Source of the DNA: Bacteroidota bacterium | Lineage (GTDB): Bacteria > Bacteroidota > Bacteroidia > Bacteroidales > VadinHA17 | DNA length: 64,000 nucleotides | Direction: 5' to 3' | Assembly (NCBI GenBank): GCA_029547705.1 | Contig: JAKPOU010000001.1 | Location: 71,437-135,436, forward strand | In this document: positions 1 through 64,000 of the stretch, in pieces | How the letters are laid out: each line of letters starts with the position of its first letter | Position numbering within the stretch: the stretch's first letter is position 1 | Position numbers and translations under genes: made by a program | Notes under the pieces: generated by a model | What the model was told of the DNA's origin: nothing | What the model saw: only the letters and a program-made list of their open reading frames with translations | Databases searched by the model: none

Positions 1-2
1 AT

Positions 3-461
3 TCAGTTATTATTTATGATGTATCGGAAATACCTGATTTTACCGATCTGAAAATGGAAGCCGACGTACCCTGGGTTATGTTTTTCAACAAGGAAAAAGG
101 TGTCGGATTTGCAGGCATTCAGCTCAGCTATTCAAATACCGGAGTTGAATCACCGGTAAGAGTGCTCAATCCCTTTTTCTATATCACTGCAGGTCCGTGG
201 GTATACTGGGCAAGAGGCCTGTCACACACCTTCCTGTCATCCAATATGCAGCAGGTTATCCCGGCGCTGAAAGGAAATGTATTCAGTGAAAGATGGGCTT
301 ACCTGGTTTTTGAAACCGACAAGAGCCCTGATCCTTTTACTCCGGTCACCGAATGGCGGAAAAGGCTGATCAACCCTCTCAGGATTGATCTCGTGGAAGA
401 GGTCGATGACAGGGTAACCAGAATTATGACAGAAGCACTGGATGACGCAAAAAGTGAATGA
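3..461 (+). CDS. C-terminal part of a hypothetical protein (5' end outside window)
   Basis: The frame of ORF 54..461 stays open back to base 3 (SVIIYDVSEIPDFTDLKM...). No family recognised. Confidence 0.6.
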   Translation, partial: SVIIYDVSEIPDFTDLKMEADVPWVMFFNKEKGVGFAGIQLSYSNTGVESPVRVLNPFFYITAGPWVYWARGLSHTFLSSNMQQVIPALKGNVFSERWAYLVFETDKSPDPFTPVTEWRKRLINPLRIDLVEEVDDRVTRIMTEALDDAKSE

Positions 462-474
462 TATAAGTTTTGAA

Positions 475-1131
475 ATGAAATCCGTACATGAAATAATTGC
501 CGGTTCCGGAGAGGAATACATTTCCGGAGGTCTGAATGAAAAAGATATTCCTGCCGATCCTCTTGAACTTTTTGAGAAATGGCTGGAAGAAGCAGTGGAA
601 AGGAATCCTGAACTGCCCAATGCAATGCATCTTTCAACAGCGGGAGCAGACGGCAGGCCATCGGGAAGGATAGTATTGCTCAAGGCTTTTGATAAAAGAG
701 GATTTGTCTTTTACACCAATCTTGACAGCAGAAAGGGAAGGGAGCTGAAGGAAAACAACCATGCAGCACTTACATTTTTCTGGGATGAGTTATTCCGTCA
801 GGTGCGACTGGAAGGCAGGGTTTTTGAAGTTCCTCCCGAAGAATCGGATTCATATTTTGCAAGCCGGCCGCGTGAAAGTAAAATCAGTGCACTGGCTTCG
901 GAGCAGAGCAGGGTTCTGAAAAACCGGAAGGATCTTGAAGACAGGGTAAAGGAGCTGGAAAACAGCCTGAAGGGTAAGGATGTTCAAAGACCTGCCAACT
1001 GGGGCGGCTATTACCTGTCTCCTTCATACATGGAATTCTGGCAGGGAAGGGCTCACCGCCTGCATGACAGGATTGTCTACAGGAGAAAAGACAATAGTGA
1101 CAGATGGGATATCATGAGATTATATCCCTAG
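475..1131 (+). CDS. pdxH: Pyridoxamine 5'-phosphate oxidase
   Basis: Motifs P.ELFEKW, GRPSGRIVLLK, FVFYTN..SRKG, RQVRLEG, EFWQGRAHRLHDR. ATG 475 preferred over track start 442, which overlaps the upstream gene. Confidence 0.95.
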   Translation: MKSVHEIIAGSGEEYISGGLNEKDIPADPLELFEKWLEEAVERNPELPNAMHLSTAGADGRPSGRIVLLKAFDKRGFVFYTNLDSRKGRELKENNHAALTFFWDELFRQVRLEGRVFEVPPEESDSYFASRPRESKISALASEQSRVLKNRKDLEDRVKELENSLKGKDVQRPANWGGYYLSPSYMEFWQGRAHRLHDRIVYRRKDNSDRWDIMRLYP

Positions 1132-1258
1132 AAAAGTTTCAAAAGGTAGTATCATGCATCCTCAGACAGGGCTGAACCCTTGTCTGTCCGGAGCCCGGCA
1201 GCATCTGCCTTCATAAGCAATATGCCTGAATGCTTCGTCAAATCAATTTGTACCTGTC

Positions 1259-1450
1259 TTATTCCGAATATTGTATCACCTCAACAGGACAGCTTTCCGC
1301 TGCTTCCTTTATTTCATCGGTGTAATCGGAATAATTCACACCTTCAATAACCGTTGCTTCGTCTTCCACTTTAAATACTTCAGGACAAATATCTTCGCAT
1401 ACACCGCATGCGGTGCAGCCTTCTTCTATCCATACCTTTGTAACAGCCAT
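1259..1450 (-). CDS. Single-cluster ferredoxin
   Basis: 63 aa acidic protein with CTACGVC...CP and a distal CPVEVI. Confidence 0.9.
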   Translation of the reverse strand: MAVTKVWIEEGCTACGVCEDICPEVFKVEDEATVIEGVNYSDYTDEIKEAAESCPVEVIQYSE

Positions 1451-1516
1451 AGCCTAATATATTAATTATTGAACGGGGCTTTCAATAATCCGCCTGTCGC
1501 CGGCAGGAAAGCCCAT

Positions 1517-2188
1517 TTAATCTGCTTCCTTTATAATCTGACTGTCATCAACACCGAGATCCGACAGTATTTTTTCAACAGCCTCCATCATGGAAGGAGG
1601 TCCGCAAAGATAAATATCCTTTGTGAGATCTGCCATCTGTTTACTGAGAAAATCCCTGGATAAATATCCATGTGCATATCCCTGTGCTGTTTCGTCCGAA
1701 AGAATGTTCACAAAATTTTTCCCCAGAAGATGCTCAAATTCATACTTCAGAATAATATCATCCCTGGTCTTGTTTGCATAGATAAGCTTGTTGTTCCCGA
1801 TGGCATTTTTCGATTTCAGATATCTAAGAATGGATATAAACGGGGTTATACCGGCACCTCCGGCAATGAAATATCCCTCGTTCCTGTATTCAATTGCCCC
1901 GAAAACATCGTATAAAATCAGGCTGTCATTTTTTCTCAGGCTGAGAAGTTCGTTTGTCACACCCCTGTCTGCGGGATAGGTTTTAATTGTAAACTGAAGA
2001 AAATCGTCGTCCGGAAGGCTTGTAAAGGTAAAGGGCCTCTTTTCATCCTTCCATCCTTCCCTGTTTATCGAAATGTCAACGGCCTGCCCCGGCGTGAAAA
2101 CCAGATCCTCAGGCTTTTCGGTAAAAATCTGAAGCACATCACGGGTAATGAGTCCTGTTGATATGATTCTTACATTATGTGTTTTCAT
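1517..2188 (-). CDS. FAD/NAD(P)-binding oxidoreductase, ferredoxin-NADP+ reductase family
   Basis: FTPGQ, RPFTFTS, IAGGAGITPF, YLCGPP motifs. Confidence 0.9.
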   Translation of the reverse strand: MKTHNVRIISTGLITRDVLQIFTEKPEDLVFTPGQAVDISINREGWKDEKRPFTFTSLPDDDFLQFTIKTYPADRGVTNELLSLRKNDSLILYDVFGAIEYRNEGYFIAGGAGITPFISILRYLKSKNAIGNNKLIYANKTRDDIILKYEFEHLLGKNFVNILSDETAQGYAHGYLSRDFLSKQMADLTKDIYLCGPPSMMEAVEKILSDLGVDDSQIIKEAD

Positions 2189-2328
2189 TTTTTATTTTTT
2201 TATAAAACCAATTAACCGGAATGCATAAAATAAACTCTGCCATTTAAACAAATTTCTTCAGGAAAAGTTTCCTGAGGAGCAAGTGGGGTAGATGTTAAAA
2301 ACGAATGCTGGAACAGGGCGGAAACAAA

Positions 2329-2343
2329 TTAGAATCATTCTAA
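2329..2343. promoter_or_regulatory. Perfect 7-1-7 palindrome, PerR/Fur-box-like
   Basis: TTAGAAT-C-ATTCTAA fits the Per box consensus TTANAATNATTNTAA. Confidence 0.55.
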
Positions 2344-2410
2344 AATGCTCTGGATATTTGCTTTATCAGTAAAGGAATTATATATTGTAGGATCAGAATA
2401 AAAAGACTTA

Positions 2411-2470
2411 ATGAAATCAATAGCACAGAAAGAGCTGTACAAATTTTTGGCAATTATTACTATTTGTTAG
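2411..2470 (+). CDS. Putative 19-aa small peptide MKSIAQKELYKFLAIITIC
   Basis: ATG to TAG with AT-rich upstream sequence, followed directly by a terminator-like hairpin. Confidence 0.3.
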   Translation: MKSIAQKELYKFLAIITIC

Positions 2471-2491
2471 CCGGATTATAAAGAACACCTG

Positions 2492-2518
2492 AAGGGGGGC
2501 TTTATAGTCCCCCTTTTT
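2492..2518 (+). terminator. Intrinsic terminator-like hairpin
   Basis: AAGGGGGGC-tttata-GTCCCCCTT followed by a T run. Confidence 0.6.
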
Positions 2519-2609
2519 GGTGAAGATAAAATACAGTTTACTATTATCAGATACAATGACTACAGGCGGAAAGGGAGATAATTACGAAAAAGAAACACTG
2601 CAGCACAAA

Positions 2610-2855
2610 ATGACAATCAGGGAAGACGCAAAGCAGGTACTGATAAAACAGTTGAATTATATCAACAAGCAATTTCAGAACGAAACAAACAACAACAGGA
2701 GATTCAATATTCACAGTTATGCCAGGCATAAATCCAAAGCAAATCCCAATTTCTTCAGATGGTTGTTTGATGATTATGAGAACATCGGTCTTTACGGGAC
2801 AAATCTGACCAGCGAACAGAAGGAAGTATACAAGATATGGTTACACAATCTGTAA
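2610..2855 (+). CDS. Hypothetical protein (about 81 aa)
   Basis: Part of track ORF 2517..2855. ATG 2610 (MTIREDAKQ) is the likelier start. AT-rich, contains PNFFRWLFDD. Confidence 0.55.
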   Translation: MTIREDAKQVLIKQLNYINKQFQNETNNNRRFNIHSYARHKSKANPNFFRWLFDDYENIGLYGTNLTSEQKEVYKIWLHNL

Positions 2856-3150
2856 TCCATGACCTGCAATGTTTGCACTTCCGGTACCCCATGCAGCCGC
2901 CGGGTAAAGAAGAGGCAGGAATAACCGCAGTTTCCGGATTTGCTGTCCGGCTGCTGTTTAAAACATTTATCTTACTGACAGACAAACATCTATAGTCCGT
3001 TCATTCCATCTCCTGAACATAGCCTTTATTTCCTGTTTTTTCCCGATAATTGTAATAATCATATTGTAAAAGATTGGTAATAAGGAATACCTTGTTACCT
3101 TTAGGCGCTTGATTTATACTACGTATCCTAAAACTCATTCATTGACCCTC

Positions 3151-5415
3151 ATGAAAACAAAAAAACTCTGGATAGTTTATGTTCTTGTAACTGTAATCAG
3201 TTTTGCAGTTCTGATAATTTTCGGACGGGAGATCTACAGGGAGAAACCGCCTGTTCCCGAAAAGGTGATTACGGAAAGTGGTATTTTGCTTTTTACCTCC
3301 CAGGAGATCAAAGACGGTCAGAATATCTGGCAGTCCATCGGAGGGCAGCAACTCGGATCGATCTGGGGGCATGGCGCCTATATTGCCCCGGACTGGTCGG
3401 CTGACTGGCTTCACAAGGAAGCTGTTTTCCTGCTTGACAAATGGTCGCGGGAAAATTTCGGAATCCTGTTCGATAAACTTGACCCGGAACGGCAGGCCAT
3501 GCTGGAAGTGAGACTGCAGAATGCCTTACGTGCCAACACATATGACAGTAAAACGGGAATTCTTACAATATCCGACGAAAGGGCCGATGCCATCAGAAGC
3601 ATCAGCAGGCATTACCAGGGACTGTTTATGGACGATCCGTCACTGAATGAGGAGAGGGCTGCCTATGCAATCCCAGCCAATACAATTAAGGATTCCGGCC
3701 GGATGGACAGGATGAATGCCTTTTTCTTCTGGACTGCCTGGGCCTGTATTACGGAAAGGCCGGATTCCGAACTGACCTATACAAGCAACTGGCCCCCCGA
3801 CAGGATTGTGGGGAATACTGCATCGGCAGGACTGGTACTGTGGACCGGATTCAGCGTGATAATGCTGCTTGTGGGTATCGGACTGCTGGCTTATTACAAT
3901 GCAAGAAACAAATCCGACATTCTTGATCCTTCACTTTTGCCGCAGAATGATCCGCTCGGCGGATTAAACCCCACTCCGTCAATGAAGGCAACCCTGAAAT
4001 ATTACTGGGTTGTTCTGGGTCTTATCCTAATGCAGATCCTGTTCGGAGTGGTAGCCGCACATTACGGGGTGGAAGGCAAGGGGTTCTACGGACTAAGCCT
4101 GGATAATATCCTGCCATATTCCGTATCACGTACCTGGCATGTTCAGCTGGCCCTGTTCTGGATTGCAACTTCGTGGCTTGCCGCCGGCCTCTATATAGCT
4201 CCGGCCGTATCGGGCCATGAACCAAAATATCAGAAACTGGGAGTGAACCTGCTTTTTTCGGCCCTCCTGGTCATAGTTGTCGGTTCACTTATCGGTGAAT
4301 GGATGGGGGTTATGCAGAAACTCGGACTCGTTCATAATTTCTGGTTCGGACATCAGGGCTATGAATATGTGGACCTGGGAAGATTCTGGCAGATATTCCT
4401 GTTTATCGGCTTTTTCATCTGGCTTTTCCTGATGTTCCGTGCACTGCTGCCTGCCCTTGTAAAACCATCGGAAAACCGGCAGCTTCTGATAATGTTTATT
4501 ATAGCCTCAGTTGCAATTGCCGGGTTCTACGGCGCAGGACTTGTATGGGGAAGGCAGACTCACCTGTCTGTTGCGGAATACTGGAGATGGTGGGTGGTTC
4601 ATCTCTGGGTGGAAGGATTCTTTGAGGTTTTTGCCACCGTTATAGCTGCTTTCCTGTTTGTAAGAATGGGTCTGCTGAATATCAGATTTGCCACCACCGG
4701 AGTTATTTTTGCAGCCATCGTATATATGGCTGGCGGTGTTATCGGCACTTTCCACCATCTCTATTTTGCAGGAACACCCACTGCCATTATTGCACTTGGC
4801 GCATCCTTCAGTGCTCTTGAAGTTGTTCCGCTTGTGTTCATGGGTTTTGAAGCCTACAATAACCTGCAGCTGAGCAGGGCAACACCCTGGGTCAGATCCT
4901 ACAGGTGGCCCATTTATTTCATTATATCAGTCAGCTTCTGGAATCTTGTCGGGGCCGGACTGTTCGGCTTCCTCATCAATCCTCCGATAGCCCTGTATTA
5001 TATGCAGGGACTGAATACAACACCGGTTCACGGGCATGCCGCCCTGTTTGGTGTTTTTGGCATGCTGGGAATAGGATTAATGCTATTTGTCCTCAAGGGA
5101 CTGACTGTTAAATATGTATGGAAAACCGGATTTCTGAAATTCGCCTTCTGGGCTTTGAATGTAGGATTGATGCTCATGCTTCTGCTGAGTCTTCTTCCGG
5201 TAGGATTCCTGCAAACAATTGCAAGCATAAAGCATGGGATGTGGTATGCCCGTTCGGCAGAATTCATGCAGGATTCCACAATGCAGACACTGCGCTGGCT
5301 GAGGATTGTGGGTGATGTCGTTTTTGCCGCCGGATCACTGGCCCTGGCTGTTTTTGTAATAGGTCTGAAAACCGGCTGGTCAATAGACAGGAGCCATAAG
5401 CTATATGAGGATTAA
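3151..5415 (+). CDS. norB: Quinol-dependent nitric oxide reductase (qNOR)
   Basis: About 755 aa polytopic protein with GSIWGHGAY.APDW, RWWVVHLWVEGFFE, GTFHHLYF and TTPVHGH motifs. Confidence 0.95.
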   Translation: MKTKKLWIVYVLVTVISFAVLIIFGREIYREKPPVPEKVITESGILLFTSQEIKDGQNIWQSIGGQQLGSIWGHGAYIAPDWSADWLHKEAVFLLDKWSRENFGILFDKLDPERQAMLEVRLQNALRANTYDSKTGILTISDERADAIRSISRHYQGLFMDDPSLNEERAAYAIPANTIKDSGRMDRMNAFFFWTAWACITERPDSELTYTSNWPPDRIVGNTASAGLVLWTGFSVIMLLVGIGLLAYYNARNKSDILDPSLLPQNDPLGGLNPTPSMKATLKYYWVVLGLILMQILFGVVAAHYGVEGKGFYGLSLDNILPYSVSRTWHVQLALFWIATSWLAAGLYIAPAVSGHEPKYQKLGVNLLFSALLVIVVGSLIGEWMGVMQKLGLVHNFWFGHQGYEYVDLGRFWQIFLFIGFFIWLFLMFRALLPALVKPSENRQLLIMFIIASVAIAGFYGAGLVWGRQTHLSVAEYWRWWVVHLWVEGFFEVFATVIAAFLFVRMGLLNIRFATTGVIFAAIVYMAGGVIGTFHHLYFAGTPTAIIALGASFSALEVVPLVFMGFEAYNNLQLSRATPWVRSYRWPIYFIISVSFWNLVGAGLFGFLINPPIALYYMQGLNTTPVHGHAALFGVFGMLGIGLMLFVLKGLTVKYVWKTGFLKFAFWALNVGLMLMLLLSLLPVGFLQTIASIKHGMWYARSAEFMQDSTMQTLRWLRIVGDVVFAAGSLALAVFVIGLKTGWSIDRSHKLYED

Positions 5416-5768
5416 CCATCCTTCTGAGTAAGGAACTCCTTTAAGGCAACGGCATTATTATACCTTTCCTCCCTGGAGGAATACAAAAGTGTAATGGTGC
5501 CCTGCCGGGCTTCCAGCTGCCTGAGCTTTTCAAGCTGGCCGGACCTGCCGGCCAGTTCCTTTTTATAGCGCCTTCTGAATTCCTCCCATTTTGAAGGATC
5601 GTGACCGAACCACTTTCGCAGCTCATTACTGGGTGACACATCCTTCATCCATTCATCCCATGTTGCCTTCTCCCTGGACAGCCCCCTGGGCCACAGCCTG
5701 TCGATGAAAATCCTGTAACCTTCACCCGGTTCCTCCGGATCATAAACCCTTCTGAGTAAAATCATCAC
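5412..5768 (-). CDS. DUF488/YeaO family protein
   Basis: RVY...GYRIFIDRLWPRG, SPSNELRKWFGHDP, HNNA-like YNNAVAL. Confidence 0.9.
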   Translation of the reverse strand: MMILLRRVYDPEEPGEGYRIFIDRLWPRGLSREKATWDEWMKDVSPSNELRKWFGHDPSKWEEFRRRYKKELAGRSGQLEKLRQLEARQGTITLLYSSREERYNNAVALKEFLTQKDG

Positions 5769-5934
5769 ATTTATTTTTTAATGCCATAATGCAAAACAAT
5801 CACAGCAATAATTTGTTTAACGAGTGACTCAAAACAATGATCCGTGACATACTGAAAGGATGTCCTCCCGAAAACTAACCTGCCGGATGAATCACCATAC
5901 GGTTTTTGAATAATTTTCTTTTTCCTGATTTGAT

Positions 5935-7182
5935 ATGAAAAAAATAATTGTCATCGGAGGCGGATTTGCAGGTCTGCAGTTTATAAAAAACCTGAAGAAG
6001 GGATTGTATGACATCATGCTGTTCGACCGCCTGAACCATCACCAGTTTCAACCACTGTTCTACCAGGTTGCCACATCGCAGATTGAACCCACAAGCATCA
6101 CTTTTCCGCTGAGGAAAATATTCCAGAAAAGAAAGGATGTCAGCATCCGCTACGCGGAAGTACTATCCGTCAACCCCGGAAAAAATTCCATTACGACCAC
6201 TGCAGGTGACTTCAGTTATGATTTTCTGGTAATTGCCAGCGGCGGAAAAACAAATTTCTACGGAAATGAGCAGATAAGGAAGAATGCACTAAGTCTTAAA
6301 TCGACTTATGAGGCAATGAAGATACGCAATGTCATTCTGGAGAACTTTGAGAAAATCATCAATGCCGGTGAGGAATACCAGGACGGCCTCTTCAATATCG
6401 TTGTTGTGGGAGGCGGACCTACGGGCGTTGAACTGTCCGGGGCGTTTGCCGAAATAAAGAGAGACATTCTCCCGAAGGATTTTCCCGGAATTGATTTTTC
6501 AAGACTGAATATTTTCCTTCTGGAAGGAGGAAAGCATACCCTGAACAGCATGAGTGACATGGCGAAAAGAGTATCGGAGAAATATCTGAATAAGCTGGGA
6601 GTGATAATCAAAAAGGAAGTTTTTGTACTGGATTATGACGGTGAAACACTGAAATTAAGCAACGGGGAAGTTATCAGAAGCAAAAATGTAATATGGGCTG
6701 CCGGAATAACCGGTAATATAATAGAGGGTCTGGCTCCTGAGACAATAACCCTTACAAACCGTATAAGGGTTGACAGAATGAACAGGGCTGAAGGATATGA
6801 AAATATTTATGCCCTCGGCGATATTGCCTATATGGAAACACCAAAATATCCCAGGGGCCATCCCCAGGTTGCCAATGTTGCAATCAACCAGGGAAGGAAT
6901 CTTGCAAGTAACTTTAAGGCGATGGCATCCGGCAGGAAGCAGACCGAATATGAGTACAGGGATCTTGGATCAATGGCTACAGTGGGAAGGAACAAAGCCA
7001 TCGTGGACCTGCCCTTTATCAGGTTCCACGGATATTTTGCATGGTACTTCTGGATGTTCCTTCATCTGATGCTTATCCTGAGTGTCAGGAACAAGCTGAT
7101 CATATTCATCAACTGGGCATGGAACTACGTCACGAAAAACAGTTCCCTGCGGCTCATCCTGCAGACCGACGGTCAGAAATAA
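5935..7182 (+). CDS. ndh: Type II NADH dehydrogenase
   Basis: GGGFAG and GGGPTGVE Rossmann motifs, FQPLFYQVAT, IYALGD, GSMATVGR. Confidence 0.9.
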   Translation: MKKIIVIGGGFAGLQFIKNLKKGLYDIMLFDRLNHHQFQPLFYQVATSQIEPTSITFPLRKIFQKRKDVSIRYAEVLSVNPGKNSITTTAGDFSYDFLVIASGGKTNFYGNEQIRKNALSLKSTYEAMKIRNVILENFEKIINAGEEYQDGLFNIVVVGGGPTGVELSGAFAEIKRDILPKDFPGIDFSRLNIFLLEGGKHTLNSMSDMAKRVSEKYLNKLGVIIKKEVFVLDYDGETLKLSNGEVIRSKNVIWAAGITGNIIEGLAPETITLTNRIRVDRMNRAEGYENIYALGDIAYMETPKYPRGHPQVANVAINQGRNLASNFKAMASGRKQTEYEYRDLGSMATVGRNKAIVDLPFIRFHGYFAWYFWMFLHLMLILSVRNKLIIFINWAWNYVTKNSSLRLILQTDGQK

Positions 7183-7184
7183 GC

Positions 7185-7610
7185 TCAGGGCTCCAGAATC
7201 CTGATTTCTGAAGTCAGTTCCATGGCTTTTCTGTACACCGCGCTTACACCACAATATTTTTCCGTTGACAGATCTATTGCTTTCTGAAGTTTATCCACCG
7301 GAAGATCTTTACCTGTAAATTCATAAATGACATGCATTTTGCTGAAGTGTTTCGGATGTTCTTCAGTCAGGTCACCTTCCACAATAACATTCAGTGAATC
7401 AAAATCAACACGCATTTTTTTCAGGATCGCCACCACATCCATGGCGGTGCAGCCACCCAGGGCAGTAAGCATCAGCGGTTTGGGTCTCGGACCCTGGTTT
7501 CCCCCGCCTGCTTCAGATCCTGTATCAATAATCAGTTTGTGACCATTGATTTCCGTTTCAAAAGCCATGTTCCCGAGCCACCGGATGGAAGTGGATTCTT
7601 TTTTTGCCAT
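7185..7610 (-). CDS. OsmC/YhfA family protein
   Basis: GPRPKPLML.ALGGCTAMDV and S.EKYCGVS. Confidence 0.9.
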   Translation of the reverse strand: MAKKESTSIRWLGNMAFETEINGHKLIIDTGSEAGGGNQGPRPKPLMLTALGGCTAMDVVAILKKMRVDFDSLNVIVEGDLTEEHPKHFSKMHVIYEFTGKDLPVDKLQKAIDLSTEKYCGVSAVYRKAMELTSEIRILEP

Positions 7611-7626
7611 TTAACCAGCTCAGTAA

Positions 7627-7914
7627 TTAAATTTTTTCTGTTTCAACAACCTTTGCCAGGACATCCGCATAGGGCAGAATAAGATATTCCTTTCCCTCAA
7701 ATTCTATTTCCGTTCCTGCAAAAGGTTTATACAATACAACATCACCGGGTTTTATCTCGGCATTCTCAATCACTCCCATCCAGACAACGGGAGCCGATTT
7801 TGGTTTTTCCTTCGCCGTGTCGGGAATTATAATTCCGGATGAGGTTCTCTGTTCATCTTTTGATGCGGTAACGTCAAGCACAACAAGCTGATTAATTGGC
7901 TGTAATTCTTTCAT
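7627..7914 (-). CDS. groES: GroES co-chaperonin (no adjacent groEL)
   Basis: Mobile loop RTSSGIIIPDTAKEKP, GD.VLY.PFAGTEIEFEGKEYLI. Confidence 0.85.
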   Translation of the reverse strand: MKELQPINQLVVLDVTASKDEQRTSSGIIIPDTAKEKPKSAPVVWMGVIENAEIKPGDVVLYKPFAGTEIEFEGKEYLILPYADVLAKVVETEKI

Positions 7915-7937
7915 GTTTAAATATTTTAAAGTTAAAC

Positions 7938-8525
7938 CTATTGTATTTCAAGAAGTTTCTTAAGACGAGGCTGATCGAAACCTACAACGATCTGTCCGTT
8001 GATATCAGTCTGCGGAACGCCCTGCTGCCCCGACCTGCGGACAAGATCCGCGGCTGCTTTCTGATCGAGGGAGATATCAATATCCCTGAATTTTATATTG
8101 TTCTTCCTGAGCCATTCCTTCAGGGTATTGCACCATGAACAGGAAGGAGTGGAATAAACTGTCACATTTTTTACTGATTTCCCGTCCGGAGCCTGTTCTG
8201 AACGGAACAGCCTGTTCCGGGTCAGTGCAGTATAATATTCACTGTCCTGGCAGCCCTTGATCACATTTACCAGCCTGCCGTCAGAAAAGACAAGCAGCGA
8301 AGGCACACTGTCAATACCATAAACCTGATGTATATCCTTTGCAACATTTACATCAGCTGAAAATATCCTGGGGTTTCCGCTTCCGGACAGGGCAGTTTCC
8401 ATATTCCTCAGCGCACAGGCACTCTGTACACTTCCCTCCCTGTACAACAACAGGAAGGATTGTCCGCTGTCCGGCATTTTTGAACTGAATTCAGAATATG
8501 ATGATACATTTTCCATCTCAGGCAA
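7938..8525 (-). CDS. Thioredoxin-fold plus glutaredoxin (NrdH/YruB-like) fusion
   Basis: N-domain has the SVPSL cis-Pro loop but no CxxC. C-domain has VYSTPSCSWC...GQQGVPQ. Confidence 0.8.
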   Translation of the reverse strand: MPEMENVSSYSEFSSKMPDSGQSFLLLYREGSVQSACALRNMETALSGSGNPRIFSADVNVAKDIHQVYGIDSVPSLLVFSDGRLVNVIKGCQDSEYYTALTRNRLFRSEQAPDGKSVKNVTVYSTPSCSWCNTLKEWLRKNNIKFRDIDISLDQKAAADLVRRSGQQGVPQTDINGQIVVGFDQPRLKKLLEIQ

Positions 8526-8937
8526 CTTTTTGAATCTCCCTGATAAGGAAATCCTTTGTTTTCATTCCGATAAAACGTTTTACCTCCTGCCCGTTCCTGA
8601 ACAATATCATTGTGGGAATATTCCTGATATTGAATTTTTGTGCCAGAGCCTGGTATTGCTCCACATTCAGCTTCCCCACAAAGGCATTGCCGTTCAGTTC
8701 TTCTGCAAGCTCGTTAAGGACAGGTGCCATCATCCTGCACGGGACACACCACTCTGCCCAGAAATCAACAAGAACAACCCGGTTTTTTGTCTGATGATCG
8801 AAATTCCTGTCGCTGAGGACGATTATATTTTCATGATCCTCTACAACCGGGGTATTCTTTATTTTTGATTTTGCAAAAATATACAACAATACAATTACAA
8901 AAACCAATAGCCCTATAATGATTAATGCTGTTTTCAT
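8518..8937 (-). CDS. Thioredoxin with N-terminal membrane anchor
   Basis: Hydrophobic N-terminus, DFWAEWCVPC, IRNIPT. Confidence 0.9.
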   Translation of the reverse strand: MKTALIIIGLLVFVIVLLYIFAKSKIKNTPVVEDHENIIVLSDRNFDHQTKNRVVLVDFWAEWCVPCRMMAPVLNELAEELNGNAFVGKLNVEQYQALAQKFNIRNIPTMILFRNGQEVKRFIGMKTKDFLIREIQKVA

Positions 8938-8938
8938 A

Positions 8939-9898
8939 TTAAATTTCAGCCGCCTGCTTTTGTTTCACCCTTAATTCGCTGATATAGGCCGAAGCTGCAA
9001 GTGCAGCTATGGTCCCTTCCCCCACTGCGGTTGTCACCTGCCGGTATTTCCCTGCCGTGCAGTCACCTGCAGCATATACTCCTTCAATATTTACCGACAT
9101 ATCACTGTCAACAATTATCTCTCCCCCCCGGTTCAGTGGTACCATACCTTCAAGGAATCCGGTATTGGGCACATAGCCTATAAACACAAATGCTCCCTCT
9201 GTTCTGAGATTCCCGGTTTCTCCCGTAACCAGATTCTTTATATCAACGCTTTCAAGCTTCTCTTCTCCATTGAATCCCGTTACCACAGATTCCATAATAA
9301 AGTTTATCCGGGGGTTATTGCGTGCTTCCTCAATTGCATATTCAAAAGCCTGAAAATGACCGAACTGGTGAATCACGGTCACCTTACTTGCATGTTTTGT
9401 AAGCGATACGGCTTCCTCAAGGGCCGAATTCCCTCCTCCGACAACAATTATTTCCCTGCCGGCAAAAAAATCACCGTCACAAGTTGAACAGTAGGATATT
9501 CCTCTGCCTCTGAGTTCTTCTTCCCCCCTTACCCCGAGTGTTCTGGGTCTTCCTCCGGGACTGAGGATCACGGCACCGGCAGTGTAGACGCTGCCGTCTG
9601 AAAGAGTTATCCGCTTTTCAGCATCCTTCAGCTCAATACCTGTAAGTGTGATGTTTGACCTTATATCACAGCCAAAGCTCAATGCCTGTTTTTTCATTAT
9701 TCCCGACAGACGGTAGCCGTTAATGCTTTCCACACCCGGATAGTTGGCTATCTCATGAGTCAAAACCAGTTGTCCCCCGACCGTGCCTTCATTCAGAATC
9801 AATGTCCTGAGCCGGGCCCGTGAAAGATAAATGCCGGCGGTCAGGCCGGCGGGACCTGCTCCTATGACTATCGCGTCATAATGACTGTCTCCGTTCAT
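8939..9898 (-). CDS. trxB: Thioredoxin-disulfide reductase
   Basis: GAGPAG, GRGISYCSTCDG, GGGNSALEEA, YAAGD. Confidence 0.92.
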   Translation of the reverse strand: MNGDSHYDAIVIGAGPAGLTAGIYLSRARLRTLILNEGTVGGQLVLTHEIANYPGVESINGYRLSGIMKKQALSFGCDIRSNITLTGIELKDAEKRITLSDGSVYTAGAVILSPGGRPRTLGVRGEEELRGRGISYCSTCDGDFFAGREIIVVGGGNSALEEAVSLTKHASKVTVIHQFGHFQAFEYAIEEARNNPRINFIMESVVTGFNGEEKLESVDIKNLVTGETGNLRTEGAFVFIGYVPNTGFLEGMVPLNRGGEIIVDSDMSVNIEGVYAAGDCTAGKYRQVTTAVGEGTIAALAASAYISELRVKQKQAAEI

Positions 9899-9900
9899 GT

Positions 9901-10257
9901 TTATGCCTTTACAGTTTTTGAAAACTCCCTGTCAAGAATTGTCCTTATCTGTTCTTCGGTCTGAATGCTTGAAGTTGCCCTTACAACCTTTCCGTCCCTG
10001 TAGTAAATTGTAAAAGGTATTCCCATGAATCCCCTGACTTCGGGAAGCGATCTTATGACATGAGCCTCGGGGTTATCGAATTCCATATCATAGAATTTCA
10101 CATGTTCATATTCTCCCTCAAGTTCCTCGGCAGTTTCATAAACCGGAATACACATCGGACCCATACGTCCGCATATTACCATTACATTTTCGTTTTCGCT
10201 GATTGCTCTTTCCAGTTCGGCGGCCGATTCCAGATGTTTCAGATTTGTGTAAAGCAT
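9901..10257 (-). CDS. Atypical thioredoxin-family protein
   Basis: Trx-sized, with CGRMGPMC in place of WCGPC and a GIPFT cis-Pro loop. Confidence 0.75.
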   Translation of the reverse strand: MLYTNLKHLESAAELERAISENENVMVICGRMGPMCIPVYETAEELEGEYEHVKFYDMEFDNPEAHVIRSLPEVRGFMGIPFTIYYRDGKVVRATSSIQTEEQIRTILDREFSKTVKA

Positions 10258-10423
10258 GAATTTTCAATTTTAAAATTACGCGGCAAAAATACATCAAAGG
10301 TTTGCTGCCGGGAAAGGACCTGAGTGCCCGGCAGGGCAATCCTCCGCTTGAAAAAGGACAACTTTTTAATTGATTTGAATTAACTTTATGCCGGATTCTA
10401 CCCCCTCATGCGGGAAAAGGAAT

Positions 10424-11119
10424 ATGAAAACAATTTTTGAAACAGACCGTGAATTTATTTGTGATATACAGGCACCCTGTTTCAGGGATCTCGGACCTGA
10501 AGAAACCGAATTCATAAGATCGGGAAAAACACAGGTGCTGTTCAGGAAGGGAGACAACCTCACCAAGCAGGGAGCATTCACATCCTATGTACTCTTCCTG
10601 ATTACCGGCCTGGCAAAGCAGTATCTTGAAAGCAACAGTACAAAAACCTTCAACCTGAGAATCATCAGGCCCGGGGAGTTTCTCGGGTTATCAGCCGTAT
10701 TTCATGGAAATGTGTTTGGCTGTTCGTCTTCCGCGCTTACGGACTGCCAGGCATTCCTTATAGAAAAGGAAGCTATTGCAAAGGTAATAAAGCAAAACGG
10801 ACAGTTCGGCTTCAGCCTCATCAGGAAATACACCGAGCAGAACAACAATCTGCTTTCCGTGATACGGAACCTGAATCATAAACAGATGAACGGCCGTCTG
10901 TCTGATACATTATTATATCTGGATGCCCTGAAGACTGAGTATCCGGAAATATTCACGCTCCTGTCCAGAAAAGACCTGGCTGATTTTACGGGAATTTCCA
11001 CGGAGAGTACGGTGAAACTGCTGAAGACATTCGAAAAAGACGGTCTTATAGAACTTCAGGATAAGGATATAGTAATAAAAAATCACGGCATCCTTTCCGA
11101 AATAAGCAAAAAAGGCTGA
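10424..11119 (+). CDS. Crp/Fnr family transcriptional regulator
   Basis: cNMP-binding domain (PGEFLG) and HTH LSRKDLADFTGISTES. Track start is 10388. Confidence 0.9.
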   Translation: MKTIFETDREFICDIQAPCFRDLGPEETEFIRSGKTQVLFRKGDNLTKQGAFTSYVLFLITGLAKQYLESNSTKTFNLRIIRPGEFLGLSAVFHGNVFGCSSSALTDCQAFLIEKEAIAKVIKQNGQFGFSLIRKYTEQNNNLLSVIRNLNHKQMNGRLSDTLLYLDALKTEYPEIFTLLSRKDLADFTGISTESTVKLLKTFEKDGLIELQDKDIVIKNHGILSEISKKG

Positions 11120-11233
11120 TATTCAATTCTTACGGCTTTACAACCTGAATAGCCGGAAAAAAGCATATAGCCTGCTTTTTCTTCTGCTATTCCCATCAGT
11201 ATTGCTATTTTTACGCAAAACAAAATTCTAACC

Positions 11234-12001
11234 ATGAAAATAATATCCTGGAACGTAAACGGCATCCGGGCAATAGTTAAAAAATCATTCTTTACTGATC
11301 TTGAACTTATTGGCCCTGACATTACCTGCATTCAGGAGACAAAGGCAAATGATCATCAGGTCAGTGAAGCACTTGAGTCCCTTAATCACAATCATATTTA
11401 CACGAATTCGGCAGTCAGGCCGGGATATTCCGGAACGGCGGTTATTTCAAGTATCAGTCCGCTTGGCATTACAAAAGATATCGGCATCAGTGAGCACGAT
11501 AACGAAGGCCGGGTTCTGTGCCTTGAATTTGAACAATTCTTCCTGGTAAACGTGTATGTGCCCAATTCCGGGGCCGAGCTGGCAAGGCTCGGTTACAGGC
11601 AGGAATGGGACATGGCCTTTTTTAACTACCTGAAAGATCTTGAAAAAACGAAGCCCCTGATCGTATGCGGAGATCTTAATGTTGCCCACAGGGAGATTGA
11701 CCTGGCACGGCCCAGGGCCAATTACAACAAGACAGCCGGATACATGCAGGAGGAAATTGACGGAATGGACAGACTTGTAAACGGGGGATTCACCGATACC
11801 TTCCGCCATTTTTACCCCGATCAGACGGGAAGATATTCCTGGTGGAGCTTCAGGGCTGCTGCAAGATCAAAGAACATCGGCTGGAGAATCGACTATTTCC
11901 TTGTAAGCCCATCTCTCCTTTCAAGGGTTAAGGATGCATTTATCCACGAGGAAATAATGGGATCCGACCATTGTCCGGTAGGAATAGTCCTTGACATGTA
12001 A
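11234..12001 (+). CDS. xth: Exodeoxyribonuclease III
   Basis: ISWNVNG, IQETK, VYVPN, GDLNVAH, GWRIDY, GSDHCP. Confidence 0.95.
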   Translation: MKIISWNVNGIRAIVKKSFFTDLELIGPDITCIQETKANDHQVSEALESLNHNHIYTNSAVRPGYSGTAVISSISPLGITKDIGISEHDNEGRVLCLEFEQFFLVNVYVPNSGAELARLGYRQEWDMAFFNYLKDLEKTKPLIVCGDLNVAHREIDLARPRANYNKTAGYMQEEIDGMDRLVNGGFTDTFRHFYPDQTGRYSWWSFRAAARSKNIGWRIDYFLVSPSLLSRVKDAFIHEEIMGSDHCPVGIVLDM

Positions 12002-12101
12002 CGGCGGACTTTGTTATTTATGCAAAATCCTGTTATATGAAGGCTATAAATTTATTATTTTTGATACTGACCTAAAATAATTGAATTAAAAGTATAAAAT
12101 C

Positions 12102-13454
12102 ATGAATCCTGAAGAAAATGCAATAATGAAATCATTCGGGAAGAATGAATCCGGAACACGCAGACTGCTGCGCTATCCGGCTTACCTGCTGCTGACTGTC
12201 CTGGTTTGTGTTCTTGTATACACCGCCTGCCGTGAACAGGAAGAGGAAGGGGACCTGCTTGAGTTTGGCATGGGACATCTGCTGGACAATGCAGAGCTGC
12301 AGGCTTTTGGAGAGAAGCTTTTCTTTGACAAGAACTTATCAACTCCTGCCGGCCAGTCCTGTGCCTCATGTCACGGGCCCGAAGCAGGATGGACAGGGCC
12401 TGACAGTGAGATAAACGCCAAAGGTGCCGTATATGAGGGCGCCGTAAAGGGAAGGTTCAGCAACAGGAAACCACCGAGCGCCGCCTATGCCACCTACAGT
12501 CCCGTTTTCAACGCGATGCTTGAGGAAGGGGAACTGCTTTTTGTCGGCGGTAATTTCTGGGACGGAAGGGCAACGGGCTATCTGCTTGGAAATGCTGCAG
12601 CCGATCAGGCACAGCAGCCATTTCTCAATCCCGTGGAACAGAACATTGCGGATGATAAAGGAGTTGTGGAAAAGGTGCTGAACTCCGATTATGCGGATAT
12701 GTATCATAAAATAGCAAAGGATATCTGGAATATTGAGGACATTGCCTCATGCAGTGATGTTAACATGCAGTTCGGCATTATCGGCCTGGCTCTGGCCGCC
12801 TTTGAACATTCAGACAGGGTGAATGCCTTCACCTCCAAATATGACTATTACCTTCAGGGCAAGGTGAAGCTGACACCCCAGGAGGAAAAGGGAATGGATC
12901 TTTTCAGGAACAAGGGACTTTGTGCCGAATGTCATCCCATGGATGTTCTTGAGGACGGGACGCCTCCTCTTTTTACGGATTTCACATATGACAACCTCGG
13001 GATGCCGGCCAACCCCGATAATCCCTGGTATACAATGGACAGATCCTTCAACAGCGAAGGCAGGGAATACAGGGATCCCGGACTGGGAGGTTTCCTGAAG
13101 AATGTTCCTCATTATGCGATGTTTGCTGAAGAGAGTATGGGCCTGCACAAGGTGCCGACACTGAGAAATGTGGATAAGCGCCCTTCTCCGGATTTTGTTA
13201 AATCCTACGGTCATAATGGTTATTTCAAGAGCCTGGAGGAGATTGTTCATTTTTACAATACACGTGACGTTCTTCCGGTGACGGATGAGGTTGATGATCC
13301 CAGACCCGGAATCAATTCCTGGCCGGAACCGGAAATAGCCCTGAACATTAATCTTGATGAGCTTGGCGATCTCGGACTGACACCTGAAGAGGAGGATGCC
13401 ATAGTGGCCTTCATGAAGACCCTTTCGGACGGATACGAATTACCGGACAATTAA
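12102..13454 (+). CDS. Di-heme cytochrome c peroxidase/MauG family lipoprotein
   Basis: CASCH and CAECH heme motifs, FWDGRA, KVPTLRN, and lipobox VYTAC. Confidence 0.88.
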
Positions 13455-15124
13455 AAATCCCCGGGTGCCTGTTCGTTTTCCTCCCTTATCTGCACTCTCC
13501 GTATCTTGCCGCTTATGGTTTTGGGCAGCTCGGTAACAAACTCTACTATTCTCGGATATTTATAAGGTGCAGTTACTTTTTTAACATGTTCCTGCAGCTC
13601 CTTTGCCAGTTCATCACCCGGAGTGAAGCCTTTCGACAGAATAACCGAGGCCTTCACTATCTGTCCCCTGTCGGGATCAGGAACCGCTGTAACGGCACAT
13701 TCAAGCACTGCAGGATGTTCAATAAGGGCACTTTCAACTTCAAACGGACCAATGCGGTAACCGGAGCTTTTAATGATATCATCGGCCCTTCCCACAAACC
13801 AGAAATAACCGTCCTCATCACGCCAGGCCATGTCGCCGGTCTTGTACATGCCGTCGGGCCATACACTTCTTGTCAGCTCATCATCGCGGAAATAGCCACT
13901 GAACATACCCACAGGCTTTCTCACTGAAGTGTAAATTACAATCTCCCCTTCATAGCCGATCTCGCATGGATGGCCCGATTCATCCACAATATCAATATCA
14001 TATCCGGGTGTTGGTTTCCCCATTGACCCCGGCTTGGGTTCCATCCACGGATAGGTTGCTATTGCCACGGTACATTCGGTCTGCCCGTATCCTTCCATCA
14101 GCTTCAGTCCGGTTTTTTCCAGGAAAAACCTGTATACCTCGGGATTCAGGGGTTCTCCAGCAACAACACAATTTGTAAGGCTGCTCAGATCATAACGGGT
14201 CAGGTCTTCCTTGATAAGGAACCTGTATATTGTAGGAGGAGCACAGAATGTGGTAACCTTATATTTCTCAAGTACTGACAGTATATCTGCGGGTACAAAC
14301 CTGTCGTAATCGTAGGTCATGACAGCACTGCCCGATATCCACTGGCCATAAATCTTGCCCCATGCCGATTTGGCCCAGCCGGTATCTGCAATGGTAAAAT
14401 GAAGACCTCCGTTCAGTACTCCCTGCCAGTATTTTGCCGTTACTATGTGTCCGAGGGGGTAGGTGAAATCATGGCTTACCATCTTGGGCATTCCTGTTGT
14501 CCCCGAAGTAAAGTAAAGAAGCATGGTATCGCTGTTTTCTGTTGCATCATCCCCGGCCGGTCTGGGAAATTCCGCAGGGCTCTCTTCCATGCCCCTGGAA
14601 AAATTCAGCCATCCTTTCCTGTCCCGGTCAATCAGCAGCTTATATTTCAAAGTGGGCGACTGGCTTTCTGCTTCCTCAATATGCTCCATGACAAGAGGAT
14701 CAGGAACACTTACTATCATTTTTATATCAGCGGCATTATTCCTGTAAACAATGTCTTTTGCGGAAAGCAGATGGGTCGCCGGTATGGTTACCGCACCTAT
14801 CCTGTTCAGAGCCAGGGTACAGAACCAGTAGCTGTAGTGCCTTTTCAGTATAAGCATTACACGGTCGCCTTTCCGGATGCCAAGCGATTTAAAAAAAACC
14901 GCAGCCTTGGAGCTGTAATACTTCATCTGTTCAAAAGTGAAGACAGCTTCATTTCCCCTGTCATCACACCATACCATTGCAGTTTTCCCGGGTGTTGCCG
15001 CAGCTGTTTCATCAACTATATCATAGGCGAAATTGAAATTTTCCGGAATTTTAATATCAAAGCCGGATATAAAATTCTCATATGATTCAAATTCCGTCTG
15101 CTCAAGGTATTTCTCCAGTATCAT
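13451..15124 (-). CDS. AMP-forming acyl-CoA synthetase
   Basis: [43 protein letters not shown]. Confidence 0.92.
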
Positions 15125-15192
15125 TACTTTCCTGTACTTTTATTTGTGCTTTTTTATGTTATTCCCCTTTCAGTTTCTCTTCACACTCCTGT

Positions 15193-15747
15193 CTACAGGA
15201 TCATTGCCAGGAATCTTACCTGCTTGTTATTGAGAGCCTTCATTGCATGATTGTATCCTGAATCAAAGAAGATGGAATCCCCCTCATTGAGGATGATTTC
15301 ATGTCCGTCAATTATTGACATCATGGAACCCTCAATTACATAATTGAATTCCTGACCCGGATGGGAATTGAACTCAAGCAAAGTGTCCTCCGGCTTCGGA
15401 TCGATGGTAACCATGAATATTTCAGCCTTCTTGTTCAGAAAATTCCAGGCAAGGCTCTCATATCTATACTGCTGCCTGCGTTCCAGTCTTAAGCCCTTGC
15501 CCCTTCTGACTATGCTGTAGACATGCAGTTTCGGATTGTTGCCTCCCAGGAGAACCGAGAGTTCCACATTGAACATCTCCGATATTTCAAAAACTATTCC
15601 TACGGGAATATCAGTATTGCCGCTTTCATACCTGTTGTACACTTCTTCCGAAAGGCCAAGTTTCTGTGCAAGTGTTTCAGCCGGAACTCCGGAAATCTCA
15701 CGGATCTCCCTGATTCTCGCAGCAATCTGTTTAATTTGTTCTGTCAT
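15193..15747 (-). CDS. XRE family regulator with cupin domain
   Basis: N-terminal HTH (YNRYESG) and cupin HPGQEFNYV. Sits directly upstream of the synthetase. Confidence 0.9.
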   Translation of the reverse strand: MTEQIKQIAARIREIREISGVPAETLAQKLGLSEEVYNRYESGNTDIPVGIVFEISEMFNVELSVLLGGNNPKLHVYSIVRRGKGLRLERRQQYRYESLAWNFLNKKAEIFMVTIDPKPEDTLLEFNSHPGQEFNYVIEGSMMSIIDGHEIILNEGDSIFFDSGYNHAMKALNNKQVRFLAMIL

Positions 15748-15936
15748 GACCAAGAGTTTTTTTGAAAATCCAATATTACATAAATTATCTCATTTTAATT
15801 CTCCTGGAGCCTGCCTGATTAAGGCAACCGGCACGATGAAATCCGTATCCGGCGGATTCGGGTTCTTTTCAGCCTTATCCCTGAAACGGCATAAAAGATT
15901 AAATATCAGCGGATCTCCTGTATTTCAAAAGAAACA

Positions 15937-15968
15937 AAGGATGGATTGCGGGGAGCAAAACCATCCTT
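15937..15968 (-). terminator. Intrinsic terminator after the DHOD-like gene
   Basis: AAGGATGG/CCATCCTT stem followed by TTGTTTCTTTT on the minus strand. Confidence 0.6.
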
Positions 15969-16026
15969 CAACTCTGATTTCGACTATATGACAGATTCTC
16001 TGTATAAAAGGTATTTTAAATAATGA

Positions 16027-17046
16027 TCAGAATATTTTGTGCTTGTTCAGTATTTCTGCCGTGTTAAGATGAAAATCAATATATTGTGTACGATTGAACA
16101 GGGTTTCGTTCCCTGAGATCTTCCGTGAAAGTTTTCCCCTGAAATCATCAATTGATCCATATTTGTTTGCATCCATCCACTTTGCGATATCCCCGAGAAT
16201 TTTCTCAATCACTTCAATCTGGTTGAGATAGAGTGTGCTTACCACCTGTACACAGTCGGAGCCTGCAAGAATCATTTTTACCACGTCTTCACCGTTGAAT
16301 ATTCCGGAGCTTGTGCATATTGATGCCCTGAGGTTTCCATACAGCAGACCGGCAAAGCGCAGTGGCAGCCTCTTGTCCTCCAGGTTGCTCAGATTATAGG
16401 GAAAACGGTGCTGCTGGGTTTCAATATCAATATCGGGCTGGAAGAGCCTGTTAAACAGGACGAATCCATCGGCTCCCGCTTTGTCAATATCATATATCAG
16501 GCCCAGGGGATTCGTATAGAACGGACTCAGCTTGACTGAAACGGGAATTTTTACAGCTGCCTTAACGGCACTGACAATTTTTGCATGTTTCTTCTCAACC
16601 ACTCCGTAGGCATTATCCAGCTTTTCCGGAACGGTATAGAAATTCAGTTCCAGTGCATCAACACCCGTTTCCTCAATTTTTACGGCATATTCCACCCACG
16701 ACTCGTCATATACGGCATTAAGGCTGGCTATCACCGGTATGGAAACGGTTTCCTTTGCCCGCCGAAGATTCAGCAGATGGTCTTTCGGATACGAAGGCTC
16801 CTTTCCTGCATGCGGGAACAGGGTTACCATTTCTGCATAACGGTCTTCATATTCCGATCTCAGTTCATACAATTCCAGGTTTTCGAGATGGAACTGTTCT
16901 TCGAACAGTGATTTGTATACCACTGCCGCCGCACCGGCCTTTTCGATTTTTACAAGGTTTTCCTTGTTCAGGGAAAGATTGCTTGCCCCGGCAATCACCG
17001 GGTTTTTCAGTTTCAGTCCCATGTACGTTATTTGCAGATCAGCCAT
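16027..17046 (-). CDS. Dihydroorotate dehydrogenase-like flavoprotein
   Basis: YMGLKLKNPVI, KSLFEEQ, PVIASLN, PVSVKLSP, VLFNR. Track start is 17073. Confidence 0.8.
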   Translation of the reverse strand: MADLQITYMGLKLKNPVIAGASNLSLNKENLVKIEKAGAAAVVYKSLFEEQFHLENLELYELRSEYEDRYAEMVTLFPHAGKEPSYPKDHLLNLRRAKETVSIPVIASLNAVYDESWVEYAVKIEETGVDALELNFYTVPEKLDNAYGVVEKKHAKIVSAVKAAVKIPVSVKLSPFYTNPLGLIYDIDKAGADGFVLFNRLFQPDIDIETQQHRFPYNLSNLEDKRLPLRFAGLLYGNLRASICTSSGIFNGEDVVKMILAGSDCVQVVSTLYLNQIEVIEKILGDIAKWMDANKYGSIDDFRGKLSRKISGNETLFNRTQYIDFHLNTAEILNKHKIF

Positions 17047-17109
17047 GTTGTTTAGTGTTTTTGTATTTAACAATATTGTTTAAGTTTGGTTCAATACAGG
17101 TTCAAGGTT

Positions 17110-18786
17110 TCAATGTTCTATCCGGAATCTTTTTTCATTCCGGTAACTTCTTATGTTCTGATTCTTCTTCAGATAGTCAATAAGCGCATCAGCCGTTGTA
17201 ATATAGTGTGACTGACCCGGATCCCTGTGCTGATACTGGTAAACCTGTGTCATATAGCTGTTCATGGCAACCGTATAGGTTTTGTCCATGTCAAGCGGGG
17301 TGCCGTCTCCGGTAAAGAGAGTCACATCCGCCAGTTCACCCCCGGTTCCGGGCTTAAGTACCGTGAATATACCTGAAGAAAAGACCGGCTGCCTGTCATC
17401 CATAGGATATGCGGCAAGCATCAGGGAATGGATCTCTTTCCCTGTAAGACGGGTAACTATCAGTTCATTTCCAAATGGATCAAGCTGATACACATCCTTA
17501 GCCCTGACAGGGCCCTTTTCCAGACTGCGTATCCTAACACCTCCCGGATTTACAAGGGCAATATCGGCTCCGGCAATATCCTTCTGGGCATCAGCCATCA
17601 GGTATCCCAGCTCCTCTTTCGATGAAAAATCATCGCTTGCCCATGCAATCACTTCCTTCAGCAGGGGAATGTCATTGTATTCATCCACCATCGCACGTAT
17701 GGCGGGACTCTCATTTCCGGCCTTCCTGATTCTTATCAGCTGCATGCTCCTGGTAAGGCTGCCATCACTTCTCAGGGATAACCTGATCAGAGTGCCATAG
17801 TTAAGCTTGTGATCTGCCTGGGTTATCATGATCCCGTTATGGATCTGTTCCTTTTCAACCCTGGTATGCGAGTGGCCTCCTATTATCAGGTCTATCGCCG
17901 GCGGCATGATTTCAGCAAGTTTCACATCGTTTTCAAATCCGATATGAGTCAGTGCTATAAAAATATCACTCCTGTCCTTCAGCCAGAGGTAATCACGGGC
18001 AGCCTCAAAAGGGGAACGGAAAGTAAAACCCTTCAGCTTCCCGGGATGCGAATCGGGAATGCCGTTGCGGTTAATCTGTACAAGTCCGAGAAATGCCAGC
18101 TTCAATCCGTTTGGAAGAGTGATGATTTTCCAGGGTTTGATCTTAAAATCATCCGGATTACCGGCAGACATGTTTGCACAGATAAAATCAAAATCAGCCT
18201 TTCTGATCAGATTGCTGAAGCCTTCAGGGCTCGTATCGAATTCATGGTTTCCCACTGCACTCAGGTTAAAGCCGGTTGCATTCATCAGCTCAATCATGGG
18301 CAGGCCTCTTTCGGGATACTGATCGTTCACCGGATTTCCCGTCTGGTTATCCCCGGCTCCTACCAGCAGCATGTGCGGGTAGATCTTTCGCAGACTGTCG
18401 GTAATATATGCCAGTTTCGGAAAATTATCCAGGGTTGCATGCATGTCATTAACAGCGAAAATGACAGCCTCCCTTTCAGTCCGGCCGCCGGTAAGGACCT
18501 TCCCGGAAGAGCCGCAGGCGGAAAAAAGTCCTGCCAGAAGCAGCAACAGAAAAAGCTGTGTCAGGGATTTCCGCCTGCCGCCCGCAGTCATGATAAAAAG
18601 ACTGTTCCCGCTGCTCAGCCCACCCTCAGCATCCACCCTGTTTCCATAGCCGTCCTCAACCCGGGGAAAGGGCCGGGGAACCTTCTTCCCCTGCTGTGAA
18701 TAGTATTTCAGAACCGCATCCCTTACTTTCGCACCGTAATGAAGTTCAAGCAAAATATTGTTTACTCCGATTTTCATCTTTATCAT
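17110..18786 (-). CDS. Bifunctional metallophosphatase/5'-nucleotidase lipoprotein with an extra N-terminal domain
   Basis: NDMH, GDN, GNHEFD, THIG, GGHSH, NPGGVR. Internal lipobox LFSAC near residue 90. Confidence 0.88.
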   Translation of the reverse strand: MIKMKIGVNNILLELHYGAKVRDAVLKYYSQQGKKVPRPFPRVEDGYGNRVDAEGGLSSGNSLFIMTAGGRRKSLTQLFLLLLLAGLFSACGSSGKVLTGGRTEREAVIFAVNDMHATLDNFPKLAYITDSLRKIYPHMLLVGAGDNQTGNPVNDQYPERGLPMIELMNATGFNLSAVGNHEFDTSPEGFSNLIRKADFDFICANMSAGNPDDFKIKPWKIITLPNGLKLAFLGLVQINRNGIPDSHPGKLKGFTFRSPFEAARDYLWLKDRSDIFIALTHIGFENDVKLAEIMPPAIDLIIGGHSHTRVEKEQIHNGIMITQADHKLNYGTLIRLSLRSDGSLTRSMQLIRIRKAGNESPAIRAMVDEYNDIPLLKEVIAWASDDFSSKEELGYLMADAQKDIAGADIALVNPGGVRIRSLEKGPVRAKDVYQLDPFGNELIVTRLTGKEIHSLMLAAYPMDDRQPVFSSGIFTVLKPGTGGELADVTLFTGDGTPLDMDKTYTVAMNSYMTQVYQYQHRDPGQSHYITTADALIDYLKKNQNIRSYRNEKRFRIEH

Positions 18787-18972
18787 ATTTTACCCTGCAA
18801 AAAAACTTTAAATATTTTTAATTTGAAAAAAAAAGGCTGTGAAGAGGCATGCTGAAAAGGAAGTTAATGTATTTCCCCGGAATGGTCATGAATAATTAAA
18901 AATTTGTTAAAAAGCTCATCATATCAGCGTTTGTGGACAGGATATCAAATATTAATTATACTTTTACAAATC

Positions 18973-19000
18973 GTATTACTAATCTACGGATTGGTAATAC
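18973..19000. promoter_or_regulatory. NikR-type operator palindrome
   Basis: GTATTAC-N14-GTAATAC, i.e. GTATTA-N16-TAATAC, the same 6-16-6 geometry as E. coli GTATGA-N16-TCATAC. Confidence 0.65.
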
Positions 19001-19031
19001 TTTTACGGCTGCCTTAAGCTATTAATAAACC

Positions 19032-19094
19032 ATGAAAGCAAAAAAGTTTAATTGTCCTGCTCCTGTGAGGGGACAAACTGGAATTACAATCTGA
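19032..19094 (+). CDS. Putative 20-aa upstream ORF MKAKKFNCPAPVRGQTGITI
   Basis: AT-rich start context. Stop lies 1 nt before the ATG of the binding-protein gene. Confidence 0.35.
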   Translation: MKAKKFNCPAPVRGQTGITI

Positions 19095-19095
19095 A

Positions 19096-20283
19096 ATGAA
19101 CAGATCTAAACATACAGGCCTGGTTTTTTCCCTCATATTATTGTTTTATCTGAGCAGTTGCGGGAATCCTGGCGGCTCTCAGGAAAGGCAGGATCAGATC
19201 AGGGACGGGGACAGGCACATCGCTGCAGGCAGCAGGCTGTCTTCGGACAGCCGGGGACAGCCAGCAGGGAATAACGGATCTGTGGCGGTAAGGGATATAC
19301 TTGGCAGGGAGGTTTTCATTCCTTCACGCATAAACCGTGTCGCCGGTCTGCGTGCCGGAGCTTTACGGCTGCTGGTATATATGGACCTTGCCGACAGGAT
19401 TGCCGGAGTGGAACAGAATGAGAAACGGGGCAGCACGCCCTACATGAAAGCACATCCCGAACTGGCCCAGCTGCCTTCACTGGGTCCGTCAATGGGCGGT
19501 GATGCCGAACTGATACTGAAATCAAAACCTGACCTGATTTTCCTTACCTATACCACAGCAGGTGATGCTGATGCCCTGCAGCAGAAAACAGGCATTCCGG
19601 TAATTGCCCTCGAATGTACTGAATTCGGCACGGCAAGGGATACCCTTTTTGCTTCCCTTAAACTCATAGGAAAGATCATGGACAGAAGCGGCAGGGCCGA
19701 TACACTGATAAACTACATTGAAAATTCAATTGCTGAGCTGAACAGACGGTCATCCGGAACAGCGGAATCAGAAAAACCACTCGTTTACATAGGCGGAGTC
19801 GGCTATTCGGGTTCATATGGCATCAATTCAACCCAGCCCTTCTTCCCTCCTTTCATGTTCCTGAATGCCCGCAGTCCGGCATCAGAGATTGACAAAAGAC
19901 TCATATCCCACGTGAAGGGCACTCATATTGATACGGAACAACTGATGCTCTGGAATCCGGATATTCTTTTCATTGATGAATCAGGACTTAACCTGGTAAA
20001 GCAGGATCTCCGAAGGGGAACAGCATTATTCAACAGGCTTAAGGCCGTAGAGGAAAACAGGATGTACACCCTTCTGCCCTATAACAATTATGCAACCAAC
20101 TATGAAATGGTACTGGCAAATGCATGGTTTGCCGGAAAAATCCTCTATCCCGAAAAATTCAGTGACATTGATGCCGATGAAAAAACGAAGGAAGTATACC
20201 GCATATTCCTGGGCAGGGATATATCGGATGAAATAAAACCCTCTTCATCAGCTTTCAGGAATATCAGTAAAAACGAACTTTGA
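19096..20283 (+). CDS. Metal/siderophore/cobalamin ABC substrate-binding lipoprotein (helical-backbone class)
   Basis: Lipobox LSSC, RDILGREV, E.IL...PDLI, L.AVEENR.Y. Confidence 0.88.
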   Translation: MNRSKHTGLVFSLILLFYLSSCGNPGGSQERQDQIRDGDRHIAAGSRLSSDSRGQPAGNNGSVAVRDILGREVFIPSRINRVAGLRAGALRLLVYMDLADRIAGVEQNEKRGSTPYMKAHPELAQLPSLGPSMGGDAELILKSKPDLIFLTYTTAGDADALQQKTGIPVIALECTEFGTARDTLFASLKLIGKIMDRSGRADTLINYIENSIAELNRRSSGTAESEKPLVYIGGVGYSGSYGINSTQPFFPPFMFLNARSPASEIDKRLISHVKGTHIDTEQLMLWNPDILFIDESGLNLVKQDLRRGTALFNRLKAVEENRMYTLLPYNNYATNYEMVLANAWFAGKILYPEKFSDIDADEKTKEVYRIFLGRDISDEIKPSSSAFRNISKNEL

Positions 20284-21353
20284 TGTCAGAACAGGTTTTA
20301 AGCCAATATTACAATTTCAGGAAGAAGAGAATACTTTTCATACTCTTTCTTCTGCTGCTGCTGTTCATTATTATCATATACTCGCTTTTTTCCGGATCGG
20401 CCGACATAGGTTTAAGGGATATATACAGCCTTATAACGGGAACGGGACAGGCAGTTTCACGTCAGATCATCTACAACATACGCCTGCCGCGAATTGCCGG
20501 AGCCTTTCTGGCAGGTATGGCTCTTTCCGTGTCAGGAGCCGTAATTCAGAGCATTCTCAGGAATCCACTGGCTTCCCCCTTCACTCTGGGTATTTCCGGA
20601 GCATCCGCATTCGGCGCTGCCTTTGCAATAATTGTCCTCGGAGCCGGCAGCAGCTACGCCGGATCCAACGATATGGCCATAATCAATAATCCCTATGTGG
20701 TGACGGTTTCCGCATTCCTGTGGAGCCTCTGCAGTGTTGCCGTCATCATCGTGCTCTCAAAGTATAAGGGTGCAACACCTGAAATAATCATATTGTCAGG
20801 GATAATTATTTCTTCACTGTTTGGTGCAGGCATATCGGCAATGCAGTATTTTTCCGATAATATCCAGCTTGCATCAATTGTATTCTGGACTTTCGGCGAC
20901 ATTGGCAGAGCATCATGGAACAACTGTCTGATAATTGCAGTCGTAGTGAGTCTTGTCATGGTTTTTTTTATAAGCCAGAGCTGGAACTATAAAGCACTTC
21001 AGTCGGGAGATGAATATGCAAGAAGTCTGGGAGTCAATGTTTCAAGAGTCCGCCTGACAGGACTGGTTGTGGCTTCACTGGTGACAGCAGTTGTTGTTTC
21101 ATTTTACGGAATCATTGCCTTTGTGGGACTGGTAGTTCCTCATATTGTACGCAGGATCATCGGAGGCGACGAACAGTTCCTGATACCTGCATCGGCAATA
21201 GGGGGAGGAACATTTTTGCTGTTTTCCGACACTCTTGCAAGAACAATCATATCCCCGGTCATCCTTCCTGTGGGAATTTTAACATCTTTCGCAGGTGCAC
21301 CCCTGTTTCTGTTTCTGCTTATTAAAGGAATGGGAAAGGATTACTGGACCTGA
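20283..21353 (+). CDS. FecCD/BtuC family ABC permease
   Basis: IRLPR, ILRNPLASPFTLGISGAS, GDEYARSLGV, FVGLVVPH. Confidence 0.92.
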   Translation: MSEQVLSQYYNFRKKRILFILFLLLLLFIIIIYSLFSGSADIGLRDIYSLITGTGQAVSRQIIYNIRLPRIAGAFLAGMALSVSGAVIQSILRNPLASPFTLGISGASAFGAAFAIIVLGAGSSYAGSNDMAIINNPYVVTVSAFLWSLCSVAVIIVLSKYKGATPEIIILSGIIISSLFGAGISAMQYFSDNIQLASIVFWTFGDIGRASWNNCLIIAVVVSLVMVFFISQSWNYKALQSGDEYARSLGVNVSRVRLTGLVVASLVTAVVVSFYGIIAFVGLVVPHIVRRIIGGDEQFLIPASAIGGGTFLLFSDTLARTIISPVILPVGILTSFAGAPLFLFLLIKGMGKDYWT

Positions 21354-21406
21354 AAATATTACAGAACAGTTTTGTCTTAATTTTGCCAGTCAATATAAAT
21401 ACAGAG

Positions 21407-21472
21407 ATGAAAGCCGCAACCGTTCAAAACGCAAAATTTCCCGGGGTTCATCATATCATTAAAGCCGGTTAA
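21407..21472 (+). CDS. Putative 21-aa ORF MKAATVQNAKFPGVHHIIKAG
   Basis: Follows a TAATTTTG element (21378-21385). Stop is 3 nt before the ATPase ATG. Confidence 0.3.
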   Translation: MKAATVQNAKFPGVHHIIKAG

Positions 21473-21475
21473 ACG

Positions 21476-22234
21476 ATGAAAATCACCATTCAGGATATTG
21501 AATTCAGTTATAATGGCTTCCCTGCACTCGAAAATGTGAACAACAGAATTGAGAAAGGTGATTTTGTGGCACTGGTCGGTCCGAACGGATCAGGTAAAAG
21601 TACCCTTATCAAGTGTATGAACGGAATACTGAAAGTCAGCAAAGGCACTGTACTGATAGATGACAGGGCAATATCCATGTTCAGTCCCAATGAACTGGCC
21701 AGGGAGATTGCCTATGTTCCCCAGAGTGAAAACAGGAAGGCAGTACTTAAGGTATTTGACATTGTCCTTCTTGGAAGGAAACCCTATATCAACTGGAAAC
21801 CGGCTGAACACGACCTCAGGGTAACATCGGAAATACTGAATACTCTCAATCTTGATCATCTGGCAATGAGGGATTTCAATAAACTGAGCGGCGGACAGCA
21901 ACAGATAGTGTACATAGCCAGGGCTCTGGCCCAGGAACCGGATATCCTGCTTCTTGACGAACCAATTGCAAATCTTGATATCAGACACCAGATTGAAGTG
22001 CTGAACCTGCTGAAAAAGCTTTCCGCCAGAGGCATCACCATTGTCATCGCCCTGCATGACATAAACATGGCTGTACGCTATGCCTCGGGAATAATGATGC
22101 TCAGGGACGGAAAGGTATTTGCCAGCGGCGGCAGGGAAATAATAACAAAACAGAATATTGAAAATCTTTATGATATCAGGGTAAAGATTATCAGAAATGA
22201 CAATGATACATTTATCCTGCCGGAAGGATTATAA
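21476..22234 (+). CDS. ABC transporter ATP-binding protein (FecE/BtuD-like)
   Basis: GPNGSGKS, LSGGQQQ, LLDEP, LHD. Confidence 0.93.
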   Translation: MKITIQDIEFSYNGFPALENVNNRIEKGDFVALVGPNGSGKSTLIKCMNGILKVSKGTVLIDDRAISMFSPNELAREIAYVPQSENRKAVLKVFDIVLLGRKPYINWKPAEHDLRVTSEILNTLNLDHLAMRDFNKLSGGQQQIVYIARALAQEPDILLLDEPIANLDIRHQIEVLNLLKKLSARGITIVIALHDINMAVRYASGIMMLRDGKVFASGGREIITKQNIENLYDIRVKIIRNDNDTFILPEGL

Positions 22235-22253
22235 AATAAAACACTGTTCAGAT

Positions 22254-23360
22254 ATGAAAACATACACTGTCAGACCAGTAGGCCTGGTACGCAACGGATT
22301 CGACAATCCCGCCGATTACAACACGATAAAGGAACACCCCAGCTCCGTTATAGTGCATGATGAATACAGTGAGGCCCTGCTGAACATTGATGAGTGTGAA
22401 TATCTGGATATTGTTTTCTGGTTTCATAAATCGGAACAGGGAACCCTGTCCGGAAAAACCCATTCAGGTGCCGTGAGGGGTGTGTTTGCCTCCCGCAGTC
22501 CCAGGAGGCCCAATCTGATAGGGATTACAACAGTAAAACTGATTGAGCGGAAAAATAACGAACTCATTGTGGAAGGCCTTGATGCCATCAATAACACACC
22601 TGTAATTGATATAAAAAACTGTGACACCTCATTGTTTGCTTCAGTCACCGAATCAAACCCCGTTCATAATTCGATTCTCAAATCTGATCCGAGAATTGAA
22701 ATCAGAAACAACATAGCAAAGGGCGAAACAGATATATTGCTTATAAAGGCTGCACAGATGCACGGTCATTTCTGTCCGGGACTTGCCATGGGAGTCATGG
22801 CAGCCGTCCATGCCATGAGGGAGTTGCAGGCTGATTCCGACGGCATGGAGAACCTTCTGGCTATAACCGAAACAAACAATTGTTTTTCTGACGGAGTGCA
22901 GTTTGTCACAGGCTGCTCATTCGGCAATAATTCCCTGATCTACAAGGATCTGGGAAAAACAGCATTTACGCTTGCCGGAAGGGACGGTAAAGGAATAAGG
23001 ATCTGTTCGCGCCATGAATCAAGGGATGTGATAGAAGAGGCATTCCCGGATTTCCGGAAATACTACCGGTCAGTCATTGCTGAGCAGAAACGTGATCCTG
23101 ACATGGTTGCCGCATATAAGAAGTCTGCCCTGGAAAGGGCTTTCGGCACCCTGGATCTTCCTTTCGGAAGTTTATTCACTGTTAAGCGGGTTCATACCGC
23201 AATACCGGATTATGCCGGAATTGATGAGAGCGTGGTATGCCGGCTCTGCAATGAAAGTGTAATGAGATCGAGAACAACGGAAGAGGGTGATTCCTTTACC
23301 TGTTTCAGCTGCAGCGGCCGGGATCATGCCATTCTTGACGGAAACGGCATTCATCTGTAA
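22254..23360 (+). CDS. TsaA/YaeB-like SAM-binding domain fused to FmdE domain with C-terminal zinc finger
   Basis: GVFASRSPRRPNLIG...GLDAINNTPVIDIK, then HGHFCPG, ETNNCFSDG, CRLC...CFSC. Confidence 0.85.
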   Translation: MKTYTVRPVGLVRNGFDNPADYNTIKEHPSSVIVHDEYSEALLNIDECEYLDIVFWFHKSEQGTLSGKTHSGAVRGVFASRSPRRPNLIGITTVKLIERKNNELIVEGLDAINNTPVIDIKNCDTSLFASVTESNPVHNSILKSDPRIEIRNNIAKGETDILLIKAAQMHGHFCPGLAMGVMAAVHAMRELQADSDGMENLLAITETNNCFSDGVQFVTGCSFGNNSLIYKDLGKTAFTLAGRDGKGIRICSRHESRDVIEEAFPDFRKYYRSVIAEQKRDPDMVAAYKKSALERAFGTLDLPFGSLFTVKRVHTAIPDYAGIDESVVCRLCNESVMRSRTTEEGDSFTCFSCSGRDHAILDGNGIHL

Positions 23361-23435
23361 ATGCTTCCGGATAGCCGGGAAGCCGTACTATTCATCTGCT
23401 TTCATATTTTCCTATCTTTGCGCTTTTCCCGGGAA

Positions 23436-24809
23436 ATGGACATAACTGAAAAGCTGACATACAGGAAAATCTTTCTTTTCTGGGGGCCGCTTGCGCTTAC
23501 CTGGCTGATGATGGCTTTTGAGCAGCCTTTCCTCATTGCCTTCATTGCCCGCCTGAATGAGGCAAAGTTCAATCTTGCCGCTTTTGGAATAGCCGGATCT
23601 TTTGCCATGATAATCGAGTCGCCGATAATCATGCTAATGAGTGCTTCCACTGCTCTTGTCAGGGGACGTCATTCATACAGGAAGCTGAAAAGATTCACTG
23701 ACCTGCTCAATGCCGGCATCACAGTCATTCAGCTGATCATCCTTATTCCGCCGGTTTTCAGCTTTATCGTAACCGGTCTGATGGGAATGCCTGAGGATAT
23801 CGCAAGACCGGCGCACACGGCACTTTTCATTTTTCTTCCCTGGGCTGCATCCATCGGTTACAGGAGGTTCTATCAGGGAATACTGATCAGGAATAATCTC
23901 ACCAGGAGGGTGACTTACGGAACTGTCGTGAGGCTGGTGGTGATAATGATAATGGGAGTAATCCTTTATTCAGCAGGCGTGAAAGGAGCCTATGTCGGTG
24001 CCGGGGCAATGTCACTGGCAGTTTTTCTTGAAGCAATTGCAACAAGAATGATGGTTTCCCGCACGCTGAAGACACTGCTTCAGATAGACGATACAGAAAA
24101 CCGCAATCTCCGCTTAAGGTCAGTTGCACGATTCTATTTCCCCCTTGCCCTTACTTCAATACTCTCGCTCGGAGTCCAGCCCTTTGTCACCTTTTTCCTC
24201 GGAAGAAGCCGTATGGCTGTGGAATCACTGGCCGTTCTGCCCGTGGTGAGCTCGCTGGTATTTATTTTCAGAAGCATGGGACTGTCATACCAGGAAGTGA
24301 ACATTGCACTGATAGGCAAGGAAAAGCAGAATTACAGGCTTCTGAAGAATTATGCCATTTTCCTTGGCCTGGTGGTGACGGTCCTGATTTCGGTACTGGC
24401 TTTCACTCCCCTGGCAAACCTGTGGTTCATAAATATATCGGGACTGAGTCAGGATCTTGCCGATATGTCATATCTTCCATTGAAAATCATGATACTCGTG
24501 CCTGCGCTTACAGTTCTTCTGAATTTCCAGAGGTCCTCGCTCATTATAAACGGTACCACACGCCCCATTTCCGTGGCAACGGCAATAGAGCTCGGCACCA
24601 TCATAATGACTTTGCTTGTCTGTACAGTTTTTCTGAACTTTATCGGGGTAGTCGCTGCAGCTATTGCCTTTATGACCGGCAGGATAATGTCAAACCTCTA
24701 CCTGATACAAAAACAGGTGTCAGCCGTGAGGGAATGGAATATTAAAGAACTGGTGACCGAAACGGTAAGACTGGACTCCGATGTCCATGACCATCGTCTC
24801 AGAAGATGA
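23436..24809 (+). CDS. MATE/MOP superfamily membrane protein
   Basis: About 12 TM segments with internal duplication. TATCTTTG promoter element at 23413-23420 supports ATG 23436. Confidence 0.75.
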   Translation: MDITEKLTYRKIFLFWGPLALTWLMMAFEQPFLIAFIARLNEAKFNLAAFGIAGSFAMIIESPIIMLMSASTALVRGRHSYRKLKRFTDLLNAGITVIQLIILIPPVFSFIVTGLMGMPEDIARPAHTALFIFLPWAASIGYRRFYQGILIRNNLTRRVTYGTVVRLVVIMIMGVILYSAGVKGAYVGAGAMSLAVFLEAIATRMMVSRTLKTLLQIDDTENRNLRLRSVARFYFPLALTSILSLGVQPFVTFFLGRSRMAVESLAVLPVVSSLVFIFRSMGLSYQEVNIALIGKEKQNYRLLKNYAIFLGLVVTVLISVLAFTPLANLWFINISGLSQDLADMSYLPLKIMILVPALTVLLNFQRSSLIINGTTRPISVATAIELGTIIMTLLVCTVFLNFIGVVAAAIAFMTGRIMSNLYLIQKQVSAVREWNIKELVTETVRLDSDVHDHRLRR

Positions 24810-25082
24810 CAGTTATCATATCCGTTGTGTTTTCCGATATGTTTCTCACATTATCCGGTTCTGGTTTATTTCCCTTACAACCGGCTGGCTGAACATAAAC
24901 AGCGGAGATCTCCGGTCCCGGTCCCCGGCAGGGTAGTGACCACAGTCTTTTTCAATTTACTGACAGCAATTCCTTTATTTTTTCCTGACAAATTATTATA
25001 ATTGTATATTGTATAAAAACCGCGATCTTTTCAAAATTCATTTTAACCGACCTGTTCAAGTAAAAATTTTAAAGCCTCTGTT

Positions 25083-26570
25083 ATGTCAGAAAAATTATCC
25101 AGACTCGACTTTTTAAAAACTTCAGGACTGGCTGCATCGGGATTTGTATTAGGCAAGACAGCCGTTGCTCAGGGCCGGGGTCCTGAAATATTACCCTCCG
25201 GAAAATTGTCAGGCCGGACGGGAAAAGTTAATCTCGCCCTGATAGGGATTGCAAATCAGGGAGCAGGAGTGGCAAGGCAATTCATCAATTCAGGTCTGGC
25301 AAACATTGTTGCCGTTTGTGATGTGGACCTTGATGCAAAAGGCTGCCAGGAAACGATAAAGCTGGTTCCCAAAGCAAAGCAGTTCAGGGATTTCAGGATT
25401 ATGTTCGATAAAATGGCAGGTGATATTGATGCTGTACAGGTAGCAATTCCCGACTTTGCACATTTCCCGGTATGTATGGCAGCAATGCAGCTGGGCAAGA
25501 GCGTATTTGTTGAGAAGCCAATGACACGGACATTCCTTGAGGCAGAGATTCTCGCCCGAATGGCTGAAAATAATCCGAAAATTGTGACGCAGGTAGGCAA
25601 CCAGGGACATTCGGGGGAGAACTATTTTCAGTTCAGGGCCTGGAAGGATGCAGGCATAATCCGGGATGTAACGGCCGTTACCGCATTCATGAACGGCAGC
25701 CGGCGCTGGCATCCATATGATCCAAACATCAGCAGATATCCTGAAGCACAGCCATTGCCGCCGGGAATGACCGAAACCGACTGGGATGTCTGGCTTACCA
25801 CGGCTGCATATCACGATTTCAATGAAAAATATCATCCGGGCAACTGGAGAGGCTGGTATGATTTCGGACTTGGAGCACTTGGCGACTGGGGAGCCCACAT
25901 CCTTGACACAATACATGAATTTCTAGACCTTGGTTTACCATATGAAATAGAGCCTATTCATGTTAAAAACCTCAATGACTATTTCTTCCCGCTTGAAACA
26001 ACGCTCCGTTTCCGTTTCCCGAGCCGCGGGGATATGCCCCCATGCGATATAACCTGGTATGACGGTGTGGACAACCTTCCGCCCTTCCCTGAAGGATATG
26101 ATTCTGTTTCGGCAACGGTTGACAGTACCATACCACCTCCCGGAGGAGTGAGCCGTCAGGAAAGGGCAAAGCAGGCAGGCGGTCAGCCCAGAAGACCCCA
26201 GGCCGGAAAAATCATTTACAGCAAAGAGCTTACATTCAAGGGAGGCACACATTCCGCTCCCCTGTTTATTATCCCTGAGGCAAAGGCAAAGGAAATGGCT
26301 CCGAAATTGCCGCCCGTTCCTGAAAGCCCCTCGGATCATTATGTCAACTTCCTGAAAGCCTGTATGGGTGAAGAAAAAACACGTTCACCCTTCCAGGTAT
26401 TTGCGCCACTTTCACAGATATTTTCCCTGGGCATAATAGCGGTCCGCCGGAATAAAAAACTATTGTTCAACAGGGAAACAAAGGAATTTATCAATGACAA
26501 GTTCGCGAATTCATTGCTGACAGACAGGCCTCCCAGGAAAGGATGGGAGAGTTATTACAACATATCATAA
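25083..26570 (+). CDS. Gfo/Idh/MocA family oxidoreductase with Tat-like signal
   Basis: SRLDFLK signal, LIGIANQG, VFVEKPM, GALGDWGAHILD. Confidence 0.88.
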   Translation: MSEKLSRLDFLKTSGLAASGFVLGKTAVAQGRGPEILPSGKLSGRTGKVNLALIGIANQGAGVARQFINSGLANIVAVCDVDLDAKGCQETIKLVPKAKQFRDFRIMFDKMAGDIDAVQVAIPDFAHFPVCMAAMQLGKSVFVEKPMTRTFLEAEILARMAENNPKIVTQVGNQGHSGENYFQFRAWKDAGIIRDVTAVTAFMNGSRRWHPYDPNISRYPEAQPLPPGMTETDWDVWLTTAAYHDFNEKYHPGNWRGWYDFGLGALGDWGAHILDTIHEFLDLGLPYEIEPIHVKNLNDYFFPLETTLRFRFPSRGDMPPCDITWYDGVDNLPPFPEGYDSVSATVDSTIPPPGGVSRQERAKQAGGQPRRPQAGKIIYSKELTFKGGTHSAPLFIIPEAKAKEMAPKLPPVPESPSDHYVNFLKACMGEEKTRSPFQVFAPLSQIFSLGIIAVRRNKKLLFNRETKEFINDKFANSLLTDRPPRKGWESYYNIS

Positions 26571-26606
26571 ATCCCGACGGAATACTTTTTTCTAATTTAT
26601 TACATG

Positions 26607-26641
26607 ACTCCCGGAAAGTATAAACCATCCGGGAGTTTTTT
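26607..26641 (+). terminator. Intrinsic terminator
   Basis: ACTCCCGGA/TCCGGGAGT stem followed by a T tract. Confidence 0.7.
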
Positions 26642-27130
26642 AATTCCGCGCGCTTTAAGCGCCCTTTCTGTAACTCTAAGGCGTTTCCCAATTCCCCGGA
26701 TACGGTCTGTCTGCCACTCCGCGTACCGTAAAAAGATTCAGAAACAATATTTCAAAAAATCCGATTGGGTGATTGATATCCTGATCGGATTCTTTAGTGT
26801 ACCATTGGCCATGTGTACCTCGAATTCGTACTTGCCTGCTCGTCCTTTACGCTTGAAGTTTGTGGTGATATGCTGACGGGTGCCCACTTCCTGTTGGCAT
26901 TCGTTGCATAAATGTCATCAGCCGGGACGTGAGTGATCTTCCCGAACAAACTACGGCTGTACCTCACTGATTCAATTAACCGGGTGCCTTCATTGAGGGG
27001 ATCGAAGCTGAGGCGTTCAATTAAGTTGATCCCAGGGAATGGCCAAATAAATTTTACCCGGTTCTGATTCCAAAAAACTCTTCCAGTAAAGTCCAAACTC
27101 TTGTTATAACTCTGCGAGTTATTTCCGGTT

Positions 27131-27262
27131 ATGTAACGGTTTGGCGGTATGAAACGTTGGGGATTGCGGATTACGTCAGTATCCCCCGATATCGAACTTT
27201 GACGCCGGGTAGAAATATTGCATAACCACTTAAACCATATTGTTTTATACCGCTTGTTAGTG
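27131..27262 (-). repeat. attC-like imperfect inverted repeat (about 132 bp)
   Basis: Minus strand reads CACTAAC-AA-GCGGTATAAAAC...GTTTCATACCGC-CAAACC-GTTACAT. Inner arms match 11/12. Confidence 0.5.
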
Positions 27263-27298
27263 GCAAGTGATTTATTTTTATCATTTTTTTGCAATTTA

Positions 27299-27329
27299 TT
27301 TGTTTTTCAAAATTGTATTATTATCTTTG
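27299..27329 (+). promoter_or_regulatory. Bacteroidota sigma-A promoter (-33/-7)
   Basis: TTTG-N19-TATCTTTG, an exact consensus, upstream of padR. Confidence 0.75.
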
Positions 27330-27337
27330 TATTATAC

Positions 27338-27381
27338 ATGTTGTTTATAACATTATGTATTATATATATTGTTTATAACAT
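27338..27381. promoter_or_regulatory. Two tandem PadR-type boxes
   Basis: ATGT-TGTTTATA-ACAT (27338-27353) and ATAT-TGTTTATA-ACAT (27366-27381) between the promoter and the padR ATG. Confidence 0.6.
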
Positions 27382-27393
27382 AATGAATAAATC

Positions 27394-27765
27394 ATGAATA
27401 AGACTAATTACTTATCTGAATTATTATCAACTTGGGAGGAAACTTATAAAAAGGGGCAATTGACTCTATGGATTTTTCTTTCATTGAAAGATGGCAAAAA
27501 ATATGTTGATGAAATAAAATGTTTTATTGAAGAACAGTCTAATCAGACAATGACTTGTGAAAGTCAAAGCCTTTATCGAACACTTAGAAAGTTTCAACAC
27601 TTAGGAGTTGTTGATTTTGAAACAGGCGAAGGCAACAAAGGTCCTGAGCGTAAATACTATTTCTTGACAGAAATAGGTCATAGACTTTTAGAAAATTTTA
27701 TTGAGAGAAATATCTCATTGTTTTTTAATAAACATATTAAAAACTTAATTACCAAGGAGGACTAA
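27394..27765 (+). CDS. PadR family transcriptional regulator
   Basis: YKKGQL...LY.TLRKF..LG.V...GPERKYY.LT.IG. Confidence 0.88.
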   Translation: MNKTNYLSELLSTWEETYKKGQLTLWIFLSLKDGKKYVDEIKCFIEEQSNQTMTCESQSLYRTLRKFQHLGVVDFETGEGNKGPERKYYFLTEIGHRLLENFIERNISLFFNKHIKNLITKED

Positions 27766-27767
27766 AA

Positions 27768-28187
27768 ATGAAAGCTTTAACAAAAAATCTTATATTTTTT
27801 ATGATTTTCTTTTTCATAGGTACTATTATGTTTCGCTATAGTTTGAGTTACTTTATAGAAAATCGCACTTATGATCTGGTATGGATTATTGCGGTAATCT
27901 ATTTTTTCTACAATTTTTTCATAGGTTGGATATTCGGTAAAAAGGATTATGAAACTCTACCTCTTTATGACATTGGATTCCGTTTTCATTTTGCAACTTA
28001 TTTACTTTTCAATATTGTATCAATCTTATGGTTTTTATTTGATTTTCATTCACACTATGAAAGCATTAGAAGTGTTTATGTCACAGCTTTATTCTGGGGG
28101 ATTGGTATCATTATTCACTTAGTCATTTACTTGATTACCCGTAAGAACGCAATTTTAGGAATTGAAAAATCTGAAATCTTTGACTAA
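27768..28187 (+). CDS. Four-TM hypothetical membrane protein
   Basis: Four hydrophobic segments, AT-rich, 2 nt after padR. Confidence 0.75.
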   Translation: MKALTKNLIFFMIFFFIGTIMFRYSLSYFIENRTYDLVWIIAVIYFFYNFFIGWIFGKKDYETLPLYDIGFRFHFATYLLFNIVSILWFLFDFHSHYESIRSVYVTALFWGIGIIIHLVIYLITRKNAILGIEKSEIFD

Positions 28188-28199
28188 ATCGGTTAATTT

Positions 28200-28319
28200 A
28201 TGAAAAGAATATCTGTTTGCCTGGTATTAATTCTCTTTATACTGTCAGTTCGTGGACAAATGGAATTAAATAGACAACAGAACCACCGGTATTTAAGTTT
28301 AACAGTTCGCAACTTTTAA
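28200..28319 (+). pseudogene. Truncated secreted-protein remnant (39 aa)
   Basis: MKRISVCLVLILFILSVRGQ looks like a signal peptide. Stop follows after 19 more codons. Confidence 0.35.
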
Positions 28320-28412
28320 AGCATTGAAAAAAAAAGTTGAGCCCGGCAATCACTTAAGAAAACGGGACACAACCTAAAAGTCAAACAAATAGAAATATTA
28401 AAAGAAACAGAT

Positions 28413-28943
28413 ATGAAAAAAATATTATTAACAGGCATGCTCTTCTTGTATATAAGCGGCATACTGATTGGACAATCAATTTACTCAGGTAGTTTTGATC
28501 TCAAAAATCAATCCGCTTTTAATTTAATTTCAGAAAATGAAATTGTTACTGTTCAAATAGCCAAAAAGCAAATAGACATTAATAATTCTGAAAAAAATAC
28601 ATATGGACTTAGAAAAATAAAGAGTAATCAGTTTTTATTCTTCTGTGGCAGCGACTCAATCCAAATTGTTCAAGCAAAAAAGAAACTTACTTTCCAACCG
28701 GGTTTAGTATTTGACTATAAAAAAAGAACATTGAAAGAATTAATACTTGTGGATGCCGAAGGCAAGATTGCATTAAATGCTGAATACGATTTCAAATATC
28801 CGGTTGCAAATTATAAAATTAATATTCAGGGCAATACAAAAATTAAGGAGCTGTTATCGTATGCTACATATTATTTATTTGACAAAAGCAAGAAACTAAA
28901 AAACGCTTATGAAACACCCTATATTTACTTTGGTCCTTATTAA
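28413..28943 (+). CDS. Hypothetical secreted protein
   Basis: Signal peptide MKKILLTGMLFLYISGILIGQ, AT-rich. Confidence 0.75.
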   Translation: MKKILLTGMLFLYISGILIGQSIYSGSFDLKNQSAFNLISENEIVTVQIAKKQIDINNSEKNTYGLRKIKSNQFLFFCGSDSIQIVQAKKKLTFQPGLVFDYKKRTLKELILVDAEGKIALNAEYDFKYPVANYKINIQGNTKIKELLSYATYYLFDKSKKLKNAYETPYIYFGPY

Positions 28944-28951
28944 AAACCAAT

Positions 28952-29062
28952 TCATAACATTGTATAAGCGGTAATTGCAGGTTTTGTGTTAACAAAAAAT
29001 TTATGCGGGAAAAGATCATTTATGCTAACTTGAATTGATAGTGCCTTGAAATCCTGCAACTA
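28952..29062 (+). repeat. Partial attC-like site
   Basis: TCATAAC-ATT-GTATAAGCGGTAATTGCAGG begins 8 nt after the stop codon. Partner arm CCTGCAACTA (29053-29062) then breaks off. Confidence 0.4.
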
Positions 29063-29186
29063 TGAGTATTTTTTGCCGTAACGCATACCTCAACAGGGTA
29101 AAAAGCAGGAATCATTATTTCATCACCGTGATCTAACTTTTCCTTTCAATATTTGTTTTATCATCAGTTGCTAAACCATAAAAACC

Positions 29187-30125
29187 ATGCAGACAATTCT
29201 TGGCGCAAACGGTACTATCGGGAAAGTCCTGGCAGGAGAACTGACCCGCTACACTGACAGGATCCGGCTTGTAAGCCGGAATCCGGTAAGGATCAACGAA
29301 ACTGATGAGCTTCTTGCCCTTGATCTGACTAAACCGGGAGCCGTCGAAAAGGCTGTGTCGGGCTCAGAGGTGGTATACCTTGTCATAGGCTTCGAATACA
29401 GTACAAAGGTGTGGGAGCTTTCCTGGCCCGCCCTGATGAGAGACACTATTGATGCCTGTCTGAAACATAATGCAAAACTGGTATTCTTTGACAATGTCTA
29501 TATGTATGACAAGGAATACTTGGCGGAACTGACCGAGGATACACCTGTCAACCCTTCAAGCCGGAAGGGTGTCGTAAGAAAATGGATAGCCGGGATGCTC
29601 CTTGAGGCGGTAAAAACAAAACAACTGAAGGCTCTTATTGCACGGTCAGCCGATTTTTACGGCCCGGATAACCAGAACAGCTTTGTCACCCAGATGATAC
29701 TGAAAAACCTTGCTGCCGGCAAAAAAGCGCTATGGTTTATCGGGCCCGGATACAAGCATTCCTTTACCTATACCCCCGACGCTGCAAAGGCTACGGCTCT
29801 CCTGGGCAATACACCCGATGCCTATGGTCAGGTCTGGCACCTCCCAACCGACAGCAGGCCTGTCACCGGGAAGCAGTTCATATCAATGATCGCTTCCGAA
29901 TTCGGCATTCCGGATCCGAAACTTTCCTTCCTCCCGAAATGGATGCTTTACCCTCTGGGTCTTTTCATCCCCGTGATGAAGGAAATGCCCGAGATGATGT
30001 ATCAATATGACCGTGACTATTTTTTTGATTCGTCTAAATTTACCGGTCGTTTTAATCTGAAGGCCACACCCTACGAGGAAGGGATAAAGAATACCTGCAA
30101 AGCCTGGAAGCAGACTGGTGAATAA
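29187..30125 (+). CDS. NAD-dependent epimerase/dehydratase family protein
   Basis: LGANGTIG, DNVYMY, SRKG, RSADFYGP. Confidence 0.88.
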   Translation: MQTILGANGTIGKVLAGELTRYTDRIRLVSRNPVRINETDELLALDLTKPGAVEKAVSGSEVVYLVIGFEYSTKVWELSWPALMRDTIDACLKHNAKLVFFDNVYMYDKEYLAELTEDTPVNPSSRKGVVRKWIAGMLLEAVKTKQLKALIARSADFYGPDNQNSFVTQMILKNLAAGKKALWFIGPGYKHSFTYTPDAAKATALLGNTPDAYGQVWHLPTDSRPVTGKQFISMIASEFGIPDPKLSFLPKWMLYPLGLFIPVMKEMPEMMYQYDRDYFFDSSKFTGRFNLKATPYEEGIKNTCKAWKQTGE

Positions 30126-30474
30126 GTCAGGAAATCCTGCATTTTCAGGTCTGATTCCCGGGAACAACTCCGGGTTTAAATTGTTATTTATTGTGCCGGA
30201 TATCTGTAATTTCCGGAAAATGATTTTCTTTTTTGTTCATAAAGTAGCTCATGGCTACAAACAAAATTTGCTAAAAAACAAAGTTTTTCAGAGTAATAGT
30301 ATTAATAGCATGTAATTGTTCCTGTTCTTGTGATAACTTTGTAAAAGGCTTTCAGTCAGAAATAATTCAGGCCGGTAAAAAGACTGATTAACAATCGTAT
30401 CCGGCCCTGATCTGAAAAGAATTTCAGAACTCCGGAAACAGAATCTTGCGGGAATAATAACAAATTAACGCCTC

Positions 30475-31881
30475 ATGTTCAACTACACGGCAACTTATAC
30501 CGATCATTACCAGCTTACCATGGCTCAGGCCTATTTTCTGAACGGGCAGAAGGAAAATATCTCAGTTTTCGACTATTTCTTCCGTAAACTGCCTTTCAAC
30601 AGCGGGTATGCTGTGTTCGCCGGCCTGGAAAACCTGCTGGACATTCTTCAGGAACTGAAATTCGGCAGAAATGATCTTGAATTCCTCAGGTCAAACGGAT
30701 TCCATCCGGAATTTCTTAAATATCTGGAACAATTCAGATTCAGGGGAAATATTTACTCTTCCCGGGAAGGGGATCTGGTATTTCCTGTCAGGCCGGTCCT
30801 GCAGGTTGAAGCAGATATTATTGAGGCCCAACTGGTAGAGACCATACTTCTGAATGTACTGAATTTCCAGACCCTTGTCGCAACAAAAGCCAGCCGTATG
30901 CGGAAGGCGGCGGGAAATGACACACTGATCGATTTCGGACTGAGAAGGGCACAGGGCCCCGGCGGATATTATGCCAGCCGGGCAGCTTACATAGGTGGCT
31001 TCGATGCAACAAGCAATGTCCTTGCCGGCCGTGATTACGGCATTCCCGTTTCAGGCACAATGGCGCACTCATATATTCAGAGCATTGATGATGAACTGGC
31101 GGCATTCAATCATTTCTCCGACGTGCACCCCGACAACAGTGTATTGCTGGTTGACACTTATGACACTCTCAACAGCGGTATCCCCAATGCAATCAAAACA
31201 GCCAGAAGGCTGGAGGAGAAAGGTCACAGGCTGCTGGGTATCAGGCTCGACAGCGGCGATCTTGCCTATCTCGCCAAAAAGAGCCGGAAAATGCTGGATG
31301 AGGCCGGACTTGATTATGTAAAAATAGCTGTGTCGAACCAGCTTGACGAATATATCATTAAAAGTCTCAAAGCCCAGAAGGCGCCGATTGATGTTTTTGG
31401 TGTCGGCACAAGTCTGGTAACCGGTTTTCCTGATGCGGCACTTGACGGGGTATATAAAATGGCATATTCGGACGGCAAGCCCCGGATCAAAATTTCCGAA
31501 AACGTTACCAAGATTACACTGCCCCACCGGAAGCAGGTGCTGAGAGCATTTGACAGCGACGGCAGGTGTACCGGTGCAGATGTGGTAGTCCTCAACAGCG
31601 AAAAGGACACTGACATAATGTATCATCCCCTCTATCCGCACAAGTCATTTCCATTAAAAAACAAAAAGAAGGAAGCTCTTTTACTTAAGGTAATGGAAGG
31701 AGGAAAGCGAACATCAGAATCTGTCAGCCTGAAGGAAACAGCACAATACAGCTCGGAAAGGCTGGCCCTCCTGCCGGATGAGTACAAACGGTTTGACAAT
31801 CCTCATGCCTACAAGGTAGGACTCAGCGAAAAGCTCATGAAAGAAAGAAACAGACTGATAGAAGATCATAAAAAATACTGA
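30475..31881 (+). CDS. pncB: Nicotinate phosphoribosyltransferase
   Basis: TDHYQLTM, DFGLRR, GTMAHS, LVDTYDT, IRLDSGD. Confidence 0.95.
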   Translation: MFNYTATYTDHYQLTMAQAYFLNGQKENISVFDYFFRKLPFNSGYAVFAGLENLLDILQELKFGRNDLEFLRSNGFHPEFLKYLEQFRFRGNIYSSREGDLVFPVRPVLQVEADIIEAQLVETILLNVLNFQTLVATKASRMRKAAGNDTLIDFGLRRAQGPGGYYASRAAYIGGFDATSNVLAGRDYGIPVSGTMAHSYIQSIDDELAAFNHFSDVHPDNSVLLVDTYDTLNSGIPNAIKTARRLEEKGHRLLGIRLDSGDLAYLAKKSRKMLDEAGLDYVKIAVSNQLDEYIIKSLKAQKAPIDVFGVGTSLVTGFPDAALDGVYKMAYSDGKPRIKISENVTKITLPHRKQVLRAFDSDGRCTGADVVVLNSEKDTDIMYHPLYPHKSFPLKNKKKEALLLKVMEGGKRTSESVSLKETAQYSSERLALLPDEYKRFDNPHAYKVGLSEKLMKERNRLIEDHKKY

Positions 31882-31882
31882 G

Positions 31883-32488
31883 ATGAAAACACTTCTGATT
31901 ATTGATGTGCAGAATGATTTTATACCCGGAGGTTCACTTGAGGTACCTTTGGCCGACAGGGTGGTTCCCCTTATTAACAGTATCCAGCATCGTTTTGATC
32001 TTGTGCTGGCCACTCAGGACTGGCATCCGGAGGATCATATAAGCTTCGCTTCCGGGCATTCCGGCAAGAAGGCCTTTGACACAATCGACCTCGAAGGAAA
32101 TGAACAGACACTGTGGCCTGATCATTGTGTCCAGGGCAGCAGCGGAGCAATGTTTCACCCTGATCTTGAAACAGACAGGATCGCTGCCATCTTCCGTAAG
32201 GGAATGAATCCGGCTGTTGACAGCTACAGCGGTTTCTATGACAATATGCATCTGATAAGCACGGGCCTGTCGGGCTACCTCAGGGAAAAGGGAGCCACTG
32301 ATCTGTATTTCTGCGGAATTGCCGGGGATATATGTGTATATCACTCCATTAATGATGCTATTGAGGAAGGCTTCAGGGCAACACTGATTGAGGACGCATC
32401 AGCTCCGCTGAACAGGGAAGTTTTTGAGGTCCAGAAAAAAGAACTTCAGAAGAAAGGGGTTCGCATCATCAACAGCAATGAAATCTGA
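31883..32488 (+). CDS. pncA: Nicotinamidase/pyrazinamidase
   Basis: IDVQNDF, QDWHP, WPDHCVQ, RKG, GIAGDICV. Confidence 0.93.
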   Translation: MKTLLIIDVQNDFIPGGSLEVPLADRVVPLINSIQHRFDLVLATQDWHPEDHISFASGHSGKKAFDTIDLEGNEQTLWPDHCVQGSSGAMFHPDLETDRIAAIFRKGMNPAVDSYSGFYDNMHLISTGLSGYLREKGATDLYFCGIAGDICVYHSINDAIEEGFRATLIEDASAPLNREVFEVQKKELQKKGVRIINSNEI

Positions 32489-32526
32489 CCGCTCCGGGAC
32501 TTCTTTTTGCAAGCCGGTCTGCCGTA

Positions 32527-33816
32527 TCAGCCGGGCCGGTGTACTGTTTCTGTCCTGTGTTTTCTTATCAGGAAATAAATTATCAGCAGGTTAATTACCG
32601 ACAACATCACAAATACGAGGAAACCTCTAGCATATCCTGCGGTTCCGTATTTCCCGGCTATTGCTCCCATCACCGGCGGTAATGCAAATCCGCCGAAAGC
32701 CCCCAGGCCTCCGATCCATCCGGAAGCTCCTCCCACTGCCTTCGGAACATAGGCCGGGACCAGCTTGAAAACAGCGGCATTGGATATGCCCATTCCGGCA
32801 GCCAGCAGGATCACCATTACCACACTCGTAAAAACATCGCTGAGGAAGGACAAAAAAAGTGCTGACAGCAGTATTACCGACATGGAAACAAGAATCGTCT
32901 TTTCTCCCCCGCTTTTGTCGGCAATCTTGCCTCCGAAGACCCGGATAAGGGAAGCCAGCAGTGAAAAGACAGCAGTCAGCAGGCCCGCCGTAACCGGATC
33001 AAAATGCTGGTACTCGTTCCAGTATGTGGGAAACCAGGCTGTCAGTGCTATAAAGCCGCCGAATGTGGTAAAATAAAGCACAACCAGTGCCCAGGTATTC
33101 GTTATTTTAGCCGAACTGACCAGGCTTTCCTTCATCCCGCCTGATGGAAACAGCTCCTGACCAAGCTCCTGTGCCCTGGTCTTTGCTTCATTCACCGTGA
33201 AACCGGCTTTTTTGAACTGGAAATAATAGGAATTCTGTGCAATTGCCGCATACAGGATAATTCCGGTTATCAGGAACAGAAACCATGCGAAATAAGCTGA
33301 AATGAATCCGAAACGTGTAAGATACAGGGGCAGGACGATAGAAAAGATTCCCGGAGCCAGATTTCCCAGTCCGGCATATGTTCCCAGTGCTATACCCTGC
33401 CGGCTGTGCGGAAACCAGTATGAAGTCTGGGCTATTCCGACAGAAAATGTTGCAATCCCGCATCCGCTGAGAAATCCCAGCAGGAGAACCAGCCAGTAGA
33501 GTCCCTTCATTCCGTCGGGATAGGAAGTGGAAAGAAGCAGGGTTACCCCGCCCAGGCCAGCTGCACTCATTATCATCAGAATCAGAAAAGGTTTTCTCCC
33601 TCCGCTTATGTCAACCCAGGCTCCGAAAGGAATCCTGAGCAGTGAACCGGAGAGTGAAGGAATGGCAATAAGCAGGCCCACCAGAGCCGGCGAGAGATCC
33701 ATTGCCTCCCTGAATTCCACGGCTGTCGGGCCATAGAGTGCCACTGCCGCAAATCCGAAAAAAAAGCCTGTTGTGGTTCCAAACAAACCCCTTGCAGGCG
33801 TTCCTTTAACTCTCAT
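32527..33816 (-). CDS. Nitrate/nitrite porter family MFS transporter (NarK-like)
   Basis: GSLLRIPFG, GIATFSVG, GLGN, TFGGFI, GGLGAFGGF. Confidence 0.8.
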   Translation of the reverse strand: MRVKGTPARGLFGTTTGFFFGFAAVALYGPTAVEFREAMDLSPALVGLLIAIPSLSGSLLRIPFGAWVDISGGRKPFLILMIMSAAGLGGVTLLLSTSYPDGMKGLYWLVLLLGFLSGCGIATFSVGIAQTSYWFPHSRQGIALGTYAGLGNLAPGIFSIVLPLYLTRFGFISAYFAWFLFLITGIILYAAIAQNSYYFQFKKAGFTVNEAKTRAQELGQELFPSGGMKESLVSSAKITNTWALVVLYFTTFGGFIALTAWFPTYWNEYQHFDPVTAGLLTAVFSLLASLIRVFGGKIADKSGGEKTILVSMSVILLSALFLSFLSDVFTSVVMVILLAAGMGISNAAVFKLVPAYVPKAVGGASGWIGGLGAFGGFALPPVMGAIAGKYGTAGYARGFLVFVMLSVINLLIIYFLIRKHRTETVHRPG

Positions 33817-33962
33817 AAAAAAAGATGATTCGTAAATATTTTCAGCTGCAATTTATTTAAAAATGAGAGAAATCAACAGGAATCTTATTCAAAAAGTTAA
33901 AAAACAGTCTGACTGTCATATTTTTTCAGATATTCATTCTATCTTCGGGGCAAAAATTTTTT

Positions 33963-35024
33963 ATCAGGGTTTTAGTGCTATATGATCTTGATCCCGAATG
34001 GGATAGCTTTGAAATCAGGGACGTCAGATTTTCAAACAGCATGGTTTCTGAATCACTGAAGGAAGAAGGCTTTGAAGTCTGTATCGAAGAACTGAATGAT
34101 TATCACCTGGAAAAAATACTCAGGCATTACGATCCTGCCGATACAATTGTTTTCAACCTCTGTGAAACGCTTCCCGGGATTGAGTGCAGCGAAAGAAAAG
34201 TTGTAGAGATAATTGAAGGAAGAGGATTCACCTGTACAGGAAACACAGCCGGGGTTATAGAACTAAGTTATGATAAACTGAGAGTAAAAGAGTGCCTCGC
34301 CTCCCTCGGGATAAAAGTTCCTTACGGGGCTGTTCTCGCTCCTGAGGAGGCTGGCGGATGGAATCTTTTTCCTGCAATCGTCAAGCCTTCCCGCGAACAT
34401 TGCAGCCTTACCATCACCGAAAAATCAGTAGTTTACGATACAGCTTCCCTTCGGGAACAGATACTTTATGTGAACAACCTGCTGAAGCAGCCTGCAATGG
34501 TTGAGGATTTCATTGACGGCCGTGAATTTCATGTATCGGTATGGAACAATGAAATACCGGAAATGCTGCCACCCGCTGAAATGGATTTCTCAGCCTTTAG
34601 CGAAGCAAGGGAAAGGCTGTGCACCTATGATTCCAAGTTCAGGCCCGGATCGCTGCATTACGAAAAGATCGAGACGCTGATACCTGCCCCCCTTACTGAA
34701 AGACAGTATGAAAAGCTGGAAAAAACCGTTCTGAAAACCTGGAGGGAATTCGGGTGCCGGGACTATGCACGCTTCGATTTCCGGCTGCGTGACAACGACT
34801 TTTTCCTTCTCGATATTAATCCCAACAACGATATCAGTGCTGATACCAGTTTTGCCCTGGCTGCAGAAATGAAAAATTACTCCTATGGCCGGATGGTAAA
34901 GCGTATTGCTATGATGGCTGCCGGGAGGCACTCTCTGCTGGCCGGGGAGATTCAGGAACTGGTATGGGCCGGCAACGGTTCCGGAAACGGCTGCCCCCGG
35001 GGTCCGGGACATTTAAAATCCTGA
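33963..35024 (+). CDS. D-Ala-D-Ala ligase-like ATP-grasp protein
   Basis: VFNLCE, IVKPSREH.S, VEDFIDGRE, DYARFDFR, DINPN. Start uncertain (ATC 33963 or GTG 33975). Confidence 0.8.
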   Translation: MRVLVLYDLDPEWDSFEIRDVRFSNSMVSESLKEEGFEVCIEELNDYHLEKILRHYDPADTIVFNLCETLPGIECSERKVVEIIEGRGFTCTGNTAGVIELSYDKLRVKECLASLGIKVPYGAVLAPEEAGGWNLFPAIVKPSREHCSLTITEKSVVYDTASLREQILYVNNLLKQPAMVEDFIDGREFHVSVWNNEIPEMLPPAEMDFSAFSEARERLCTYDSKFRPGSLHYEKIETLIPAPLTERQYEKLEKTVLKTWREFGCRDYARFDFRLRDNDFFLLDINPNNDISADTSFALAAEMKNYSYGRMVKRIAMMAAGRHSLLAGEIQELVWAGNGSGNGCPRGPGHLKS

Positions 35025-35053
35025 ATTCATCAGGATTTCCTGCTTTCCGGGCA

Positions 35054-36520
35054 TCATGAGCCGCCGGACTTTCCGGGAATTTCATTCAACTTGCTGTGCT
35101 TCCTGCCGTAGAGGAAATATATTAACATGCCTATGACTGTCCAGCCGCCCAGGCGTACCCAGGTTGAATGCGGAAGAGATGTCATAAGGTACAGACATCC
35201 TGCCGCACCCGCGGATGCAACGAAATATACCAGTGGTGTTTTAAAGGGGCGATGCATGTCAGGCCGTTTGATTCTGAGAATGATAATGCTTATACAGACC
35301 ATCGAGAATGCAAGCAGTGTGCCCATTGAGACCAGTTCACCTATCAGATCAATGGGAAAGAGGCCCGATATGAGAGCTACTATTGAACCAACAATTATCG
35401 TGGTAATATGCGGCGTTCTGAACTTCCTGTGAATCCTTCCTATCACCGGCGGCAGCAGGCCGTCAACAGACATTATATATAATATCCTCGGCATTCCTGT
35501 CAGCAATACAAGGATTACAGAACTCATTCCGGCTATGGCGCCGATTTTAATTATAGGTCTCAACCAGAACAGTTTGCTTCCGGCAGCATTGATGCCCACG
35601 GCAATCGGATCGGGGACATTCAGAAACTTGTAATTGACCATTCCGGTGAGAACAAGGGATACGGAAATATAGAGTACTGTCACTATTGCAAGTGAACCCA
35701 GAATGCCTATCGGCATATCGCGCTGCGGATTCTTTGATTCCTGTGCAACTGTTGAAACTGCATCAAAACCCAGATAGGCAAGGAATACTATTCCTGCAGC
35801 CCTGAATATACCGCTCCACCCGAAATGACCCGGTTCACCGGTATTTTCAGGAATGAAGGGGCTGTAATTTGCCGGATTGATGTAGAAAAGCCCAAATCCT
35901 ATGAAAAGGAGGATCACTGCAACTTTGATAACAACAATAATATTATTGAATCTCACTGATTCTTTTATACCAAAAACAAGCACGGTCGTGATAAGGCCAA
36001 CAATAAACACTGAGGGAAAATTAAGAATGGCCCCGGTTTTTATCCAGCCACCGTGGTATGTAAAGGGAGCACTGCTGAGTTCCGGCGGAATCACAATACC
36101 AAAATCCTTCAGGAAACTGACAACATACCCCGACCATCCGACTGCCACCAGAGATGCCCCGAAAATATATTCAAGCACCAGATTCCAACCGATAAACCAT
36201 GCGAGTATCTCTCCTACAGTCATATATGCATATGAATAAGCGCTCCCGGATATTGGTATCATCGATGCGAATTCCGTATAGCATAGAGCTACAAACATGC
36301 ATACGACAGCTGAAATCAGGAAGGAAATACTCAGTGCAGGTCCCGCATACTGGGCCGCTGCCGTTCCTGTTATTACGAAAATACCCGTACCGACAATGCA
36401 TCCGATACCTACAAAAACAAGATTTGTTGCTGTTAAGGCACGTTTTAGCCCATGCTCGCTACCCGATGCAGCCTCCATCATCTGCTGGGGAGACTTCGTT
36501 CTGAAAAGATTGTTTGCCAT
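35054..36520 (-). CDS. APC family amino acid permease
   Basis: GIGCIVGTGIF, GSAYSY, AYLGFDAVST.AQE, PDMHRPFKTP. Confidence 0.92.
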   Translation of the reverse strand: MANNLFRTKSPQQMMEAASGSEHGLKRALTATNLVFVGIGCIVGTGIFVITGTAAAQYAGPALSISFLISAVVCMFVALCYTEFASMIPISGSAYSYAYMTVGEILAWFIGWNLVLEYIFGASLVAVGWSGYVVSFLKDFGIVIPPELSSAPFTYHGGWIKTGAILNFPSVFIVGLITTVLVFGIKESVRFNNIIVVIKVAVILLFIGFGLFYINPANYSPFIPENTGEPGHFGWSGIFRAAGIVFLAYLGFDAVSTVAQESKNPQRDMPIGILGSLAIVTVLYISVSLVLTGMVNYKFLNVPDPIAVGINAAGSKLFWLRPIIKIGAIAGMSSVILVLLTGMPRILYIMSVDGLLPPVIGRIHRKFRTPHITTIIVGSIVALISGLFPIDLIGELVSMGTLLAFSMVCISIIILRIKRPDMHRPFKTPLVYFVASAGAAGCLYLMTSLPHSTWVRLGGWTVIGMLIYFLYGRKHSKLNEIPGKSGGS

Positions 36521-36805
36521 AATCCGGTGTAAATAAACCTGTTCTGATTCTGTTCCAGGAGCCTGCCCGGGCAGATTAGCCCGGATTCCTGCAGGAAAAG
36601 ATTGCCGGAAAAAAATGCCGGAAATATGTCCGGAACAGAAACAGTGGGCTAAAATAATGGAAATAATCCATTCTTATCATTTAAAAGAAATATCTTGTCC
36701 GGCATTTCAGGGTGAATTGTTAATTATCCGAAGCAAAACCATGGAGAAAATGACAGAATATTACTTTATTGGCATAGTTTAATTAATTGACGGTAATTAT
36801 TTGCA

Positions 36806-36825
36806 AAATGAACCTATGTTCATTT
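36806..36825. promoter_or_regulatory. Shared operator, copy 1
   Basis: AAATGAACCTATGTTCATTT fills the spacer between TTTG (36800-36803) and TACTTTAC (36825-36832). Confidence 0.75.
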
Positions 36826-36852
36826 ACTTTACCGCCAAAAACATTTATTCCC

Positions 36853-37710
36853 ATGGCCTCTGACTACCGTTGCTTTTACTGTCTTGCGCGTTCCGTTGAA
36901 AATCTGCTGGAGAAGATACCCATGCCGGCAGAAAAGAAGAAGAGCTTTACCCTCGATATGATTGATCTTTACCTTGAACGGCAGCGTAAGGAACTTACTC
37001 CCGATTTTTCGCGGGATCTTTACAGGATACTCAGGGGATATTCGGGCATAGACGATCCCTACAAAGAGGAAAAACACAGGAGCAATCTTCAGGCTCTTGA
37101 GCTGCTTCCAAAACTGGAGGAGATCATCAGGCAGTCATCTGATCCCTTTGTCACGGCCATACGCCTGGCAATTGCCGGCAATGTGATTGATTTTGCCGTG
37201 CACCGGAATTTTAATCTTGAGGAGACAATTGAGAAATCCCTCAAGGCTCCTTTTGCGGCAGATCATACCGCAGAACTGAAATCCGCCGTGGAAAAGGCCT
37301 CTTCCATTCTCTACCTGGGGGACAACGCGGGCGAAATAGTCTTTGACAAGCTCTTTATCAGAACAATGAACCACAGTAATGTGACCTTTGCTGTAAGGGG
37401 AATGCCCGTAATCAATGATGCCACCCTTGAGGATGCCCGTTTTACCGGAATGCATGAAGTAGCCAGGGTCATTTCAAACGGATATGATGCTCCCTCAACT
37501 CTGGTTGAAAAATCAGGCAGCGAGTTCAGGGAATATTTCCGCAATGCGGATCTGATAATTTCCAAAGGCCAGGGAAATCTTGAAGGATTGTACAAACTGA
37601 ATGACAAAAGAATCTTCTTCATTCTTCTGGTCAAATGCAATGTGATTGCAGAACTGCTCGGGGTTGAAAAGAACAGCCTGGTGACATTCAATTCCTCATA
37701 TCTGAAATAA
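36853..37710 (+). CDS. ARMT1/DUF89 damage-control phosphatase family protein
   Basis: C..C, DPYKEEK, AIAGNVID, YLGDNAGE, ISKGQGN. Track start is 36787. Confidence 0.88.
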   Translation: MASDYRCFYCLARSVENLLEKIPMPAEKKKSFTLDMIDLYLERQRKELTPDFSRDLYRILRGYSGIDDPYKEEKHRSNLQALELLPKLEEIIRQSSDPFVTAIRLAIAGNVIDFAVHRNFNLEETIEKSLKAPFAADHTAELKSAVEKASSILYLGDNAGEIVFDKLFIRTMNHSNVTFAVRGMPVINDATLEDARFTGMHEVARVISNGYDAPSTLVEKSGSEFREYFRNADLIISKGQGNLEGLYKLNDKRIFFILLVKCNVIAELLGVEKNSLVTFNSSYLK

Positions 37711-37740
37711 CCGTATAACAATCCAACATCCGCGGAGATC

Positions 37741-38709
37741 ATGATAAGTTTCGGTCCTGTACCATCGAGGCGGCTTGGAAAAAGCCTGGGCATAAACAAT
37801 ATAATCGCACCAAAAACATGTTCATATGCCTGTGTTTACTGTCAGGCAGGCCGGACACACATAAAAAGCATTAAAAGAGATAGTTTCTTTGAACCTGAAA
37901 AGATATACAGGTCCGTAAATGAGCATATCAGTCTTTTGCCATCTGATAATTATCCTGATTATCTGACACTTGTTTCAAACGGGGAGCCGACTCTCGACAT
38001 TAATCTCGGCAGGACCATAGAGCTACTCCGCAGAACAGGCATCCCTGTCGCTGTAATTACCAATGCCTCCCTGCTTTTTTCCGATACGGTGAGGGAAGAT
38101 CTTTACCGGGCAGACTGGATTTCATTAAAGGTGGATGCTGCAGATGATGATTTATGGAAAAAAATCAACCGCCCCGACAGGAATCTTGATTTCGACAGGC
38201 ATATGAAGAGCATTTTCCTTTTTTCTGCTGAATACAAGGGTGTCCTCTGTACAGAATCAATGATAATTGACGGGCTGAATGATTTTCCTGATCATTTTGA
38301 AAAGCTTGCCGGAATCGTTAAGAGTATAAATCCGGAAAAAGCCTATCTGTCGGTACCCACAAGGCCTCCTTCGGAAAAATGGATAAAACCGCCTGATGCG
38401 GAAAAGCTGAACGCTGCATGGCAGATATTCAGCAAAAGGAAAATCAAAACGGAACTGCTGACAGGTTTTGAGGGGACCGATACCGGTTCAGGCGGAAACA
38501 TATATGAAGACATCCTGAACATAACAGCAGTTCATCCGCTGAGGGAAGACAGCATGCTGAAACTTCTGGAGAAGAACAATGCTGATTTCGGAATTGTTGA
38601 ATCACTGATTAATCAGAAACTGATAAGGCCGGTAGTGTATATGGATAAAAGGTTCTTTATAAGGGAATACCACTTTAGCCGAAACAAAAGCGGGGATAGT
38701 AATACCTGA
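37741..38709 (+). CDS. Radical SAM Fe-S protein
   Basis: FGPVPSRRLG.SLG, CSYACVYC, GEPTL. Confidence 0.9.
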   Translation: MISFGPVPSRRLGKSLGINNIIAPKTCSYACVYCQAGRTHIKSIKRDSFFEPEKIYRSVNEHISLLPSDNYPDYLTLVSNGEPTLDINLGRTIELLRRTGIPVAVITNASLLFSDTVREDLYRADWISLKVDAADDDLWKKINRPDRNLDFDRHMKSIFLFSAEYKGVLCTESMIIDGLNDFPDHFEKLAGIVKSINPEKAYLSVPTRPPSEKWIKPPDAEKLNAAWQIFSKRKIKTELLTGFEGTDTGSGGNIYEDILNITAVHPLREDSMLKLLEKNNADFGIVESLINQKLIRPVVYMDKRFFIREYHFSRNKSGDSNT

Positions 38710-38765
38710 TGATATCCTGTCCCCGCTGTTTTTTCTCAGCTGTTTTCCGGGCAAAGGAAAGTGTG

Positions 38766-39104
38766 TCAGGCTTCCTTTTCCAGTTCTCCGAGCCGTCTTT
38801 CAATCTCCTGCTGTGAACGTTTAAGGGCCTCTGCTTCTGATTTCAGCATTCTTACCTCATCTTCCCTGCTCAATGAAGGAGCCCATGGGTATCCGGGCAT
38901 AAAGCGGCCAAATCCACGGCCCCGTCCTGCCCCGCCCCTGAAGCCGGGCCCCCGGGCCCCTCCGCCTATGAAGCCGGATCCGCGGCCCATTCTCATTCCC
39001 CGTCCCTTCATAAAACCGGGACTGTCATATCCATAACAAAAACCTAATGTTCTTCCGGTTCCGGGACCCTGTCCCAGTGGTCCGGTACGATCTCCTGCCG
39101 GCAT
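38766..39104 (-). CDS. DUF5320 family Gly/Arg-rich protein with C-terminal coiled coil
   Basis: MP.GDRTGP.GQGP.TGR..G.C start, RG-rich middle, heptad tail. Confidence 0.85.
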   Translation of the reverse strand: MPAGDRTGPLGQGPGTGRTLGFCYGYDSPGFMKGRGMRMGRGSGFIGGGARGPGFRGGAGRGRGFGRFMPGYPWAPSLSREDEVRMLKSEAEALKRSQQEIERRLGELEKEA

Positions 39105-39161
39105 GCTTACTTGTTTTTATGGTAAATAACTAATCTTATCATAAGACAAATATAATAATTA

Positions 39162-39181
39162 AAATGAACATATGTTCATTT
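39162..39181. promoter_or_regulatory. Shared operator, copy 2 (perfect 20-bp palindrome)
   Basis: AAATGAACATATGTTCATTT. Minus-strand TATATTTG at 39147-39154. Confidence 0.8.
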
Positions 39182-39242
39182 CATATGATTTTTTACTGAT
39201 TTTATCCGTAAGAGTTATGCAGGATCAGTGTCTGCCGGGTTT

Positions 39243-39701
39243 TCAGAAATTATCCGGTTTCACGGTTTTTCCGGCTTTTACATCCTTCTGTTCTTTTGCG
39301 GCAGCTTCATTGAGGGTGGTCAGATTATCAGAATCACATTCCCTGCAATGATCCACCGGGTGATCGCTGACCATGGTTTCATGGCATTCTTCGCATTTAT
39401 ACCAGTAATCTTCGGCAATAAAGGTGCCTCCCTGGATCATTATGGCCTTTCCTTCAACAAAAGCCCTGGCAACACTTTTACGGGCCTTGTCATATAATCT
39501 TGTAAAAGTCGGCCGCGAAATATTCATTCTTTCCGCAGCTTCCGCGTGTAACAGGTTTTCGTAATCAGCAAGCCGCAAAGCTTCAAATTCTTCATATAAA
39601 AGAATCACGGATTCAAGTTCCCGCATCGGAATCCCGAAAGGCTTGTAGCCTTTCATTCTCGGAGGATTGGTGAGCCGCCGGTGCCTTCTTCTGTTTGGCA
39701 T
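39243..39701 (-). CDS. DUF134 (UPF0251) HTH protein with C-terminal zinc ribbon
   Basis: EEFEALRLADY....AAERMNISRPTF.R...KARK, then CEEC...CREC. Confidence 0.88.
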   Translation of the reverse strand: MPNRRRHRRLTNPPRMKGYKPFGIPMRELESVILLYEEFEALRLADYENLLHAEAAERMNISRPTFTRLYDKARKSVARAFVEGKAIMIQGGTFIAEDYWYKCEECHETMVSDHPVDHCRECDSDNLTTLNEAAAKEQKDVKAGKTVKPDNF

Positions 39702-39751
39702 TGATAAAAAATGGATGTCTTCTGATGAATATTTTTACAAATTTAATTTTT

Positions 39752-39771
39752 AAATGGACATATGTTCATTT
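39752..39771. promoter_or_regulatory. Shared operator, copy 3
   Basis: AAATGGACATATGTTCATTT. Minus-strand TAAATTTG at 39738-39745. Confidence 0.78.
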
Positions 39772-39850
39772 ATTATTCTTAATTTTACAGGTAGAATGTT
39801 ATTTCACTTTATTATCAGATAAATATAAAATATAAAAGAGGTACGAAATT

Positions 39851-40339
39851 ATGAAAATCAAACTTTTTATCGTTGCCTTAATTTTATTTGGCGGATCAGC
39901 TGTCCTGGCACTTGCCCAGGACAAAGCGGCCGGACAGTCTCAGGAAGTTCCTGTTCCGGCCGGAAGGGGGGTTTATGTCGACGCGGACAATAATGGAATT
40001 TGTGATTATTTTGAAATGCGCGGCGCAAATTATGGTTTTGGCAGGGGACAGGGATATGGCAGGGCTCAGGCAGCAGTCCAGGGTTATGGCAGAGGCCAGG
40101 CAGCAGCCCAGGGCTACGGCAGGGCACAAATGGCAGTGCCGGGCGGCGGACCAGGCCCGGGCGGCGGATGGGGCCGTGCAATGGCTCCCGGACAGGGCCG
40201 TGGCCTGGGTCCCGCAAAAGGCTGGGGCCGCGGACTGGGGCCGGGGCAGGGACAGGGACTTGCACCGGGAGGAAGGTTTTTTAAAGATGAAAACAAAAAC
40301 GGAATCTGTGATTTTTACGAGGAATCCGTTAAAAAATAA
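39851..40339 (+). CDS. Secreted Gly-rich protein with two DxDxNGICD EF-hand-like loops
   Basis: Signal peptide, then DADNNGICDYFE and DENKNGICDFYE flanking a low-complexity linker. Confidence 0.8.
   Translation: MKIKLFIVALILFGGSAVLALAQDKAAGQSQEVPVPAGRGVYVDADNNGICDYFEMRGANYGFGRGQGYGRAQAAVQGYGRGQAAAQGYGRAQMAVPGGGPGPGGGWGRAMAPGQGRGLGPAKGWGRGLGPGQGQGLAPGGRFFKDENKNGICDFYEESVKK
40049..40138 (+). repeat. Coding tandem repeat, 3 x 30 bp
   Basis: Encodes QGYGRAQAAV / QGYGRGQAAA / QGYGRAQMAV. Confidence 0.85.
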
Positions 40340-40414
40340 ACAGCTCCGACTTAAATAAGCGCACTGTCTTCAGTGCCGGAGAGAACAAATGGCGGGTGGA
40401 CAGATGTAACTGGT

Positions 40415-40873
40415 TTATGCTTCCTTGAGTTTCAGATCTTTTATCAGCTCATTCATTTCTCTCCGTGCAGCATCGAAAGTATCATATCTGTTAACGACAA
40501 TTTTTCTGGATCCGTCCCTACTTACCAGGGCCAGCCTGATGTTCCTGTCTGTAAGGTTTGAGGGGGCATTCCGCCTGCTCCTGCCCGTTGATCTTCTTCC
40601 TTTGGTATAAATTGTAAATTTCCTGAAATGGTCCACACTGTACCACCTGCCGGCTTTAACCCATCCGAAAAGGCAGATGTAGTTTTTCAGCCTTCGCCTC
40701 TCAAAATCGATAATGGTTCCTTCATATGTGAATACTGCAAATATTCCCGCTAGTACAAGGAGCAGGCCGGCAATACTGAAACACGAGATTATCACTCCGG
40801 AAACGATAAGGAAATATCCGGCATATATGAGTGCCTGCCCGAACAGCCTGCCCAATCTGTATTCTTCCTTCAT
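40415..40873 (-). CDS. Hypothetical two-TM membrane protein
   Basis: Two N-terminal hydrophobic segments and a basic C-domain. Confidence 0.7.
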   Translation of the reverse strand: MKEEYRLGRLFGQALIYAGYFLIVSGVIISCFSIAGLLLVLAGIFAVFTYEGTIIDFERRRLKNYICLFGWVKAGRWYSVDHFRKFTIYTKGRRSTGRSRRNAPSNLTDRNIRLALVSRDGSRKIVVNRYDTFDAARREMNELIKDLKLKEA

Positions 40874-41008
40874 GTTTCAAAGATTAATTAAAACATTTCA
40901 ACCTCTACTGTACCCGGACCGTTAAAAAGAATCTCCTGCATTAAAGTTAACATTTCGTAACGAAGAACATATTCATCCGGTGATTATTAATATTAATTTT
41001 GCGGGATC

Positions 41009-42022
41009 ATGGCAAATGTAATAATAGGTATCCATGGCCTGGGCAACAAACCACCGGAGGAAATTCTCGCAACCTGGTGGAAGGCTGCAATGGCCGAAGG
41101 GCTGAAAAATTCAGGCCATGATAGTGCCATGATAAGATTCAGCCTAGCATACTGGGCTGATATTCTATATGACAAAAGACAGGATCCTTCCGAAAAAGAT
41201 CCGGTCAGCCCGTATTATATGGATGAAAAATACAATAAAGCTTCCGGGGATTTTACAGGTGAAGATTACAGTACCCGGAAAAAGGTTATTGATTTCCTTG
41301 GCCGTCAGATGAACCGGATATTTCTCAATGAAGATCTGACTCTGAATTATTCATTCATAACCGACGCTATAATCCACAGGTATTTTAACGATCTTGAAAT
41401 ATACTATTCAGGTCATATTCTTGATATAAAAAAGAATGCACTGCTTAATGCCGGGGAACTGATAAGGGAGCGCCTGCTCTCTCTTCTGAAGGCACACAGC
41501 AAGGACGAAATAATGCTGATCGGCCATTCAATGGGATCGATCATTGCTTATGATGTTCTGACGTTTCTTGCACCCGACATCAGGATCAATACCCTTGTAA
41601 CAATGGGATCCCCGCTCGGTCTTCCGGTTATCATCAGCAGGACGGCCGCCGAAGCCGGACAACGGGGCATGGACAATAAACAGCTTGCCACGCCTCCCGG
41701 TGTAATCAGAAAGTGGTATAATTTTTCTGATCTGCATGACAAGGTTTCATTTAATTACAGATTATCAGATCATTACTCTGAGAATGCCCACGGTGTTAAA
41801 CCCTTTGATATTCTGATCATCAACAACTACGAAAGCAACGGGATCCGCAATCCCCATAAATCATTCGGATATCTGCGGGCTACGCAGTTCACGGAAATCC
41901 TGAATGAATTCATCCTGTCCGAAAAATTATCCCTTGTACAGAAAGCAGGGCGCAGTATCAGCAGGATGACCAGAAGCCTCAGATCATTAATTTCACCTGC
42001 AGGGCAAAAAACCAGGCAATAA
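41009..42022 (+). CDS. Alpha/beta hydrolase fold protein
   Basis: IHG, GHSMG nucleophile elbow, TMGSPL, D and NPH as triad candidates. Confidence 0.8.
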   Translation: MANVIIGIHGLGNKPPEEILATWWKAAMAEGLKNSGHDSAMIRFSLAYWADILYDKRQDPSEKDPVSPYYMDEKYNKASGDFTGEDYSTRKKVIDFLGRQMNRIFLNEDLTLNYSFITDAIIHRYFNDLEIYYSGHILDIKKNALLNAGELIRERLLSLLKAHSKDEIMLIGHSMGSIIAYDVLTFLAPDIRINTLVTMGSPLGLPVIISRTAAEAGQRGMDNKQLATPPGVIRKWYNFSDLHDKVSFNYRLSDHYSENAHGVKPFDILIINNYESNGIRNPHKSFGYLRATQFTEILNEFILSEKLSLVQKAGRSISRMTRSLRSLISPAGQKTRQ

Positions 42023-42195
42023 CTCTCATAAAATCCCTTTGCCTCTTTCAGCAGACAGGGGAATTTCCTTCAGTCACACGGAAAATAAATGAAAAGACAG
42101 GGTGATTTTGTTGCGGGCCATGATTTTTATGTAAGTTTGGCGGCTGGCGTATCAGATATATGCCCTTTCTTGATGAAACAATTCTTTTTGAAACA

Positions 42196-43587
42196 ATGAA
42201 TATCTATACGTTTTTTCTTTCCCTGATAGCCGCAATGGGAGGCTTTCTTTTCGGATATGATACTGCAGTGATCTCAGGTACAATTTCACAGGTTGCACTG
42301 CAGTTTGGTCTCGACTCAATCCAGACCGGCTGGTATGTGGGATGTGCCCTTGTGGGTTCAATAATAGGAGTCAGTTTTGCAGGCATACTGAGTGATTATC
42401 TCGGAAGGAAAAACACAATGTTCATTTCAGCTGTTCTGTTCACCGTTTCTGCTGCGGGCTGTGCAATAGCAAGCGGCTTCAACGGACTGGTTGTTTACAG
42501 GATAATCGGAGGGATGGGTATTGGAGTGGCATCCATCGTATCTCCCGTCTATATTTCGGAAATATCTGCGGCAAGACACAGGGGAAGCATGGTTGCACTG
42601 TATCAGCTTGCAATAACCATAGGATTTCTGGCAGCATACCTGTTCAATTATCTGCTTCTGGGTTACTCCGTCAGGAGTTCCTTTGCCAGTCCCCTGATGC
42701 ACAAAATATTCAATGCCGAAGTATGGCGTGCAATGCTCGGACTGGAAACCCTTCCTGCCCTCCTGTTCATAATCCTGATTTTTTTCGTGCCTGAGAGTCC
42801 GCGCTGGCTTATTTTGAAAAACAGGGTTGAAAAAAGCCGGAGCATCATTTACCGTATTCACGGAAACAGGCAGGATACCGAAGAGGAAATAAATTCCATA
42901 CTTGAATCAACCGGCCGGGAAACAAAATCGGAATGGACAATGCTGCTGAAGCCAGGCATTTTCAAAGCTGTTCTGATCGGAGTGGCAATTGCCATGCTGG
43001 GACAATTCATGGGAGTAAATGCAGTTCTGTACTACGGGCCGACAATATTTGAAAAAAGCGGCCTGTCAACCGGCGATTCACTCTTCTACCAGGTTATGGT
43101 AGGACTCGTAAACATGGGAACAACTGTCATCGCACTCCTTATAATAGACAGAGTGGGCCGGAAGAAGCTTGTTTACTGGGGCGTGTCGGGAATGATCATT
43201 TCCCTTATCCTGATAGGTCTGTATTTTCTGTACGGGGAAAAGGCAGGATTGGCATCCCTGTTTCTCCTTGCATTCTTCCTCCTGTATATCTTTTGCTGTG
43301 CCATTTCCATATGTGCCGTTATATTTGTTCTGCTGTCGGAAATGTACCCTACCAGGGTACGCGGACTGGCAATGTCGGTAGCAGGTATTTCACTGTGGAT
43401 AGGAACTTATCTGATCGGTCAGCTCACTCCCTGGCTGCTTGAGAATCTCACACCCTCGGGTACATTTTTCCTTTTCGCAGCAATGTGCTTCCCCTATATG
43501 TGGCTGATGTGGAAAAAGATCCCGGAAACAACCGGAAAATCACTTGAGGAAATTGAAGAATACTGGCTTGGCCCGACGGGTGCCTGA
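42196..43587 (+). CDS. Sugar porter family MFS transporter
   Basis: GGFLFGYDTAVISG, SDYLGRK, PESPRWL, PETTGKSLEEIE. Track start is 42160. Confidence 0.93.
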   Translation: MNIYTFFLSLIAAMGGFLFGYDTAVISGTISQVALQFGLDSIQTGWYVGCALVGSIIGVSFAGILSDYLGRKNTMFISAVLFTVSAAGCAIASGFNGLVVYRIIGGMGIGVASIVSPVYISEISAARHRGSMVALYQLAITIGFLAAYLFNYLLLGYSVRSSFASPLMHKIFNAEVWRAMLGLETLPALLFIILIFFVPESPRWLILKNRVEKSRSIIYRIHGNRQDTEEEINSILESTGRETKSEWTMLLKPGIFKAVLIGVAIAMLGQFMGVNAVLYYGPTIFEKSGLSTGDSLFYQVMVGLVNMGTTVIALLIIDRVGRKKLVYWGVSGMIISLILIGLYFLYGEKAGLASLFLLAFFLLYIFCCAISICAVIFVLLSEMYPTRVRGLAMSVAGISLWIGTYLIGQLTPWLLENLTPSGTFFLFAAMCFPYMWLMWKKIPETTGKSLEEIEEYWLGPTGA

Positions 43588-43611
43588 CTTCCCCGGTAAA
43601 CGGAAATCATA

Positions 43612-44013
43612 TCAGTCCGTTTTGCTCATCAGGAGCTTCCCGTGCCTGATGCCCTTTATGGCTATCAGCTTGTCGGCCAGTTCAGTCAGCCTTTTAGCCT
43701 TACCCCTGACTGCAATGACCTCCAGGCATATATCCTGATTCAGGTAGAAATGCTGGGATGAAAGGATAACATCGAAATAGTTATGCCTGACATCATTTGA
43801 CTTTGTTATGATATCCTTCTTCTGCTGATCATAGATGATGATCACTGCGCCCGCAACAATATTGTTGCAATGCCATTTTTCCTCAACAATATTTTTTTCA
43901 ATAAGGTACCTCAGGCCCTGTGAACGGTTGGCGAAATTGTTATTTCCGACGTAATCATCCAGCTCCTTAAGCAGCTTTTCCTCAAGGCTTACACTAAATC
44001 GAACAACACTCAT
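43612..44013 (-). CDS. nikR: NikR family regulator (divergent metal site)
   Basis: RHH domain VRFSVSL...NRS, then an ACT domain ending GIRHGKL. H76, H87 and C95 equivalents present, H89 is Tyr. Confidence 0.88.
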   Translation of the reverse strand: MSVVRFSVSLEEKLLKELDDYVGNNNFANRSQGLRYLIEKNIVEEKWHCNNIVAGAVIIIYDQQKKDIITKSNDVRHNYFDVILSSQHFYLNQDICLEVIAVRGKAKRLTELADKLIAIKGIRHGKLLMSKTD

Positions 44014-44179
44014 CGTAACACAAATTTGATCCGGCGGGCATTATCTGCCGGGAGCCGGAATTATTTCCCTGATGCTTTCCGGCGGGCGGTCAGGAACCGT
44101 TATCATGCTTACGGCCTTTTCGCCGCCGGCCGGCCACTGTGTAAAGCAACGGTAAATTCCGCAGGTTCCCGTCCGGGTA

Positions 44180-45154
44180 TTACTGGCACTTAAGATTGGT
44201 TCTCTGTGCCTTTGATGCTTCAAGAAAAGGTCCGTACATGGCATTCTTAAATGAAGCACATGCTTCCGCATTCTGGCCTTTCCCCGCCTGTGCCACGGCA
44301 AGCTGGTAATAGAACTTTGCCTTGGCTTCAGCATCCCCGGTTTCCATATCCAGGCCCTTCTGTGCATATTCCGCACCGCTGTTGTAATTTTTCTGCTTGT
44401 TGTACACATCGGCAAAATAATAGAACAGATCCTTGTCATCTCCATATTTTGCGGATTTATTAAGCAGGCCGAGGGCTTCTTCGAGATTATCAGCCTGATT
44501 GGCCCTTGAGCCGGCTGCACGGAAATATTCAAGTGCAACTCCGGATGCCTGCTGAGCTCTTGCCGTGTCATTTGCTGCTGAGGCCTTTTCAATGCAAAGA
44601 TCAATGGTCCCCTCAAAATTTTCTGCATCATCCTGATTCCTGTACAGCAATGCCTTATTGAATATTGCCGCAGTGTAGTCAGGATTTATGGCCAGGAGGG
44701 AATCATAAACCAGCAGGGCATTATCATAGTCCCTGGTATTAAAATATTCATTGCCGAGGTTATAGTATCCCTGTACAAGCAGTTTATTTGCGTTTTCCCT
44801 GTGCGTTTCATTGTTATATTTTTCTGCGGCGGCAACTGCAGTCTTAGATGCTTTAATCAGTTCTGCCGCAGGCTTCTTTTCACTGAGAGCATCATTAGCC
44901 AGTCTGACATACAATCCCGGCAGAATCTGTATTGCCCTGTCCCTAAGATCATCACAGGTTTCGCCTACTTCGGCTGCAAGTTTAATGACATTTTCAAAAG
45001 CTTCAATGGAAGCATTCACATCGGTTTTAACGGTTTTTGCCCCTTCATTGTAAACCTTGATAACATCGCTTCTGGTCTGCCCGTTGAGATTGAAACCAAG
45101 TACGGCGGAAATGATCAGCATAACTGCAACCCTTCTTAATAAACGTAAGTTCAT
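44180..45154 (-). CDS. Secreted TPR-repeat protein
   Basis: Signal peptide and repeated Y/G/A helical TPR patterns. Confidence 0.8.
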   Translation of the reverse strand: MNLRLLRRVAVMLIISAVLGFNLNGQTRSDVIKVYNEGAKTVKTDVNASIEAFENVIKLAAEVGETCDDLRDRAIQILPGLYVRLANDALSEKKPAAELIKASKTAVAAAEKYNNETHRENANKLLVQGYYNLGNEYFNTRDYDNALLVYDSLLAINPDYTAAIFNKALLYRNQDDAENFEGTIDLCIEKASAANDTARAQQASGVALEYFRAAGSRANQADNLEEALGLLNKSAKYGDDKDLFYYFADVYNKQKNYNSGAEYAQKGLDMETGDAEAKAKFYYQLAVAQAGKGQNAEACASFKNAMYGPFLEASKAQRTNLKCQ

Positions 45155-45336
45155 AACAAATCAGATTTATTAATTAATAATCAAAGTCAGCAAATTTATT
45201 AAATAAAATTTATAAGGTCCGGTTTTCAGCCTGCCACAAAAGCAAAAATAACCATACTGCTCACTTAACATGATATTTTTTAAATAATTAAATCATGCAT
45301 TGGTCAAAATTTGTTAAAATTACTGCTTTTTTCCAA

Positions 45337-45356
45337 TTATGAACAAATGTTCATTA
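45337..45356. promoter_or_regulatory. Shared operator, copy 4
   Basis: TTATGAACAAATGTTCATTA overlapping the TAGCTTTG -7 element (45355-45362). Confidence 0.75.
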
Positions 45357-45501
45357 GCTTTGCAGTCCGGGCCGGCCCCCTTTCATCAGGGATCTGCGGG
45401 CATGAATGTTTAATATCCCGTACATCCGGGATATGTTCATTGGCATGATAAGGCGGCCGAAGCCCCGTAACGCGGGAAGGATTAACAAATTCAACATAAT
45501 C

Positions 45502-45822
45502 ATGAAAGTAGCCATTACCAGTACAGGCAGTACATCTGACAGCAAACTTGATCCGAGATTCGGCAGATGTTCGTATTTCGTCATCTATGATACTGACACC
45601 CGGGAAATGGAATTCATCCGGAATCCCAACAAGGATGCGACGGAAGGTGCAGGTCCGGCATCGGTTCAGACAGTTGCTTCCCGGAATGTTAAAAAAATCA
45701 TATCAGGAGAATTCGGTACCAAGATAAGATCCCTGCTTGACAGTCTCGGAATAGAGATGACAGCAATCCGGGATCCTGAAAAAAGCATATCGGATATTGT
45801 AGAAATGCTCGGTCAGCAATAA
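45502..45822 (+). CDS. NifB/NifX family (orange protein/MTH1175-like)
   Basis: MKVAI, LDPRFGR, EGAG, SGEFG. Track start is 45406. Confidence 0.85.
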   Translation: MKVAITSTGSTSDSKLDPRFGRCSYFVIYDTDTREMEFIRNPNKDATEGAGPASVQTVASRNVKKIISGEFGTKIRSLLDSLGIEMTAIRDPEKSISDIVEMLGQQ

Positions 45823-45892
45823 AACATATACACATGAAGCGGCCATGATGGAATGCACCGGGAGGCCTTTGTCAAACAAAACCAAAACAAAG

Positions 45893-46231
45893 ATGAAAAA
45901 AAGAATAGCCGTCCCGCTTGAAAACGGGATATTATGTACACATTTCGGCCATTGCCAGCAATTTGCCATTATTGACACAAACGAAAATATTATTACAGAG
46001 GAACAACTTATTACCCCGCCTCCTCATGAACCGGGTCTTCTTCCGGGCTGGCTGGCAGAAAAGGGAGTTACGGATGTGATAGCGGGCGGAATGGGTCAAA
46101 GGGCCATTAATTTATTCAATCAGCAGAAAATAAACGTATTTGTCGGTGCACCGGTCAAAACGCCGAATGAGCTGGCGAGCGATCTGCTCAGCAATTCACT
46201 GAAAGCGGGAGCAAATTATTGTGATCACTGA
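45893..46231 (+). CDS. NifB/NifX family protein
   Basis: RIAVP, CTHFGHC, PPPHEPG, AGGMG, NYCDH. Confidence 0.88.
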   Translation: MKKRIAVPLENGILCTHFGHCQQFAIIDTNENIITEEQLITPPPHEPGLLPGWLAEKGVTDVIAGGMGQRAINLFNQQKINVFVGAPVKTPNELASDLLSNSLKAGANYCDH

Positions 46232-46266
46232 AATTACGCAGGCATTTTGACCTGGCCTGTACCATA

Positions 46267-47145
46267 ATGATAAAAATTGCTATTGCCAGCGGAAAAGGCG
46301 GAACGGGAAAAACCTTCGTTTCCACTAATATCTTTTATGCTCTGACCCGGGAGAATATCAGTTCCGTTCTAGCAGACTGTGATGCCGAAGCCCCGAATGT
46401 ACTTTCATTCTTCAGGACTGTCAGGAAGGAGACTCATGAGGTTGTACAGCACGTGCCGGTGATAGATGTCAGCAAGTGCACTTTCTGCGGAAAATGCCAT
46501 GAATACTGTAATTACAATGCCATATTCATCCTGCCGCCGTCAGGAATAATCAGTGTGATTGAAGATCTCTGCCACGGCTGCGGTGCCTGCAGTGTTGCCT
46601 GTGAATATGATGCCATTACCGAAAAACCTTTTCCGCTTGGAAATGTTAATATTTCTCTGTACAACAATTCACACCCTGTTATTGAGGCAAGAATGAATAC
46701 GGGTATTATGTCACCGGTTAGGGTTATCAAGGAAGCTCTCAGGCATATCAGGCATGAGGCTGAAATAGTGATCCTGGACTCTCCTCCGGGAACATCCTGT
46801 CCTTTTATCCAGACAGTCAGCCAGGCTGATTATGTAATACTTGTTACCGAACCGACTCCATTCGGCCTGAGTGACCTCAGACAGAGCGTGGAAACACTCA
46901 GAACAATGGACAGTAAGTTTGGTGTGATTATCAATAAAGCGGGAATGGGCAACAATGATGTCAGGGAATACCTGAAAAAAGAAGGCATAGACCTTTTACT
47001 GGAAATACCTTACAGCAGGGAAACTGCCGGACTGTATTCCGCCGGCAGGCTGCTTGCGGAAGCTGATGAATCCTTCGGGAAACAATTGCTGAATGTTACT
47101 GAATACATTACCGGGAAATATGGAAATAGCAATAGTCAGCGGTAA
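46267..47145 (+). CDS. MinD/ParA-type ATPase with 2x[4Fe-4S] insert
   Basis: SGKGGTGKT, DCDAEAPN, two CxxCxxCxxxC motifs, DSPPGTSC. Confidence 0.9.
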   Translation: MIKIAIASGKGGTGKTFVSTNIFYALTRENISSVLADCDAEAPNVLSFFRTVRKETHEVVQHVPVIDVSKCTFCGKCHEYCNYNAIFILPPSGIISVIEDLCHGCGACSVACEYDAITEKPFPLGNVNISLYNNSHPVIEARMNTGIMSPVRVIKEALRHIRHEAEIVILDSPPGTSCPFIQTVSQADYVILVTEPTPFGLSDLRQSVETLRTMDSKFGVIINKAGMGNNDVREYLKKEGIDLLLEIPYSRETAGLYSAGRLLAEADESFGKQLLNVTEYITGKYGNSNSQR

Positions 47146-47992
47146 GGGCGGTACGGGCAAATCCAGCATTAGTGCGGCGTTTGCAACGGCCGGCGGCCGG
47201 GTTGTCATTGCAGATTGTGACGTTGATGCGGCAAACCTTTATCTGATATTCAATCCTGTTGATGAAGAAGAAACTGTATATGTATCAGGTCATAATGCTG
47301 TCATAAACTATGACCTGTGCACTAACTGCGGTTTATGTACAGACTACTGCCGCTTTGATGCAATATCAGCCGGGGATGATGGAATTGTAACCATCTCCGG
47401 GATTTCCTGTGACGGCTGCTTTCTCTGTTCACGCGTTTGTCCCGAGAAAGCCATTGAGATGATCCCCAATGACAAAAGCAGAATGTACTCAGGATCTTTC
47501 CGAAACGGCAGAATGGTTTACGGAAAGCTTGCCCCCGGGGAAGAGAATTCAGGGAAGCTGGTAAACATGGTACGCGAAAAGGCAAAGGAAACAGCCCGTG
47601 AAAATAATATCGGCACAATCATCCTGGATGGTCCCCCGGGAATAGGCTGCCCTGCAATCTCAACCATAACCGGTGCCGACAAGGTTGTCATCGTAACGGA
47701 ACCGACCATATCCGGATTGTCTGACCTGAAAAGGATGGCAGAGGTTACAGGGAAATTCAGCCTGCAGGCATTGGCCATCATCAACAAGTATGACCTCAAT
47801 ACTGAAATAAGCGGTCAGATTGAAGAGTGGTGCAGTCAGAACGGAATCCGTGTTATCGGAAAACTTCCCTTTGACAGCCGCATAACGGAAGCAATGATAC
47901 AGTCAAAAAGCATTACGGAATATAATCCGCAACTTGATATCAGTAATAAATTGAAAGAAATATGGCAACAAATCCTCAATCAAAACCAATGA
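47120..47992 (+). CDS. Second MinD/ParA-type ATPase with 2x[4Fe-4S] insert
   Basis: SGKGGTGKS, DCDVDAAN, two ferredoxin motifs, DGPPGIGCP. Confidence 0.9.
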   Translation: MEIAIVSGKGGTGKSSISAAFATAGGRVVIADCDVDAANLYLIFNPVDEEETVYVSGHNAVINYDLCTNCGLCTDYCRFDAISAGDDGIVTISGISCDGCFLCSRVCPEKAIEMIPNDKSRMYSGSFRNGRMVYGKLAPGEENSGKLVNMVREKAKETARENNIGTIILDGPPGIGCPAISTITGADKVVIVTEPTISGLSDLKRMAEVTGKFSLQALAIINKYDLNTEISGQIEEWCSQNGIRVIGKLPFDSRITEAMIQSKSITEYNPQLDISNKLKEIWQQILNQNQ

Positions 47993-48807
47993 ATGATCTT
48001 TTTGAAAAAATTCCCATGGAAGGGATCAGAAACATTATTGTTGTGGCATCCGGCAAGGGCGGAGTCGGAAAATCAACCGTAGCCGTCAACCTTGCAGTCA
48101 CCCTTGCCAGAAACGGTCTCAGTACCGCATTGTTCGACGCGGACATATTCGGTCCGTCAGTTCCCAGAATGTTCGGACTGGAAGATGTCAGGCCGGAAGT
48201 ATCAGCAGTCGGGGATAAGGAGATTTTCTTCCCGGTAAAGAAATTCGGGGTAAACATCATTTCAATAGGCTTTTTTATTGATCAGAGCCAGTCACTTATA
48301 TGGCGCGGACCCATGGCGGGAAAAGCAGTCACACAGCTTCTGGGTGATACCCAGTGGGGTGAAACCGATTACCTGATAATTGATTTTCCTCCGGGAACCA
48401 GTGATATCCAGCTTACTACCGTTCAGAAACTGAATCTTTCCGGAGCAGTCATTGTAACCACTCCGCAGGAAATATCACTCAACGATGCCCGTAAAGCAGC
48501 GTCCATGTTCAATAATCCCGATCTCAATGTTCCCATTCTCGGGGTTATTGAAAACATGTCGTGGTTTACACCTGAAAAGCATCCGGATGAAGTATATTAT
48601 ATTTTCGGAAAAGGCGGCGGACTAAGGCTGGCAAAGGAATTCAACACAGAACTGCTCGGACAGATACCCCTGGTTATGGAAGTGGGTGAAGCAGCGGATC
48701 AGGGACTGACTGTATTCAGTCAGAAAAACAAGCCGGTTGTAAAGGCTTTTGAACAGATAGCGGAATCAATAATTGCAAAAACCGAAAAAAGGGAAGCAGG
48801 GAAATAA
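47989..48807 (+). CDS. mrp: Mrp/NBP35 (ApbC) Fe-S carrier ATPase
   Basis: SGKGGVGKS, DADIFGPS, WRGPM, D.PPGTSD, ENMS. Confidence 0.92.
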   Translation: MNDLFEKIPMEGIRNIIVVASGKGGVGKSTVAVNLAVTLARNGLSTALFDADIFGPSVPRMFGLEDVRPEVSAVGDKEIFFPVKKFGVNIISIGFFIDQSQSLIWRGPMAGKAVTQLLGDTQWGETDYLIIDFPPGTSDIQLTTVQKLNLSGAVIVTTPQEISLNDARKAASMFNNPDLNVPILGVIENMSWFTPEKHPDEVYYIFGKGGGLRLAKEFNTELLGQIPLVMEVGEAADQGLTVFSQKNKPVVKAFEQIAESIIAKTEKREAGK

Positions 48808-48815
48808 ACCTGCTG

Positions 48816-49607
48816 TCAGAAAACCAGTACATCTCCGGTTTTGATCTGGCGGATTGCGAAAGCTTCATAAAAAGCTGCCAGTGCCGGAAGTTCAGTACAA
48901 TGTGAAGGGAAAACATGTTTCGCTCCCGTTTCACTGAGATATTTTATTGTTTCCCTGGTCGGGGTTGCGGTCGTTTTCAGGTGAAATCCTCCCATTATTC
49001 CGTGCAGCTTGCTGATCCCCGTAATCTTCCTGGCATATTCACAGGTGTTTACAATACCGGAATGACCGCATCCGCTTATTATAAACAGGCCTTCAGGGAG
49101 AATAACGGCAAGTGCGCTGTCGTCCTCAACAAAATCAGCAGTGCCATCTTCAAACCTGAATGTTGTCTTCCTGGACTCAAAATCCGTAATCCTCGGTATT
49201 GCTCCGAGAAAAATTATTTTTCCGCTGATCTGCAAGGGATCCGCAGAAGTTTTCAGATCAAATTTTGAGGATATTTCCTCCTCCGTCATTCCCAGTCCTA
49301 TATAAGTACCGTCCTGGCCTCTGAACCGCCTGACAAAGCATCCCGGATGACAAACAAGTTTCCCCCCGGGCAGAAAAGCAAGTCCGTTCCCGTGATCGAA
49401 GTGGCCATGACTCAATACCGTCATATCCGTATTATCAAGGCCGGCATTCAGTTTCTCAGCATTCCTGAGAAACATATCACTCTGCCCGGTATCAAAAAGT
49501 ATCTTCTTTCCGTCATATTCAATCAAATATGAAAGACCATGCTCAGCAGGAAAAAAAGATCCCGCGTGGTTGTCTGTAAGAACTGATATTTTAATTTGTG
49601 TCTGCAC
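48816..49607 (-). CDS. Metallo-beta-lactamase fold protein (MJ0448/TM1681-like)
   Basis: AEHGLS, FDTG, SHGHFDH, GCGHSG, GGFH, PSHCT. Confidence 0.88.
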   Translation of the reverse strand: MQTQIKISVLTDNHAGSFFPAEHGLSYLIEYDGKKILFDTGQSDMFLRNAEKLNAGLDNTDMTVLSHGHFDHGNGLAFLPGGKLVCHPGCFVRRFRGQDGTYIGLGMTEEEISSKFDLKTSADPLQISGKIIFLGAIPRITDFESRKTTFRFEDGTADFVEDDSALAVILPEGLFIISGCGHSGIVNTCEYARKITGISKLHGIMGGFHLKTTATPTRETIKYLSETGAKHVFPSHCTELPALAAFYEAFAIRQIKTGDVLVF

Positions 49608-49796
49608 CTGTGTGTATGAATATATGGTAACTGTTCATGTAGATTTACCCTGAAATACTGTATTCTGAAGCAATATCATTTATGTAAATTTAACATTTAT
49701 TACTATGCCTCTATTTTTATCTTAACTAAATCTTAATAAGTTTGTAAAGAGATTAAAGAAATTTAAATTTACCAGCCACCTCATTAAAGGATAAAA

Positions 49797-50174
49797 TTGT
49801 TAAAGCTGACTAAAATAGCAAGGATCTTCACACCACTGTTTCTTGTTATTGTTATTGGCTATATAACAAATGCAACTATAAACCAGCACTCCCATAAATT
49901 ATCTTCAGGGATTGTGGTCACTCATTCCCATCCTTTCAATAATGGCGGTACGGGGACTCCCTTTCAGGATCACAAGCATGGTAGCGAGGAATTAATACTC
50001 CTGAGCCAGATCTCCATTTCACTCTTCCGTATTTATCTTTTTATAATCATTCTGAGTACCACTGCTGCCATATCAGTTATTAAAACCCCTTTTCAACAGA
50101 ATTCTTCCGGAACATCCGGCCTTTTTTTTCTGAATAATTATCACGCACCTCCGCCAAGCACTCCGGGTTTCTGA
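49797..50174 (+). CDS. His-rich membrane-anchored leader protein ending in HAPP (DUF2946-like architecture)
   Basis: TM segment, QHSH, THSHPF, HKH, second hydrophobic stretch, NNYHAPPP near the C-terminus. Confidence 0.7.
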   Translation: MLKLTKIARIFTPLFLVIVIGYITNATINQHSHKLSSGIVVTHSHPFNNGGTGTPFQDHKHGSEELILLSQISISLFRIYLFIIILSTTAAISVIKTPFQQNSSGTSGLFFLNNYHAPPPSTPGF

Positions 50175-50242
50175 AGGACGGCAAGACAATCTAATCATTT
50201 ATTATTCACCTAATCAACTAAACAACTGACTGTTGTATAAGT

Positions 50243-51595
50243 ATGACTAAATATATTATAAATCTGTCCATTCTTTTATTTGTGATATCCATTTTTGATC
50301 TGGGCGCTCAGCGGCAAAACGTGGTTTATGTGAGCGAACAGGACTCACTCTTAAAACTAAAAGAAGAATTAAAGCTTCTGAAGACGGAATATATCGACAT
50401 CGCTTCAAGGTTTGATTCCCTTATTCAGGCAATTGACCGGAAGGAAAAAGCCGCTCAGGCTGAGAATGATTTACAGAAGCTGCTTGATGAGGCCAACCGT
50501 ATGGCCGCGCTGGAAAAGGAAAAGGAGGAGGATCTGGCGGTAAAATTCCAGAGCGGGGTAAGGCAGCAGCAGGCACTTAATCCGAATATCAGCCTCGGCG
50601 GGGATTTTTTCGGGGCCATCAGTACATCAGGTCATGAATTCATTTCCGAACCCGGTGAAATATCCTATGGAAACAACGGATTCTTCCTGCGTGAAATAGA
50701 AGTGGGCATTGAAGCTCCTCTCGATCCTTTTACCCGGGGGAAATCATTTATTTCCATTACCAGTGATGCGATAAACATTGAGGAGGCCTATATGGAATGG
50801 CTGAACCTTCCTCTGAACATGAATCTTAAAATCGGTATATTCTATACCGAATACGGTCCCATCAACAGGTATCATGATCATGCACTGCCCCAGTTTGACA
50901 GGCCGAGGGCCCTGGTAAACCTTTTCAGCAACCAGGGACTCGGCGGAACAGGTGTTTCAACGACTTTTATGCTGCCAAGGCTCCTTTTTTCTGATGCAAG
51001 CTCCCTGGACCTGAGTGTTCAGAAGGGTACTCCCACGGAAGATATTTTCAGTTTCGGCAATAAGGGCTTCCTGTATTCGGGGCAGTTTAAAAATTATTAT
51101 GATATAAGTCAGAACAGCTATTTTGAAGTCAGACTAAGCAATGTGACAGGCAGAAATCCTGTGCCGGGAAACAACCTGTCCAGCGTCGGAAGCCTTGGCA
51201 TGTCATATAAATGGGTTCCGGCCGGCCGTGAGAAATACCGGACCCTTGACTGGAAATCCGAATTTTTATACAGTTACCGCAGGGAACATACCGGCAGTAT
51301 CAGAAGCATTGGATTTTATTCCACCGTTCAGAACAAGCTGAATGCAAGATTTACAGCCGGCGCCAGAATAGGCTACTCCCAGCTGCCCTATGACAATAAG
51401 CAGTATGAATGGGATTATACCGTGAATCTTGACTTCTGGCAGAGCGAATTTGTTTTTGCAAGAATTCAGTATCAGTATAACCGGCGAAACCTGACGGATT
51501 TTCAGCCAGATCCGCCTGGCATGATGCCGAATGACCACTCGGTTATTCTGCAGGTATGCTGGGCAATGGGCCCCCATAAACATGAAGCTTATTAA
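50243..51595 (+). CDS. Putative outer-membrane beta-barrel associated with metal uptake
   Basis: Signal peptide, coiled-coil N-region, LNPNIS.GGDF, alternating beta strands, C-terminal GPHKHEAY. Confidence 0.7.
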   Translation: MTKYIINLSILLFVISIFDLGAQRQNVVYVSEQDSLLKLKEELKLLKTEYIDIASRFDSLIQAIDRKEKAAQAENDLQKLLDEANRMAALEKEKEEDLAVKFQSGVRQQQALNPNISLGGDFFGAISTSGHEFISEPGEISYGNNGFFLREIEVGIEAPLDPFTRGKSFISITSDAINIEEAYMEWLNLPLNMNLKIGIFYTEYGPINRYHDHALPQFDRPRALVNLFSNQGLGGTGVSTTFMLPRLLFSDASSLDLSVQKGTPTEDIFSFGNKGFLYSGQFKNYYDISQNSYFEVRLSNVTGRNPVPGNNLSSVGSLGMSYKWVPAGREKYRTLDWKSEFLYSYRREHTGSIRSIGFYSTVQNKLNARFTAGARIGYSQLPYDNKQYEWDYTVNLDFWQSEFVFARIQYQYNRRNLTDFQPDPPGMMPNDHSVILQVCWAMGPHKHEAY

Positions 51596-51613
51596 CGATC
51601 TTATTTTAATAAT

Positions 51614-52714
51614 ATGAAAAGAAATATAAAGAGTTTTTCAAGAATGAATAAAGGGATCCTGATACTGACGGCCGTACTCTTGTTTCAGGGAATTCATTTC
51701 AGCGTAACGGCCCAGCAAAGGGCTCAGGTCAGATACAGAGGCGGCGGATCCGACAGACCGCTCAACATTATCTGTTCTTTTTCCGACTTTGCAACCATTA
51801 CTGAATACATTGCCGGCAACAGGGCCCAGGTAAGCTATATTGCAAGCGGTGAACGGGATCCTCATTTTGTTCCTCCCAAGCCCAGTTATGCGGTCATGCT
51901 TTCAAGGGCTGACATGTGGATTGCCACAGGTATGGATCTTGAAATGTGGTCAGCTACTCTTCTTGACAAGGCACATAACCCCAGGATTATGGACGGTGAA
52001 CCGGGATTTGTTGCTGCTGCCCAGGGAGTCAATGTTGTTGAAAAAGTTGAATTTGCAAGCCGTTCTGAAGGAGATATTCACCTTATGGGGAATCCCCATA
52101 TTACCACCGGTCCGCTTAACTGGAAAGTGATAGCCCAAAATATCACAATAGGCCTCATCAAGGTTGACCCTGCCAATGCAGCCCTGTATCAGAAAAACAG
52201 GGATGCTTTTATTGACAGGGTCGACAGGGCGCTTTTCGGTAACAGGCTTGTTGATCTTTTCGGTGGTCCCACTCTGTCGAAAATGCTGGAAAACCAGACT
52301 TTATTTACCTTTCTGGAAAGACCCTATGAAGGAGGAAAGCTTTCGGATCAGCTGGGAGGATGGCTGAAAAAAGCCATGCCCTTCAGGGGTATGCGCATTG
52401 TAACCTATCATAAGAACTGGTCATATTTTACCAATACATTCGGGCTTGAAGTGATCGGATACATTGAACCGAAACCGGGTATTCCGCCTTCAGCCAAACA
52501 TGTACAGACAATGATCGATATGATAAAAACACAAAATATCAAGGTGATGATGATTGCCACCTATTTTGAGAAAAAAACCGCACAGATGATTGAGGCAAAA
52601 ACAGGTATCAGGGCTGTTTACCTTCCGCTTCACGTAAATGCGGTACCGGGTGTGGATGATAATTTCAAGCTGATTGACTATCTGATCGATCAGATAAATG
52701 CCAGTATAATCTGA
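51614..52714 (+). CDS. TroA/ZnuA-type Zn/Mn ABC substrate-binding protein
   Basis: DPHF, GNPHI, YHKNW.YF, EPKPGIPPS. Confidence 0.88.
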   Translation: MKRNIKSFSRMNKGILILTAVLLFQGIHFSVTAQQRAQVRYRGGGSDRPLNIICSFSDFATITEYIAGNRAQVSYIASGERDPHFVPPKPSYAVMLSRADMWIATGMDLEMWSATLLDKAHNPRIMDGEPGFVAAAQGVNVVEKVEFASRSEGDIHLMGNPHITTGPLNWKVIAQNITIGLIKVDPANAALYQKNRDAFIDRVDRALFGNRLVDLFGGPTLSKMLENQTLFTFLERPYEGGKLSDQLGGWLKKAMPFRGMRIVTYHKNWSYFTNTFGLEVIGYIEPKPGIPPSAKHVQTMIDMIKTQNIKVMMIATYFEKKTAQMIEAKTGIRAVYLPLHVNAVPGVDDNFKLIDYLIDQINASII

Positions 52715-52764
52715 ACGGAAATTCACCTGCCTGACAAAGCCTTAACAAATAAATACTATCATTC

Positions 52765-53610
52765 ATGTTGGATAACATCCTTTTTCTTTCAGCTCCCATT
52801 ACGGTAAGCATCCTGATGGCCGGAATACTTGCCTATTTCGGAAATCACATCCTGACCAGAGGAATTATTTTCATTGATATAGCAGTTGCCCAGATAGCAG
52901 CACTGGGCACAATGATAGGCCTTCTTCTGGGCCTGGCTGAGGAATCATCAGGTGTACAGCTTATTTCATATGCATTTACAATAGTTGTAATTGCATTGTT
53001 CGCCCTGACAAAATTCCGCGATCAGGTCATTCCCCAGGAAGCAATTATAGGAATAATATATTGTATAGGATTGGGTCTTGCCATGCTCCTGGCTGAAAGG
53101 ATTCCGGGCGGTGCGAATTTCATTTCAAAAACCATTACCGGCAACCTGCTGTGGGTCACCTGGAGTCAGGTTCTCAACTGTTTTCTTCTGTTTCTGGCAG
53201 TTGCCATTGTGCATCTTTTTTTCCGGAAGCATTTTATAGCTATTTCCGATACAAAGAAAGGATTGCCTTACAGCCTGTGGAAAACCAGGTCATATGAACT
53301 GATATTCTACATAACCTTTGGAATTGTCATTGTGAAAGCCGTGCCTGTCGGAGGCATTTTCATGGTATTCATACTTCTCATTGCTCCGGCAGCAGCAGCA
53401 ACACTGTTTACACAATCGTGGAAAAAGAGATTTATCTGGAGCTGGATAATAGGTATCGCGGGTTCCGTTTCCGGAATGTACGCTTCATACAAGCTGAATA
53501 TATCAAATGCTCCAGCAATAGTAAGCCTGCTCAGCCTGACGGTTTTCATACTGGCATTCATCAAACTCGCAGCAGGCAGATTCAAAACAGACAATATTAA
53601 AAAGCAATAA
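52765..53610 (+). CDS. ABC-3 family metal permease
   Basis: FGNHILTRGIIFIDIAVAQIAALG, EAIIG, many TM segments. Confidence 0.85.
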   Translation: MLDNILFLSAPITVSILMAGILAYFGNHILTRGIIFIDIAVAQIAALGTMIGLLLGLAEESSGVQLISYAFTIVVIALFALTKFRDQVIPQEAIIGIIYCIGLGLAMLLAERIPGGANFISKTITGNLLWVTWSQVLNCFLLFLAVAIVHLFFRKHFIAISDTKKGLPYSLWKTRSYELIFYITFGIVIVKAVPVGGIFMVFILLIAPAAAATLFTQSWKKRFIWSWIIGIAGSVSGMYASYKLNISNAPAIVSLLSLTVFILAFIKLAAGRFKTDNIKKQ

Positions 53611-53614
53611 CCCC

Positions 53615-54472
53615 ATGGCTGAAGCACTTGTATTTATGTCAACGCCTTTTGCCGGCTCTCTTCTGCTGATAATAATAATGGTATATTTCGGAATTCACGT
53701 CATAGAAAGAGAAATTATTTTTATCGATATTGCACTTGCCCAGATTGCCGCTCTCGGAAGTGCCGTATCACTCGTTATTGCCACTGTTTCCCCTGATGCC
53801 TCCCATGACGTTCATGATCATGACTCAAGAACATTCCTGGCATATTTTTTCTGCCTTATAGCAGCGGGGATATTTACCCTTCTCAAAGACAGGCGGCTGA
53901 ACATACCTCTCGAAGCTGTTATCGGGATAGCCTACGCAATGGCAACAACCAGTGCGGTAATTATTCTCGACAAGGGCGCGGGAAGCGATGTACACATTCA
54001 TGATATGCTTGCGGGAACAATTCTCTGGATTTCCTGGGGTCAGGTTCTCAGACTATTTCTTGTAATACTGCCTATAGCCCTGTTGCATTATTTTTTCAGG
54101 GATAAATTCAAATCCGTCACTCTTGCATATCAGAACAAGGAAAGCGATATTAAAAATCCAAAACTATGGGATTTCATTTTTTATCTGACTTTCGGAATCA
54201 TTATAGTGGAAGCAGTTAGCATAGGAGGTATAGTAACAATCTTCGCATTCCTTATCATACCTGCAGCGATATCTGCCCTTTTCAGTACCCGCTGGACACA
54301 GAGAATCCTTATCGGTCTGCTGACCGGGGGCATTGCCGTAATCTTCGGACTCTACCTTTCATGGGTACTGGATGTTCCATGTTCCCCTACCATCATACTC
54401 TTCCTTGCGGTTTTGCTGCTTCTGGCAATCATTTTAAAAAGTATTATGAAAATCCGGAGGACAGCAGAATAA
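53615..54472 (+). CDS. ABC-3 family metal permease (paralog)
   Basis: FGIHVIEREIIFIDIALAQIAALG, EAVIG, and a His-rich loop HDVHDHD. Confidence 0.85.
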   Translation: MAEALVFMSTPFAGSLLLIIIMVYFGIHVIEREIIFIDIALAQIAALGSAVSLVIATVSPDASHDVHDHDSRTFLAYFFCLIAAGIFTLLKDRRLNIPLEAVIGIAYAMATTSAVIILDKGAGSDVHIHDMLAGTILWISWGQVLRLFLVILPIALLHYFFRDKFKSVTLAYQNKESDIKNPKLWDFIFYLTFGIIIVEAVSIGGIVTIFAFLIIPAAISALFSTRWTQRILIGLLTGGIAVIFGLYLSWVLDVPCSPTIILFLAVLLLLAIILKSIMKIRRTAE

Positions 54473-54515
54473 TTATTATGATCTTAGGACCATTGATGGT
54501 CTTCATTCTGCCCGG

Positions 54516-55091
54516 ATGACTGATTCTGAATTAATAACATTAATCCTCCAGGGCGACAGGGATTCATTCCGTATTCTTGTTGAACGCTACCAGCAGATGG
54601 TGTTCAGAACCTGCATGGGTTTCCTCCATAACAGGGAAGAAGCTGAAGATCTGGCACAGGATGTTTTTATCCGGGCTTATCAGTCCCTGTCCCGTTTCAG
54701 GGGAGAGTCGGCTTTTTCCACCTGGCTTTACAGGATCGCCGTAAACGCTTCACTTAACAGGACCAGGCGGTCTTCCCTGAAAATTACATTTGAAACACTG
54801 GAAAACACGGTCATTTCCGCCCCGGCAACAAGTGAGGATGATCCTGAAAAGATTCTGATCAGCCGGGAGCAGTCAGTGTGGCTCAGGCGGGCTGTCAATT
54901 CACTTCCTGAAAATCAGAGAACTGCAATCATACTGAGCAAATATGAGGATCTGTCCCAGAAAGAGATTGCAGAAATAATGATGACAAGCGAGGGAGCCGT
55001 GGAATCCCTGTTGTTCCGCGCAAAAAGAAACCTTCGTAAAAGATTGTCATCCGAAAGTAAAAAGATTGAAAAGAGGCACAGGAAAAAATAA
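54516..55091 (+). CDS. ECF RNA polymerase sigma factor
   Basis: AEDLAQDVF, FSTWLYRIAVN, LPENQR, LSQKEIAEIM. Confidence 0.93.
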   Translation: MTDSELITLILQGDRDSFRILVERYQQMVFRTCMGFLHNREEAEDLAQDVFIRAYQSLSRFRGESAFSTWLYRIAVNASLNRTRRSSLKITFETLENTVISAPATSEDDPEKILISREQSVWLRRAVNSLPENQRTAIILSKYEDLSQKEIAEIMMTSEGAVESLLFRAKRNLRKRLSSESKKIEKRHRKK

Positions 55092-55105
55092 AATTTTGTT
55101 TCTAA
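55077..55105 (+). promoter_or_regulatory. Candidate ECF promoter, copy 1
   Basis: CACAGG-N15-GTTTCTAA upstream of the anti-sigma gene. Confidence 0.5.
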
Positions 55106-55122
55106 CCATAAAAAGCGTTGAG

Positions 55123-55539
55123 ATGAATTGTCGTTTTTATCAGAAAGAAATTGATTCCTTTCTGGAAGGAAGATCCGGTCCCGCCGCAAGGGAACAGATT
55201 GAATCACATCTCAGGGAATGCAGGGAATGCAGGGAATATTACAGGATTCAGCTGCTGGCCGAAGAGCTGATATCAGAAGAAAAACAACTGAAGGTAAACC
55301 CTTTCCTTTCTGCACGCGTGATGTCACGGATTAAAAATCCGGAATCCCTCAGAGAGAAAAAGGTTCCGGGCATACTGAAACCGGCCCTGGTGGTATTGTC
55401 GGTTGCCGCAGCAATTTTTCTTGGTATCGTGATGGGAAGTATTCCCGGCCTGAGCCGGGGCAGCAGGCCTGTTCCTGCTGAACTGAGCATGATGAATGAT
55501 GCCCTGCTGGAATCGGTTGAACTGCTTGCAGCTGATTAA
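55123..55539 (+). CDS. Zinc-binding anti-sigma factor (ZAS) with TM segment
   Basis: HLRECREC (HxxxCxxC) and one TM helix. Track start is 55066. Confidence 0.85.
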   Translation: MNCRFYQKEIDSFLEGRSGPAAREQIESHLRECRECREYYRIQLLAEELISEEKQLKVNPFLSARVMSRIKNPESLREKKVPGILKPALVVLSVAAAIFLGIVMGSIPGLSRGSRPVPAELSMMNDALLESVELLAAD

Positions 55540-55540
55540 A

Positions 55541-56113
55541 ATGAACATCATGAGAACCGGCAGCAGATACCACTGGATGATATGGGCAATAATTGCACTG
55601 GCCCTGATGAATGTCACCACCTTTGCAACCATCCTGGTCAACAGGGGCAGAACAGTAAAGACCGGCATGCTTCACCTGCCGGAGCAAGCGTACTCAGACA
55701 GGACTTCACTCCGTTACAGCGGAAGATATTTCCGCGACCACCTGGGTCTGACCAGGGAACAAATGTCGAGGTTCACGGAATTCAATCCCGTATTCAGAAG
55801 AAATGCAAGAGAAATAAATATCAGCCTGGCGGAGCTGAGAAGGCAGATGATGATCGAAATGTCTGCGGAAACGAGTGATACCGTAAAACTGAATACCATT
55901 TCGGATTCAATAGGCCGCCTCCACAGCCGCCTGAAAAAGATAAGCTGGGAATATTATCTTGACCTGAAAAATATATGCAATAAGGAACAGGAGGCAAAAC
56001 TTGAAGAAATGTTTGGCTCAATGTTTACGCCTGACGGTCAGGAATTCCGGCGCGGTCCCGGTGGATTCCGGAATCCGCCCGGCCGGGGTCAGGGCAGACG
56101 GCCCGGCATCTGA
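55541..56113 (+). CDS. Spy/CpxP/heavy-metal-resistance-like periplasmic helical protein
   Basis: N-terminal TM, LGLTREQ and a second degenerate LTxxQ motif (CNKEQ), RG-rich tail. Confidence 0.75.
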   Translation: MNIMRTGSRYHWMIWAIIALALMNVTTFATILVNRGRTVKTGMLHLPEQAYSDRTSLRYSGRYFRDHLGLTREQMSRFTEFNPVFRRNAREINISLAELRRQMMIEMSAETSDTVKLNTISDSIGRLHSRLKKISWEYYLDLKNICNKEQEAKLEEMFGSMFTPDGQEFRRGPGGFRNPPGRGQGRRPGI

Positions 56114-56135
56114 AAGGGAATAATTTTTTTAAATA

Positions 56136-56164
56136 CGCAGGAAAATGCAGGATTATGTTTCCAA
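56136..56164 (+). promoter_or_regulatory. Candidate ECF promoter, copy 2
   Basis: CGCAGG-N15-GTTTCCAA, same spacing as copy 1. Confidence 0.5.
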
Positions 56165-56215
56165 TAACAAAGGCATTCCTTTAAAACCTTATGTCAAATT
56201 TAAAATCACATATCA

Positions 56216-56686
56216 ATGAAAAGGAAACTCTTTATAAGCGCAATCGTACTGCTGATTGCAACAGCACTGACTTATGCCCGGGAACAGGAAAGGGTTCAGA
56301 CGCAGCAGAACCCTCCTGGCAGGGGCGTGTGGGTTGATGAAGACAATAACGGCATTTGCGACAATTTTGAAGCACGTGCAGCAGCGGGATTCAGAAACGG
56401 CATCCGGCCTTTCATGAGAGGAGGCCGTCAGGATTTTGAAACCGGGGAAGCTAACCGTGGCATCCTGCCCGGACGCGGATACTGCAGAAACTATACCGGA
56501 AGCGTAAACAGCAGAGATGCAGGAAACTATTCCAATGCAGGAAACAGGGCTTACGGAAGAAACTACATCAGTGCCGGGAACAGAGGCTACGGAAGAAACT
56601 ACATCAATGCCGGGAACAGAGGCTACGGAAGAAACTATATTGATGCCAACAACAACGGTATATGTGATTACCGTGAAATTCCCTGA
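56216..56686 (+). CDS. Second secreted protein with two DxDxNGICD EF-hand-like loops
   Basis: Signal peptide, DEDNNGICDNFE and DANNNGICDYRE. Confidence 0.8.
   Translation: MKRKLFISAIVLLIATALTYAREQERVQTQQNPPGRGVWVDEDNNGICDNFEARAAAGFRNGIRPFMRGGRQDFETGEANRGILPGRGYCRNYTGSVNSRDAGNYSNAGNRAYGRNYISAGNRGYGRNYINAGNRGYGRNYIDANNNGICDYREIP
56534..56641 (+). repeat. Coding tandem repeat, 3 x 36 bp
   Basis: Encodes (N/S)AGNR(A/G)YGRNYI three times with no spacers. Confidence 0.9.
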
Positions 56687-56705
56687 TGAATACCGGTCCA
56701 TTGCA

Positions 56706-57551
56706 ATGAAGAAACAGAATTCCTTTAATCTCCGCAGCTTCACCAGTTTCAGCCTGGTAATCTCAACGATTGTTATGTCATGGTCCGGTTTCATTCTCTA
56801 TTTCGCGCCTCCCGGAAGAATAGCCAACTGGACCGGCTGGAAAATTATGCTCTTCACAAAGGCTGAATGGCAGGCCTTTCATACAATATTCTCATTCATG
56901 TTCTTCATCCTGTTCATCATTCATCTGTTTTTTGTGAACTGGAAGGCTTTTCTTACCTATTTCAGAAGCAGGATCAGAAAGGGCCTGAACAGAAAACGGG
57001 AGCTTTTTGCAGCAGTGGGCATTTCACTTTTATTTTTCACCGGAACCCTCGCATCCTGGGCACCTTTCGGTACTGTCATGGATTTCGGCGAAACACTGAA
57101 GGAAGGCTGGGATAAAAAATATGAAAGTCCGGCAATAGCACATATGGAAGAATTCACACTTTTGAGGCTTGCGACAGTTTTTGCGGGAGTCAGCTCCGAT
57201 GATCTTCTCATCACACTGAGGGACAGTGGTATTGTTGTCAGGGGGCAGAATGCCAGGCTGAAGCATATTGCTGCTGACAACGGGGTGACCCCTGCCAGGC
57301 TGTATGAGATACTGACCAGGAGATATCCCGGAGATGAGGAGAGTCATAAATATGAAGTGCCTTCAGGAATCGGTAAAATGACCATAAACATGGTAGCTTC
57401 AAGGCTCGGGAAAGATCCTTCAGTACTGACAGGAATTTTAAGGGATATGGGTGTCAGTGCCAATGGTGAAAGCACCTTGAGAACAGTAGCCGTTCAGCTT
57501 GGAATATCTCCCCATGATCTTTACTCCCTGCTGACAGGAGACCGGAACTGA
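56706..57551 (+). CDS. DUF4405 domain membrane protein
   Basis: SG.ILYFAPPGR...EW..FHT....F..LF.IHL...NW with a His pair in TM helices. Track start 56517 is a shadow of the repeat. Confidence 0.8.
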   Translation: MKKQNSFNLRSFTSFSLVISTIVMSWSGFILYFAPPGRIANWTGWKIMLFTKAEWQAFHTIFSFMFFILFIIHLFFVNWKAFLTYFRSRIRKGLNRKRELFAAVGISLLFFTGTLASWAPFGTVMDFGETLKEGWDKKYESPAIAHMEEFTLLRLATVFAGVSSDDLLITLRDSGIVVRGQNARLKHIAADNGVTPARLYEILTRRYPGDEESHKYEVPSGIGKMTINMVASRLGKDPSVLTGILRDMGVSANGESTLRTVAVQLGISPHDLYSLLTGDRN

Positions 57552-57778
57552 CATATTCCTGTGAACTGATTCCGGCAATCTGCCGGAGTATGCCATAAGA
57601 AAACCCCGTACAGACCCGGAGCCAGAAGATTTTTCCTGCATTTCTGAACATTACCGGCCTAAATCGGTTTATTACAATACAGCTACATCCGGATATATTG
57701 AAATCCAATTTAGAAAAACCATTACCGGTAAATACAAAACCGGGCAGATGATGATAAATCAAAATTAAAGGATAATCC

Positions 57779-58663
57779 ATGGCCAGAAGAAAATGTACAA
57801 AAATTGTCAGGGGGCAGAATGCCGTTGACGGTGCGGGTGTCCGCCTGAGGAGGGTTCTGGGGATCAGAACAATAAAAGAATTCGATCCCTTTCTTATGCT
57901 TGACGGCTTTGATTCGGATGATCCCCGCGATTACATGAATGGCTTTCCATGGCATCCCCACAGGGGAATTGAAACGGTCACCTACCTGCTGGAAGGTGAA
58001 ATTGAACATGGGGACAGTCTGGGAAACAGCGGCGTCATAGGCGGGCTGCAGTGCCAGTGGATGACCGCCGGTTCTGGTATCATTCACCAGGAAATGCCGA
58101 AGGAATCCGACAGGTTGCTGGGATGCCAGCTCTGGGTAAACCTCCCGGAAAAGGATAAAATGACCCGGCCTGCATACCGGGATATAAAACAGGAAGATGT
58201 GCCGGTGATAAGCGAAAAAAATGCAGGCATCAGAGTCCTGTCCGGTAATTACAGGGGCCACGGGGGCGCGGTAAAAAGAGAATATGTAAAAGTGCAGTAT
58301 CTTGATGTGTCACTGGATCCCGGCACAGTATGGAGCTACCGGGAAACTCCCAATAATCAGACATTGTTTCTTTACCTGATCAGCGGAACCCTTGCTGCTG
58401 ATGAAAACCTTGAGGAGTATGAGGAGAAGGCCTGTGCAATGCTGATGACTGCCACTTCAGAAAGTGAAGCGGAAAATGATGAAGTGAGGGTAAAATCGGG
58501 CGCAGATGGTGCAAGGTTCCTGCTGATCGCCGCAAAACCGCTGAATGAGCCGGTTGCATGGGGAGGTCCGATAGTAATGAACACACGGGAAGAACTTGAC
58601 CTGGCTTTCAGGGAACTTGACAACAATACCTTTATCAAGCATGAAAAGCCGCAGGAGTTATGA
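57779..58663 (+). CDS. Pirin family protein
   Basis: DPFLMLD, HPHRGIETVTY, HGDS.GN, WMTAGSGIIHQEMP. Confidence 0.93.
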   Translation: MARRKCTKIVRGQNAVDGAGVRLRRVLGIRTIKEFDPFLMLDGFDSDDPRDYMNGFPWHPHRGIETVTYLLEGEIEHGDSLGNSGVIGGLQCQWMTAGSGIIHQEMPKESDRLLGCQLWVNLPEKDKMTRPAYRDIKQEDVPVISEKNAGIRVLSGNYRGHGGAVKREYVKVQYLDVSLDPGTVWSYRETPNNQTLFLYLISGTLAADENLEEYEEKACAMLMTATSESEAENDEVRVKSGADGARFLLIAAKPLNEPVAWGGPIVMNTREELDLAFRELDNNTFIKHEKPQEL

Positions 58664-58783
58664 TTTATCATGAACCTGGCACAAGCGCTCCGGCATGCGG
58701 ACGATATGGTTCAGAAGCCGGTTCTCTCCTTCTGATGGTCATGTATTAAACAGGAGTGAGACGCCGGATGTCAGGCAGTCATC

Positions 58784-59305
58784 CTACGGCAGGGTATAGG
58801 GGGTCATGGTCCAGAATTCTCCCTGGTAATAATGCCATACGGTATCCATGCCTGTAGGAAGATGATGCTCAATATAGTCGCTCCTGATAACTATCCTGTC
58901 ATATTTAATCTCTTTTTCAAAGAGCTTCATGATAATTCCCCTGCTGTATGAAAAGACATAAAGGAAGGATGTAGCCCTGAAATCATTTACTACAACCAGC
59001 TCCATATCACCGTCGGAATTAAAGTCAAACTCGGATATTGTAAGTCTGGTAATATCATCTCCCACAGGTTGTCTCAGCTTCCTGTCCTTATATTGTATCT
59101 CAAAAAAACAAACATTCTGCTCACATCCCACGCTTACCAGCTCTCCCGAAGTAAGCTTGCCCGTGGCTTTCATAGCATCCTTCTTCACAGTAAGGATGAG
59201 ATTCCTGTAATCGGCAAATGTAACATCTGATTCTGCCTTCTGCCCGGCAAGAACGGCGGAAAGCAACAGGAAAACAACAGCTGCTGCATGTCTCATGGCA
59301 AACAA
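58784..59305 (-). CDS. Hypothetical secreted protein
   Basis: Signal peptide and one DFNSDG.MEL (FG-GAP-like) motif. Confidence 0.7.
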   Translation of the reverse strand: MFAMRHAAAVVFLLLSAVLAGQKAESDVTFADYRNLILTVKKDAMKATGKLTSGELVSVGCEQNVCFFEIQYKDRKLRQPVGDDITRLTISEFDFNSDGDMELVVVNDFRATSFLYVFSYSRGIIMKLFEKEIKYDRIVIRSDYIEHHLPTGMDTVWHYYQGEFWTMTPYTLP

Positions 59306-59573
59306 GATTAGTAAATACGCTAAAAGTTCAAGTTATCCTGGCAATTCTCTCCTCAGAAATTCCAGAAAGCTCTCAAGATAAGAAATTTAAATTAAATATG
59401 TTCCAACAGGTCAGCAGAATAAATATTACAATGTTCCCGGCGGCCCCGCATGAATGCCCGAAATTCTGTAAAAGCCGGAAAACAGCGGTTCTGCAAATGT
59501 GATTCCGGCTTTGCTATAAATCATATGGAATTGTCTTTTTTGTTTCGTGGAAAAGATTATTTTTGCGAACGTT

Positions 59574-59587
59574 TGAACAGTTGCTCA
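59574..59587. promoter_or_regulatory. SmtB/CzrA-type operator
   Basis: TGAACAGTTGCTCA matches the smtA operator core TGAACAGTTATTCA at 12/14. It lies just after TATTTTTG (59558-59565). Confidence 0.7.
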
Positions 59588-59600
59588 TATATAAAAATAA

Positions 59601-59966
59601 ATGAAGGATAAAAAGCCGGATCATACTGAAGATGAATATATCGAGAGCAGCAAGGTGAAGTCTGTGATGAGCAGGATGAAATCAGACAGGTGTTTTCATG
59701 ATATGGCTGAAACATTCAGGGCAATGAGTGATCCGACGAGGGTAAAGATCATATTTGCTCTTTGCGAGGAAAAGGAATTATGCGTCAGTGATATAGCTTC
59801 CATAATCGCTTCATCAAAATCCGCAACATCGCATCATCTCAGGACACTGCGGAACATGAAGCTCGTCAAGTACAACAAGGTGGGGAAGATAGCATTCTAT
59901 TCGCTTGACGACATACATATAAACAACCTCTTTGAAGAGGGATTGAGACACGTTGAAGAAAAATAA
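59601..59966 (+). CDS. ArsR/SmtB family metal-sensing repressor
   Basis: SDPTRVKI, ELCVSD, SHHLR.LR, alpha5 site D-x-H-x10-H-x2-E. Confidence 0.92.
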   Translation: MKDKKPDHTEDEYIESSKVKSVMSRMKSDRCFHDMAETFRAMSDPTRVKIIFALCEEKELCVSDIASIIASSKSATSHHLRTLRNMKLVKYNKVGKIAFYSLDDIHINNLFEEGLRHVEEK

Positions 59967-59979
59967 CATCTGTTTTAAT

Positions 59980-60225
59980 ATGGATACCTCAGGAAAACCC
60001 AGGAGTTTGATTGATTTGCAGGAAGGTCAGTCTGGCATTGTATTGTCATTAAACGGAGGCCGTAACCTTACCAAACGTCTGGCAGACCTGGGGATGGGGC
60101 CGGGAACAAGGATTACGGTTTTAAGGACTTCCCTGTTTTCAGGTCCGGTACAGGTGGAGGTTACCGGGTCGAAGCTGGTACTGGGCAGGGGCCTGGCATC
60201 AAAAATTCTTGTGGAACCACGATGA
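59980..60225 (+). CDS. feoA: Ferrous iron transport protein A
   Basis: RLADLGMGPG, GPV, LGRGLASKI. Confidence 0.9.
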   Translation: MDTSGKPRSLIDLQEGQSGIVLSLNGGRNLTKRLADLGMGPGTRITVLRTSLFSGPVQVEVTGSKLVLGRGLASKILVEPR

Positions 60226-62156
60226 AAGACAATAAAAGGATCAGTGTTGTGCTTGCCGGTCAGGGCAACACGGGCAAAACATCCATATTCAACTATTATA
60301 CGGGATCGCATCAGCATACCGGGAACTGGGCCGGCAAAACCATAGAGAAGCTTGAGGGGACGCTCTATTACAAGGATTACACAATTGACGTCCTTGATCT
60401 TCCCGGCATTTATTCCCTTACCACCTTATCCGTGGAGGAGCTGATTGCCCGGGAATACATCATAAAGCACAAGCCTGATGTGGTGATCAACATTGTTGAT
60501 GCCACCAATCTGGAAAGGAATCTCATCTTTACCCTTCAGCTGCTTGAACTGGAATGTCCTCTTATCATAGCCCTCAACATGGTGGACATTGCCAAAAAGA
60601 AGGGTATTGAAATCGACACAGGAAAGCTACAGGAAAAGTTTAATGCACCCGTTATTCCGACCATCGCAAAGCGCGGAACGGGCCTGACCGAGCTGATGGA
60701 CAAGGTAATTGAGGTAAAGGAAAACGGGCATGAGCCCGGAATGATCCGCTATGGCAGGGAGATTGAGAGCTGTGTTGATGAATTGTCGGCTGAGCTTAAA
60801 AATACCGGACTTCTTTACTCTGAAAGATGGATTGCCATAAAACTTCTTGAAAAGGACAGCGAGATCACAAATACCATCAGCCAGATAAGGCCTGAACTGA
60901 TTCGAAGAAAAGAGACTCTTGAAAAGAGGCTTGAAGAAATTCACGGGCATGACTCCTCGCTGGTTATTTCGGATGAAAGGAGTCATTATGCCGCGCAGAT
61001 CGTAAGTGAAACAGCAATAATGCGTCCCCACAGGAAATTATCCCTCAGCGACCGGCTGGATATTATCACTACCCATAAATTTGCAGGCTATCTGGTGATG
61101 ATACTCATCGTCGGCGGTATGTTCCTGACAGTTTTCAAACTCGGCAACTGGCTGTCATCGGTTCTGGAAACAGTTTTTTCCAGCTGGCACAACTGGTGGA
61201 TTGCCAGTGTAGGGGAAACATTCCTTGCTTCTTTGAGCTGGTCTGCCATTGAAGGTGTCCTTGCCCTGGTTGAAATTGCCCTTCCCTATATTCTGCCCTT
61301 TTATATAATCCTATATATCCTGGAAGAGTGGGGATACATCGCCCGTATTTCATTTCTGATGGATAATCTTATGCATAAGATTGGTATTCACGGGAAAGGC
61401 TGTATTTCATTCATCATCGGCCTTGGCTGCAATGTTCCCGGCTGTCTTTCCTGCCGGATAATGGAATCCAGGCGTGAACGCTTCCTTACTGCTGTTCTTG
61501 TAACTCTTGTGCCCTGCTCAGCCGTTTCGGTGATTGTATTCGGCCTGGTCGGGAAATATGTGGGCCTCATCTGGGCATTCGGCCTGTATGTGTTTGCAAT
61601 GGTGATAATTTTCATTGCGGGAAAGATATTGTCAAAGCTTCTTCCCGGGGAACCTGTTGAGCTCATCATGCCGATGCCCGATTATAAGAAGCCGCATCTG
61701 AAGGCCATCCTTTACCAGACATGGGATGCATTAAAGGAATTCATCTACATAGCTGCTCCCATAGTTATCATCGCCGGTGTTGTGATTCAGGCCATCAACC
61801 TGGCAGGTTGGATGCCTGCAATATCCCGCTTCATGAGTCCCGTTACCGTTAACTGGCTGGGACTTCCGGCAATAACAGGGATCCTTCTGATATTCGGTAT
61901 TTTAAGAAAGGAGCTCATACTCGTCATGCTGGCAGCATATCTGGGAACAACAGAATTTGCAGAAGTGCTCACTCCGGTCCAGATGATTACCCTTGCCGTG
62001 GTAAGCATGTTCTACGTTCCCTGTATAGCCACAGTATCGGTTCTGTGGAAGGAATACGGATGGAAAAGGGCTCTTGCCGTCACCCTTATTGAAATTCTGT
62101 TCGCAATCCTGCTGGCAGGCCTGGTATACAGGCTTCTCAGTCTATTTGACCTGTGA
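60222..62156 (+). CDS. feoB: Ferrous iron transport protein B
   Basis: GQGNTGKTS, GNWAGKT, DLPGIYSL, LNMVD, GLGCNVP, FYVPCIAT. Confidence 0.95.
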   Translation: MKDNKRISVVLAGQGNTGKTSIFNYYTGSHQHTGNWAGKTIEKLEGTLYYKDYTIDVLDLPGIYSLTTLSVEELIAREYIIKHKPDVVINIVDATNLERNLIFTLQLLELECPLIIALNMVDIAKKKGIEIDTGKLQEKFNAPVIPTIAKRGTGLTELMDKVIEVKENGHEPGMIRYGREIESCVDELSAELKNTGLLYSERWIAIKLLEKDSEITNTISQIRPELIRRKETLEKRLEEIHGHDSSLVISDERSHYAAQIVSETAIMRPHRKLSLSDRLDIITTHKFAGYLVMILIVGGMFLTVFKLGNWLSSVLETVFSSWHNWWIASVGETFLASLSWSAIEGVLALVEIALPYILPFYIILYILEEWGYIARISFLMDNLMHKIGIHGKGCISFIIGLGCNVPGCLSCRIMESRRERFLTAVLVTLVPCSAVSVIVFGLVGKYVGLIWAFGLYVFAMVIIFIAGKILSKLLPGEPVELIMPMPDYKKPHLKAILYQTWDALKEFIYIAAPIVIIAGVVIQAINLAGWMPAISRFMSPVTVNWLGLPAITGILLIFGILRKELILVMLAAYLGTTEFAEVLTPVQMITLAVVSMFYVPCIATVSVLWKEYGWKRALAVTLIEILFAILLAGLVYRLLSLFDL

Positions 62157-63194
62157 TTTCACACTGTGAAAGTACATTGCAAATGACCGGTAAAGGAAGT
62201 GTGTCCACTTGCCGAAAGGTACAATGATCAGGGCCCACTGCACGAGCACGGTCAGATGCAGAAGATAGAGCCACAGATTGTTCTCCAGCCATCCCAGATC
62301 AATGAAGAGGCGTACTGCGAAGGCAGACAATCCCATAAGTACAAGCCATACAACAAACATCCAGTCGGATGCATGAGAGAATCTGCTCACCTCCTTTTTC
62401 TTTCTGATCCGGCCGGAAACAAAATCAATTGTAACAATGAATACAATTGCGCTTACAAGATAACCAAGGATAATCACAAAGAGGCTGCTGCTCGAGAACC
62501 AGTCGAGTACAACCGTGGTAAACAGCAGTGCAAGATAGCCTATCACCAGCAGGAAGTGCTCGAGCCATCTGAAATTATTGTCTTCACAGTCCCTTGCCCT
62601 TTTCTGTGTGAACATGTGTATGAACAGATCGGCTGCCGCTTTGAAATAATTTGCTGCCGGTACCTTTATTCCCGGTTTCAGCATTGTGAACCACCACATC
62701 CTTATCAGGTTGGGAATAAAAATGACCGCAAGAACCGTTCCGATGGCAATCATTTCGAAATAGTGGCCTGCTTTCATTATCTCCGGAAGGTTGAAATCCC
62801 TGGAAGCGCTGAAGGCGATAACGGCTGCTGCTGCCAGTATCATGGCTGTCACCGTTGCCGGAAGGAATCTGTAAAGAAGGCCGGACAGGCCGGTCCAGTC
62901 GTACACTGAGGTAAGCCATCTCCTCAGCGACATCATCAGTTCGCCCGGATTGGCCGTCTGCGGACAGTGTGTGGTACATTCGCCGCAATAGTAACAGAGC
63001 CATGGTTTAAGTGATGATTTAATATCATCTTCCATTCCGAGGACACTGAATCTGACCATTTCCCTGGGAAAGGAATCCTCTTCAGTTGAAAGTGAACAGA
63101 CCGCGGTACAGGTGCCGCAGTTATAACAGGCATTAAAATCAAATCCGCCGTATTTCCTAAGGTCTCTTCCGTATTCAGTATTTATTGAAGCCAT
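62142..63194 (-). CDS. HdrC-like 2x[4Fe-4S] domain fused to a NarI-like membrane domain (QmoC-like)
   Basis: CYNCGTCTAVC, CYYCGECTTHCP, several TM helices, PFGKWTH and other His residues. Confidence 0.8.
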   Translation of the reverse strand: MASINTEYGRDLRKYGGFDFNACYNCGTCTAVCSLSTEEDSFPREMVRFSVLGMEDDIKSSLKPWLCYYCGECTTHCPQTANPGELMMSLRRWLTSVYDWTGLSGLLYRFLPATVTAMILAAAAVIAFSASRDFNLPEIMKAGHYFEMIAIGTVLAVIFIPNLIRMWWFTMLKPGIKVPAANYFKAAADLFIHMFTQKRARDCEDNNFRWLEHFLLVIGYLALLFTTVVLDWFSSSSLFVIILGYLVSAIVFIVTIDFVSGRIRKKKEVSRFSHASDWMFVVWLVLMGLSAFAVRLFIDLGWLENNLWLYLLHLTVLVQWALIIVPFGKWTHFLYRSFAMYFHSVKSQVK

Positions 63195-63472
63195 TATTTC
63201 TTGAGTTTGTAGGAAAAATATTCGTCCATGTCATCTATGTCGCCGGCTTCAACACTGCCGTACTTTACCAGTGTCATCAGGTAAAACATAATTTCATGGC
63301 CGGGTCTGTCAAGTTTTTTTCCAAGTTCATTTACGGTCATATCCTTTTCCTTCAGTGCGCCCAGAATCTCTTTTTTGGCCCTGTTGAATTCCCTGAGCCT
63401 GTCTTTGGCATCCTGTGAAACTTCGCGTTTTTCCCTCAGATACCTGAAGGTTTTTCCCTTTTCTGTTTCCAT
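63194..63472 (-). CDS. Small winged-helix protein
   Basis: MTVNELGKKL...FYLMTLVKYG.V pattern. Confidence 0.7.
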   Translation of the reverse strand: METEKGKTFRYLREKREVSQDAKDRLREFNRAKKEILGALKEKDMTVNELGKKLDRPGHEIMFYLMTLVKYGSVEAGDIDDMDEYFSYKLKK

Positions 63473-63484
63473 GAGCGAGAATGA

Positions 63485-64000
63485 TTATTTTGTTGTCATT
63501 ATCGGATAACTTCCTGCCAGGGCATCTATCATGCTTTCTATCTCCCTGTTTGAATATGCTGTCAGCTCTATTGCATCAACGGGGCAGACGGGAAGGCAAA
63601 TGCCGCATCCCTTGCAAACTGAATTATTTATTTCGGCTATTTCCCTGGTTCCCTTCACTGTTTTCCTTATTGCATCAAAGGGGCAGGCTTCGTAACATGC
63701 TCCGCACCATTCACAGGTTTCCTCATCTATGGTTGCAACTATCGGCTCCATTTCAAGCTCTCCCCTGTTAACCAGGGAAAAGGATTTGACAGCCGCGGAA
63801 AGCGCGGAATTGACTGACTCCGTAATATTTTTCGGACCCTGGCATGCACCGCAGATTATAATTCCGTCAATCACAGTTTCTACCGGCCGCAGTTTCATGT
63901 GTATCTCGTTGAAGAAGCTGTCCCTTCCCTTTGGCAGTTTGAAGAGGGCACCCACCGAATTGTCAGCCCTCGGTACCATTCCGGTAACCAGGACCACAAG
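63485..64000 (-). CDS. C-terminal part of a HdrA/QmoA-B-like flavo-Fe-S protein (5' end outside window)
   Basis: H.KLRPVET..DGI..CGACQGPKNI.ESV and two CxxCxxCxxxC motifs. Frame is open to the window end. Confidence 0.88.
   Translation of the reverse strand, partial: LVVLVTGMVPRADNSVGALFKLPKGRDSFFNEIHMKLRPVETVIDGIIICGACQGPKNITESVNSALSAAVKSFSLVNRGELEMEPIVATIDEETCEWCGACYEACPFDAIRKTVKGTREIAEINNSVCKGCGICLPVCPVDAIELTAYSNREIESMIDALAGSYPIMTTK

Follow-up and report, generated by a model that had tools for sequence, protein, structure and literature searches.

Why should an operon that automatic annotation describes as an iron, heme or B12 importer be preceded by a palindrome with the geometry of a NikR operator, and what does such an operon import? 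The question arises at positions 18973-19000 of the window, by which we mean the whole stretch of 64,000 nucleotides of a Bacteroidales genome analysed here (draft assembly of 3.78 Mb in 70 contigs, 45% G+C). The palindrome, GTATTACTAATCTACGGATTGGTAATAC, has the layout GTATTAC-TAATC-TACG-GATTG-GTAATAC and lies in the 309-nt gap between a divergently oriented 5'-nucleotidase gene (17110-18786, minus strand) and a plus-strand operon. The original prediction, which had named this site as a NikR operator, gave both its sequence and its coordinates exactly. The features referred to below are the following, where the box denotes the predicted operator.

18959-18966, plus strand: first copy of TACTTTTA, a Bacteroidota -7-like element (TAnnTTTG with G changed to A) of putative promoter function, kept in the closest relatives (loci L058 and L059)
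18973-19000, no strand assigned: predicted NikR operator, GTATTAC-N14-GTAATAC, from the sequence, a repeat finder, the genome scan and conservation in L058 and L059
18998-19005, plus strand: second copy of TACTTTTA, overlapping the right arm of the box (direct repeat D3), present in L059 and absent from L058
19032-19094, plus strand: remnant of a deleted TonB-dependent receptor gene, 20 codons (MKAKKFNCPAPVRGQTGITI, then the stop codon), from blastn against L058 and L059 and the aligned ends
19096-20283, plus strand: class-III (Peripla_BP_2) substrate-binding lipoprotein (SBP) with the lipobox LSSC, from a domain search; best PDB relative 2ETV
20280-21353, plus strand: FecCD/BtuC-type permease, from profile searches
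21476-22234, plus strand: ABC ATPase, from profile searches
22197-23360, plus strand: fusion of TrmO_N (YaeB-like) and FmdE domains with a Cys4 zinc ribbon; its gene closes the conserved core of the orthologous operons
23361-24809, plus strand: MatE-like membrane protein, whose gene starts where the fusion gene stops and is retained in the closest relatives alone
43612-44013, minus strand: nikR, 133 aa, with His89Tyr, from NCBIfam equivalog NF003381 and an alignment of orthologs
44015-44021, minus strand: single half-site GTGTTAC, the proximal one, directly next to the nikR start codon; relatives also have the distal half, which is missing here

The arms of the palindrome, as delimited by a repeat finder (18973-18984 and 18989-19000), are 12 nt long, are complementary at 11 of 12 positions (92%) and leave 4 nt between them; the claim that the symmetry extends into the spacer thus holds, with TAATC and GATTG pairing at 4 of 5 positions. 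A genome scan had been proposed with the original prediction, and the exact pattern GTATTAC-N14-GTAATAC has a single occurrence in the window, which is also the only one in the 3.78-Mb genome; arithmetic from base composition gives a chance expectation of about 0.02 per genome for these 14 bases. Inverted repeats of the form 7-N14-7 are per se common, a few being expected per 64 kb, and the two-mismatch version of the pattern is not enriched genome-wide (14 matches, against 26 with a reversed control). As the shape alone is not rare, the significance of the palindrome derives from its sequence identity and from the position of the strict matches. For the latter we used a strict box rule, consisting of two GT[AG][AT][CT]AC half-sites (GTRWYAC) separated by 13 or 14 nt. 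Only two sites in the genome conform to it, 18973-19000 itself and C40:52313-52340 on another contig. Allowing one mismatch added four further non-coding matches (C6:140025, C21:22690, C27:184178 and C69:29420), and allowing two produced hundreds, i.e. noise. Other metal-related clusters in the window, at 45406-48807 and 50243-54472, comprise NifX-like proteins with MinD/Mrp-type ATPases and an ABC-3 locus with two permeases; no NikR-type box was found at these two clusters under the one-mismatch rule.

The original prediction held that the transporter would be annotated as an iron or cobalamin system, and profile libraries do name iron, heme and B12: permease and ATPase score highest against B12, heme and siderophore systems. 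None of these identities is reached at the level of the models. The BtuC models gave 197-205 bits against cut-offs of 334-461 and BtuD 158 against 281; for the SBP, Fec, siderophore and heme models gave at most 43 bits where the cut-offs are at least 298. Likewise, matches of the TonB-dependent receptor to iron, heme and siderophore profiles stayed under the cut-offs and yielded no equivalog-level assignment. Within the 64-kb window neither a riboswitch, and hence no cobalamin riboswitch, nor any member of another Rfam family was found, and tRNA genes are likewise absent from it. The architecture agrees with that of Niu-type importers in having a Peripla_BP_2 SBP, an FecCD permease and an ABC ATPase. 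In a PDB sequence search the SBP matched 2ETV best (E = 1.4e-80), followed by the molybdate-binding MolA, and NiuB/CeuE (4LS3) was absent from its matches at E <= 1e-3. The fusion protein carries HGHFCPG in its FmdE part and a C-terminal Cys4 zinc ribbon of the form CRLC...CFSC. As annotated, its gene begins 38 nt inside the ATPase gene, and the true start may instead be the ATG at 22254.

The operator reading draws its support from comparative genomics. A scan of species genomes gave ten orthologous loci in Bacteroidales MAGs (L058-L067; SBP 48-78% identical; 100,247 bp in total). Under the fixed rule with up to one mismatch these contain 14 boxes. Ten of them, one per locus, lie 30-64 nt before the ATG of the receptor gene, which is the first gene of the operon (10/10); three abut the start codon of a nikR located directly upstream of the operon (L061-L063); and the last precedes the L064 operon as an additional box. 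The rest of the 100,247 bp contains no box. The boxes of L058 and L059, 36 and 31 nt before the first ATG, occupy the position orthologous to 18973-19000. Furthermore, nikR is present in all ten operon-bearing genomes, as compared with 20 of 61 genomes in the sample of relatives.

In all ten loci the SBP gene is preceded by a gene that is absent here. Its product has about 680 aa (515 aa in L065). In L059 and L065, both of which were domain-scanned, Plug and barrel domains mark it as a TonB-dependent receptor; those of the other loci are 58-64% identical to a receptor encoded elsewhere in our genome, on contig C40. This gene order implies an ancestral operon headed by the receptor. From the orthologous loci, the ancestral operon is predicted to consist of TonB-dependent receptor, class-III SBP, FecCD permease, ATPase and TrmO_N-FmdE fusion, the MatE gene having been added in the two closest relatives.

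A search for the SBP in 60 relatives returned only paralogs of 41-42% identity and a truncated match in another family, which were not accepted as orthologs. Three full-length paralogs, located behind an Mrp-like gene, lacking a box and belonging to genomes without nikR, were used as negative comparators. Seven residues (R86, M133, Y152, E176, N257, H272 and N331) are invariant in the 11 SBPs of boxed operons and different in these paralogs; by this comparison they are candidate specificity residues, nothing more. In three genomes of the same genus that lack nikR (G013, G015 and G019; loci L095-L097 with L012-L014), a paralogous class-III ABC operon is accompanied by a TrmO_N-only protein of 148-150 aa, and in L013 and L014 an Mrp-like ATPase gene precedes the operon. 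The TrmO_N domain thus accompanies this importer lineage also where NikR control is absent.

The regulator itself is encoded 24.6 kb from the operon. The original prediction had placed a nikR at 43612-44013, and coordinates and identity both stand, its product passing the NCBIfam NikR equivalog NF003381 with 126.5 bits (cut-off 105); we add that it is encoded on the minus strand. In the genus and in neighbouring families, most nikR orthologs have a 28-bp GTnnnAC-N14-GTnnnAC box that ends 1-2 nt before the nikR start codon and forms a perfect palindrome in G037 and G040. In eight genomes of the same genus nikR is followed by a second box and then by a gene for a TonB-dependent receptor. In L025 a CbiM/NikM-type gene that scores above the CbiM cut-off comes after nikR or its box, and other relatives have in this place a transporter gene in which the HX4DH signature of NiCoT proteins was recognised by eye. 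The TrmO_N-FmdE fusion of G059 adjoins a box and a NiCoT-type gene. In two Prolixibacteraceae nikR precedes larE-larC, with LarE of L077 above its cut-off. Altogether, the conservation of the box, the co-occurrence and adjacency of nikR and the presence of the same box on nickel genes imply that the operon belongs to a nickel regulon.

We therefore consider it probable that the 28-bp palindrome is the NikR operator of an operon that imports nickel, which would probably be taken up as a chelate. The orthologous promoters, the co-occurrence with nikR and the agreement with a published NikR signal, all of them comparative evidence, favour the operator interpretation of the original prediction. 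The "iron/B12-type" transporter most likely imports nickel or a nickel chelate, an assignment of substrate drawn entirely from its regulation. The regulation as such would be ordinary, but the transporter lineage is new to the literature that we searched. Full-text searches returned neither NikR sites nor such an operon in Bacteroidetes; the main catalogue of NikR regulons, Rodionov et al. 2006, could list a similar one.

Two further properties of the NikR proteins and their sites deserve mention. Many of the Bacteroidales boxes (L060-L066 and the nikR loci L017-L037) are not inverted repeats but direct (GTAACAC-N13-GTAACAC) or everted ones. Each half-site has a frame, GTnnnAC, that is a palindrome too, and a two-fold symmetric NikR tetramer would have to read direct repeats as well. 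Separately, the NikR proteins of the two Prolixibacteraceae loci, L077 and L078, have the motif QRFML, without His87 and His89, and YE in place of the Gln-His at the His76 position; their boxes are kept and larE and larC follow directly. These proteins may form a separate subgroup of NikR, distinct in its metal site and devoted to the synthesis of the nickel-pincer cofactor.

The unit regulated by the box has changed in our genome. The ABC operon of the original prediction is real, but it was at first headed by the gene of a TonB-dependent receptor, which has been deleted here. In blastn alignments the match of window positions 18646-19066 to L059 ends roughly 11 codons inside the receptor gene of that locus, and positions 19071-19455 match L059 again from the last receptor codons into the SBP gene, about 2 kb being missing here. 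What is left joins roughly the first 8 and the last 12 receptor codons in frame, with about 660 codons removed relative to L058 and L059. The tail of this remnant has diverged from the ...LINGRIAFTF terminus of the relatives and has lost the final Phe. The remnant ATG (19032) lies 31 nt from the box, as in L059.

Outside the window, C40:52243-54602 (locus L091) encodes a TonB-dependent receptor that stands alone. The protein has 748 aa, shares 62% identity with the operon receptor of L059 and carries an extra N-terminal segment of about 95 residues. The strict box C40:52313-52340 is located 15 nt upstream of this receptor, and a one-mismatch box is found 70 bp upstream of C40:52313, the two sequences of the C40 pair being GTAACACGAATAAGAGAATTGTTAATAC and GTAACACGATTTATAAAAAAAGTAATAC. 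Together with the box at 18973, the three best boxes of the genome thus all belong to one transport system. Eight relatives have one such receptor each, encoded in the operon and 58-64% identical to the C40 protein, which argues that the latter is a stand-alone homolog and not a recently transposed copy. It most likely substitutes for the deleted operon receptor.

Loss of the receptor gene in frame, leaving a diverged remnant, also fits a different account, in which the palindrome is a NikR operator but the system is a relic: a NikR blind to nickel would leave the operon constitutively on or repressed while the regulon erodes. The regulator has the motif QHFYL instead of QHFHL, i.e. His89 is replaced by Tyr and the other three ligands of the His76/His87/His89/Cys95 set are kept. 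His89 is one of the four ligands of the square-planar nickel site (PMC7055735). Nearly all orthologs, including those of L070 and L071 with 91-92% identity, have QHFHL, and the substitution is unique to this genome among about 35 Bacteroidales NikR orthologs. In addition, the distal half-site at nikR, present in L071, is lost here, so that the autoregulatory box is half gone. Nickel sensing by the Tyr89 protein may therefore be impaired or altered, as far as its sequence indicates. On the other hand, nikR and each of the five operon genes have intact frames of full length, the operator is a more perfect palindrome here than in the relatives, and a homologous receptor with boxes of its own is available on C40. 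The lar genes described below speak for a continuing need for nickel, and the Tyr codon could be a consensus error of the draft genome. On balance we regard a relic system as unlikely and retain the reading of a NikR operator on a nickel import operon.

The genome has a use for nickel. LarC, LarE and LarB score above the NCBIfam cut-offs and are encoded in a cluster (larC, larE, larB) at C21:59454-62380, and a LarA-like gene lies elsewhere, at C27:387372-387821; this implies that the genome makes the nickel-pincer cofactor and needs nickel. There is no box before larC. A six-frame search of the genome with signature motifs, as regular expressions that are weaker than profiles, found no [NiFe]-hydrogenase large subunit, HypB, HypC, HypD, HypF, UreG, urease alpha subunit or Ni-SOD. 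Moreover, tblastn with the CbiM/NikM and NiCoT-like proteins of the relatives detected no homolog in this genome. The boxed system may therefore be its main regulated nickel route.

NikR could also control the operon while the substrate is a chelate of cobalt or another metal rather than nickel. NiuBDE carries cobalt and bismuth as well (PMC5140060). The preference of the permease and ATPase for B12, heme and siderophore profiles points in the same direction, and the altered nickel sites, here and in the Prolixibacteraceae NikRs with QRFML, leave room for a different selectivity. To our knowledge, however, the NikR proteins that have been characterised respond physiologically to nickel. Also against another metal, relatives bear the same box on nikR and on typical nickel transporters, nikR adjoins lar genes, and the cobalamin riboswitch is absent from the window. 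These observations make a substrate other than nickel quite unlikely.

A third possibility is that the palindrome acts as RNA and does not need NikR, its 12-bp hairpin and the following UUUU serving as a leader attenuator, a terminator or a stabilising 5' stem. Indeed, the RNA fold of the site (18968-19012) reaches -15.1 kcal/mol with z = -6.0, which no shuffled sequence equalled, and UUUU follows the stem. However, the boxes of L058, L059, L063 and L066 and the C40 box of our genome show no comparable fold (0 to -4.2 kcal/mol, z >= -1.2) and still keep GTRWYAC half-sites at fixed spacing. Many boxes are direct repeats, which cannot pair as RNA, and a terminator scan found nothing. Absence of the fold from the boxes of the relatives implies that the conserved feature is a DNA site and not an RNA structure. 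An RNA element is accordingly very unlikely, and the perfect dyad symmetry best accounts for the hairpin, which could have a minor terminator-like effect in this genome. Finally, although inverted repeats of this shape are expected by chance in any 64 kb and the two-mismatch pattern is not enriched, a fortuitous repeat or the site of an unrelated transcription factor is scarcely conceivable for a motif that shares 12 of 14 positions with the published NikR signal (PMC545781), recurs at 10/10 orthologous promoters and otherwise, in 100 kb, only at nikR promoters, co-occurs with nikR and adjoins it in L061-L063.

For the nickel operator that we favour, the surrounding promoter elements suggest a mode of action. 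The original prediction had the palindrome overlap a -7-like element. This is correct for the copy of TACTTTTA at 18998-19005, which overlaps the right arm, but of the two copies only the upstream one, at 18959-18966, is common to L058 and L059, and this conserved copy lies outside the box, 6 nt upstream of it. It overlaps a sigma-70-like TATACT hexamer that is part of a promoter-like match, TGGACA-17-TATACT, spanning 18934-18962. From the position of the upstream copy we infer that transcription would start close to where the box begins on its left side.

With the box 6 nt after the -7-like element it would cover roughly +1 to +28. At sufficient nickel a Ni-NikR tetramer would set its two ribbon-helix-helix dimers on the two GTAWTAC half-sites, the centres of which are 21 bp apart, and in this bound state would prevent initiation or promoter clearance; under nickel scarcity the operon would be expressed. 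The substrate would then cross the outer membrane through the TonB-dependent receptor and be passed by the lipoprotein SBP to the FecCD-type permease and its ATPase, and the TrmO_N-FmdE protein would perform a cytoplasmic step.

These considerations can be extended, tentatively, to an undescribed nickel pathway of anaerobic Bacteroidales that would feed Lar enzymes and not hydrogenase or urease. It is possible, if on present evidence doubtful, that receptor and class-III ABC transporter import a nickel chelate, that the protein with TrmO_N, FmdE and zinc-ribbon domains releases nickel or hands it on, and that the MatE-like protein may export the chelator. If this reading is true, the TrmO_N domain would be tied to the importer lineage rather than to tRNA methylation.

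Whatever the fate of that extension, the operator re-assigns to nickel an operon that automatic annotation takes for an iron, heme or B12 importer. It points to the nickel supply of anaerobic Bacteroidales without NikABCDE and, in this genome, also without detectable homologs of the NikMNQO and NiCoT genes of the relatives, and it connects the uptake of nickel with enzymes of the nickel-pincer (LarA) type. For FmdE and the archaeal-type TrmO_N/YaeB barrel, two domains about which little is understood, it supplies a clean regulon context. In addition, the inverted, everted and direct arrangements of one near-palindromic half-site offer natural variation that is useful for studying DNA recognition by a NikR tetramer.

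Compared with known systems, the operon resembles BtuBFCD and the FecABCDE or siderophore importers in its TonB-dependent receptor, class-III SBP, FecCD permease and ATPase and in its sub-threshold profile matches; it differs from them in that no equivalog cut-off is reached and that a NikR box takes the place of a riboswitch or Fur. The operator itself is closest in form to the NikR signal of delta-proteobacteria, GTGTTAC-[N13/14]-GTAACAC, for which a reversed half-site orientation and the variant GTaTTAC are on record (Rodionov et al. 2004, Genome Biol 5:R90, PMC545781). Both have the half-site GTRTTAC, a spacer of 13 or 14 nt, a length of 27-28 bp and a location upstream of nickel transporters (PMC545781). 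In contrast to that signal, both halves of our box are the A/T variant (GTATTAC and GTAATAC), the host belongs to Bacteroidales, many of the related boxes are direct repeats, and the target is an operon of TonB-dependent receptor and class-III ABC type and not nikMNQO.

In E. coli NikR, a ribbon-helix-helix tetramer with a His76/His87/His89/Cys95 nickel site, binds the nikABCDE operator GTATGA-N16-TCATAC (PMC7055735). The NikR-like geometry of the original prediction is borne out by this site, a 28-bp dyad with 10 of 12 bases shared, and the expected logic, repression of a nickel ABC importer, would be the same. Unlike the present system, the E. coli importer is of the Opp/NikA class and not of class III, and nikR is adjacent to it, whereas here nikR is 24.6 kb away and encodes Tyr89.

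Helicobacter NikR represses the TonB-dependent nickel receptors FrpB4, FecA3 and NikH together with NiuBDE, a transporter with class-III SBP and FecDE-type components that was long annotated as iron transport (PMC5140060). The substrate of NiuBDE (CeuE/FecDE) is a nickel chelate, Ni-(L-His)2, and H. mustelae pairs NikH with CeuE/FecDE (PMC5140060). Our SBP has no close relative in NiuB, as judged by the absence of 4LS3 from its PDB matches, the ancestral operon here unites the receptor and the TrmO_N-FmdE fusion in a single unit, and the operator consensus differs from that of H. pylori NikR sites. By our analysis, Helicobacter NikR with NiuBDE and FrpB4/FecA3 is nevertheless the closest known system, sharing the Peripla_BP_2 SBP, the FecCD permease, the ATPase, the TonB-dependent receptor and the control by NikR, which is predicted here.

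Follow-up and report, generated by a model that had tools for sequence, protein, structure and literature searches.

The window, a 64,000-nt stretch of contig JAKPOU010000001.1 from a Bacteroidota bacterium (VadinHA17), carries four 20-bp palindromes, O1 to O4, and the genes collected in Table 1. The palindrome halves at the four sites read AAATGAACAT|ATGTTCATTT, and the four 20-mers were identical, letter for letter, to those quoted in the initial annotation. The gene identities proposed there for the targets (DUF89 plus radical SAM, DUF5320, DUF134 and NifX/ATPase/Mrp) were borne out by Pfam.

Table 1. Predicted operators and associated genes in the window
Feature	Position	Strand	Evidence
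O1, AAATGAACCTATGTTCATTT	36806..36825		window scan
DUF89/ARMT1-like damage-control phosphatase, predicted O1 target	36853..37710	+	PF01937, 226 bits
Radical SAM protein	37741..38709	+	PF04055
DUF5320, predicted O2 target	38766..39104	−	PF17253, 69.9 bits
O2, perfect palindrome AAATGAACATATGTTCATTT	39162..39181		window scan
DUF134/UPF0251, 152 aa, proposed repressor	39243..39701	−	PF02001, 79 bits
O3, AAATGGACATATGTTCATTT, 1 mismatch	39752..39771		window scan
162-aa gene divergent from DUF134	39851..40339	+	no Pfam match
Possible weak sixth site, ATAAACGTAAGTTCAT, 1 mismatch	45139..45154		genome scan
O4, TTATGAACAAATGTTCATTA	45337..45356		window scan
Two NifX/orange-protein-like genes (45406–45822 and 45845–46231)	45406..46231	+	PF02579 in both
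Two MinD/ParA-type ATPases (46267–47145 and 47093–47992)	46267..47992	+	CbiA/ParA and Fer4 in both
Mrp/NBP35 (ApbC/MrpORP-like) Fe-S carrier ATPase, last operon gene	47962..48807	+	PF10609, 303 bits

The genome encodes a single DUF134 protein, that of the window. Its match to PF02001/COG1342 covers residues 4–95 (cut-off 27 bits), while the NCBIfam model PRK04217 (‘hypothetical protein’) scores 69.6 bits, under its equivalog cut-off. The protein is made of a basic N-terminal arm, a helix-turn-helix (HTH) and a C-terminal CxxC...CxxC ribbon with four invariant cysteines, and both the HTH and the ribbon had been named in the initial annotation. The HTH is of the sigma-70-region-4/DeoR type (residues about 30–90, recognition helix ISRPTFTRL); a DNA-binding core is indicated by the AF2 model (pLDDT 86–94 over residues 31–90) and by Foldseek matches to sigma-70 region 4 and the DeoR DNA-binding domain (rmsd 0.7–0.8 over 39–48 residues).

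Palindromic sites in the window and in the genome

A window scan with ATGAACNNNTGTTCAT, allowing at most one mismatch, returned the positions 36808, 39164, 39754 and 45339, i.e. eight strand-hits versus 0.16 expected, and none of 100 shuffles reached eight. We also scanned the whole 3.78-Mb genome for the core ATGAAC-N4-GTTCAT with up to two mismatches. The exact form ATGAACN3TGTTCAT has four copies genome-wide, three in the window and one at C11:58541. Among matches with at most one mismatch, C1:719 and C62:12039 also fall outside the crude ORF map by which intergenic status was judged, with G/C-rich, non-palindromic centres; all others are situated within long ORFs. Near-perfect palindromic copies between genes thus number five in the whole genome, and all five lie in promoter regions. 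The fifth is located on another contig, 5′ of a gene for a CoA-disulfide-reductase/NADH-oxidase-like protein. Whether 45139–45154 is a sixth site is uncertain; it overlaps the start codon of a divergent TPR gene (44180–45154, minus strand). Its centre, GTAA, is like that of variant operators in the genomes G033, G104 and G089.

Promoter geometry

Promoter geometry was read directly off the sequence, with TAnnTTTG as the Bacteroidota −7 box; the window promoters are of the Bacteroidota −33/−7 type. In minus-strand sense, O2 lies 7 nt upstream of the −7 box TATATTTG (39154–39147) of the DUF5320 promoter, and O3 lies 6 nt upstream of TAAATTTG (39745–39738) in the DUF134 promoter; O3 also stands 8 nt before a −7-like TAATTTTA on the plus strand. 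O4 overlaps the −7 box TAGCTTTG (45355–45362; spacing −2 nt), whose TA is formed by the last 2 nt of the operator. O1, 28 nt before the DUF89 start codon, begins 2 nt downstream of the TTTG in the −7-like box ATTATTTG (36796–36803) and so overlaps the predicted transcription start; in Ignavibacteria loci, too, the palindrome follows the −7 box. The earlier placement of all four sites within 7 nt upstream of, or overlapping, a −7 element thus holds for O2, O3 and O4 and fails for O1.

In the RNA data, which are assembled metatranscriptome contigs with only approximate 5′ ends, contig X25 starts at 45365, just past O4 and its −7 box, with no coverage upstream; O4, at about −29 to −10 of the NifX-operon promoter, is not transcribed. 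A low-depth RNA contig from DUF134 reads through O2. Across phyla, 25 of 75 sites are located between a TTGACA −35 element and a −10 element formed by the right half-site; in 20 of these 25 the start codon is so spaced as to imply that the mRNA has no leader. An activator could in principle also use sites whose centres fall near −20 to −30.

All five operators are inside core promoters: four occupy the −33/−7 interval and the fifth spans the transcription start. In the proposed mechanism, DUF134 bound there should exclude RNA polymerase and repress transcription. The repressor position claimed in the initial annotation is supported by this promoter overlap, and it is from site position that we infer the repressor role and hence the sign of regulation. 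That DUF134 binds the sites as an activator or dual regulator instead is unlikely. Sites 2–5, at roughly −40 to −10, do overlap class II activator positions, and sludge metatranscriptomes show clear expression of the NifX operon and DUF5320; however, expression in situ fits a derepressed state equally well, and at O1 and in Ignavibacteria the site lies on the transcription start. Moreover, the operators of the 25 sigma-70-type promoters occupy the spacer and themselves provide the −10 box; these promoters are of a near-consensus TTGACA/TATAAT type, which does not need an activator.

Co-occurrence of the motif and DUF134

The order-level comparison included 151 genomes, 94 with and 57 without DUF134. 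Exact ATGAAC-N4-GTTCAT was found 0.89 times per genome in the former versus 0.21 in the latter, with 0.19–0.23 per genome for a reversed-pattern control; the excess over chance was confined to DUF134-positive genomes (Fisher p = 4e-5), all these genomes being mutually related and the counts not independent events. At least 31 genomes of the order have an exact site immediately 5′ of DUF134, usually 16–81 nt and otherwise about 250 nt from the gene, and in G089 all three matches precede its three DUF134 paralogues. The exact 16-mer is absent from 42 of the 94 genomes, as expected if their sites carry mismatches like that of O3. One DUF134-negative genome (G032, 91% complete) has a genuine-looking site before a DUF5320-like gene.

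Beyond the order, most of 20 loci from other classes of the phylum have an 18–20-bp palindrome of the same design directly upstream. Among 80 DUF134 loci from more than 10 phyla, TATGAGCAT|ATGCTCATA was present in 70, the threshold being 15 or more matched positions out of 18 against TATGAGCATATGCTCATA in the 100 nt preceding DUF134, a level reached by none of 1696 control windows. The cross-genome comparison that the initial annotation had proposed therefore came out in favour of DUF134 and not SmtB, in the 151 genomes and the 80 loci.

Recognition helix and comparison with DeoR

One residue of the predicted recognition helix of DUF134 co-varies with the operator variant: SRxTF[T/S]R pairs with GAAC, SRxTFGR with GAGC and SRxTFAR with GAGA, in several independent lineages. 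In a crystal complex Bacillus subtilis DeoR binds 5′-ATTGAACAAAATTTCAAT-3′, that is TGAA-N6-TTCA, as a dimer on a palindrome with TTGAAC half-sites from the dra-nupC-pdp operator (PDB 7BHY, 8R7Y; PMC11229326). This half-site and spacing are those of the DUF134 palindromes and fit the pairing of T/S with GAAC; the recognition helices are nearly identical (NISRPTVSRL in DeoR, NISRPTFTRL in DUF134). Of known proteins, DeoR, from the DeoR subclass of the SorC family, matches the DUF134 HTH best in both sequence and fold, and a profile match to 7BHY_A (E = 0.0016 over positions 39–75) identifies in DUF134 the N-terminal HTH of that subclass with its ISRPT-x-x-RL helix. DeoR is also, like the proposed DUF134, a repressor with its operator in the promoter region.

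The resemblance ends with the DNA-binding domain. DeoR has a C-terminal effector-binding domain of about 250 aa, in place of which DUF134 proteins (93–200 aa) combine a basic N-terminal arm with, in many cases, a Cys4 ribbon; DeoR binds as a tetramer to a 39-bp two-part operator, whereas each DUF134 site is a single 20-bp palindrome; and DeoR controls nucleoside catabolism, whereas the predicted DUF134 targets are Fe-S/orange-protein-type genes. A C-terminal NagB/RpiA-like effector-binding domain of about 250 aa is the hallmark of SorC/DeoR proteins (PMC11229326). Neither Pfam nor NCBIfam gave a match to such a domain in the 152-aa DUF134, which we therefore place outside the SorC family, the DNA-binding domain alone being held in common.

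Other candidate binders

It is quite improbable that another regulator (NikR, a Crp/Fnr-type protein, LexA or DUF5320) binds the palindromes and that DUF134 is merely a co-regulated target: DUF134 alone always adjoins the site, and its helix co-varies with it. A NikR gene (43612–44013) is encoded between the sites, and the half-sites of Escherichia coli NikR, GTATGA/TCATAC, resemble the outer TATGA/TCATA of the cross-phylum operator. However, of 31 genomes in which DUF134 is preceded by a site, only 7 have NikR, and genomes with NikR and without DUF134 stayed at background (0.15 hits per genome), so a NikR regulon was rejected. The Gram-positive LexA core, GAAC-N4-GTTC (Cheo-box), matches that of the palindrome, but a search of the genome for the LexA_DNA_bind domain gave no match and none of the predicted target genes belongs to a recognised SOS/DNA-repair family, which rejects an SOS regulon. 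DUF5320 shows tight linkage to DUF134, and in one lineage the two are fused; still, tblastn with the low-complexity window query detected no homologue in 100 palindrome-keeping loci from other classes and phyla.

Even less credible is binding of the four palindromes by the SmtB/ArsR-family repressor encoded at 59601–59966, the alternative raised in the initial annotation. SmtB/CzrA operators contain TGAACA-type inverted repeats, a similar sequence, TTGAACAGTTGCTCAT, occurs in the repressor's own promoter (59573–59588), and in three relatives its orthologue lies 2–3 kb from a DUF134 paralogue. ArsR/SmtB proteins are small homodimeric autorepressors with A/T-flanked TGAACA-type promoter repeats (12-2-12 operators) akin to the DUF134 sites, although their fold, the winged helix PF01022, is unlike that of DUF134. 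Yet the flanks and two core positions of the repressor's own site differ from the palindromes, and operator variants co-vary with the DUF134 helix instead. The orthologue (at least 65% identity) occurs in 8 of 41 relatives and in only 2 of the 151 genomes of the order, while the palindrome upstream of DUF134 is kept in dozens of orthologue-free genomes (the 100%-complete G004 and G008, for example). Being rare and failing to co-occur with the motif, this repressor was rejected as the binder.

Least probable of all is a 5′-leader RNA hairpin in place of a DNA operator. Perfect inverted repeats are able to fold, G-U pairs would be retained on the sense strand in many of the imperfect copies (GAGC...GCTT), and O1 and the Ignavibacteria sites are probably transcribed. 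Yet sites 2–5 lie upstream of the −7 box, the NifX-operon RNA contig begins past O4, and at delta-proteobacterial and Nitrospirota genes that seem to be leaderless the palindrome occupies the −35/−10 interval. The requirement for a TATAAT −10 box accounts for the GCTT asymmetry, and conservation across phyla extends to the sequence itself, beyond pairing.

Predicted DUF134 regulon

On sequence grounds, O3 is the autoregulatory site of the DUF134 promoter. The divergent 162-aa gene is a possible additional O3 target; no homologues of it were found near sites in other genomes. The DUF89 protein scores 194 bits with NF040824, below the model cut-off, and a DUF89 homologue follows the operator-controlled NifX operon of G053. 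The radical SAM gene is probably co-transcribed with DUF89; in G031 and G107 its homologues are found 3′ of operator sites, and in Ignavibacteria loci they adjoin DUF134. DUF5320, a protein whose N-terminal region is rich in Gly and Arg and whose C-terminal part is a coiled coil, is well covered by metatranscriptome contigs and is the commonest non-DUF134 gene behind the operator in relatives (seven cases; NifX/MinD/Mrp operons recur five times and radical SAM/DUF89 three times). For the CoA-disulfide-reductase-like gene membership is poorly conserved, with nearby sites at one of three orthologues only.

RNA contigs span the entire NifX-Mrp operon. Its second NifX-like protein matches the C-terminal domain of MrpORP (126.7 bits), the MinD/ParA-type ATPases carry 2×[4Fe-4S] ferredoxin inserts and resemble Orp3/Orp4, and the Mrp protein matches the MrpORP model NF041136 (265 bits, positions 2–256). 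Homologues of the ATPases are found in operator-controlled operons of G087, G150 and G021, and in 56 of 72 cross-phylum loci the gene immediately after DUF134 is NifX-like. The gene content of an ORP cluster (NifX-like, two MinD-like proteins with [4Fe-4S] inserts, Mrp/NBP35) is thus present in the window, as in the orp operons of Desulfovibrio vulgaris Hildenborough, with MrpORP split into Mrp and a separate NifX-like protein. The orp operons are under OrpR/sigma-54/IHF control and are redox-regulated via an Fe-S cluster in OrpR (PMC8359166, PMC3897727, PMC6345978). The regulatory logic is completely unlike that of the DUF134 sites: OrpR is an enhancer-binding activator at sigma-54 promoters, whereas DUF134 is a small HTH protein at housekeeping-type promoters.

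Our reading draws on a comparison across several hundred genomes and combines site statistics, promoter position, one RNA 5′ end, co-occurrence, co-localisation, covariation and homology to a solved protein–DNA complex. It is very probable that the palindromes are promoter-embedded operators through which the single DUF134 protein represses its own gene and its targets. The autoregulated transcription factor suggested in the initial annotation is supported, at the level of sequence, by motif tracking, promoter palindromes and helix covariation. DUF134 would be a small stand-alone transcription factor with a DeoR/sigma-4-type HTH; we infer that it physically binds the sites, most likely as a dimer with one recognition helix (ISRPTFTRL) per ATGAAC half-site. 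It would repress its own gene, DUF5320, DUF89 with radical SAM, the operon of two NifX-like, two MinD-Fer4 and one Mrp genes, and the CoA-disulfide-reductase/NADH-oxidase-like gene on another contig. As a speculation, the invariant Cys4 ribbon may sense the effector, which could be a metal, Fe-S or redox signal. A literature search found no paper on the function of the DUF134 family; this uncharacterised protein appears to switch off a conserved iron-sulfur (‘orange-protein’-type) gene set in anaerobes.

Palindrome copies and the genes behind them

The four copies of a 20-bp palindrome, which the initial annotation had put forward as the operators of a DUF134 regulon, are present in the window where it had placed them, and the 20-mers quoted for all four sites (O1 to O4 in the table) match the sequence as read. 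Pattern ATGAACNNNTGTTCAT, with at most one mismatch, recovers each of them, and the scan of the window gave 8 strand-hits vs 0.16 expected, a count of 8 being reached by no shuffle. In the 3.78-Mb, 70-contig assembly, of which the window is C6:71437-135436, the exact pattern has four copies, three in the window and one on another contig (C11:58541). A second scan of the genome used the core ATGAAC-N4-GTTCAT with up to two mismatches; at one mismatch or fewer, no copies other than these four and O3 were both intergenic and A/T-rich and palindromic at the centre. Two further matches of this grade outside the crude ORF map (C1:719 and C62:12039) have G/C-rich, non-palindromic centres, and all other core matches with at most one mismatch lie within long ORFs.

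Palindromic sites and associated genes (window positions, except for the fifth site)
Feature	Position	Strand	Remark
O1	36806		ATGAACNNNTGTTCAT match at 36808; DUF89/radical SAM
O2	39162		ATGAACNNNTGTTCAT match at 39164; DUF5320
O3	39752		ATGAACNNNTGTTCAT match at 39754; DUF134
O4	45337		ATGAACNNNTGTTCAT match at 45339; NifX-like/MinD-Fer4/Mrp operon
Fifth site (C11)	L001:6540-6559		~170 nt upstream of the gene for a 451-aa pyridine-nucleotide-disulfide oxidoreductase
DUF89/ARMT1	36853-37710		Pfam
Radical SAM protein	37741-38709		Pfam
DUF5320	38766-39104	minus	Pfam
DUF134	39243-39701	minus	Pfam
Two NifX-like proteins, two MinD/ParA ATPases with ferredoxin inserts, Mrp/NBP35 ATPase	45406-48807		Pfam
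Second NifX-like protein	45845-46231		
First MinD/Fer4 ORF	46267-47145		
Second MinD/Fer4 ORF	47093-47992		
Mrp	47962-48807		
SmtB-type inverted repeat	59573-59588		13 nt before the ArsR/SmtB gene

The gene calls of the initial annotation were likewise borne out by Pfam, and the DUF134 family has a single member in this genome. The gene content of the operon behind O4 is that of the orp (orange protein complex) cluster of Desulfovibrio vulgaris (PMC6345978), except that MrpORP is one gene in D. vulgaris, whereas the window has Mrp and a separate NifX-like protein; on the MrpORP model, Mrp covers positions 2-256 and the second NifX-like protein positions 257-364. The two MinD/Fer4 ORFs overlap by 53 nt as listed, and the second probably has its actual start 3′ of 47093. 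For the oxidoreductase downstream of the fifth site the best model matches were CoA-disulfide reductase and NADH oxidase, every one below cut-off.

Position of the sites relative to promoters

Each site had been described as lying just before, or overlapping, a −7 promoter element; this relation holds for O2, O3 and O4 and fails for O1. As read from the sequence, the gap between the site and the Bacteroidota −7 box after it is 7 nt for O2 (box TATATTTG) and 6 nt for O3 (box TAAATTTG); O4 shares 2 nt with the box TAGCTTTG, and the last 3 nt of the C11 site are shared with a −7-like box, TTTATTTG. O1 follows the TTTG of a −7-like box at a distance of 2 nt, which puts it on the predicted transcription start. 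An RNA contig from sludge metatranscriptomes with this organism starts at 45365, 3 bases past the −7 box of O4, and coverage upstream is zero; O4 is therefore located, untranscribed, at about −29 to −10, contig ends being only approximate 5′ ends. The RNA coverage of DUF5320 and the NifX operon is good, and that of DUF134 and DUF89 is weak.

Activation from these sites, rather than repression, is unlikely, as the palindrome interrupts near-consensus promoters. A role of the palindrome as an RNA hairpin is excluded for most sites, which lie upstream of the transcription start, the RNA contig past O4 being a case in point.

The motif follows DUF134 across genomes

DUF134 is encoded in 25 of 41 relatives, and exact TGAAC-N4-GTTCA was found in 18 of 29 of the relatives' DUF134 loci (±1.5 kb), at two recurring distances. 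In an order-wide set of 151 genomes from ~148 families the exact ATGAAC-N4-GTTCAT occurs 0.89 times per genome in the 94 genomes with DUF134 vs 0.21 in the 57 without it, with the reversed-pattern control at 0.19 and 0.23, respectively (Fisher p = 4e-5 for motif presence vs DUF134 presence). The motif also stands ahead of DUF134 genes themselves: at least 31 genomes have an exact site 16-81 or ~250 nt upstream of such a gene, the two sharing a contig; in one genome (G089) each of the three genome-wide matches precedes one of its three DUF134 paralogues. The motif count of another genome (G066) is raised by five copies of ATGAACGGCCGTTCAT on separate contigs, which are probably a repeat element of no relevance here. 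In a 91%-complete MAG in which DUF134 was not detected (G032), a good operator lies ahead of a 58-aa DUF5320-like gene (L143:1501-1745).

The co-occurrence bears on the other binder that had been proposed, the SmtB/ArsR protein encoded at 59601, whose own promoter carries the related sequence TTGAACAGTTGCTCAT. An orthologue of this protein is present in only 8 of the 41 relatives and 2 of the 151 genomes of the order, and binding of the palindromes by SmtB/ArsR was rejected; it is DUF134 that the motif follows. TTGAACAGTTGCTCAT is an SmtB-type inverted repeat, and the gene behind it is the first of an arsR-feoA-feoB operon, an iron importer under an ArsR-type repressor being unusual. NikR, present in 43 of the 151 genomes, does not track the motif, and a LexA/Cheo box was dismissed with LexA not found in this genome.

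Of 20 DUF134 loci from the phylum's other classes, most have a palindrome of this design, 18-20 bp long, directly upstream; examples are TTATGAGCATATGCTCATAA, two tandem copies of AAATGAACATATGTTCATTT, TAATGAGATATATCTCATTA and TTATTAGCATATGCCAATAA. Species-representative genomes, when scanned, yielded a cross-phylum set of 80 DUF134 loci, with members in Ignavibacteria, Bacillota, Nitrospirota, Desulfobacterota, Zixibacteria, Elusimicrobiota, Omnitrophota, WOR-3, Verrucomicrobiota, Planctomycetota and others. In 70 of the 80 loci, vs 0 of 1696 control windows, the 100 nt ahead of the start codon contain a site that agrees with TATGAGCATATGCTCATA at 15 or more of 18 positions. In 25 of 75 sites a TTGACA-like −35 and a TATAAT −10 (the latter from the palindrome's own right half) are spaced by the palindrome, and in 20 of those 25 the ATG lies 16-18 nt from its centre, so that the mRNAs would be leaderless. 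DUF134 is apparently leaderless in the delta-proteobacterial and Nitrospirota loci (L076-L125), where the operator-derived −10 box ends 6-8 nt before the ATG. Some Ignavibacteria-type loci have a TAnnTTTG box immediately 5′ of the palindrome (15 of 75 sites, by a loose pattern). Operators at any of these promoter positions would occlude RNA polymerase.

Predicted recognition helix and fold of DUF134

A single residue of the predicted recognition helix changes together with the operator variant. SRxTF[T/S]R is paired with GAAC half-sites in every protein of our alignment of Bacteroidales DUF134 (the order carries the GAAC motif), as well as in two other Bacteroidota families and one Syntrophorhabdaceae locus; SRxTFGR is paired with GAGC, in about 130 half-sites, and SRxTFAR with GAGA.

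The HTH core is confidently modelled by AF2 (pLDDT 86-94), and Foldseek groups it with region 4 of sigma-70 and with the DNA-binding domain of DeoR; for the full-length fold Foldseek gave no match, and the matches of the ribbon to HypA and rubrerythrin were of low probability. A profile search aligned NISRPTFTRL of DUF134 with NISRPTVSRL of Bacillus subtilis DeoR. Solved DeoR-DNA complexes use 5′-ATTGAACAAAATTTCAAT-3′, that is TGAA-N6-TTCA (PMC11229326), with half-site and spacing equal to those of ATGAA-CATATG-TTCAT here, and DeoR has Ser at the co-varying position, which fits the rule joining T/S to GAAC. The SorC effector domain is missing from DUF134, which is therefore not a member of the SorC family; the DNA-binding domain alone is common to both.

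Conservation of the proposed regulon

In genomes of the order, exact sites that have A/T-rich flanks and do not adjoin DUF134 are found upstream of the gene families that follow the sites in the window: DUF5320 (seven cases), NifX-like/MinD-Fer4/Mrp operons (five cases) and radical SAM or DUF89 genes (three cases). Motif matches with G/C-rich flanks (L133, L135, L142, L149 and L150), having no regulon homologue nearby, were taken as chance. In 56 of 72 loci across phyla the gene immediately after DUF134 encodes a NifX-like protein that has a His-rich insert. Membership of CoADR in the conserved regulon is only weakly supported: nearby sites were seen for one of three orthologues, and the other two have no site within 1.5 kb, yet lie inside DUF134 clusters.

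Cysteine ribbon and proposed input

Four cysteines (C103, C106, C119 and C122) are invariant in the Bacteroidales DUF134 clade; there are also short DUF134 forms without them. In two loci (L048 and L049, from G298 and G337) DUF134, with operator variant TTATTAGCATATGCCAATAA, is fused to a C-terminal Gly-rich, DUF5320-like tail, and this fusion links DUF134 and DUF5320 functionally. A Cys-rich ribbon module is found repeatedly as a small gene of its own. The ~75-aa proteins encoded at L139:918-1139 and by the downstream ORF of L123 combine a DUF5320-like Gly-rich N-terminus with a CxCxxCG...PC...CPxCG ribbon, which is also the C-terminus of one DUF134 subgroup (L032-L037). Relatives have a second DUF134 paralogue, absent from the window's genome; ahead of its gene is a conserved ~70-aa membrane peptide with CxxC...CxxxC (L020:1275-1505; L041, oriented −225 to −1), and a variant operator, ATGAACGCAGGTTCA, lies ~255 nt upstream in this operon.

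The invariant cysteines, the DUF5320-like fusion and the separate Cys-ribbon genes lead us to speculate that the input of DUF134 is metal, Fe-S or redox. It is a tentative and rather doubtful proposal that ORP-type metal-cluster modules are under an ancient sensor-repressor, DUF134, common to many phyla. The four-Cys ribbon would bind Zn, Fe or an Fe-S cluster; in the short forms an N-terminal Cys pair, or co-regulated DUF5320/Cys-ribbon partners (sometimes fused), would serve as the sensing site, whose state would set the affinity of DUF134 for the almost invariant 20-bp operator. The family would be the ancestral regulator, replaced in Desulfovibrio with sigma-54/OrpR, and the operator variant would be specified, in a simple recognition code, by a single residue of the helix (T/S, G or A).

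Significance for the DUF134 family

DUF134/UPF0251 comprises 3,502 clusters at 50% identity and extends over many anaerobic phyla. The nearest NCBIfam model is named 'hypothetical protein', the family libraries and literature searched assign DUF134/UPF0251 no function, and our literature search found neither a published function for DUF134 nor an account of this operator. From this analysis the family gains an operator specific to it, a prediction of how it acts, a specificity rule resting on one residue, and a conserved regulon. At the core of the regulon is Fe-S machinery of anaerobes that is poorly understood (orange-protein/NifX-like, MinD-Fer4 and Mrp), and DUF5320, DUF89 and a radical SAM enzyme are further members. 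The regulation and physiological role of these genes become directly testable, and sequence-based prediction of the regulon is opened for thousands of uncultured genomes.

Follow-up and report, generated by a model that had tools for sequence, protein, structure and literature searches.

In an EF-hand loop the side chain of residue 8 is directed away from the bound ion, and in canonical EF-hand pairs this residue is in contact with the partner loop. Another short loop to be considered is Excalibur (PF05901, motif DxDxDGxxCE), which we take to be a secreted bacterial loop of the DxDxDG type with a conserved Cys beside an acidic residue. Among regulatory modules, the closest described system is that of the sigma factors of group ECF281. 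In the parts of the published classification that deal with this group, ECF281 is accompanied by a zinc-finger anti-sigma factor at position +1 and by PF13801 'heavy-metal resistance protein' at position +2, and it is derived from ECF20, which is also the parent of the CnrH group ECF291 (Casas-Pastor et al. 2021, PMC7826278).

The window, that is, the whole stretch of 64,000 nucleotides analysed here, contains a module with the same layout of the sigma factor and the +1 and +2 genes. Compared by gene order with the groups as they appear in those parts of the classification, it is of the ECF281 type and related to CnrYXH of Cupriavidus metallidurans. The fourth gene of the module (gene 2) codes for a small secreted protein with two EF-type loops, each with a Cys at position 8, and a paralogue of this gene (gene 1) is found in another part of the window.

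Sequence Features of the Two Genes

The positions of the features are collected in Table 1. Both mature proteins are basic (pI 9.4), have a mass of about 14-15 kDa and contain no His; composition gives about 14.3 kDa and 26% Gly for the product of gene 1. Each product begins with a classical Sec signal peptide, as read from the sequence. The residues on the two sides of the putative cleavage site of gene 1, A22 and Q23, are at least 90% conserved in alignments A1 and A3, which fits the habit of Bacteroidota of having Gln at the mature N-terminus.

A preliminary description of this DNA had noted in each protein two loops of the form D-x-[DN]-x-N-G-I-C-D-x-x-E with a tandem-repeat linker between them, and this is confirmed by the open reading frames, by a motif scan and by TRF. 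The linkers of both proteins are Gly/Arg/Tyr-rich tandem repeats that can be detected in the DNA. The number of repeat units in gene 1 varies among close relatives, with one unit fewer in P0001 and extra units in P0002 (alignment A1). The regular expression D-x-[DNKE]-x-[DN]-G-[IVL]-C-D was searched in all six frames of the complete assembly (3.78 Mb, 70 contigs, 45% GC); it occurs only four times, always within genes 1 and 2, and a chance origin of the loop motif is therefore excluded. Residues D44, G49, C51, D52, D146, N150, G151, C153, D154 and E157 of gene 1 are invariant among the homologues in alignment A1.

Table 1. Features of the window discussed in the text, with positions counted from its first nucleotide.
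Feature	Position	Strand	Basis and remarks
DUF5320 protein, Gly/Arg-rich	38766-39104	-	PF17253 E=4e-19; perfect operator copy on its 5' side at 39164-39179
DUF134 protein, sigma-70 region 4-like HTH and CxxC...CxxC ribbon	39243-39701	-	PF02001 E=4e-22
Palindromic operator ATGGACATATGTTCAT, 16 bp	39754-39769	.	ATGAAC-N4-GTTCAT; between gene 1 and the divergent DUF134 gene
Gene 1, secreted two-loop protein of 162 residues	39851-40339	+	ORF; 43 homologues; alignments A1, A3
Gene 1 Sec signal peptide, residues 1-22	39851-39916	+	putative cleavage between ALA and Q, from reading the sequence
Gene 1 loop 1 DADNNGICDYFE, residues 44-55	39980-40015	+	sequence, alignment
Gene 1 linker repeat, 30 bp x 2.6	40049-40125	+	TRF; units QGYGR[AG]QAA[VA]
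Gene 1 loop 2 DENKNGICDFYE, residues 146-157	40286-40321	+	sequence, alignment
ECF sigma factor	54516-55091	+	Pfam Sigma70_r2, Sigma70_r4_2
Anti-sigma factor, zf-HC2, one transmembrane segment	55066-55539	+	PF13490 E=1.7e-5; NCBIfam anti-sigma
Second ECF-type element copy CAGGAAAAAATAAAATTTTGTTTCTAA	55079-55105	+	at the sigma / anti-sigma junction
Membrane-anchored Spy/CpxP/CnrX-like periplasmic protein, Gly/Arg-rich tail	55541-56113	+	PF13801 27.7 bits, cut-off 29.2
ECF-type promoter-like element CAGGAAAATGCAGGATTATGTTTCCAA	56138-56164	+	CAGGAA-N15-GTTTCCAA; 52 nt 5' of gene 2
Gene 2, secreted two-loop paralogue of 156 residues	56216-56686	+	38% identical to gene 1; fourth in the ECF module
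Gene 2 loop 1 DEDNNGICDNFE, residues 41-52	56336-56371	+	sequence
Gene 2 linker repeat, 36 bp x 2.9	56533-56637	+	TRF; units AGNRGYGRNYIN
Gene 2 loop 2 DANNNGICDYRE, residues 143-154	56642-56677	+	sequence
DUF4405, cytochrome b-like membrane protein	56709-57551	+	PF14358 E=8e-13; directly 3' of gene 2

Family Size, Loop Consensus and Distribution

In a word-indexed protein search, gene 1 had 43 relatives and gene 2 had 17, with lengths from 100 to 218 residues. The profile survey suggested in the preliminary description was carried out with a 22-member profile against 1.84 billion cluster representatives, and 1445 representatives were matched at E<=1e-3, of which 275 remain at E<=1e-10; nearly all of the matches are 80-170 residues long. 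Clustered at 50% identity, the family has 1445 clusters or more, and it is without usable annotation. A few giant adhesin-like proteins were also matched by the family profile, through cysteine-free loops of the SdrD-B type (RVYVDANLNGVDDGE).

The number of loops was counted over 197 small members. Two loops per protein were found in 136 proteins and a single loop in 41, while three, four and five loops occur in 13, 2 and 1 proteins, respectively. The loop logo is [RG]-x-[FY]-[VI]-D1-x-N3-[KN]-N5-G6-[IV]7-C8-D9-[NY]-[YF]-E12. Over 346 loops, D1 and G6 are present in 100%, position 3 is Asn in 75% and Asp in 24%, position 5 is Asn in 77% and Asp in 22%, position 7 is Ile or Val in 98% and position 12 is Glu in 78%; the 22% of loops that lack E12 come chiefly from Clostridia. 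When the loops were defined with positions 7-9 left free, Cys8 was found in 380 and Asp9 in 382 of 384. The linkers of the family contain 30% Gly and 12% Arg and extend from about 12 to about 100 residues.

The hosts are mostly uncultured Bacteroidales, Prolixibacteraceae, Lentimicrobiaceae, Marinilabiliaceae, Paludibacter and Thermophagus, with some Clostridia. The occurrence is patchy: in an even sample of the phylum, 16 of the 401 genomes have a match to the family.

Relation to Known Families and Solved Structures

When both proteins and their multi-loop relatives were scanned, no Pfam-A or NCBIfam model scored above its cut-off. EF-hand_1 remains sub-threshold on the loop protein (11 bits, E=0.35, cut-off 25.4), Excalibur reaches 13 bits at best (cut-off 22), and both TSP3_bac (PF18884, 16.3 against 25) and SdrD_B (PF17210, 10.4 against 29.7) are also below threshold. 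Precomputed faint matches to PF27309 'MJ0753_N' are present on most members, none of them reaching E=0.001. No paper that mentions the name MJ0753 was found in the literature, and the loop motif strings led to nothing relevant there.

Residue by residue, the agreement with the EF-hand loop (PF00036 / PF13499) is close: Asn or Asp is found at position 3 in 99% and at position 5 in 99% of the loops, D1, G6 and D9 in 100% and E12 in 78%. The assignment of the conserved residues to EF-loop positions 1, 3, 5, 6, 9 and 12, made in the preliminary description, is upheld by this fit. A profile of 80 loop units was compared with all PDB sequences, and the best matches are engineered lanthanide-binding-tag constructs with the sequence GPGYIDTNNDG... 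(2ojr, E=0.0056). Further constructs of this kind (3vdz, 2rpv, 2ktr, 6y1r and 5oba) were also matched. In all of these constructs the match covers the first half of the loop only, and no natural protein among all PDB sequences is closer to the loop profile than these tags. When the whole protein was compared by sequence with the solved structures, only Gly/Arg-rich ribosomal tails were matched.

These results bear on the possibility that the loops are natural lanthanide-type sites for trivalent hard cations, and that the family handles rare-earth or similar ions. The tags are the only matching solved sequences and have [YF]-[IV]-D-[TA]-N-N-[DN]-G in common with the loops, in which all six ligand positions are occupied. 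However, the match is restricted to half of the loop at marginal E-values of 0.0056 to 0.7, and the Pro at position 2 of the lanmodulin type is missing. The hosts are Bacteroidales and Clostridia of anaerobic digesters, sediments and the gut with no known lanthanide enzymes, and no lanthanide-related gene is located nearby. A specialization for rare-earth ions is thus improbable.

Two AlphaFold2 runs were made, one for gene 1 with 68 sequences and one for a relative of 100 residues with 52 sequences. The confidence is low, with a mean pLDDT of 47.5 and 53.6, respectively, and the linker, with pLDDT of 34-44, is predicted to be disordered. In these two low-confidence models the loop has a bridge between residues -1 and 7 and a helix starting at D9, at pLDDT of about 57-66. 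Only the exiting helix is predicted; a short turn and the bridge residue are located ahead of the loop in place of an entering helix. A folded pair of loops is absent from both low-confidence models, and each loop closes on itself. A Foldseek search with the AlphaFold model gave zero matches.

The Conserved Cysteine

The preliminary description had proposed that a disulfide between the two Cys8 residues staples a paired EF-hand. In the full form of this reading the two loops pair as an EF-hand, the Cys8 residues face each other across the short beta bridge, where they are joined by a disulfide or share a soft metal, and the protein works as a periplasmic redox/metal switch. Several observations are consistent with it. 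Most of the counted proteins (136 of 197) have two loops, and exactly two cysteines are present in 63 of these 136 members; Cys8 is 99% conserved and occupies the position that touches the partner loop in canonical EF-hand pairs; and the operator of gene 1 is also found ahead of a pyridine-nucleotide disulfide oxidoreductase gene.

However, the machinery for such a disulfide was not found. The families DsbA, DsbB, VKOR and Thioredoxin_4 (PF01323, PF02600, PF07884 and PF13462) gave zero matches in the 92.9%-complete genome, while control genomes respond; at 93% completeness, however, a Dsb gene may have been missed. In addition, members with 1, 3 or 5 loops exist, among them nine with three loops and exactly three cysteines, and the length of the linker varies about tenfold through gain and loss of repeats. 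The absence of Dsb genes, the three-cysteine members and the variable loop number and linker length together argue against a constitutive intramolecular Cys8-Cys8 staple. The paired EF-hand itself finds no support in the low-confidence AlphaFold2 models, which have neither entering helices nor pairing between loops, in the Foldseek search or in the EF-hand model that remains below its cut-off. This part of the preliminary description is thus not supported, and the stapled pair is considered unlikely.

Since position 8 points off the ion, the thiol is more likely to be a second, separate functional group. On this analysis it could be a soft-metal ligand or an oxidant-reactive site.

The ECF Sigma Module

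The zf-HC2 domain of the anti-sigma factor in the window scores 25.3 bits (cut-off 22.2), and the true start of this protein is probably later than 55066. The Spy-like protein has the precomputed tag PF13801, a family of CnrX/Spy/ZraP-like proteins, and is named 'Spy/CpxP family protein refolding chaperone' in the source. The start of the DUF4405 gene was placed at 56709, the first Met past the stop codon of gene 2; linkage to DUF4405 is also seen at loci L010, L030 and L043.

It is useful to compare this arrangement with other genomes. Thirty species-representative loci were fetched with the family profile, and in 23 of them parts of the ECF sigma / anti-sigma / Spy-like module adjoin the loop gene on the same strand, the full triad being present in 17 of the 30. 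Of the seven loci that lack the module, two are truncated at contig ends. The genes for sigma, anti-sigma and Spy-like protein follow one another in this order, and the loop gene comes either after the last or ahead of the first of them. In the three Clostridia among the 23 linked loci, the loop gene is followed by the sigma gene. Sampling was also done in reverse, from four Spy-like homologues picked solely for their long contigs: all four loci have the sigma, anti-sigma and Spy-like genes with a loop protein of 109-124 residues at +3, and in three of them a DUF2202 gene comes after it.

The even sample of 401 genomes was also compared from the Spy-like side. Close Spy-like orthologues (at least 39% identity, the window's own included) have an adjacent loop gene in three of three cases, while no EF-type loop protein occurs within 1.5 kb of any of the 27 distant Spy-like homologues in the even phylum sample. 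The partnership is therefore specific to one Spy-like subfamily.

In many genomes the module has a bipartite element, (C)GTAGGA-N16/17-TGTCTAA, on the 5' side of its first gene; it is present at 6 of the 11 sigma-first loci and at 4-5 of the 6 loop-first loci of Bacteroidota. The three Clostridia have a GAAAG...CGTATTA element in its place. The preliminary description had one of the two loop genes following an ECF promoter, and the element at 56138-56164 ahead of gene 2 indeed matches the module-wide element. With copies of the element at 55079-55105 and 56138-56164, transcription of gene 2 by the sigma factor of its own module is very probable.

A different function that such an operon would allow is a structural or protective one in the envelope. 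The chain would coat or cross-link anionic polymers of the envelope, for example LPS, peptidoglycan or extracellular DNA, with the acidic loops serving solely as Ca2+ bridges, and the protein would be an output of the regulon that neither senses nor buffers. The location of the gene in the operon of an envelope-stress sigma factor is in line with this, as are the basic character of the mature protein (pI 9.4), linkers with 30% Gly and 12% Arg, the disorder predicted for the chain by low-confidence AlphaFold models and the fast evolution of the repeat number. However, it leaves unexplained both the 99% conserved cysteine and the co-occurrence with only one Spy-like subfamily, and we consider a purely structural protein to be an unlikely answer.

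Gene 1, its Operator and DUF134

Gene 1 is a relocated duplicate of the loop gene, and gene 2 is the canonical copy. Proteins with linkers of the gene-1 type (P0030, L011 and L013) reside in ECF modules elsewhere. It had been noted in the preliminary description that one of the genes shares its intergenic region with operator copy 3, and the palindrome at 39754-39769 is in fact next to gene 1. The window contains five copies of the operator within three mismatches, compared with 0.5 expected; those with at most one mismatch are located at 36808, 39164, 39754 and 45339. They precede an ARMT1-like gene (followed by a radical SAM gene), the DUF5320 gene, the pair formed by DUF134 and gene 1, and a NifX-like/MinD-ferredoxin/Mrp cluster. 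The genome has nine copies in total, one perfect copy being ahead of the gene of the pyridine-nucleotide disulfide oxidoreductase.

The operator is retained on the 5' side of the gene-1 orthologues L001-L003. In another genus, where a homologue with 36% identity has different neighbours, the sole exact ATGAACANNTGTTCAT of the 3.9 Mb genome is found about 200 bp 5' of the loop gene, and variants with one and two mismatches are located 50-110 bp 5' of two of the three DUF134 genes. These variants ahead of DUF134 genes in a second genome point to DUF134 as the likely regulator acting at the palindrome, with ATGAACATATGTTCAT as the candidate target. No relevant literature was found for DUF134 or DUF5320. 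Homology between the linker and the neighbouring DUF5320 protein was considered and rejected, the likeness being purely compositional.

The radical SAM gene at 37741-38709, within 1.2 kb of gene 1, together with the repeated Cys-Asp motifs, would allow yet another reading, namely that the product is a ribosomally made peptide precursor in which Cys and Asp/Asn are cross-linked by this enzyme. However, the radical SAM gene is missing at the same position in the close relatives L001-L003 and from the ECF-module contexts, and gene 1 codes for a classical Sec signal peptide. As the enzyme is not kept beside the orthologues and the Sec signal is present, this very improbable reading was rejected.

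Proposed Role

The anatomy of the loop genes, their family and their regulation are established with high confidence. As for function, we propose that the loop proteins are periplasmic cation-binding beads with free thiols which serve an ECF281-type stress module. The cation binding, the state of the thiols and the role as buffer or partner are the conjectural parts of this proposal, to which we give a probability of about 0.5.

In the proposed mechanism, the basic, Gly/Arg-rich chain would be mostly intrinsically disordered and would carry its two short EF-type cation loops, each autonomous, in the manner of beads on a string. A loop with the consensus [FY]-[VI]-D1-x-N3-x-N5-G6-[IV]7-C8-D9-x-[YF]-E12 would fold alone around a hard cation, for which Ca2+ is the first choice. 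The ion is predicted to be held by D1, N3, N/D5, the main-chain carbonyl of residue 7, D9 and E12, an arrangement familiar from EF loops and engineered lanthanide-binding tags. Cys8 would face off the ion and would remain a free thiol in an anaerobe without disulfide-forming machinery, where it could be a ligand for a soft metal or a target of oxidants. Since the loop gene is within the operon of the ECF sigma factor, the loop protein would be produced each time this regulator of envelope or metal stress becomes active. Its most probable task would then be to buffer metals in the periplasm, or to serve the Spy/CnrX-like protein as a partner or client that depends on metal or redox state. The gene 1 copy would be wired to the DUF134 regulon alongside genes that handle Fe-S and cofactors.

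The preliminary description had spoken of a periplasmic redox/metal sensor or buffer. As one part of this, a role in the periplasm related to metals or stress agrees with the conserved operon of ECF sigma, anti-sigma and Spy-like genes. A further reading is that the loop protein itself receives the signal of an ECF281-type switch. Its disordered chain would have loops that fold around the cation and outward-facing free thiols that capture a soft metal or an oxidant; the resulting state of folding or cross-linking would be read by the Spy/CnrX-like protein and the sigma factor released. We regard this as quite unlikely. If true, it would be a two-input sensor, for a hard cation (Ca2+ or trivalent) and for a thiol, built from natural single-loop units that resemble the lanthanide tags.

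Returning to the cation-binding beads, a disordered chain with single EF loops of the tag type, each with an invariant Cys, would be a compact natural scaffold on which the sensing of hard and soft metals together, or of redox state, could be studied for the periplasm of anaerobes. The loop proteins could also supply short metal-binding tags.

Comparison with Known Systems

Known kinds are represented by the loop chemistry (DxDxDG / EF class) and by the sigma module (ECF281) alike. The literature found contains no description of an invariant Cys8, of single loops of the tag type strung on a disordered basic chain, or of the tight operon link with one subfamily.

The EF-hand loop and the lanthanide-binding tag (YIDTNNDGWYEGDELLA; PDB 2ojr, 2rpv and 6y1r) likewise have twelve residues, ligands at positions 1, 3, 5, 9 and 12 and Gly6. 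The tag has an aromatic residue and Ile/Val ahead of D1, as the loop proteins do, and the loops resemble it further in that they look like self-contained units without a partner domain. The difference is in positions 7-8, which are [IV]-C in the loop proteins, x-[IVL] in the EF-hand and W-Y in the tag. In contrast to the EF-hand, an entering helix is not predicted and the four-helix pair is not seen in the low-confidence models of the loop proteins.

Excalibur has Cys9 followed by Glu, and this Cys is paired with an earlier one in a compact domain of about 36 residues, whereas the loop proteins have Cys8 followed by Asp (G-[IV]-C-D) and no partner Cys within the unit. The SdrD B-repeat and the bacterial TSP3 loops have the stretch G-x-V-[YW]-x-D-x-N-x-N-G-x-x-D-x-x-E in common with the loop proteins; however, they are located within folded beta-sandwich or wire-like domains and have no cysteine.

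At the level of the module, CnrYXH differs from the one in the window, which is without a linked efflux pump. The text searched of the ECF281 description (PMC7826278) does not mention a conserved loop protein at +3 or -1. Modules of the ECF281 type are ranked among the metal-stress systems, and a fourth, tightly co-inherited component of them, for which a simple chemistry is predicted, is now identified.

Results and Discussion

The genes surrounding the two-loop secreted proteins (loop proteins) and the sequences upstream of them were compared between the window and other genomes, and the positions of the features are collected in the table.

Coordinates of features in the window and in other loci
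Feature	Locus	Position	Strand
DUF2202 gene	L041	3953-4729	
DUF2202 gene	L042	3988-4800	
DUF2202 gene	L043	4049-4732	
152-aa predicted membrane protein, convergent with gene 1	window	40415-40873	-
Palindrome ATGAACATATGTTCAT	window	36808-36823	
Palindrome ATGAACATATGTTCAT	window	39164-39179	
Palindrome ATGAACATATGTTCAT	window	39754-39769	
Palindrome ATGAACATATGTTCAT	window	45339-45354	
Palindrome ATGAACATATGTTCAT	contig C11, same genome	58541	
Region 5' of sigma gene, weak promoter variant	window	54440-54515	
9-bp tandem repeats	L040	~1815-1880	
Gly/Arg-rich tail of Spy-like protein	window	56040-56113	

A small regulon is defined by the 16-bp palindrome. Its members are the ARMT1-like gene (followed by a radical SAM gene), DUF5320, DUF134, gene 1 and the NifX-like/MinD-ferredoxin/Mrp cluster, together with a pyridine-nucleotide disulfide oxidoreductase gene on a different contig. 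In a second genus, variants of the palindrome are placed immediately 5' of DUF134 genes, and DUF134 is therefore probably the autoregulated repressor or activator of this regulon. The membrane protein convergent with gene 1 has no Pfam match; its counterpart occupies the same position in the close relatives L001-L003 (E=6e-83).

In the module of gene 2, the sigma gene is preceded by the module promoter only as a weak variant, GGAGGAC-N16-TGATCTTA, while clear copies stand before the anti-sigma gene and gene 2. The targets of the sigma factor may be its inhibitor and gene 2, not its own gene. In L040, six tandem copies of the unit GTCACTTTA lie directly 5' of the ECF sigma gene and occupy the place where other genomes carry the GTAGGA...TGTCTAA promoter.

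The Spy-like protein ends in a Gly/Arg-rich tail of its own, RRGPGGFRNPPGRGQGRRPGI, resembling the loop-protein linkers and DUF5320 in composition; gene 1 and DUF5320, when compared, have no real sequence similarity. Three of the four modules sampled from the Spy-like side have a DUF2202 gene (PF09968, which we take to be ferritin-like) after the loop gene, and DUF4405 (cytochrome b-like) is found downstream in the window, L010, L030 and L043. Iron or redox stress may be the concern of the extended module.

In the representative search, the family profile gave high scores to the giant repeat proteins P0065, P0083 and P0147 (3064-5450 aa), with SdrD-B-like loops, RVYVDANLNGVDDGE. The loop and its preceding strand are therefore common to the family and to Ca-binding beta-sandwich repeats, but these repeats lack the cysteine of the family.

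Follow-up and report, generated by a model that had tools for sequence, protein, structure and literature searches.

A putative metal-sensing ribosome-arrest leader with a HAPP motif at the head of a ZnuA-type uptake cassette in Bacteroidota

The leader gene and its downstream cassette

Within the 64,000-nucleotide stretch of Bacteroidota DNA analyzed here (contig JAKPOU010000001.1, referred to as the window), a small open reading frame precedes four co-directional genes that include components of a metal-uptake system (Table 1). In-frame ATG codons are absent throughout this leader ORF (49797-50174), which leaves TTG as its sole possible start; 12 nt before it stands an in-frame TAA. The encoded protein contains no cysteine and carries the histidine motifs HSH (residues 31-33), HSHP (residues 43-46) and HKH (residues 59-61), whereas its C-terminal end bears HAPP at residues 116-119 (50142-50153), which reads HAPPP in this protein and is followed by PSTPGF, the stop being the seventh codon past the motif. 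The ATG of the next gene, at 50243, is found 68 nt past the leader stop and 90 nt past HAPP. The leader ORF and its elements are confirmed at the coordinates given in Table 1, and the transmembrane (TM) segment, the three histidine motifs, the hydrophobic segment, HAPP, the position of the stop and the distance to the operon are all as described in the initial annotation. The leader role which it had proposed is supported by the analyses below, with the correction that the product is not a short peptide, but a 125-aa protein with two TM segments.

Table 1. Features of the leader and of the downstream cassette, in coordinates of the window
Feature	Coordinates	Strand	Description
Candidate Bacteroidota-type -7 promoter element	49737..49744	+	TAAGTTTG (TAnnTTTG); 53 nt upstream of the TTG
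Leader gene	49797..50174	+	TTG start; 125-aa two-TM His-cluster protein, ends in NYHAPP + 6 aa
TM1, predicted N-in/C-out signal anchor	49821..49877	+	residues ~9-27; hydropathy; AF2 helix 2-28
Predicted periplasmic His cluster	49887..49979	+	H31, H33, H43, H45, H59, H61; invariant or near-invariant alignment columns
TM2	49983..50078	+	residues ~63-94; hydropathy; AF2 helix 63-94
Unconserved, predicted cytoplasmic tail of fixed length (spacer)	50079..50135	+	AF2: coil
NYHAPP, putative arrest core	50136..50153	+	invariant (N/H)YHAPP in clade; R/H interchange; published HAPP arrest
Intergenic region, 68 nt	50175..50242	+	13 C, 9 G; candidate Rho entry region
Small hairpin/palindrome	50222..50236	+	ACAAC-TGACT-GTTGT; 6 nt before gene-2 ATG; identical in L002
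Gene 2, 450-aa conserved protein	50243..51595	+	no Pfam match; predicted signal peptide, long helix, ~18 beta strands
ZnuA-type substrate-binding protein	51614..52714	+	PF01297, 144 bits
ABC-3 permease 1	52765..53610	+	PF00950, 95.5 bits
ABC-3 permease 2	53615..54472	+	PF00950, 85.9 bits

The AF2 model of the leader protein, computed with the family alignment (pLDDT 82), comprises the two helices and the coil tail listed in Table 1, with the first two His pairs carried by a beta-hairpin (residues 30-34/40-44). Such a confidently predicted two-helix hairpin fold is also compatible with a stable membrane protein.

Among the downstream genes, the substrate-binding protein aligns best with Synechocystis ZnuA, and the histidines of its DPH, NPH and YH motifs fall on ligand His positions of 1PQ4/2OV1, so that His is kept at three positions which we take to be the zinc ligands of the Synechocystis protein. 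This three-His site, as read from the alignment, points to zinc as the metal of the cassette. The initial annotation had named zinc, nickel or cobalt; the ligands of the binding protein favour the first of these, short of establishing the metal. Of the features of ZnuABC-type (cluster A-I) systems, the cassette has the ZnuA-fold three-His binding protein and the ABC-3 permease, and a gene for the ABC ATPase (ZnuC) is absent from it in the window as well as in the other eight loci examined. Gene 2, which gave no Pfam or NCBIfam family match, is well conserved (mean column identity of 70% over 8 loci). Its AF2 model is poor (pLDDT 47.6) and was used for secondary structure only; on this low-confidence basis the product may be outer-membrane channel-like.

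The same five-gene cassette, with the leader first, was found in 9/9 distinct loci examined of the clade defined by HAPP (see below), the window counted; these comprise seven clade proteins on long contigs (28-46% identical to that of the window), a 65% identical homologue (L001/L002) and the window itself. The order is invariably leader, a spacer of 59-81 nt, a 429-450-aa protein without Pfam match, ZnuA and two successive ABC-3 permeases, and the genes flanking the cassette differ between loci.

A Bacteroidota family of histidine-cluster leaders

Homologues of the leader protein are numerous. A phmmer search of 1.84 billion cluster representatives retrieved 630 proteins at E ≤ 1e-3, nearly all of 115-130 aa, and the ORF at 49797-50174 is a real gene. 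No curated Pfam or NCBIfam family covers the window protein, and none of 125 relatives matched a Pfam family (0/125); the sole recurrent NCBIfam signal was a weak resemblance, below its cut-off, of 81/125 members to NF053668 HypB_prefix_2, the His-rich N-terminal region of HypB. The leaders constitute a large, unnamed family of Bacteroidota.

In an alignment of 125 members, H31, H33, H43, H45, H61, P118 and P119 are invariant, and G38, P46, P55 and H59 are kept at ≥90%. The two invariant prolines form the PP of the C-terminal motif (125/125 aligned members), which lies six residues before the stop in the window protein. Measured from the last conserved His, the first Pro of PP is 54-57 residues away in ~97% of members, with TM2 ending a median of 26 residues before PP across the family. 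This constant distance is spanned by the least conserved part of the protein: the top-residue frequency of the tail is 0.16, compared to 0.88 for the motif and 0.56 for the His region. Net charge averages +2.2 at the N-terminus, -0.5 in the His loop and +2.5 in the tail, a positive-inside pattern which predicts that the N-terminus and the tail face inward and the His loop outward.

Within 400 other Bacteroidota genomes, 14 have the leader family. Among the strong matches in these genomes, 12/13 sit before a protein of ~760-800 aa, and 10 of those 12 proteins are receptors with the CarboxypepD_reg, Plug and TonB barrel domains (Pfam); the remaining match (1/13) precedes an RND adaptor and pump. 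The genome of the window itself has two paralogues of the leader, one of which carries RGPP and leads CzcB/CzcA (865 bits, above the cut-off) and TolC, while the second is devoid of PP and adjoins an apparent receptor fragment. In all nine HAPP-clade loci examined and in 13 RAPP-type loci the leader is the first gene and co-directional with those that follow. Conservation upstream of metal transporters, which the initial annotation had put forward as a check, is accordingly found for ABC importer cassettes, TonB receptors and CzcCBA-type efflux systems.

Since the family stands before both importers and an exporter, one polarity of response cannot hold for all of its members; by analogy with CruR and CutF, between which polarity differs, it must likewise differ between members of this family if they act as such leaders.

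The C-terminal motif and the HAPP clade

A terminal xxPP motif is nearly universal in the family, being present within the last 25 residues in 148/152 sequences, the other four of which are truncated fragments. RAPP is the most common version (75 of the 152), followed by RGPP (27), HAPP (15), RSPP (12), RPPP (5) and a few K variants, which gives a family form [R/H/K][A/G/S/P]PP and a consensus R[A/G/S/P]PP. Where present, the motif is located 1-11 residues before the stop, most often 2-3. The second-position residues A, G, S and P correspond to the set found arrest-permissive by mutagenesis (PMC12992588), in which Gly is fully permissive and Ser, Pro and Asp are partly so. The same source reports RAPP and RGPP to be depleted from proteomes (Fujiwara et al. 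2025); in the genome of the window, HAPP occurs 0 times and RAPP once among 3181 ORFs of ≥150 aa.

HAPP-bearing members form a distinct group. A profile built from 12 of them retrieved 181 proteins. Of the 120 listed, 112 were new sequences, and an automatic tally found HAPP in 103 of these 112; by eye, four more end in NYHAPP and five in N(Y/N)RAPP. (N/H)YHAPP is common to nearly all HAPP-clade sequences among these 120 listed of 181. Residues preceding the motif are kept only in this clade (Y at -1, 100%; N at -2, 88%; L/V at -4; Y/F at -6) and vary in RAPP members, so that the longer conserved motif of the clade reads Y.(L/V).NYHAPP. The third Pro seen in the window protein (HAPPP) is not conserved within the clade.

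Arginine recurs at the first position inside this clade, NYRAPP being found in at least three lineages. One such member (P0219) is 87% identical to an NYHAPP member (P0198), leads the same five-gene cassette, and has R where the latter has H. A tree built with the motif columns removed groups the H state strongly (10 changes, compared to 48 for shuffled labels), and its supported branches force at least two R/H changes. The tree of the family is otherwise poorly resolved because the protein is short, and was used only for the clustering of the H state. Based on the NYRAPP lineages inside the clade and on these changes of state, R and H are interchangeable at the first motif position in the clade, and HAPP is a clade-specific substitute for RAPP. 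The replacement of Arg by His claimed in the initial annotation is borne out in this respect; as a motif it is not new, HAPP having been documented in 2024 (PMC10987492).

How such a substitute might function can be considered in light of the published contacts of the motif. Arg contacts rRNA by stacking on Psi2504 and through five hydrogen bonds (PMC10951233). A His could stack as well, but could not reproduce the hydrogen bonds of Arg, a weaker contact for which the Y.(L/V).NY segment of HAPP members plausibly makes up. No substitute for the Arg sustains arrest in ApcA, ApdA, ApdP and SecM, where each of the 19 replacements, His among them, abolishes it (PMC12992588).

Promoter and intergenic region

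Upstream of the leader, TAnnTTTG or TATATTTA elements were found at 18-60 nt in 6/7 other HAPP-clade loci, in keeping with the candidate promoter element of the window. Both Rho and EF-P are present in the genome of the window. The spacer between leader and gene 2 contains more C than G in 8/9 clade loci, and the strongest C-G skew of the whole operon lies at the leader 3' end and spacer in 6/9 loci. In the window the skew is modest (86th percentile), with the Pro codons contributing part of it, and the spacer is no more folded than its shuffled versions (z = +1.3).

The small hairpin just before gene 2 has counterparts elsewhere in the clade: by eye, 5-7-bp hairpins of other sequence occupy the same place in 7/9 loci, and a local stem before the gene-2 ATG appears in the minimum-energy fold of 4/9 loci (the window, L002, L041 and L045). 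In several loci an SD-like GGAG lies inside this hairpin. Minimum-energy folds of the nine loci (z from +1.3 to -3.8) revealed no shared architecture, and a conserved RNA switch between the stall site and gene 2 was not found in them; nor do the Pro codons pair with the start region of gene 2 in the window, such pairing being weak or inconsistent in the other loci. A terminator-like hairpin at 50107-50129 was also considered as a conserved attenuator and rejected, its T-run encoding the conserved LFFL and the hairpin being weak or absent in relatives.

Proposed mechanism and alternative explanations

Taken together, these observations make it probable, in our view, that the leader, as the first gene of a zinc-type uptake operon, acts as a metal-sensing ribosome-arrest leader. 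The corresponding proposal of the initial annotation, a metal-sensing arrest leader with a His-for-Arg variant, is supported in silico by the conservation of the motif, the R/H switch, the published arrest at HAPP, the fixed spacing and the first-gene position. The protein has the features of RAPP-like arrest peptides, being shorter than 300 aa, with an N-terminal TM segment and a [R/Q/H][A/G]PP-type motif near the C-terminus. The strict RAPP class has Arg first; the window protein has His116 at this position, where the clade also tolerates R.

In the control that we infer for this leader, from stalling itself to the metal sensed, the polarity of the response and the involvement of Rho, TM1 would insert N-in and put the His cluster into the periplasm. 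By analogy, Pro118 would occupy the P site and Pro119 the A site at the putative NYHAPP arrest core. With the ribosome at these two prolines, the tail would fill the exit tunnel, TM2 would be just emerging, and the His cluster, 54-57 residues back, would have arrived at the outer mouth of the translocon. The ribosome would pause at NYHAPP, and the persistence of the pause would be set by tension on the nascent chain, generated by folding of the His hairpin on metal binding, by insertion of TM2, or by the two combined. At low metal the ribosome would stay stalled at the leader end and shield the C-rich, weakly structured spacer from Rho, and the operon would be transcribed. With metal bound, arrest would be released, the ribosome would terminate, Rho would load and downstream expression would fall. 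This CruR-type logic is favoured for the window operon because its target is an importer. The C>G skew at the leader 3' end and spacer, the weak folding of the window spacer and the presence of Rho and EF-P agree with it. Weighing against the model are the loss of arrest upon replacement of Arg in ApcA, ApdA, ApdP and SecM, the weak in vivo stalling of the published HAPP peptide, the lack of a shared RNA architecture in the nine loci, the modest skew of the window, the confident fold of the protein, the occurrence of the family before both importers and an exporter, and the TTG start.

Several other explanations have to be weighed against this model. A chance ORF or non-coding leader region might be suspected from the TTG start and the lack of a Pfam or NCBIfam match, but is refuted by the 630 homologous representatives of the same length with their invariant residues and by syntenic orthologues at 28-65% identity, and we attach practically no weight to it. 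The product could instead be a stable small inner-membrane metal-binding protein (a metallochaperone, a sensor or an accessory subunit of transport) in which [R/H]xPP serves as a structural or interaction motif without regulatory stalling. The confident predicted fold, with two helices and a His-bearing hairpin, would suit such a protein; its six conserved histidines exceed the needs of a minimal sensor, its His region weakly resembles the nickel-binding prefix of HypB, and the cassette, which is devoid of an ATPase, contains partners of no known family. However, the family leads three unrelated transporter types (ABC, TonB receptor and RND), which argues against one specific partner, and the motif is embedded in an unconserved, unstructured tail of fixed length, where its allowed residues match the arrest-permissive set. 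Moreover, RAPP-like motifs are otherwise avoided in proteomes (PMC12992588), and the gene invariably occupies the first position, on the strand of the genes that follow. We regard a stable metal-binding protein as an unlikely explanation.

A leader that does stall might also work with the opposite polarity, in the manner of CutF. Metal would then induce or prolong an EF-P-sensitive polyproline pause at HAPP(P), and remodelling of the mRNA would unmask the gene-2 start region from the hairpin at 50222-50236, a translational switch operating without Rho. CutF itself works in this manner with an Arg-less GPPP motif, and the window motif is HAPPP; EF-P is encoded in the genome, a hairpin lies just 5' of the gene-2 ATG (7/9 loci by eye, 4 by minimum-energy fold, several with the SD-like GGAG), and a CzcCBA efflux pump, a target that metal could sensibly induce, is led by a paralogue of the family. 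For the window operon, on the other hand, a metal is unlikely, on physiological grounds, to switch on its own importer, and the hairpin, 60-90 nt away from the stall site, lies beyond a ribosome footprint; no conserved long-range pairing was found in the folds of nine loci, and the third Pro is unconserved in the clade. We consider such a CutF-like switch quite improbable here.

Extending the favoured model, that of an arrest leader relieved by metal, from the window to the family leads to a more speculative proposal, which we put forward tentatively and with more doubt than confidence. The whole family may represent a His-based, non-copper (zinc/nickel class) periplasmic sensor operating through the nascent chain, in a phylum not relying on Shine-Dalgarno pairing. 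Within it, the HAPP clade might act as a 'softer spring', in which His in place of Arg, offset by the invariant Y.(L/V).NY segment in the tunnel, lowers the strength of arrest, so that a small force (folding of the His hairpin, or insertion of TM2 ~26 residues from the peptidyl-transferase centre) would release the ribosome and tune the set-point of a high-affinity zinc importer. If so, the natural pairs of near-identical orthologues with R or H would directly attest to tuning of arrest strength.

Metal sensing by a nascent, half-exported peptide has so far been tested only for copper and in two proteobacterial DUF2946 proteins. The leader family would carry this principle over to His ligands, probably with zinc-class metals, and to a single family serving ABC importers, TonB receptors and heavy-metal efflux pumps. 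It would also bring in the Bacteroidota, whose translation initiation and Rho do not follow the E. coli model. In particular, the HAPP clade constitutes a natural experiment: its near-identical R and H orthologues, sharing the same operon context, could reveal how the strength of arrest is tuned. In addition, these leaders are annotated as hypothetical proteins, and recognizing them gives better annotated operons and regulons in Bacteroidota from the gut and the environment.

Comparison with known arrest leaders

The closest parallel in design is CruR (Bp2923) of Bordetella pertussis, a DUF2946 (PF11162) protein with a CXXC motif and RAPP three residues before its end, the two being held at a fixed spacing of 45 residues; the downstream TonB transporter stays on while the ribosome is arrested at RAPP, and relief of the arrest by copper allows Rho termination (PMC9426467). 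Arrest of CruR is shown in PMC12992588. [quoted passage not shown] In contrast to CruR, a His cluster takes the place of CXXC, a second TM helix is inserted between sensor and motif, the spacing is 54-57 rather than 45 residues, the core is HAPP in a Bacteroidota host, and the target is a ZnuA-type ABC importer instead of a TonB receptor. The window protein gave no match to PF11162 at E ≤ 1 and 0/125 members did so at E ≤ 0.01, and DUF2946 is absent from this genome. Of the CruR/CutF features, the leader shares the fixed spacing between metal motif and arrest motif, while a PF11162 match and a CXXC/CxxxC motif are both absent.

CutF of Rhodobacter capsulatus, also a DUF2946 protein, ends in GPPP. 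Copper induces its stalling, which is sensitive to EF-P, a stem-loop over the cutO ribosome-binding site melts and the site is unmasked, and the CutF protein is rapidly degraded (PMC9973294, bioRxiv 10.1101/2025.02.05.636593). It resembles the putative leader described here in being a metal sensor that acts while nascent and exported, with a proline motif lacking Arg near the C-terminus, and its GPPP shows that a metal-sensing leader can do with a core devoid of Arg. CutF differs in being Cys-based, in having a Sec signal peptide, and in that copper switches a detoxifying enzyme on.

For the HAPP core itself, the precedent is the 'RQH' family of RAPP-like arrest peptides, which includes natural HAPP motifs (Fujiwara et al. 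2024, PMC10987492). The HAPP member uDF_RQH_Lachnospirales stalls in B. subtilis PURE, the only system in which it stalls well, and H129A lowers its arrest; in vivo its arrest is weak, perhaps owing to EF-P (PMC10987492). Similar to the window protein, it is the product of a small upstream ORF, is targeted to the membrane and has a natural HAPP at its C-terminus, but it monitors secDF (protein export) in Firmicutes and has no similarity to the leader outside the motif.

At the level of genome surveys, small exported proteins encoded before TonB receptors, RND adaptors and copper genes are enriched for a C-terminal RAPP or RGPP, and ZnuA-type binding proteins fall outside the top 30 RAPP-enriched downstream gene classes (PMC12992588). 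RAPP and RGPP members of the present family appear in the source lists of that catalogue as 'hypothetical protein' before TonB receptors and RND adaptors, and its abstract and sections 7 and 13 contain no description of the family; a search restricted to RAPP/RGPP would not retrieve a HAPP core.

Overall, RAPP-like leaders before metal genes are a kind catalogued in 2025, and arrest at HAPP has been known since 2024. New are the view of the histidine-cluster, two-TM leaders as one family, the fixed spacing of 54-57 residues from His to PP, the tie of the HAPP clade to a ZnuA-type cassette and the natural R/H interchange within this clade. By sequence and by its lack of the Cys motif the leader stands outside DUF2946, yet by analogy it appears DUF2946-like in every feature testable here.

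Leader paralogues in the same genome

The genome that carries the leader, a 125-aa two-TM ORF with a His cluster and a terminal HAPP motif, encodes further members of the same family (see table). One paralogue of 127 aa ends in KFRGPPPLRLL; the genes that begin 85 nt downstream of it encode the adaptor CzcB, a heavy-metal RND pump (CusA/CzcA, 865 bits) and TolC. As this paralogue lies upstream of CzcB/CusA-CzcA/TolC, an exporter as well as importers are headed by one sensor family within one genome. In addition, a 156-aa hydrophobic ORF unrelated to the leader, with HHHH, several Cys and the C-terminus LRAPPAA, is a candidate for a second type of RAPP leader in this genome.

Two family members lack an intact proline motif in the available sequence. 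The third paralogue (L011) has kept its His motifs and ends in ...NRPWAPSLR without PP; on its 3' side are a 136-aa ORF resembling a receptor fragment and then AAA-ATPase/DUF262-like genes on the opposite strand, and the locus has probably decayed, with joint loss of motif and target. In the member from genome G141 (L028), RASP replaces RAPP through a CCT to TCT codon change, and the reading frame continues for 31 more residues, overlapping the first codons of the 773-aa receptor gene that follows, which reflects either a natural motif loss or else a sequencing error.

Composition and surroundings of the uptake cassette

Gene 2 (450 aa) is invariably placed between the leader and ZnuA, with a mean column identity of 70% across 8 loci, and has no match in Pfam or NCBIfam. 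In its predicted layout a signal peptide precedes a helix of ∼75 residues, and about 18 beta strands come after it; the sequence ends in GPHKHEAY, and the AF2 model is poor (pLDDT 47.6). Gene 2 may represent a new family of outer-membrane channels for the metal. An ABC ATPase gene is absent from the ZnuA and two ABC-3 permease cassette in all nine loci analyzed (the window, L001/L002 and L039–L045), and the ATPase must be either shared or encoded elsewhere.

In the window, the neighbours of the cassette are a NikR-like gene and a gene cluster comprising Nitro_FeMo-Co, two CbiA/ParA ATPases with a ferredoxin insert, and Mrp. Two distant loci (L039 and L041) also have Nitro_FeMo-Co and CbiA/ParA-Fer4 genes close to the cassette, hinting at a functional link, in metal-cluster assembly or nickel. 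The genes downstream of the cassette in the window and in its homologue L001/L002 encode an ECF sigma factor, a zf-HC2 anti-sigma factor and a Metal_resist-like protein; in the other HAPP-clade loci this trio does not come after the cassette.

Hairpins and palindromes around the leader

The leader ORF contains a terminator-like hairpin (CCGGA-ACA-TCCGG, then CCT8), 13 nt 5' of the His116 codon of HAPP. Its T-run is the coding sequence of the conserved LFFL. In relatives the hairpin is either weak or missing. A palindrome (ACAAC-TGACT-GTTGT) located 6 nt 5' of the gene 2 ATG, with an identical copy in L002, might form a hairpin in the RNA or serve as the binding site of a regulator. In the HAPP-clade locus L040, the leader is preceded by a similar palindrome, ACAACATG-N15-CATGTTGT. 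Between a putative -7 promoter element and the leader TTG start, the perfect 12-nt palindrome AAATTTAAATTT may act as an operator, in which case transcriptional control would be added on top of the leader.

Coordinates of the features described (G000, the genome carrying the leader; C, contig; L, homologous locus)
Feature	Location	Strand
Exporter-linked leader paralogue	L010 4897-5280 = G000:C58:70896-71279	+
Third leader paralogue	L011 5140-5427 (G000:C17)	
LRAPPAA ORF	G000 contig C58, about 52386-52856	-
RASP family member	L028 1520-1990	
Gene 2	window 50243-51595	
ZnuA and two ABC-3 permeases	window 51614-54472	
NikR-like gene and Nitro_FeMo-Co cluster	window 43612-49607	
Recurrent Nitro_FeMo-Co/CbiA-ParA genes	L039 13259-14366; L041 14011-14372	
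Sigma/anti-sigma/Metal_resist-like trio	window 54516-56113	
Terminator-like hairpin	window 50107-50129	
Palindrome before gene 2	window 50222-50236	
Related palindrome	L040 about 6900-6935	
12-nt palindrome	window 49759-49770
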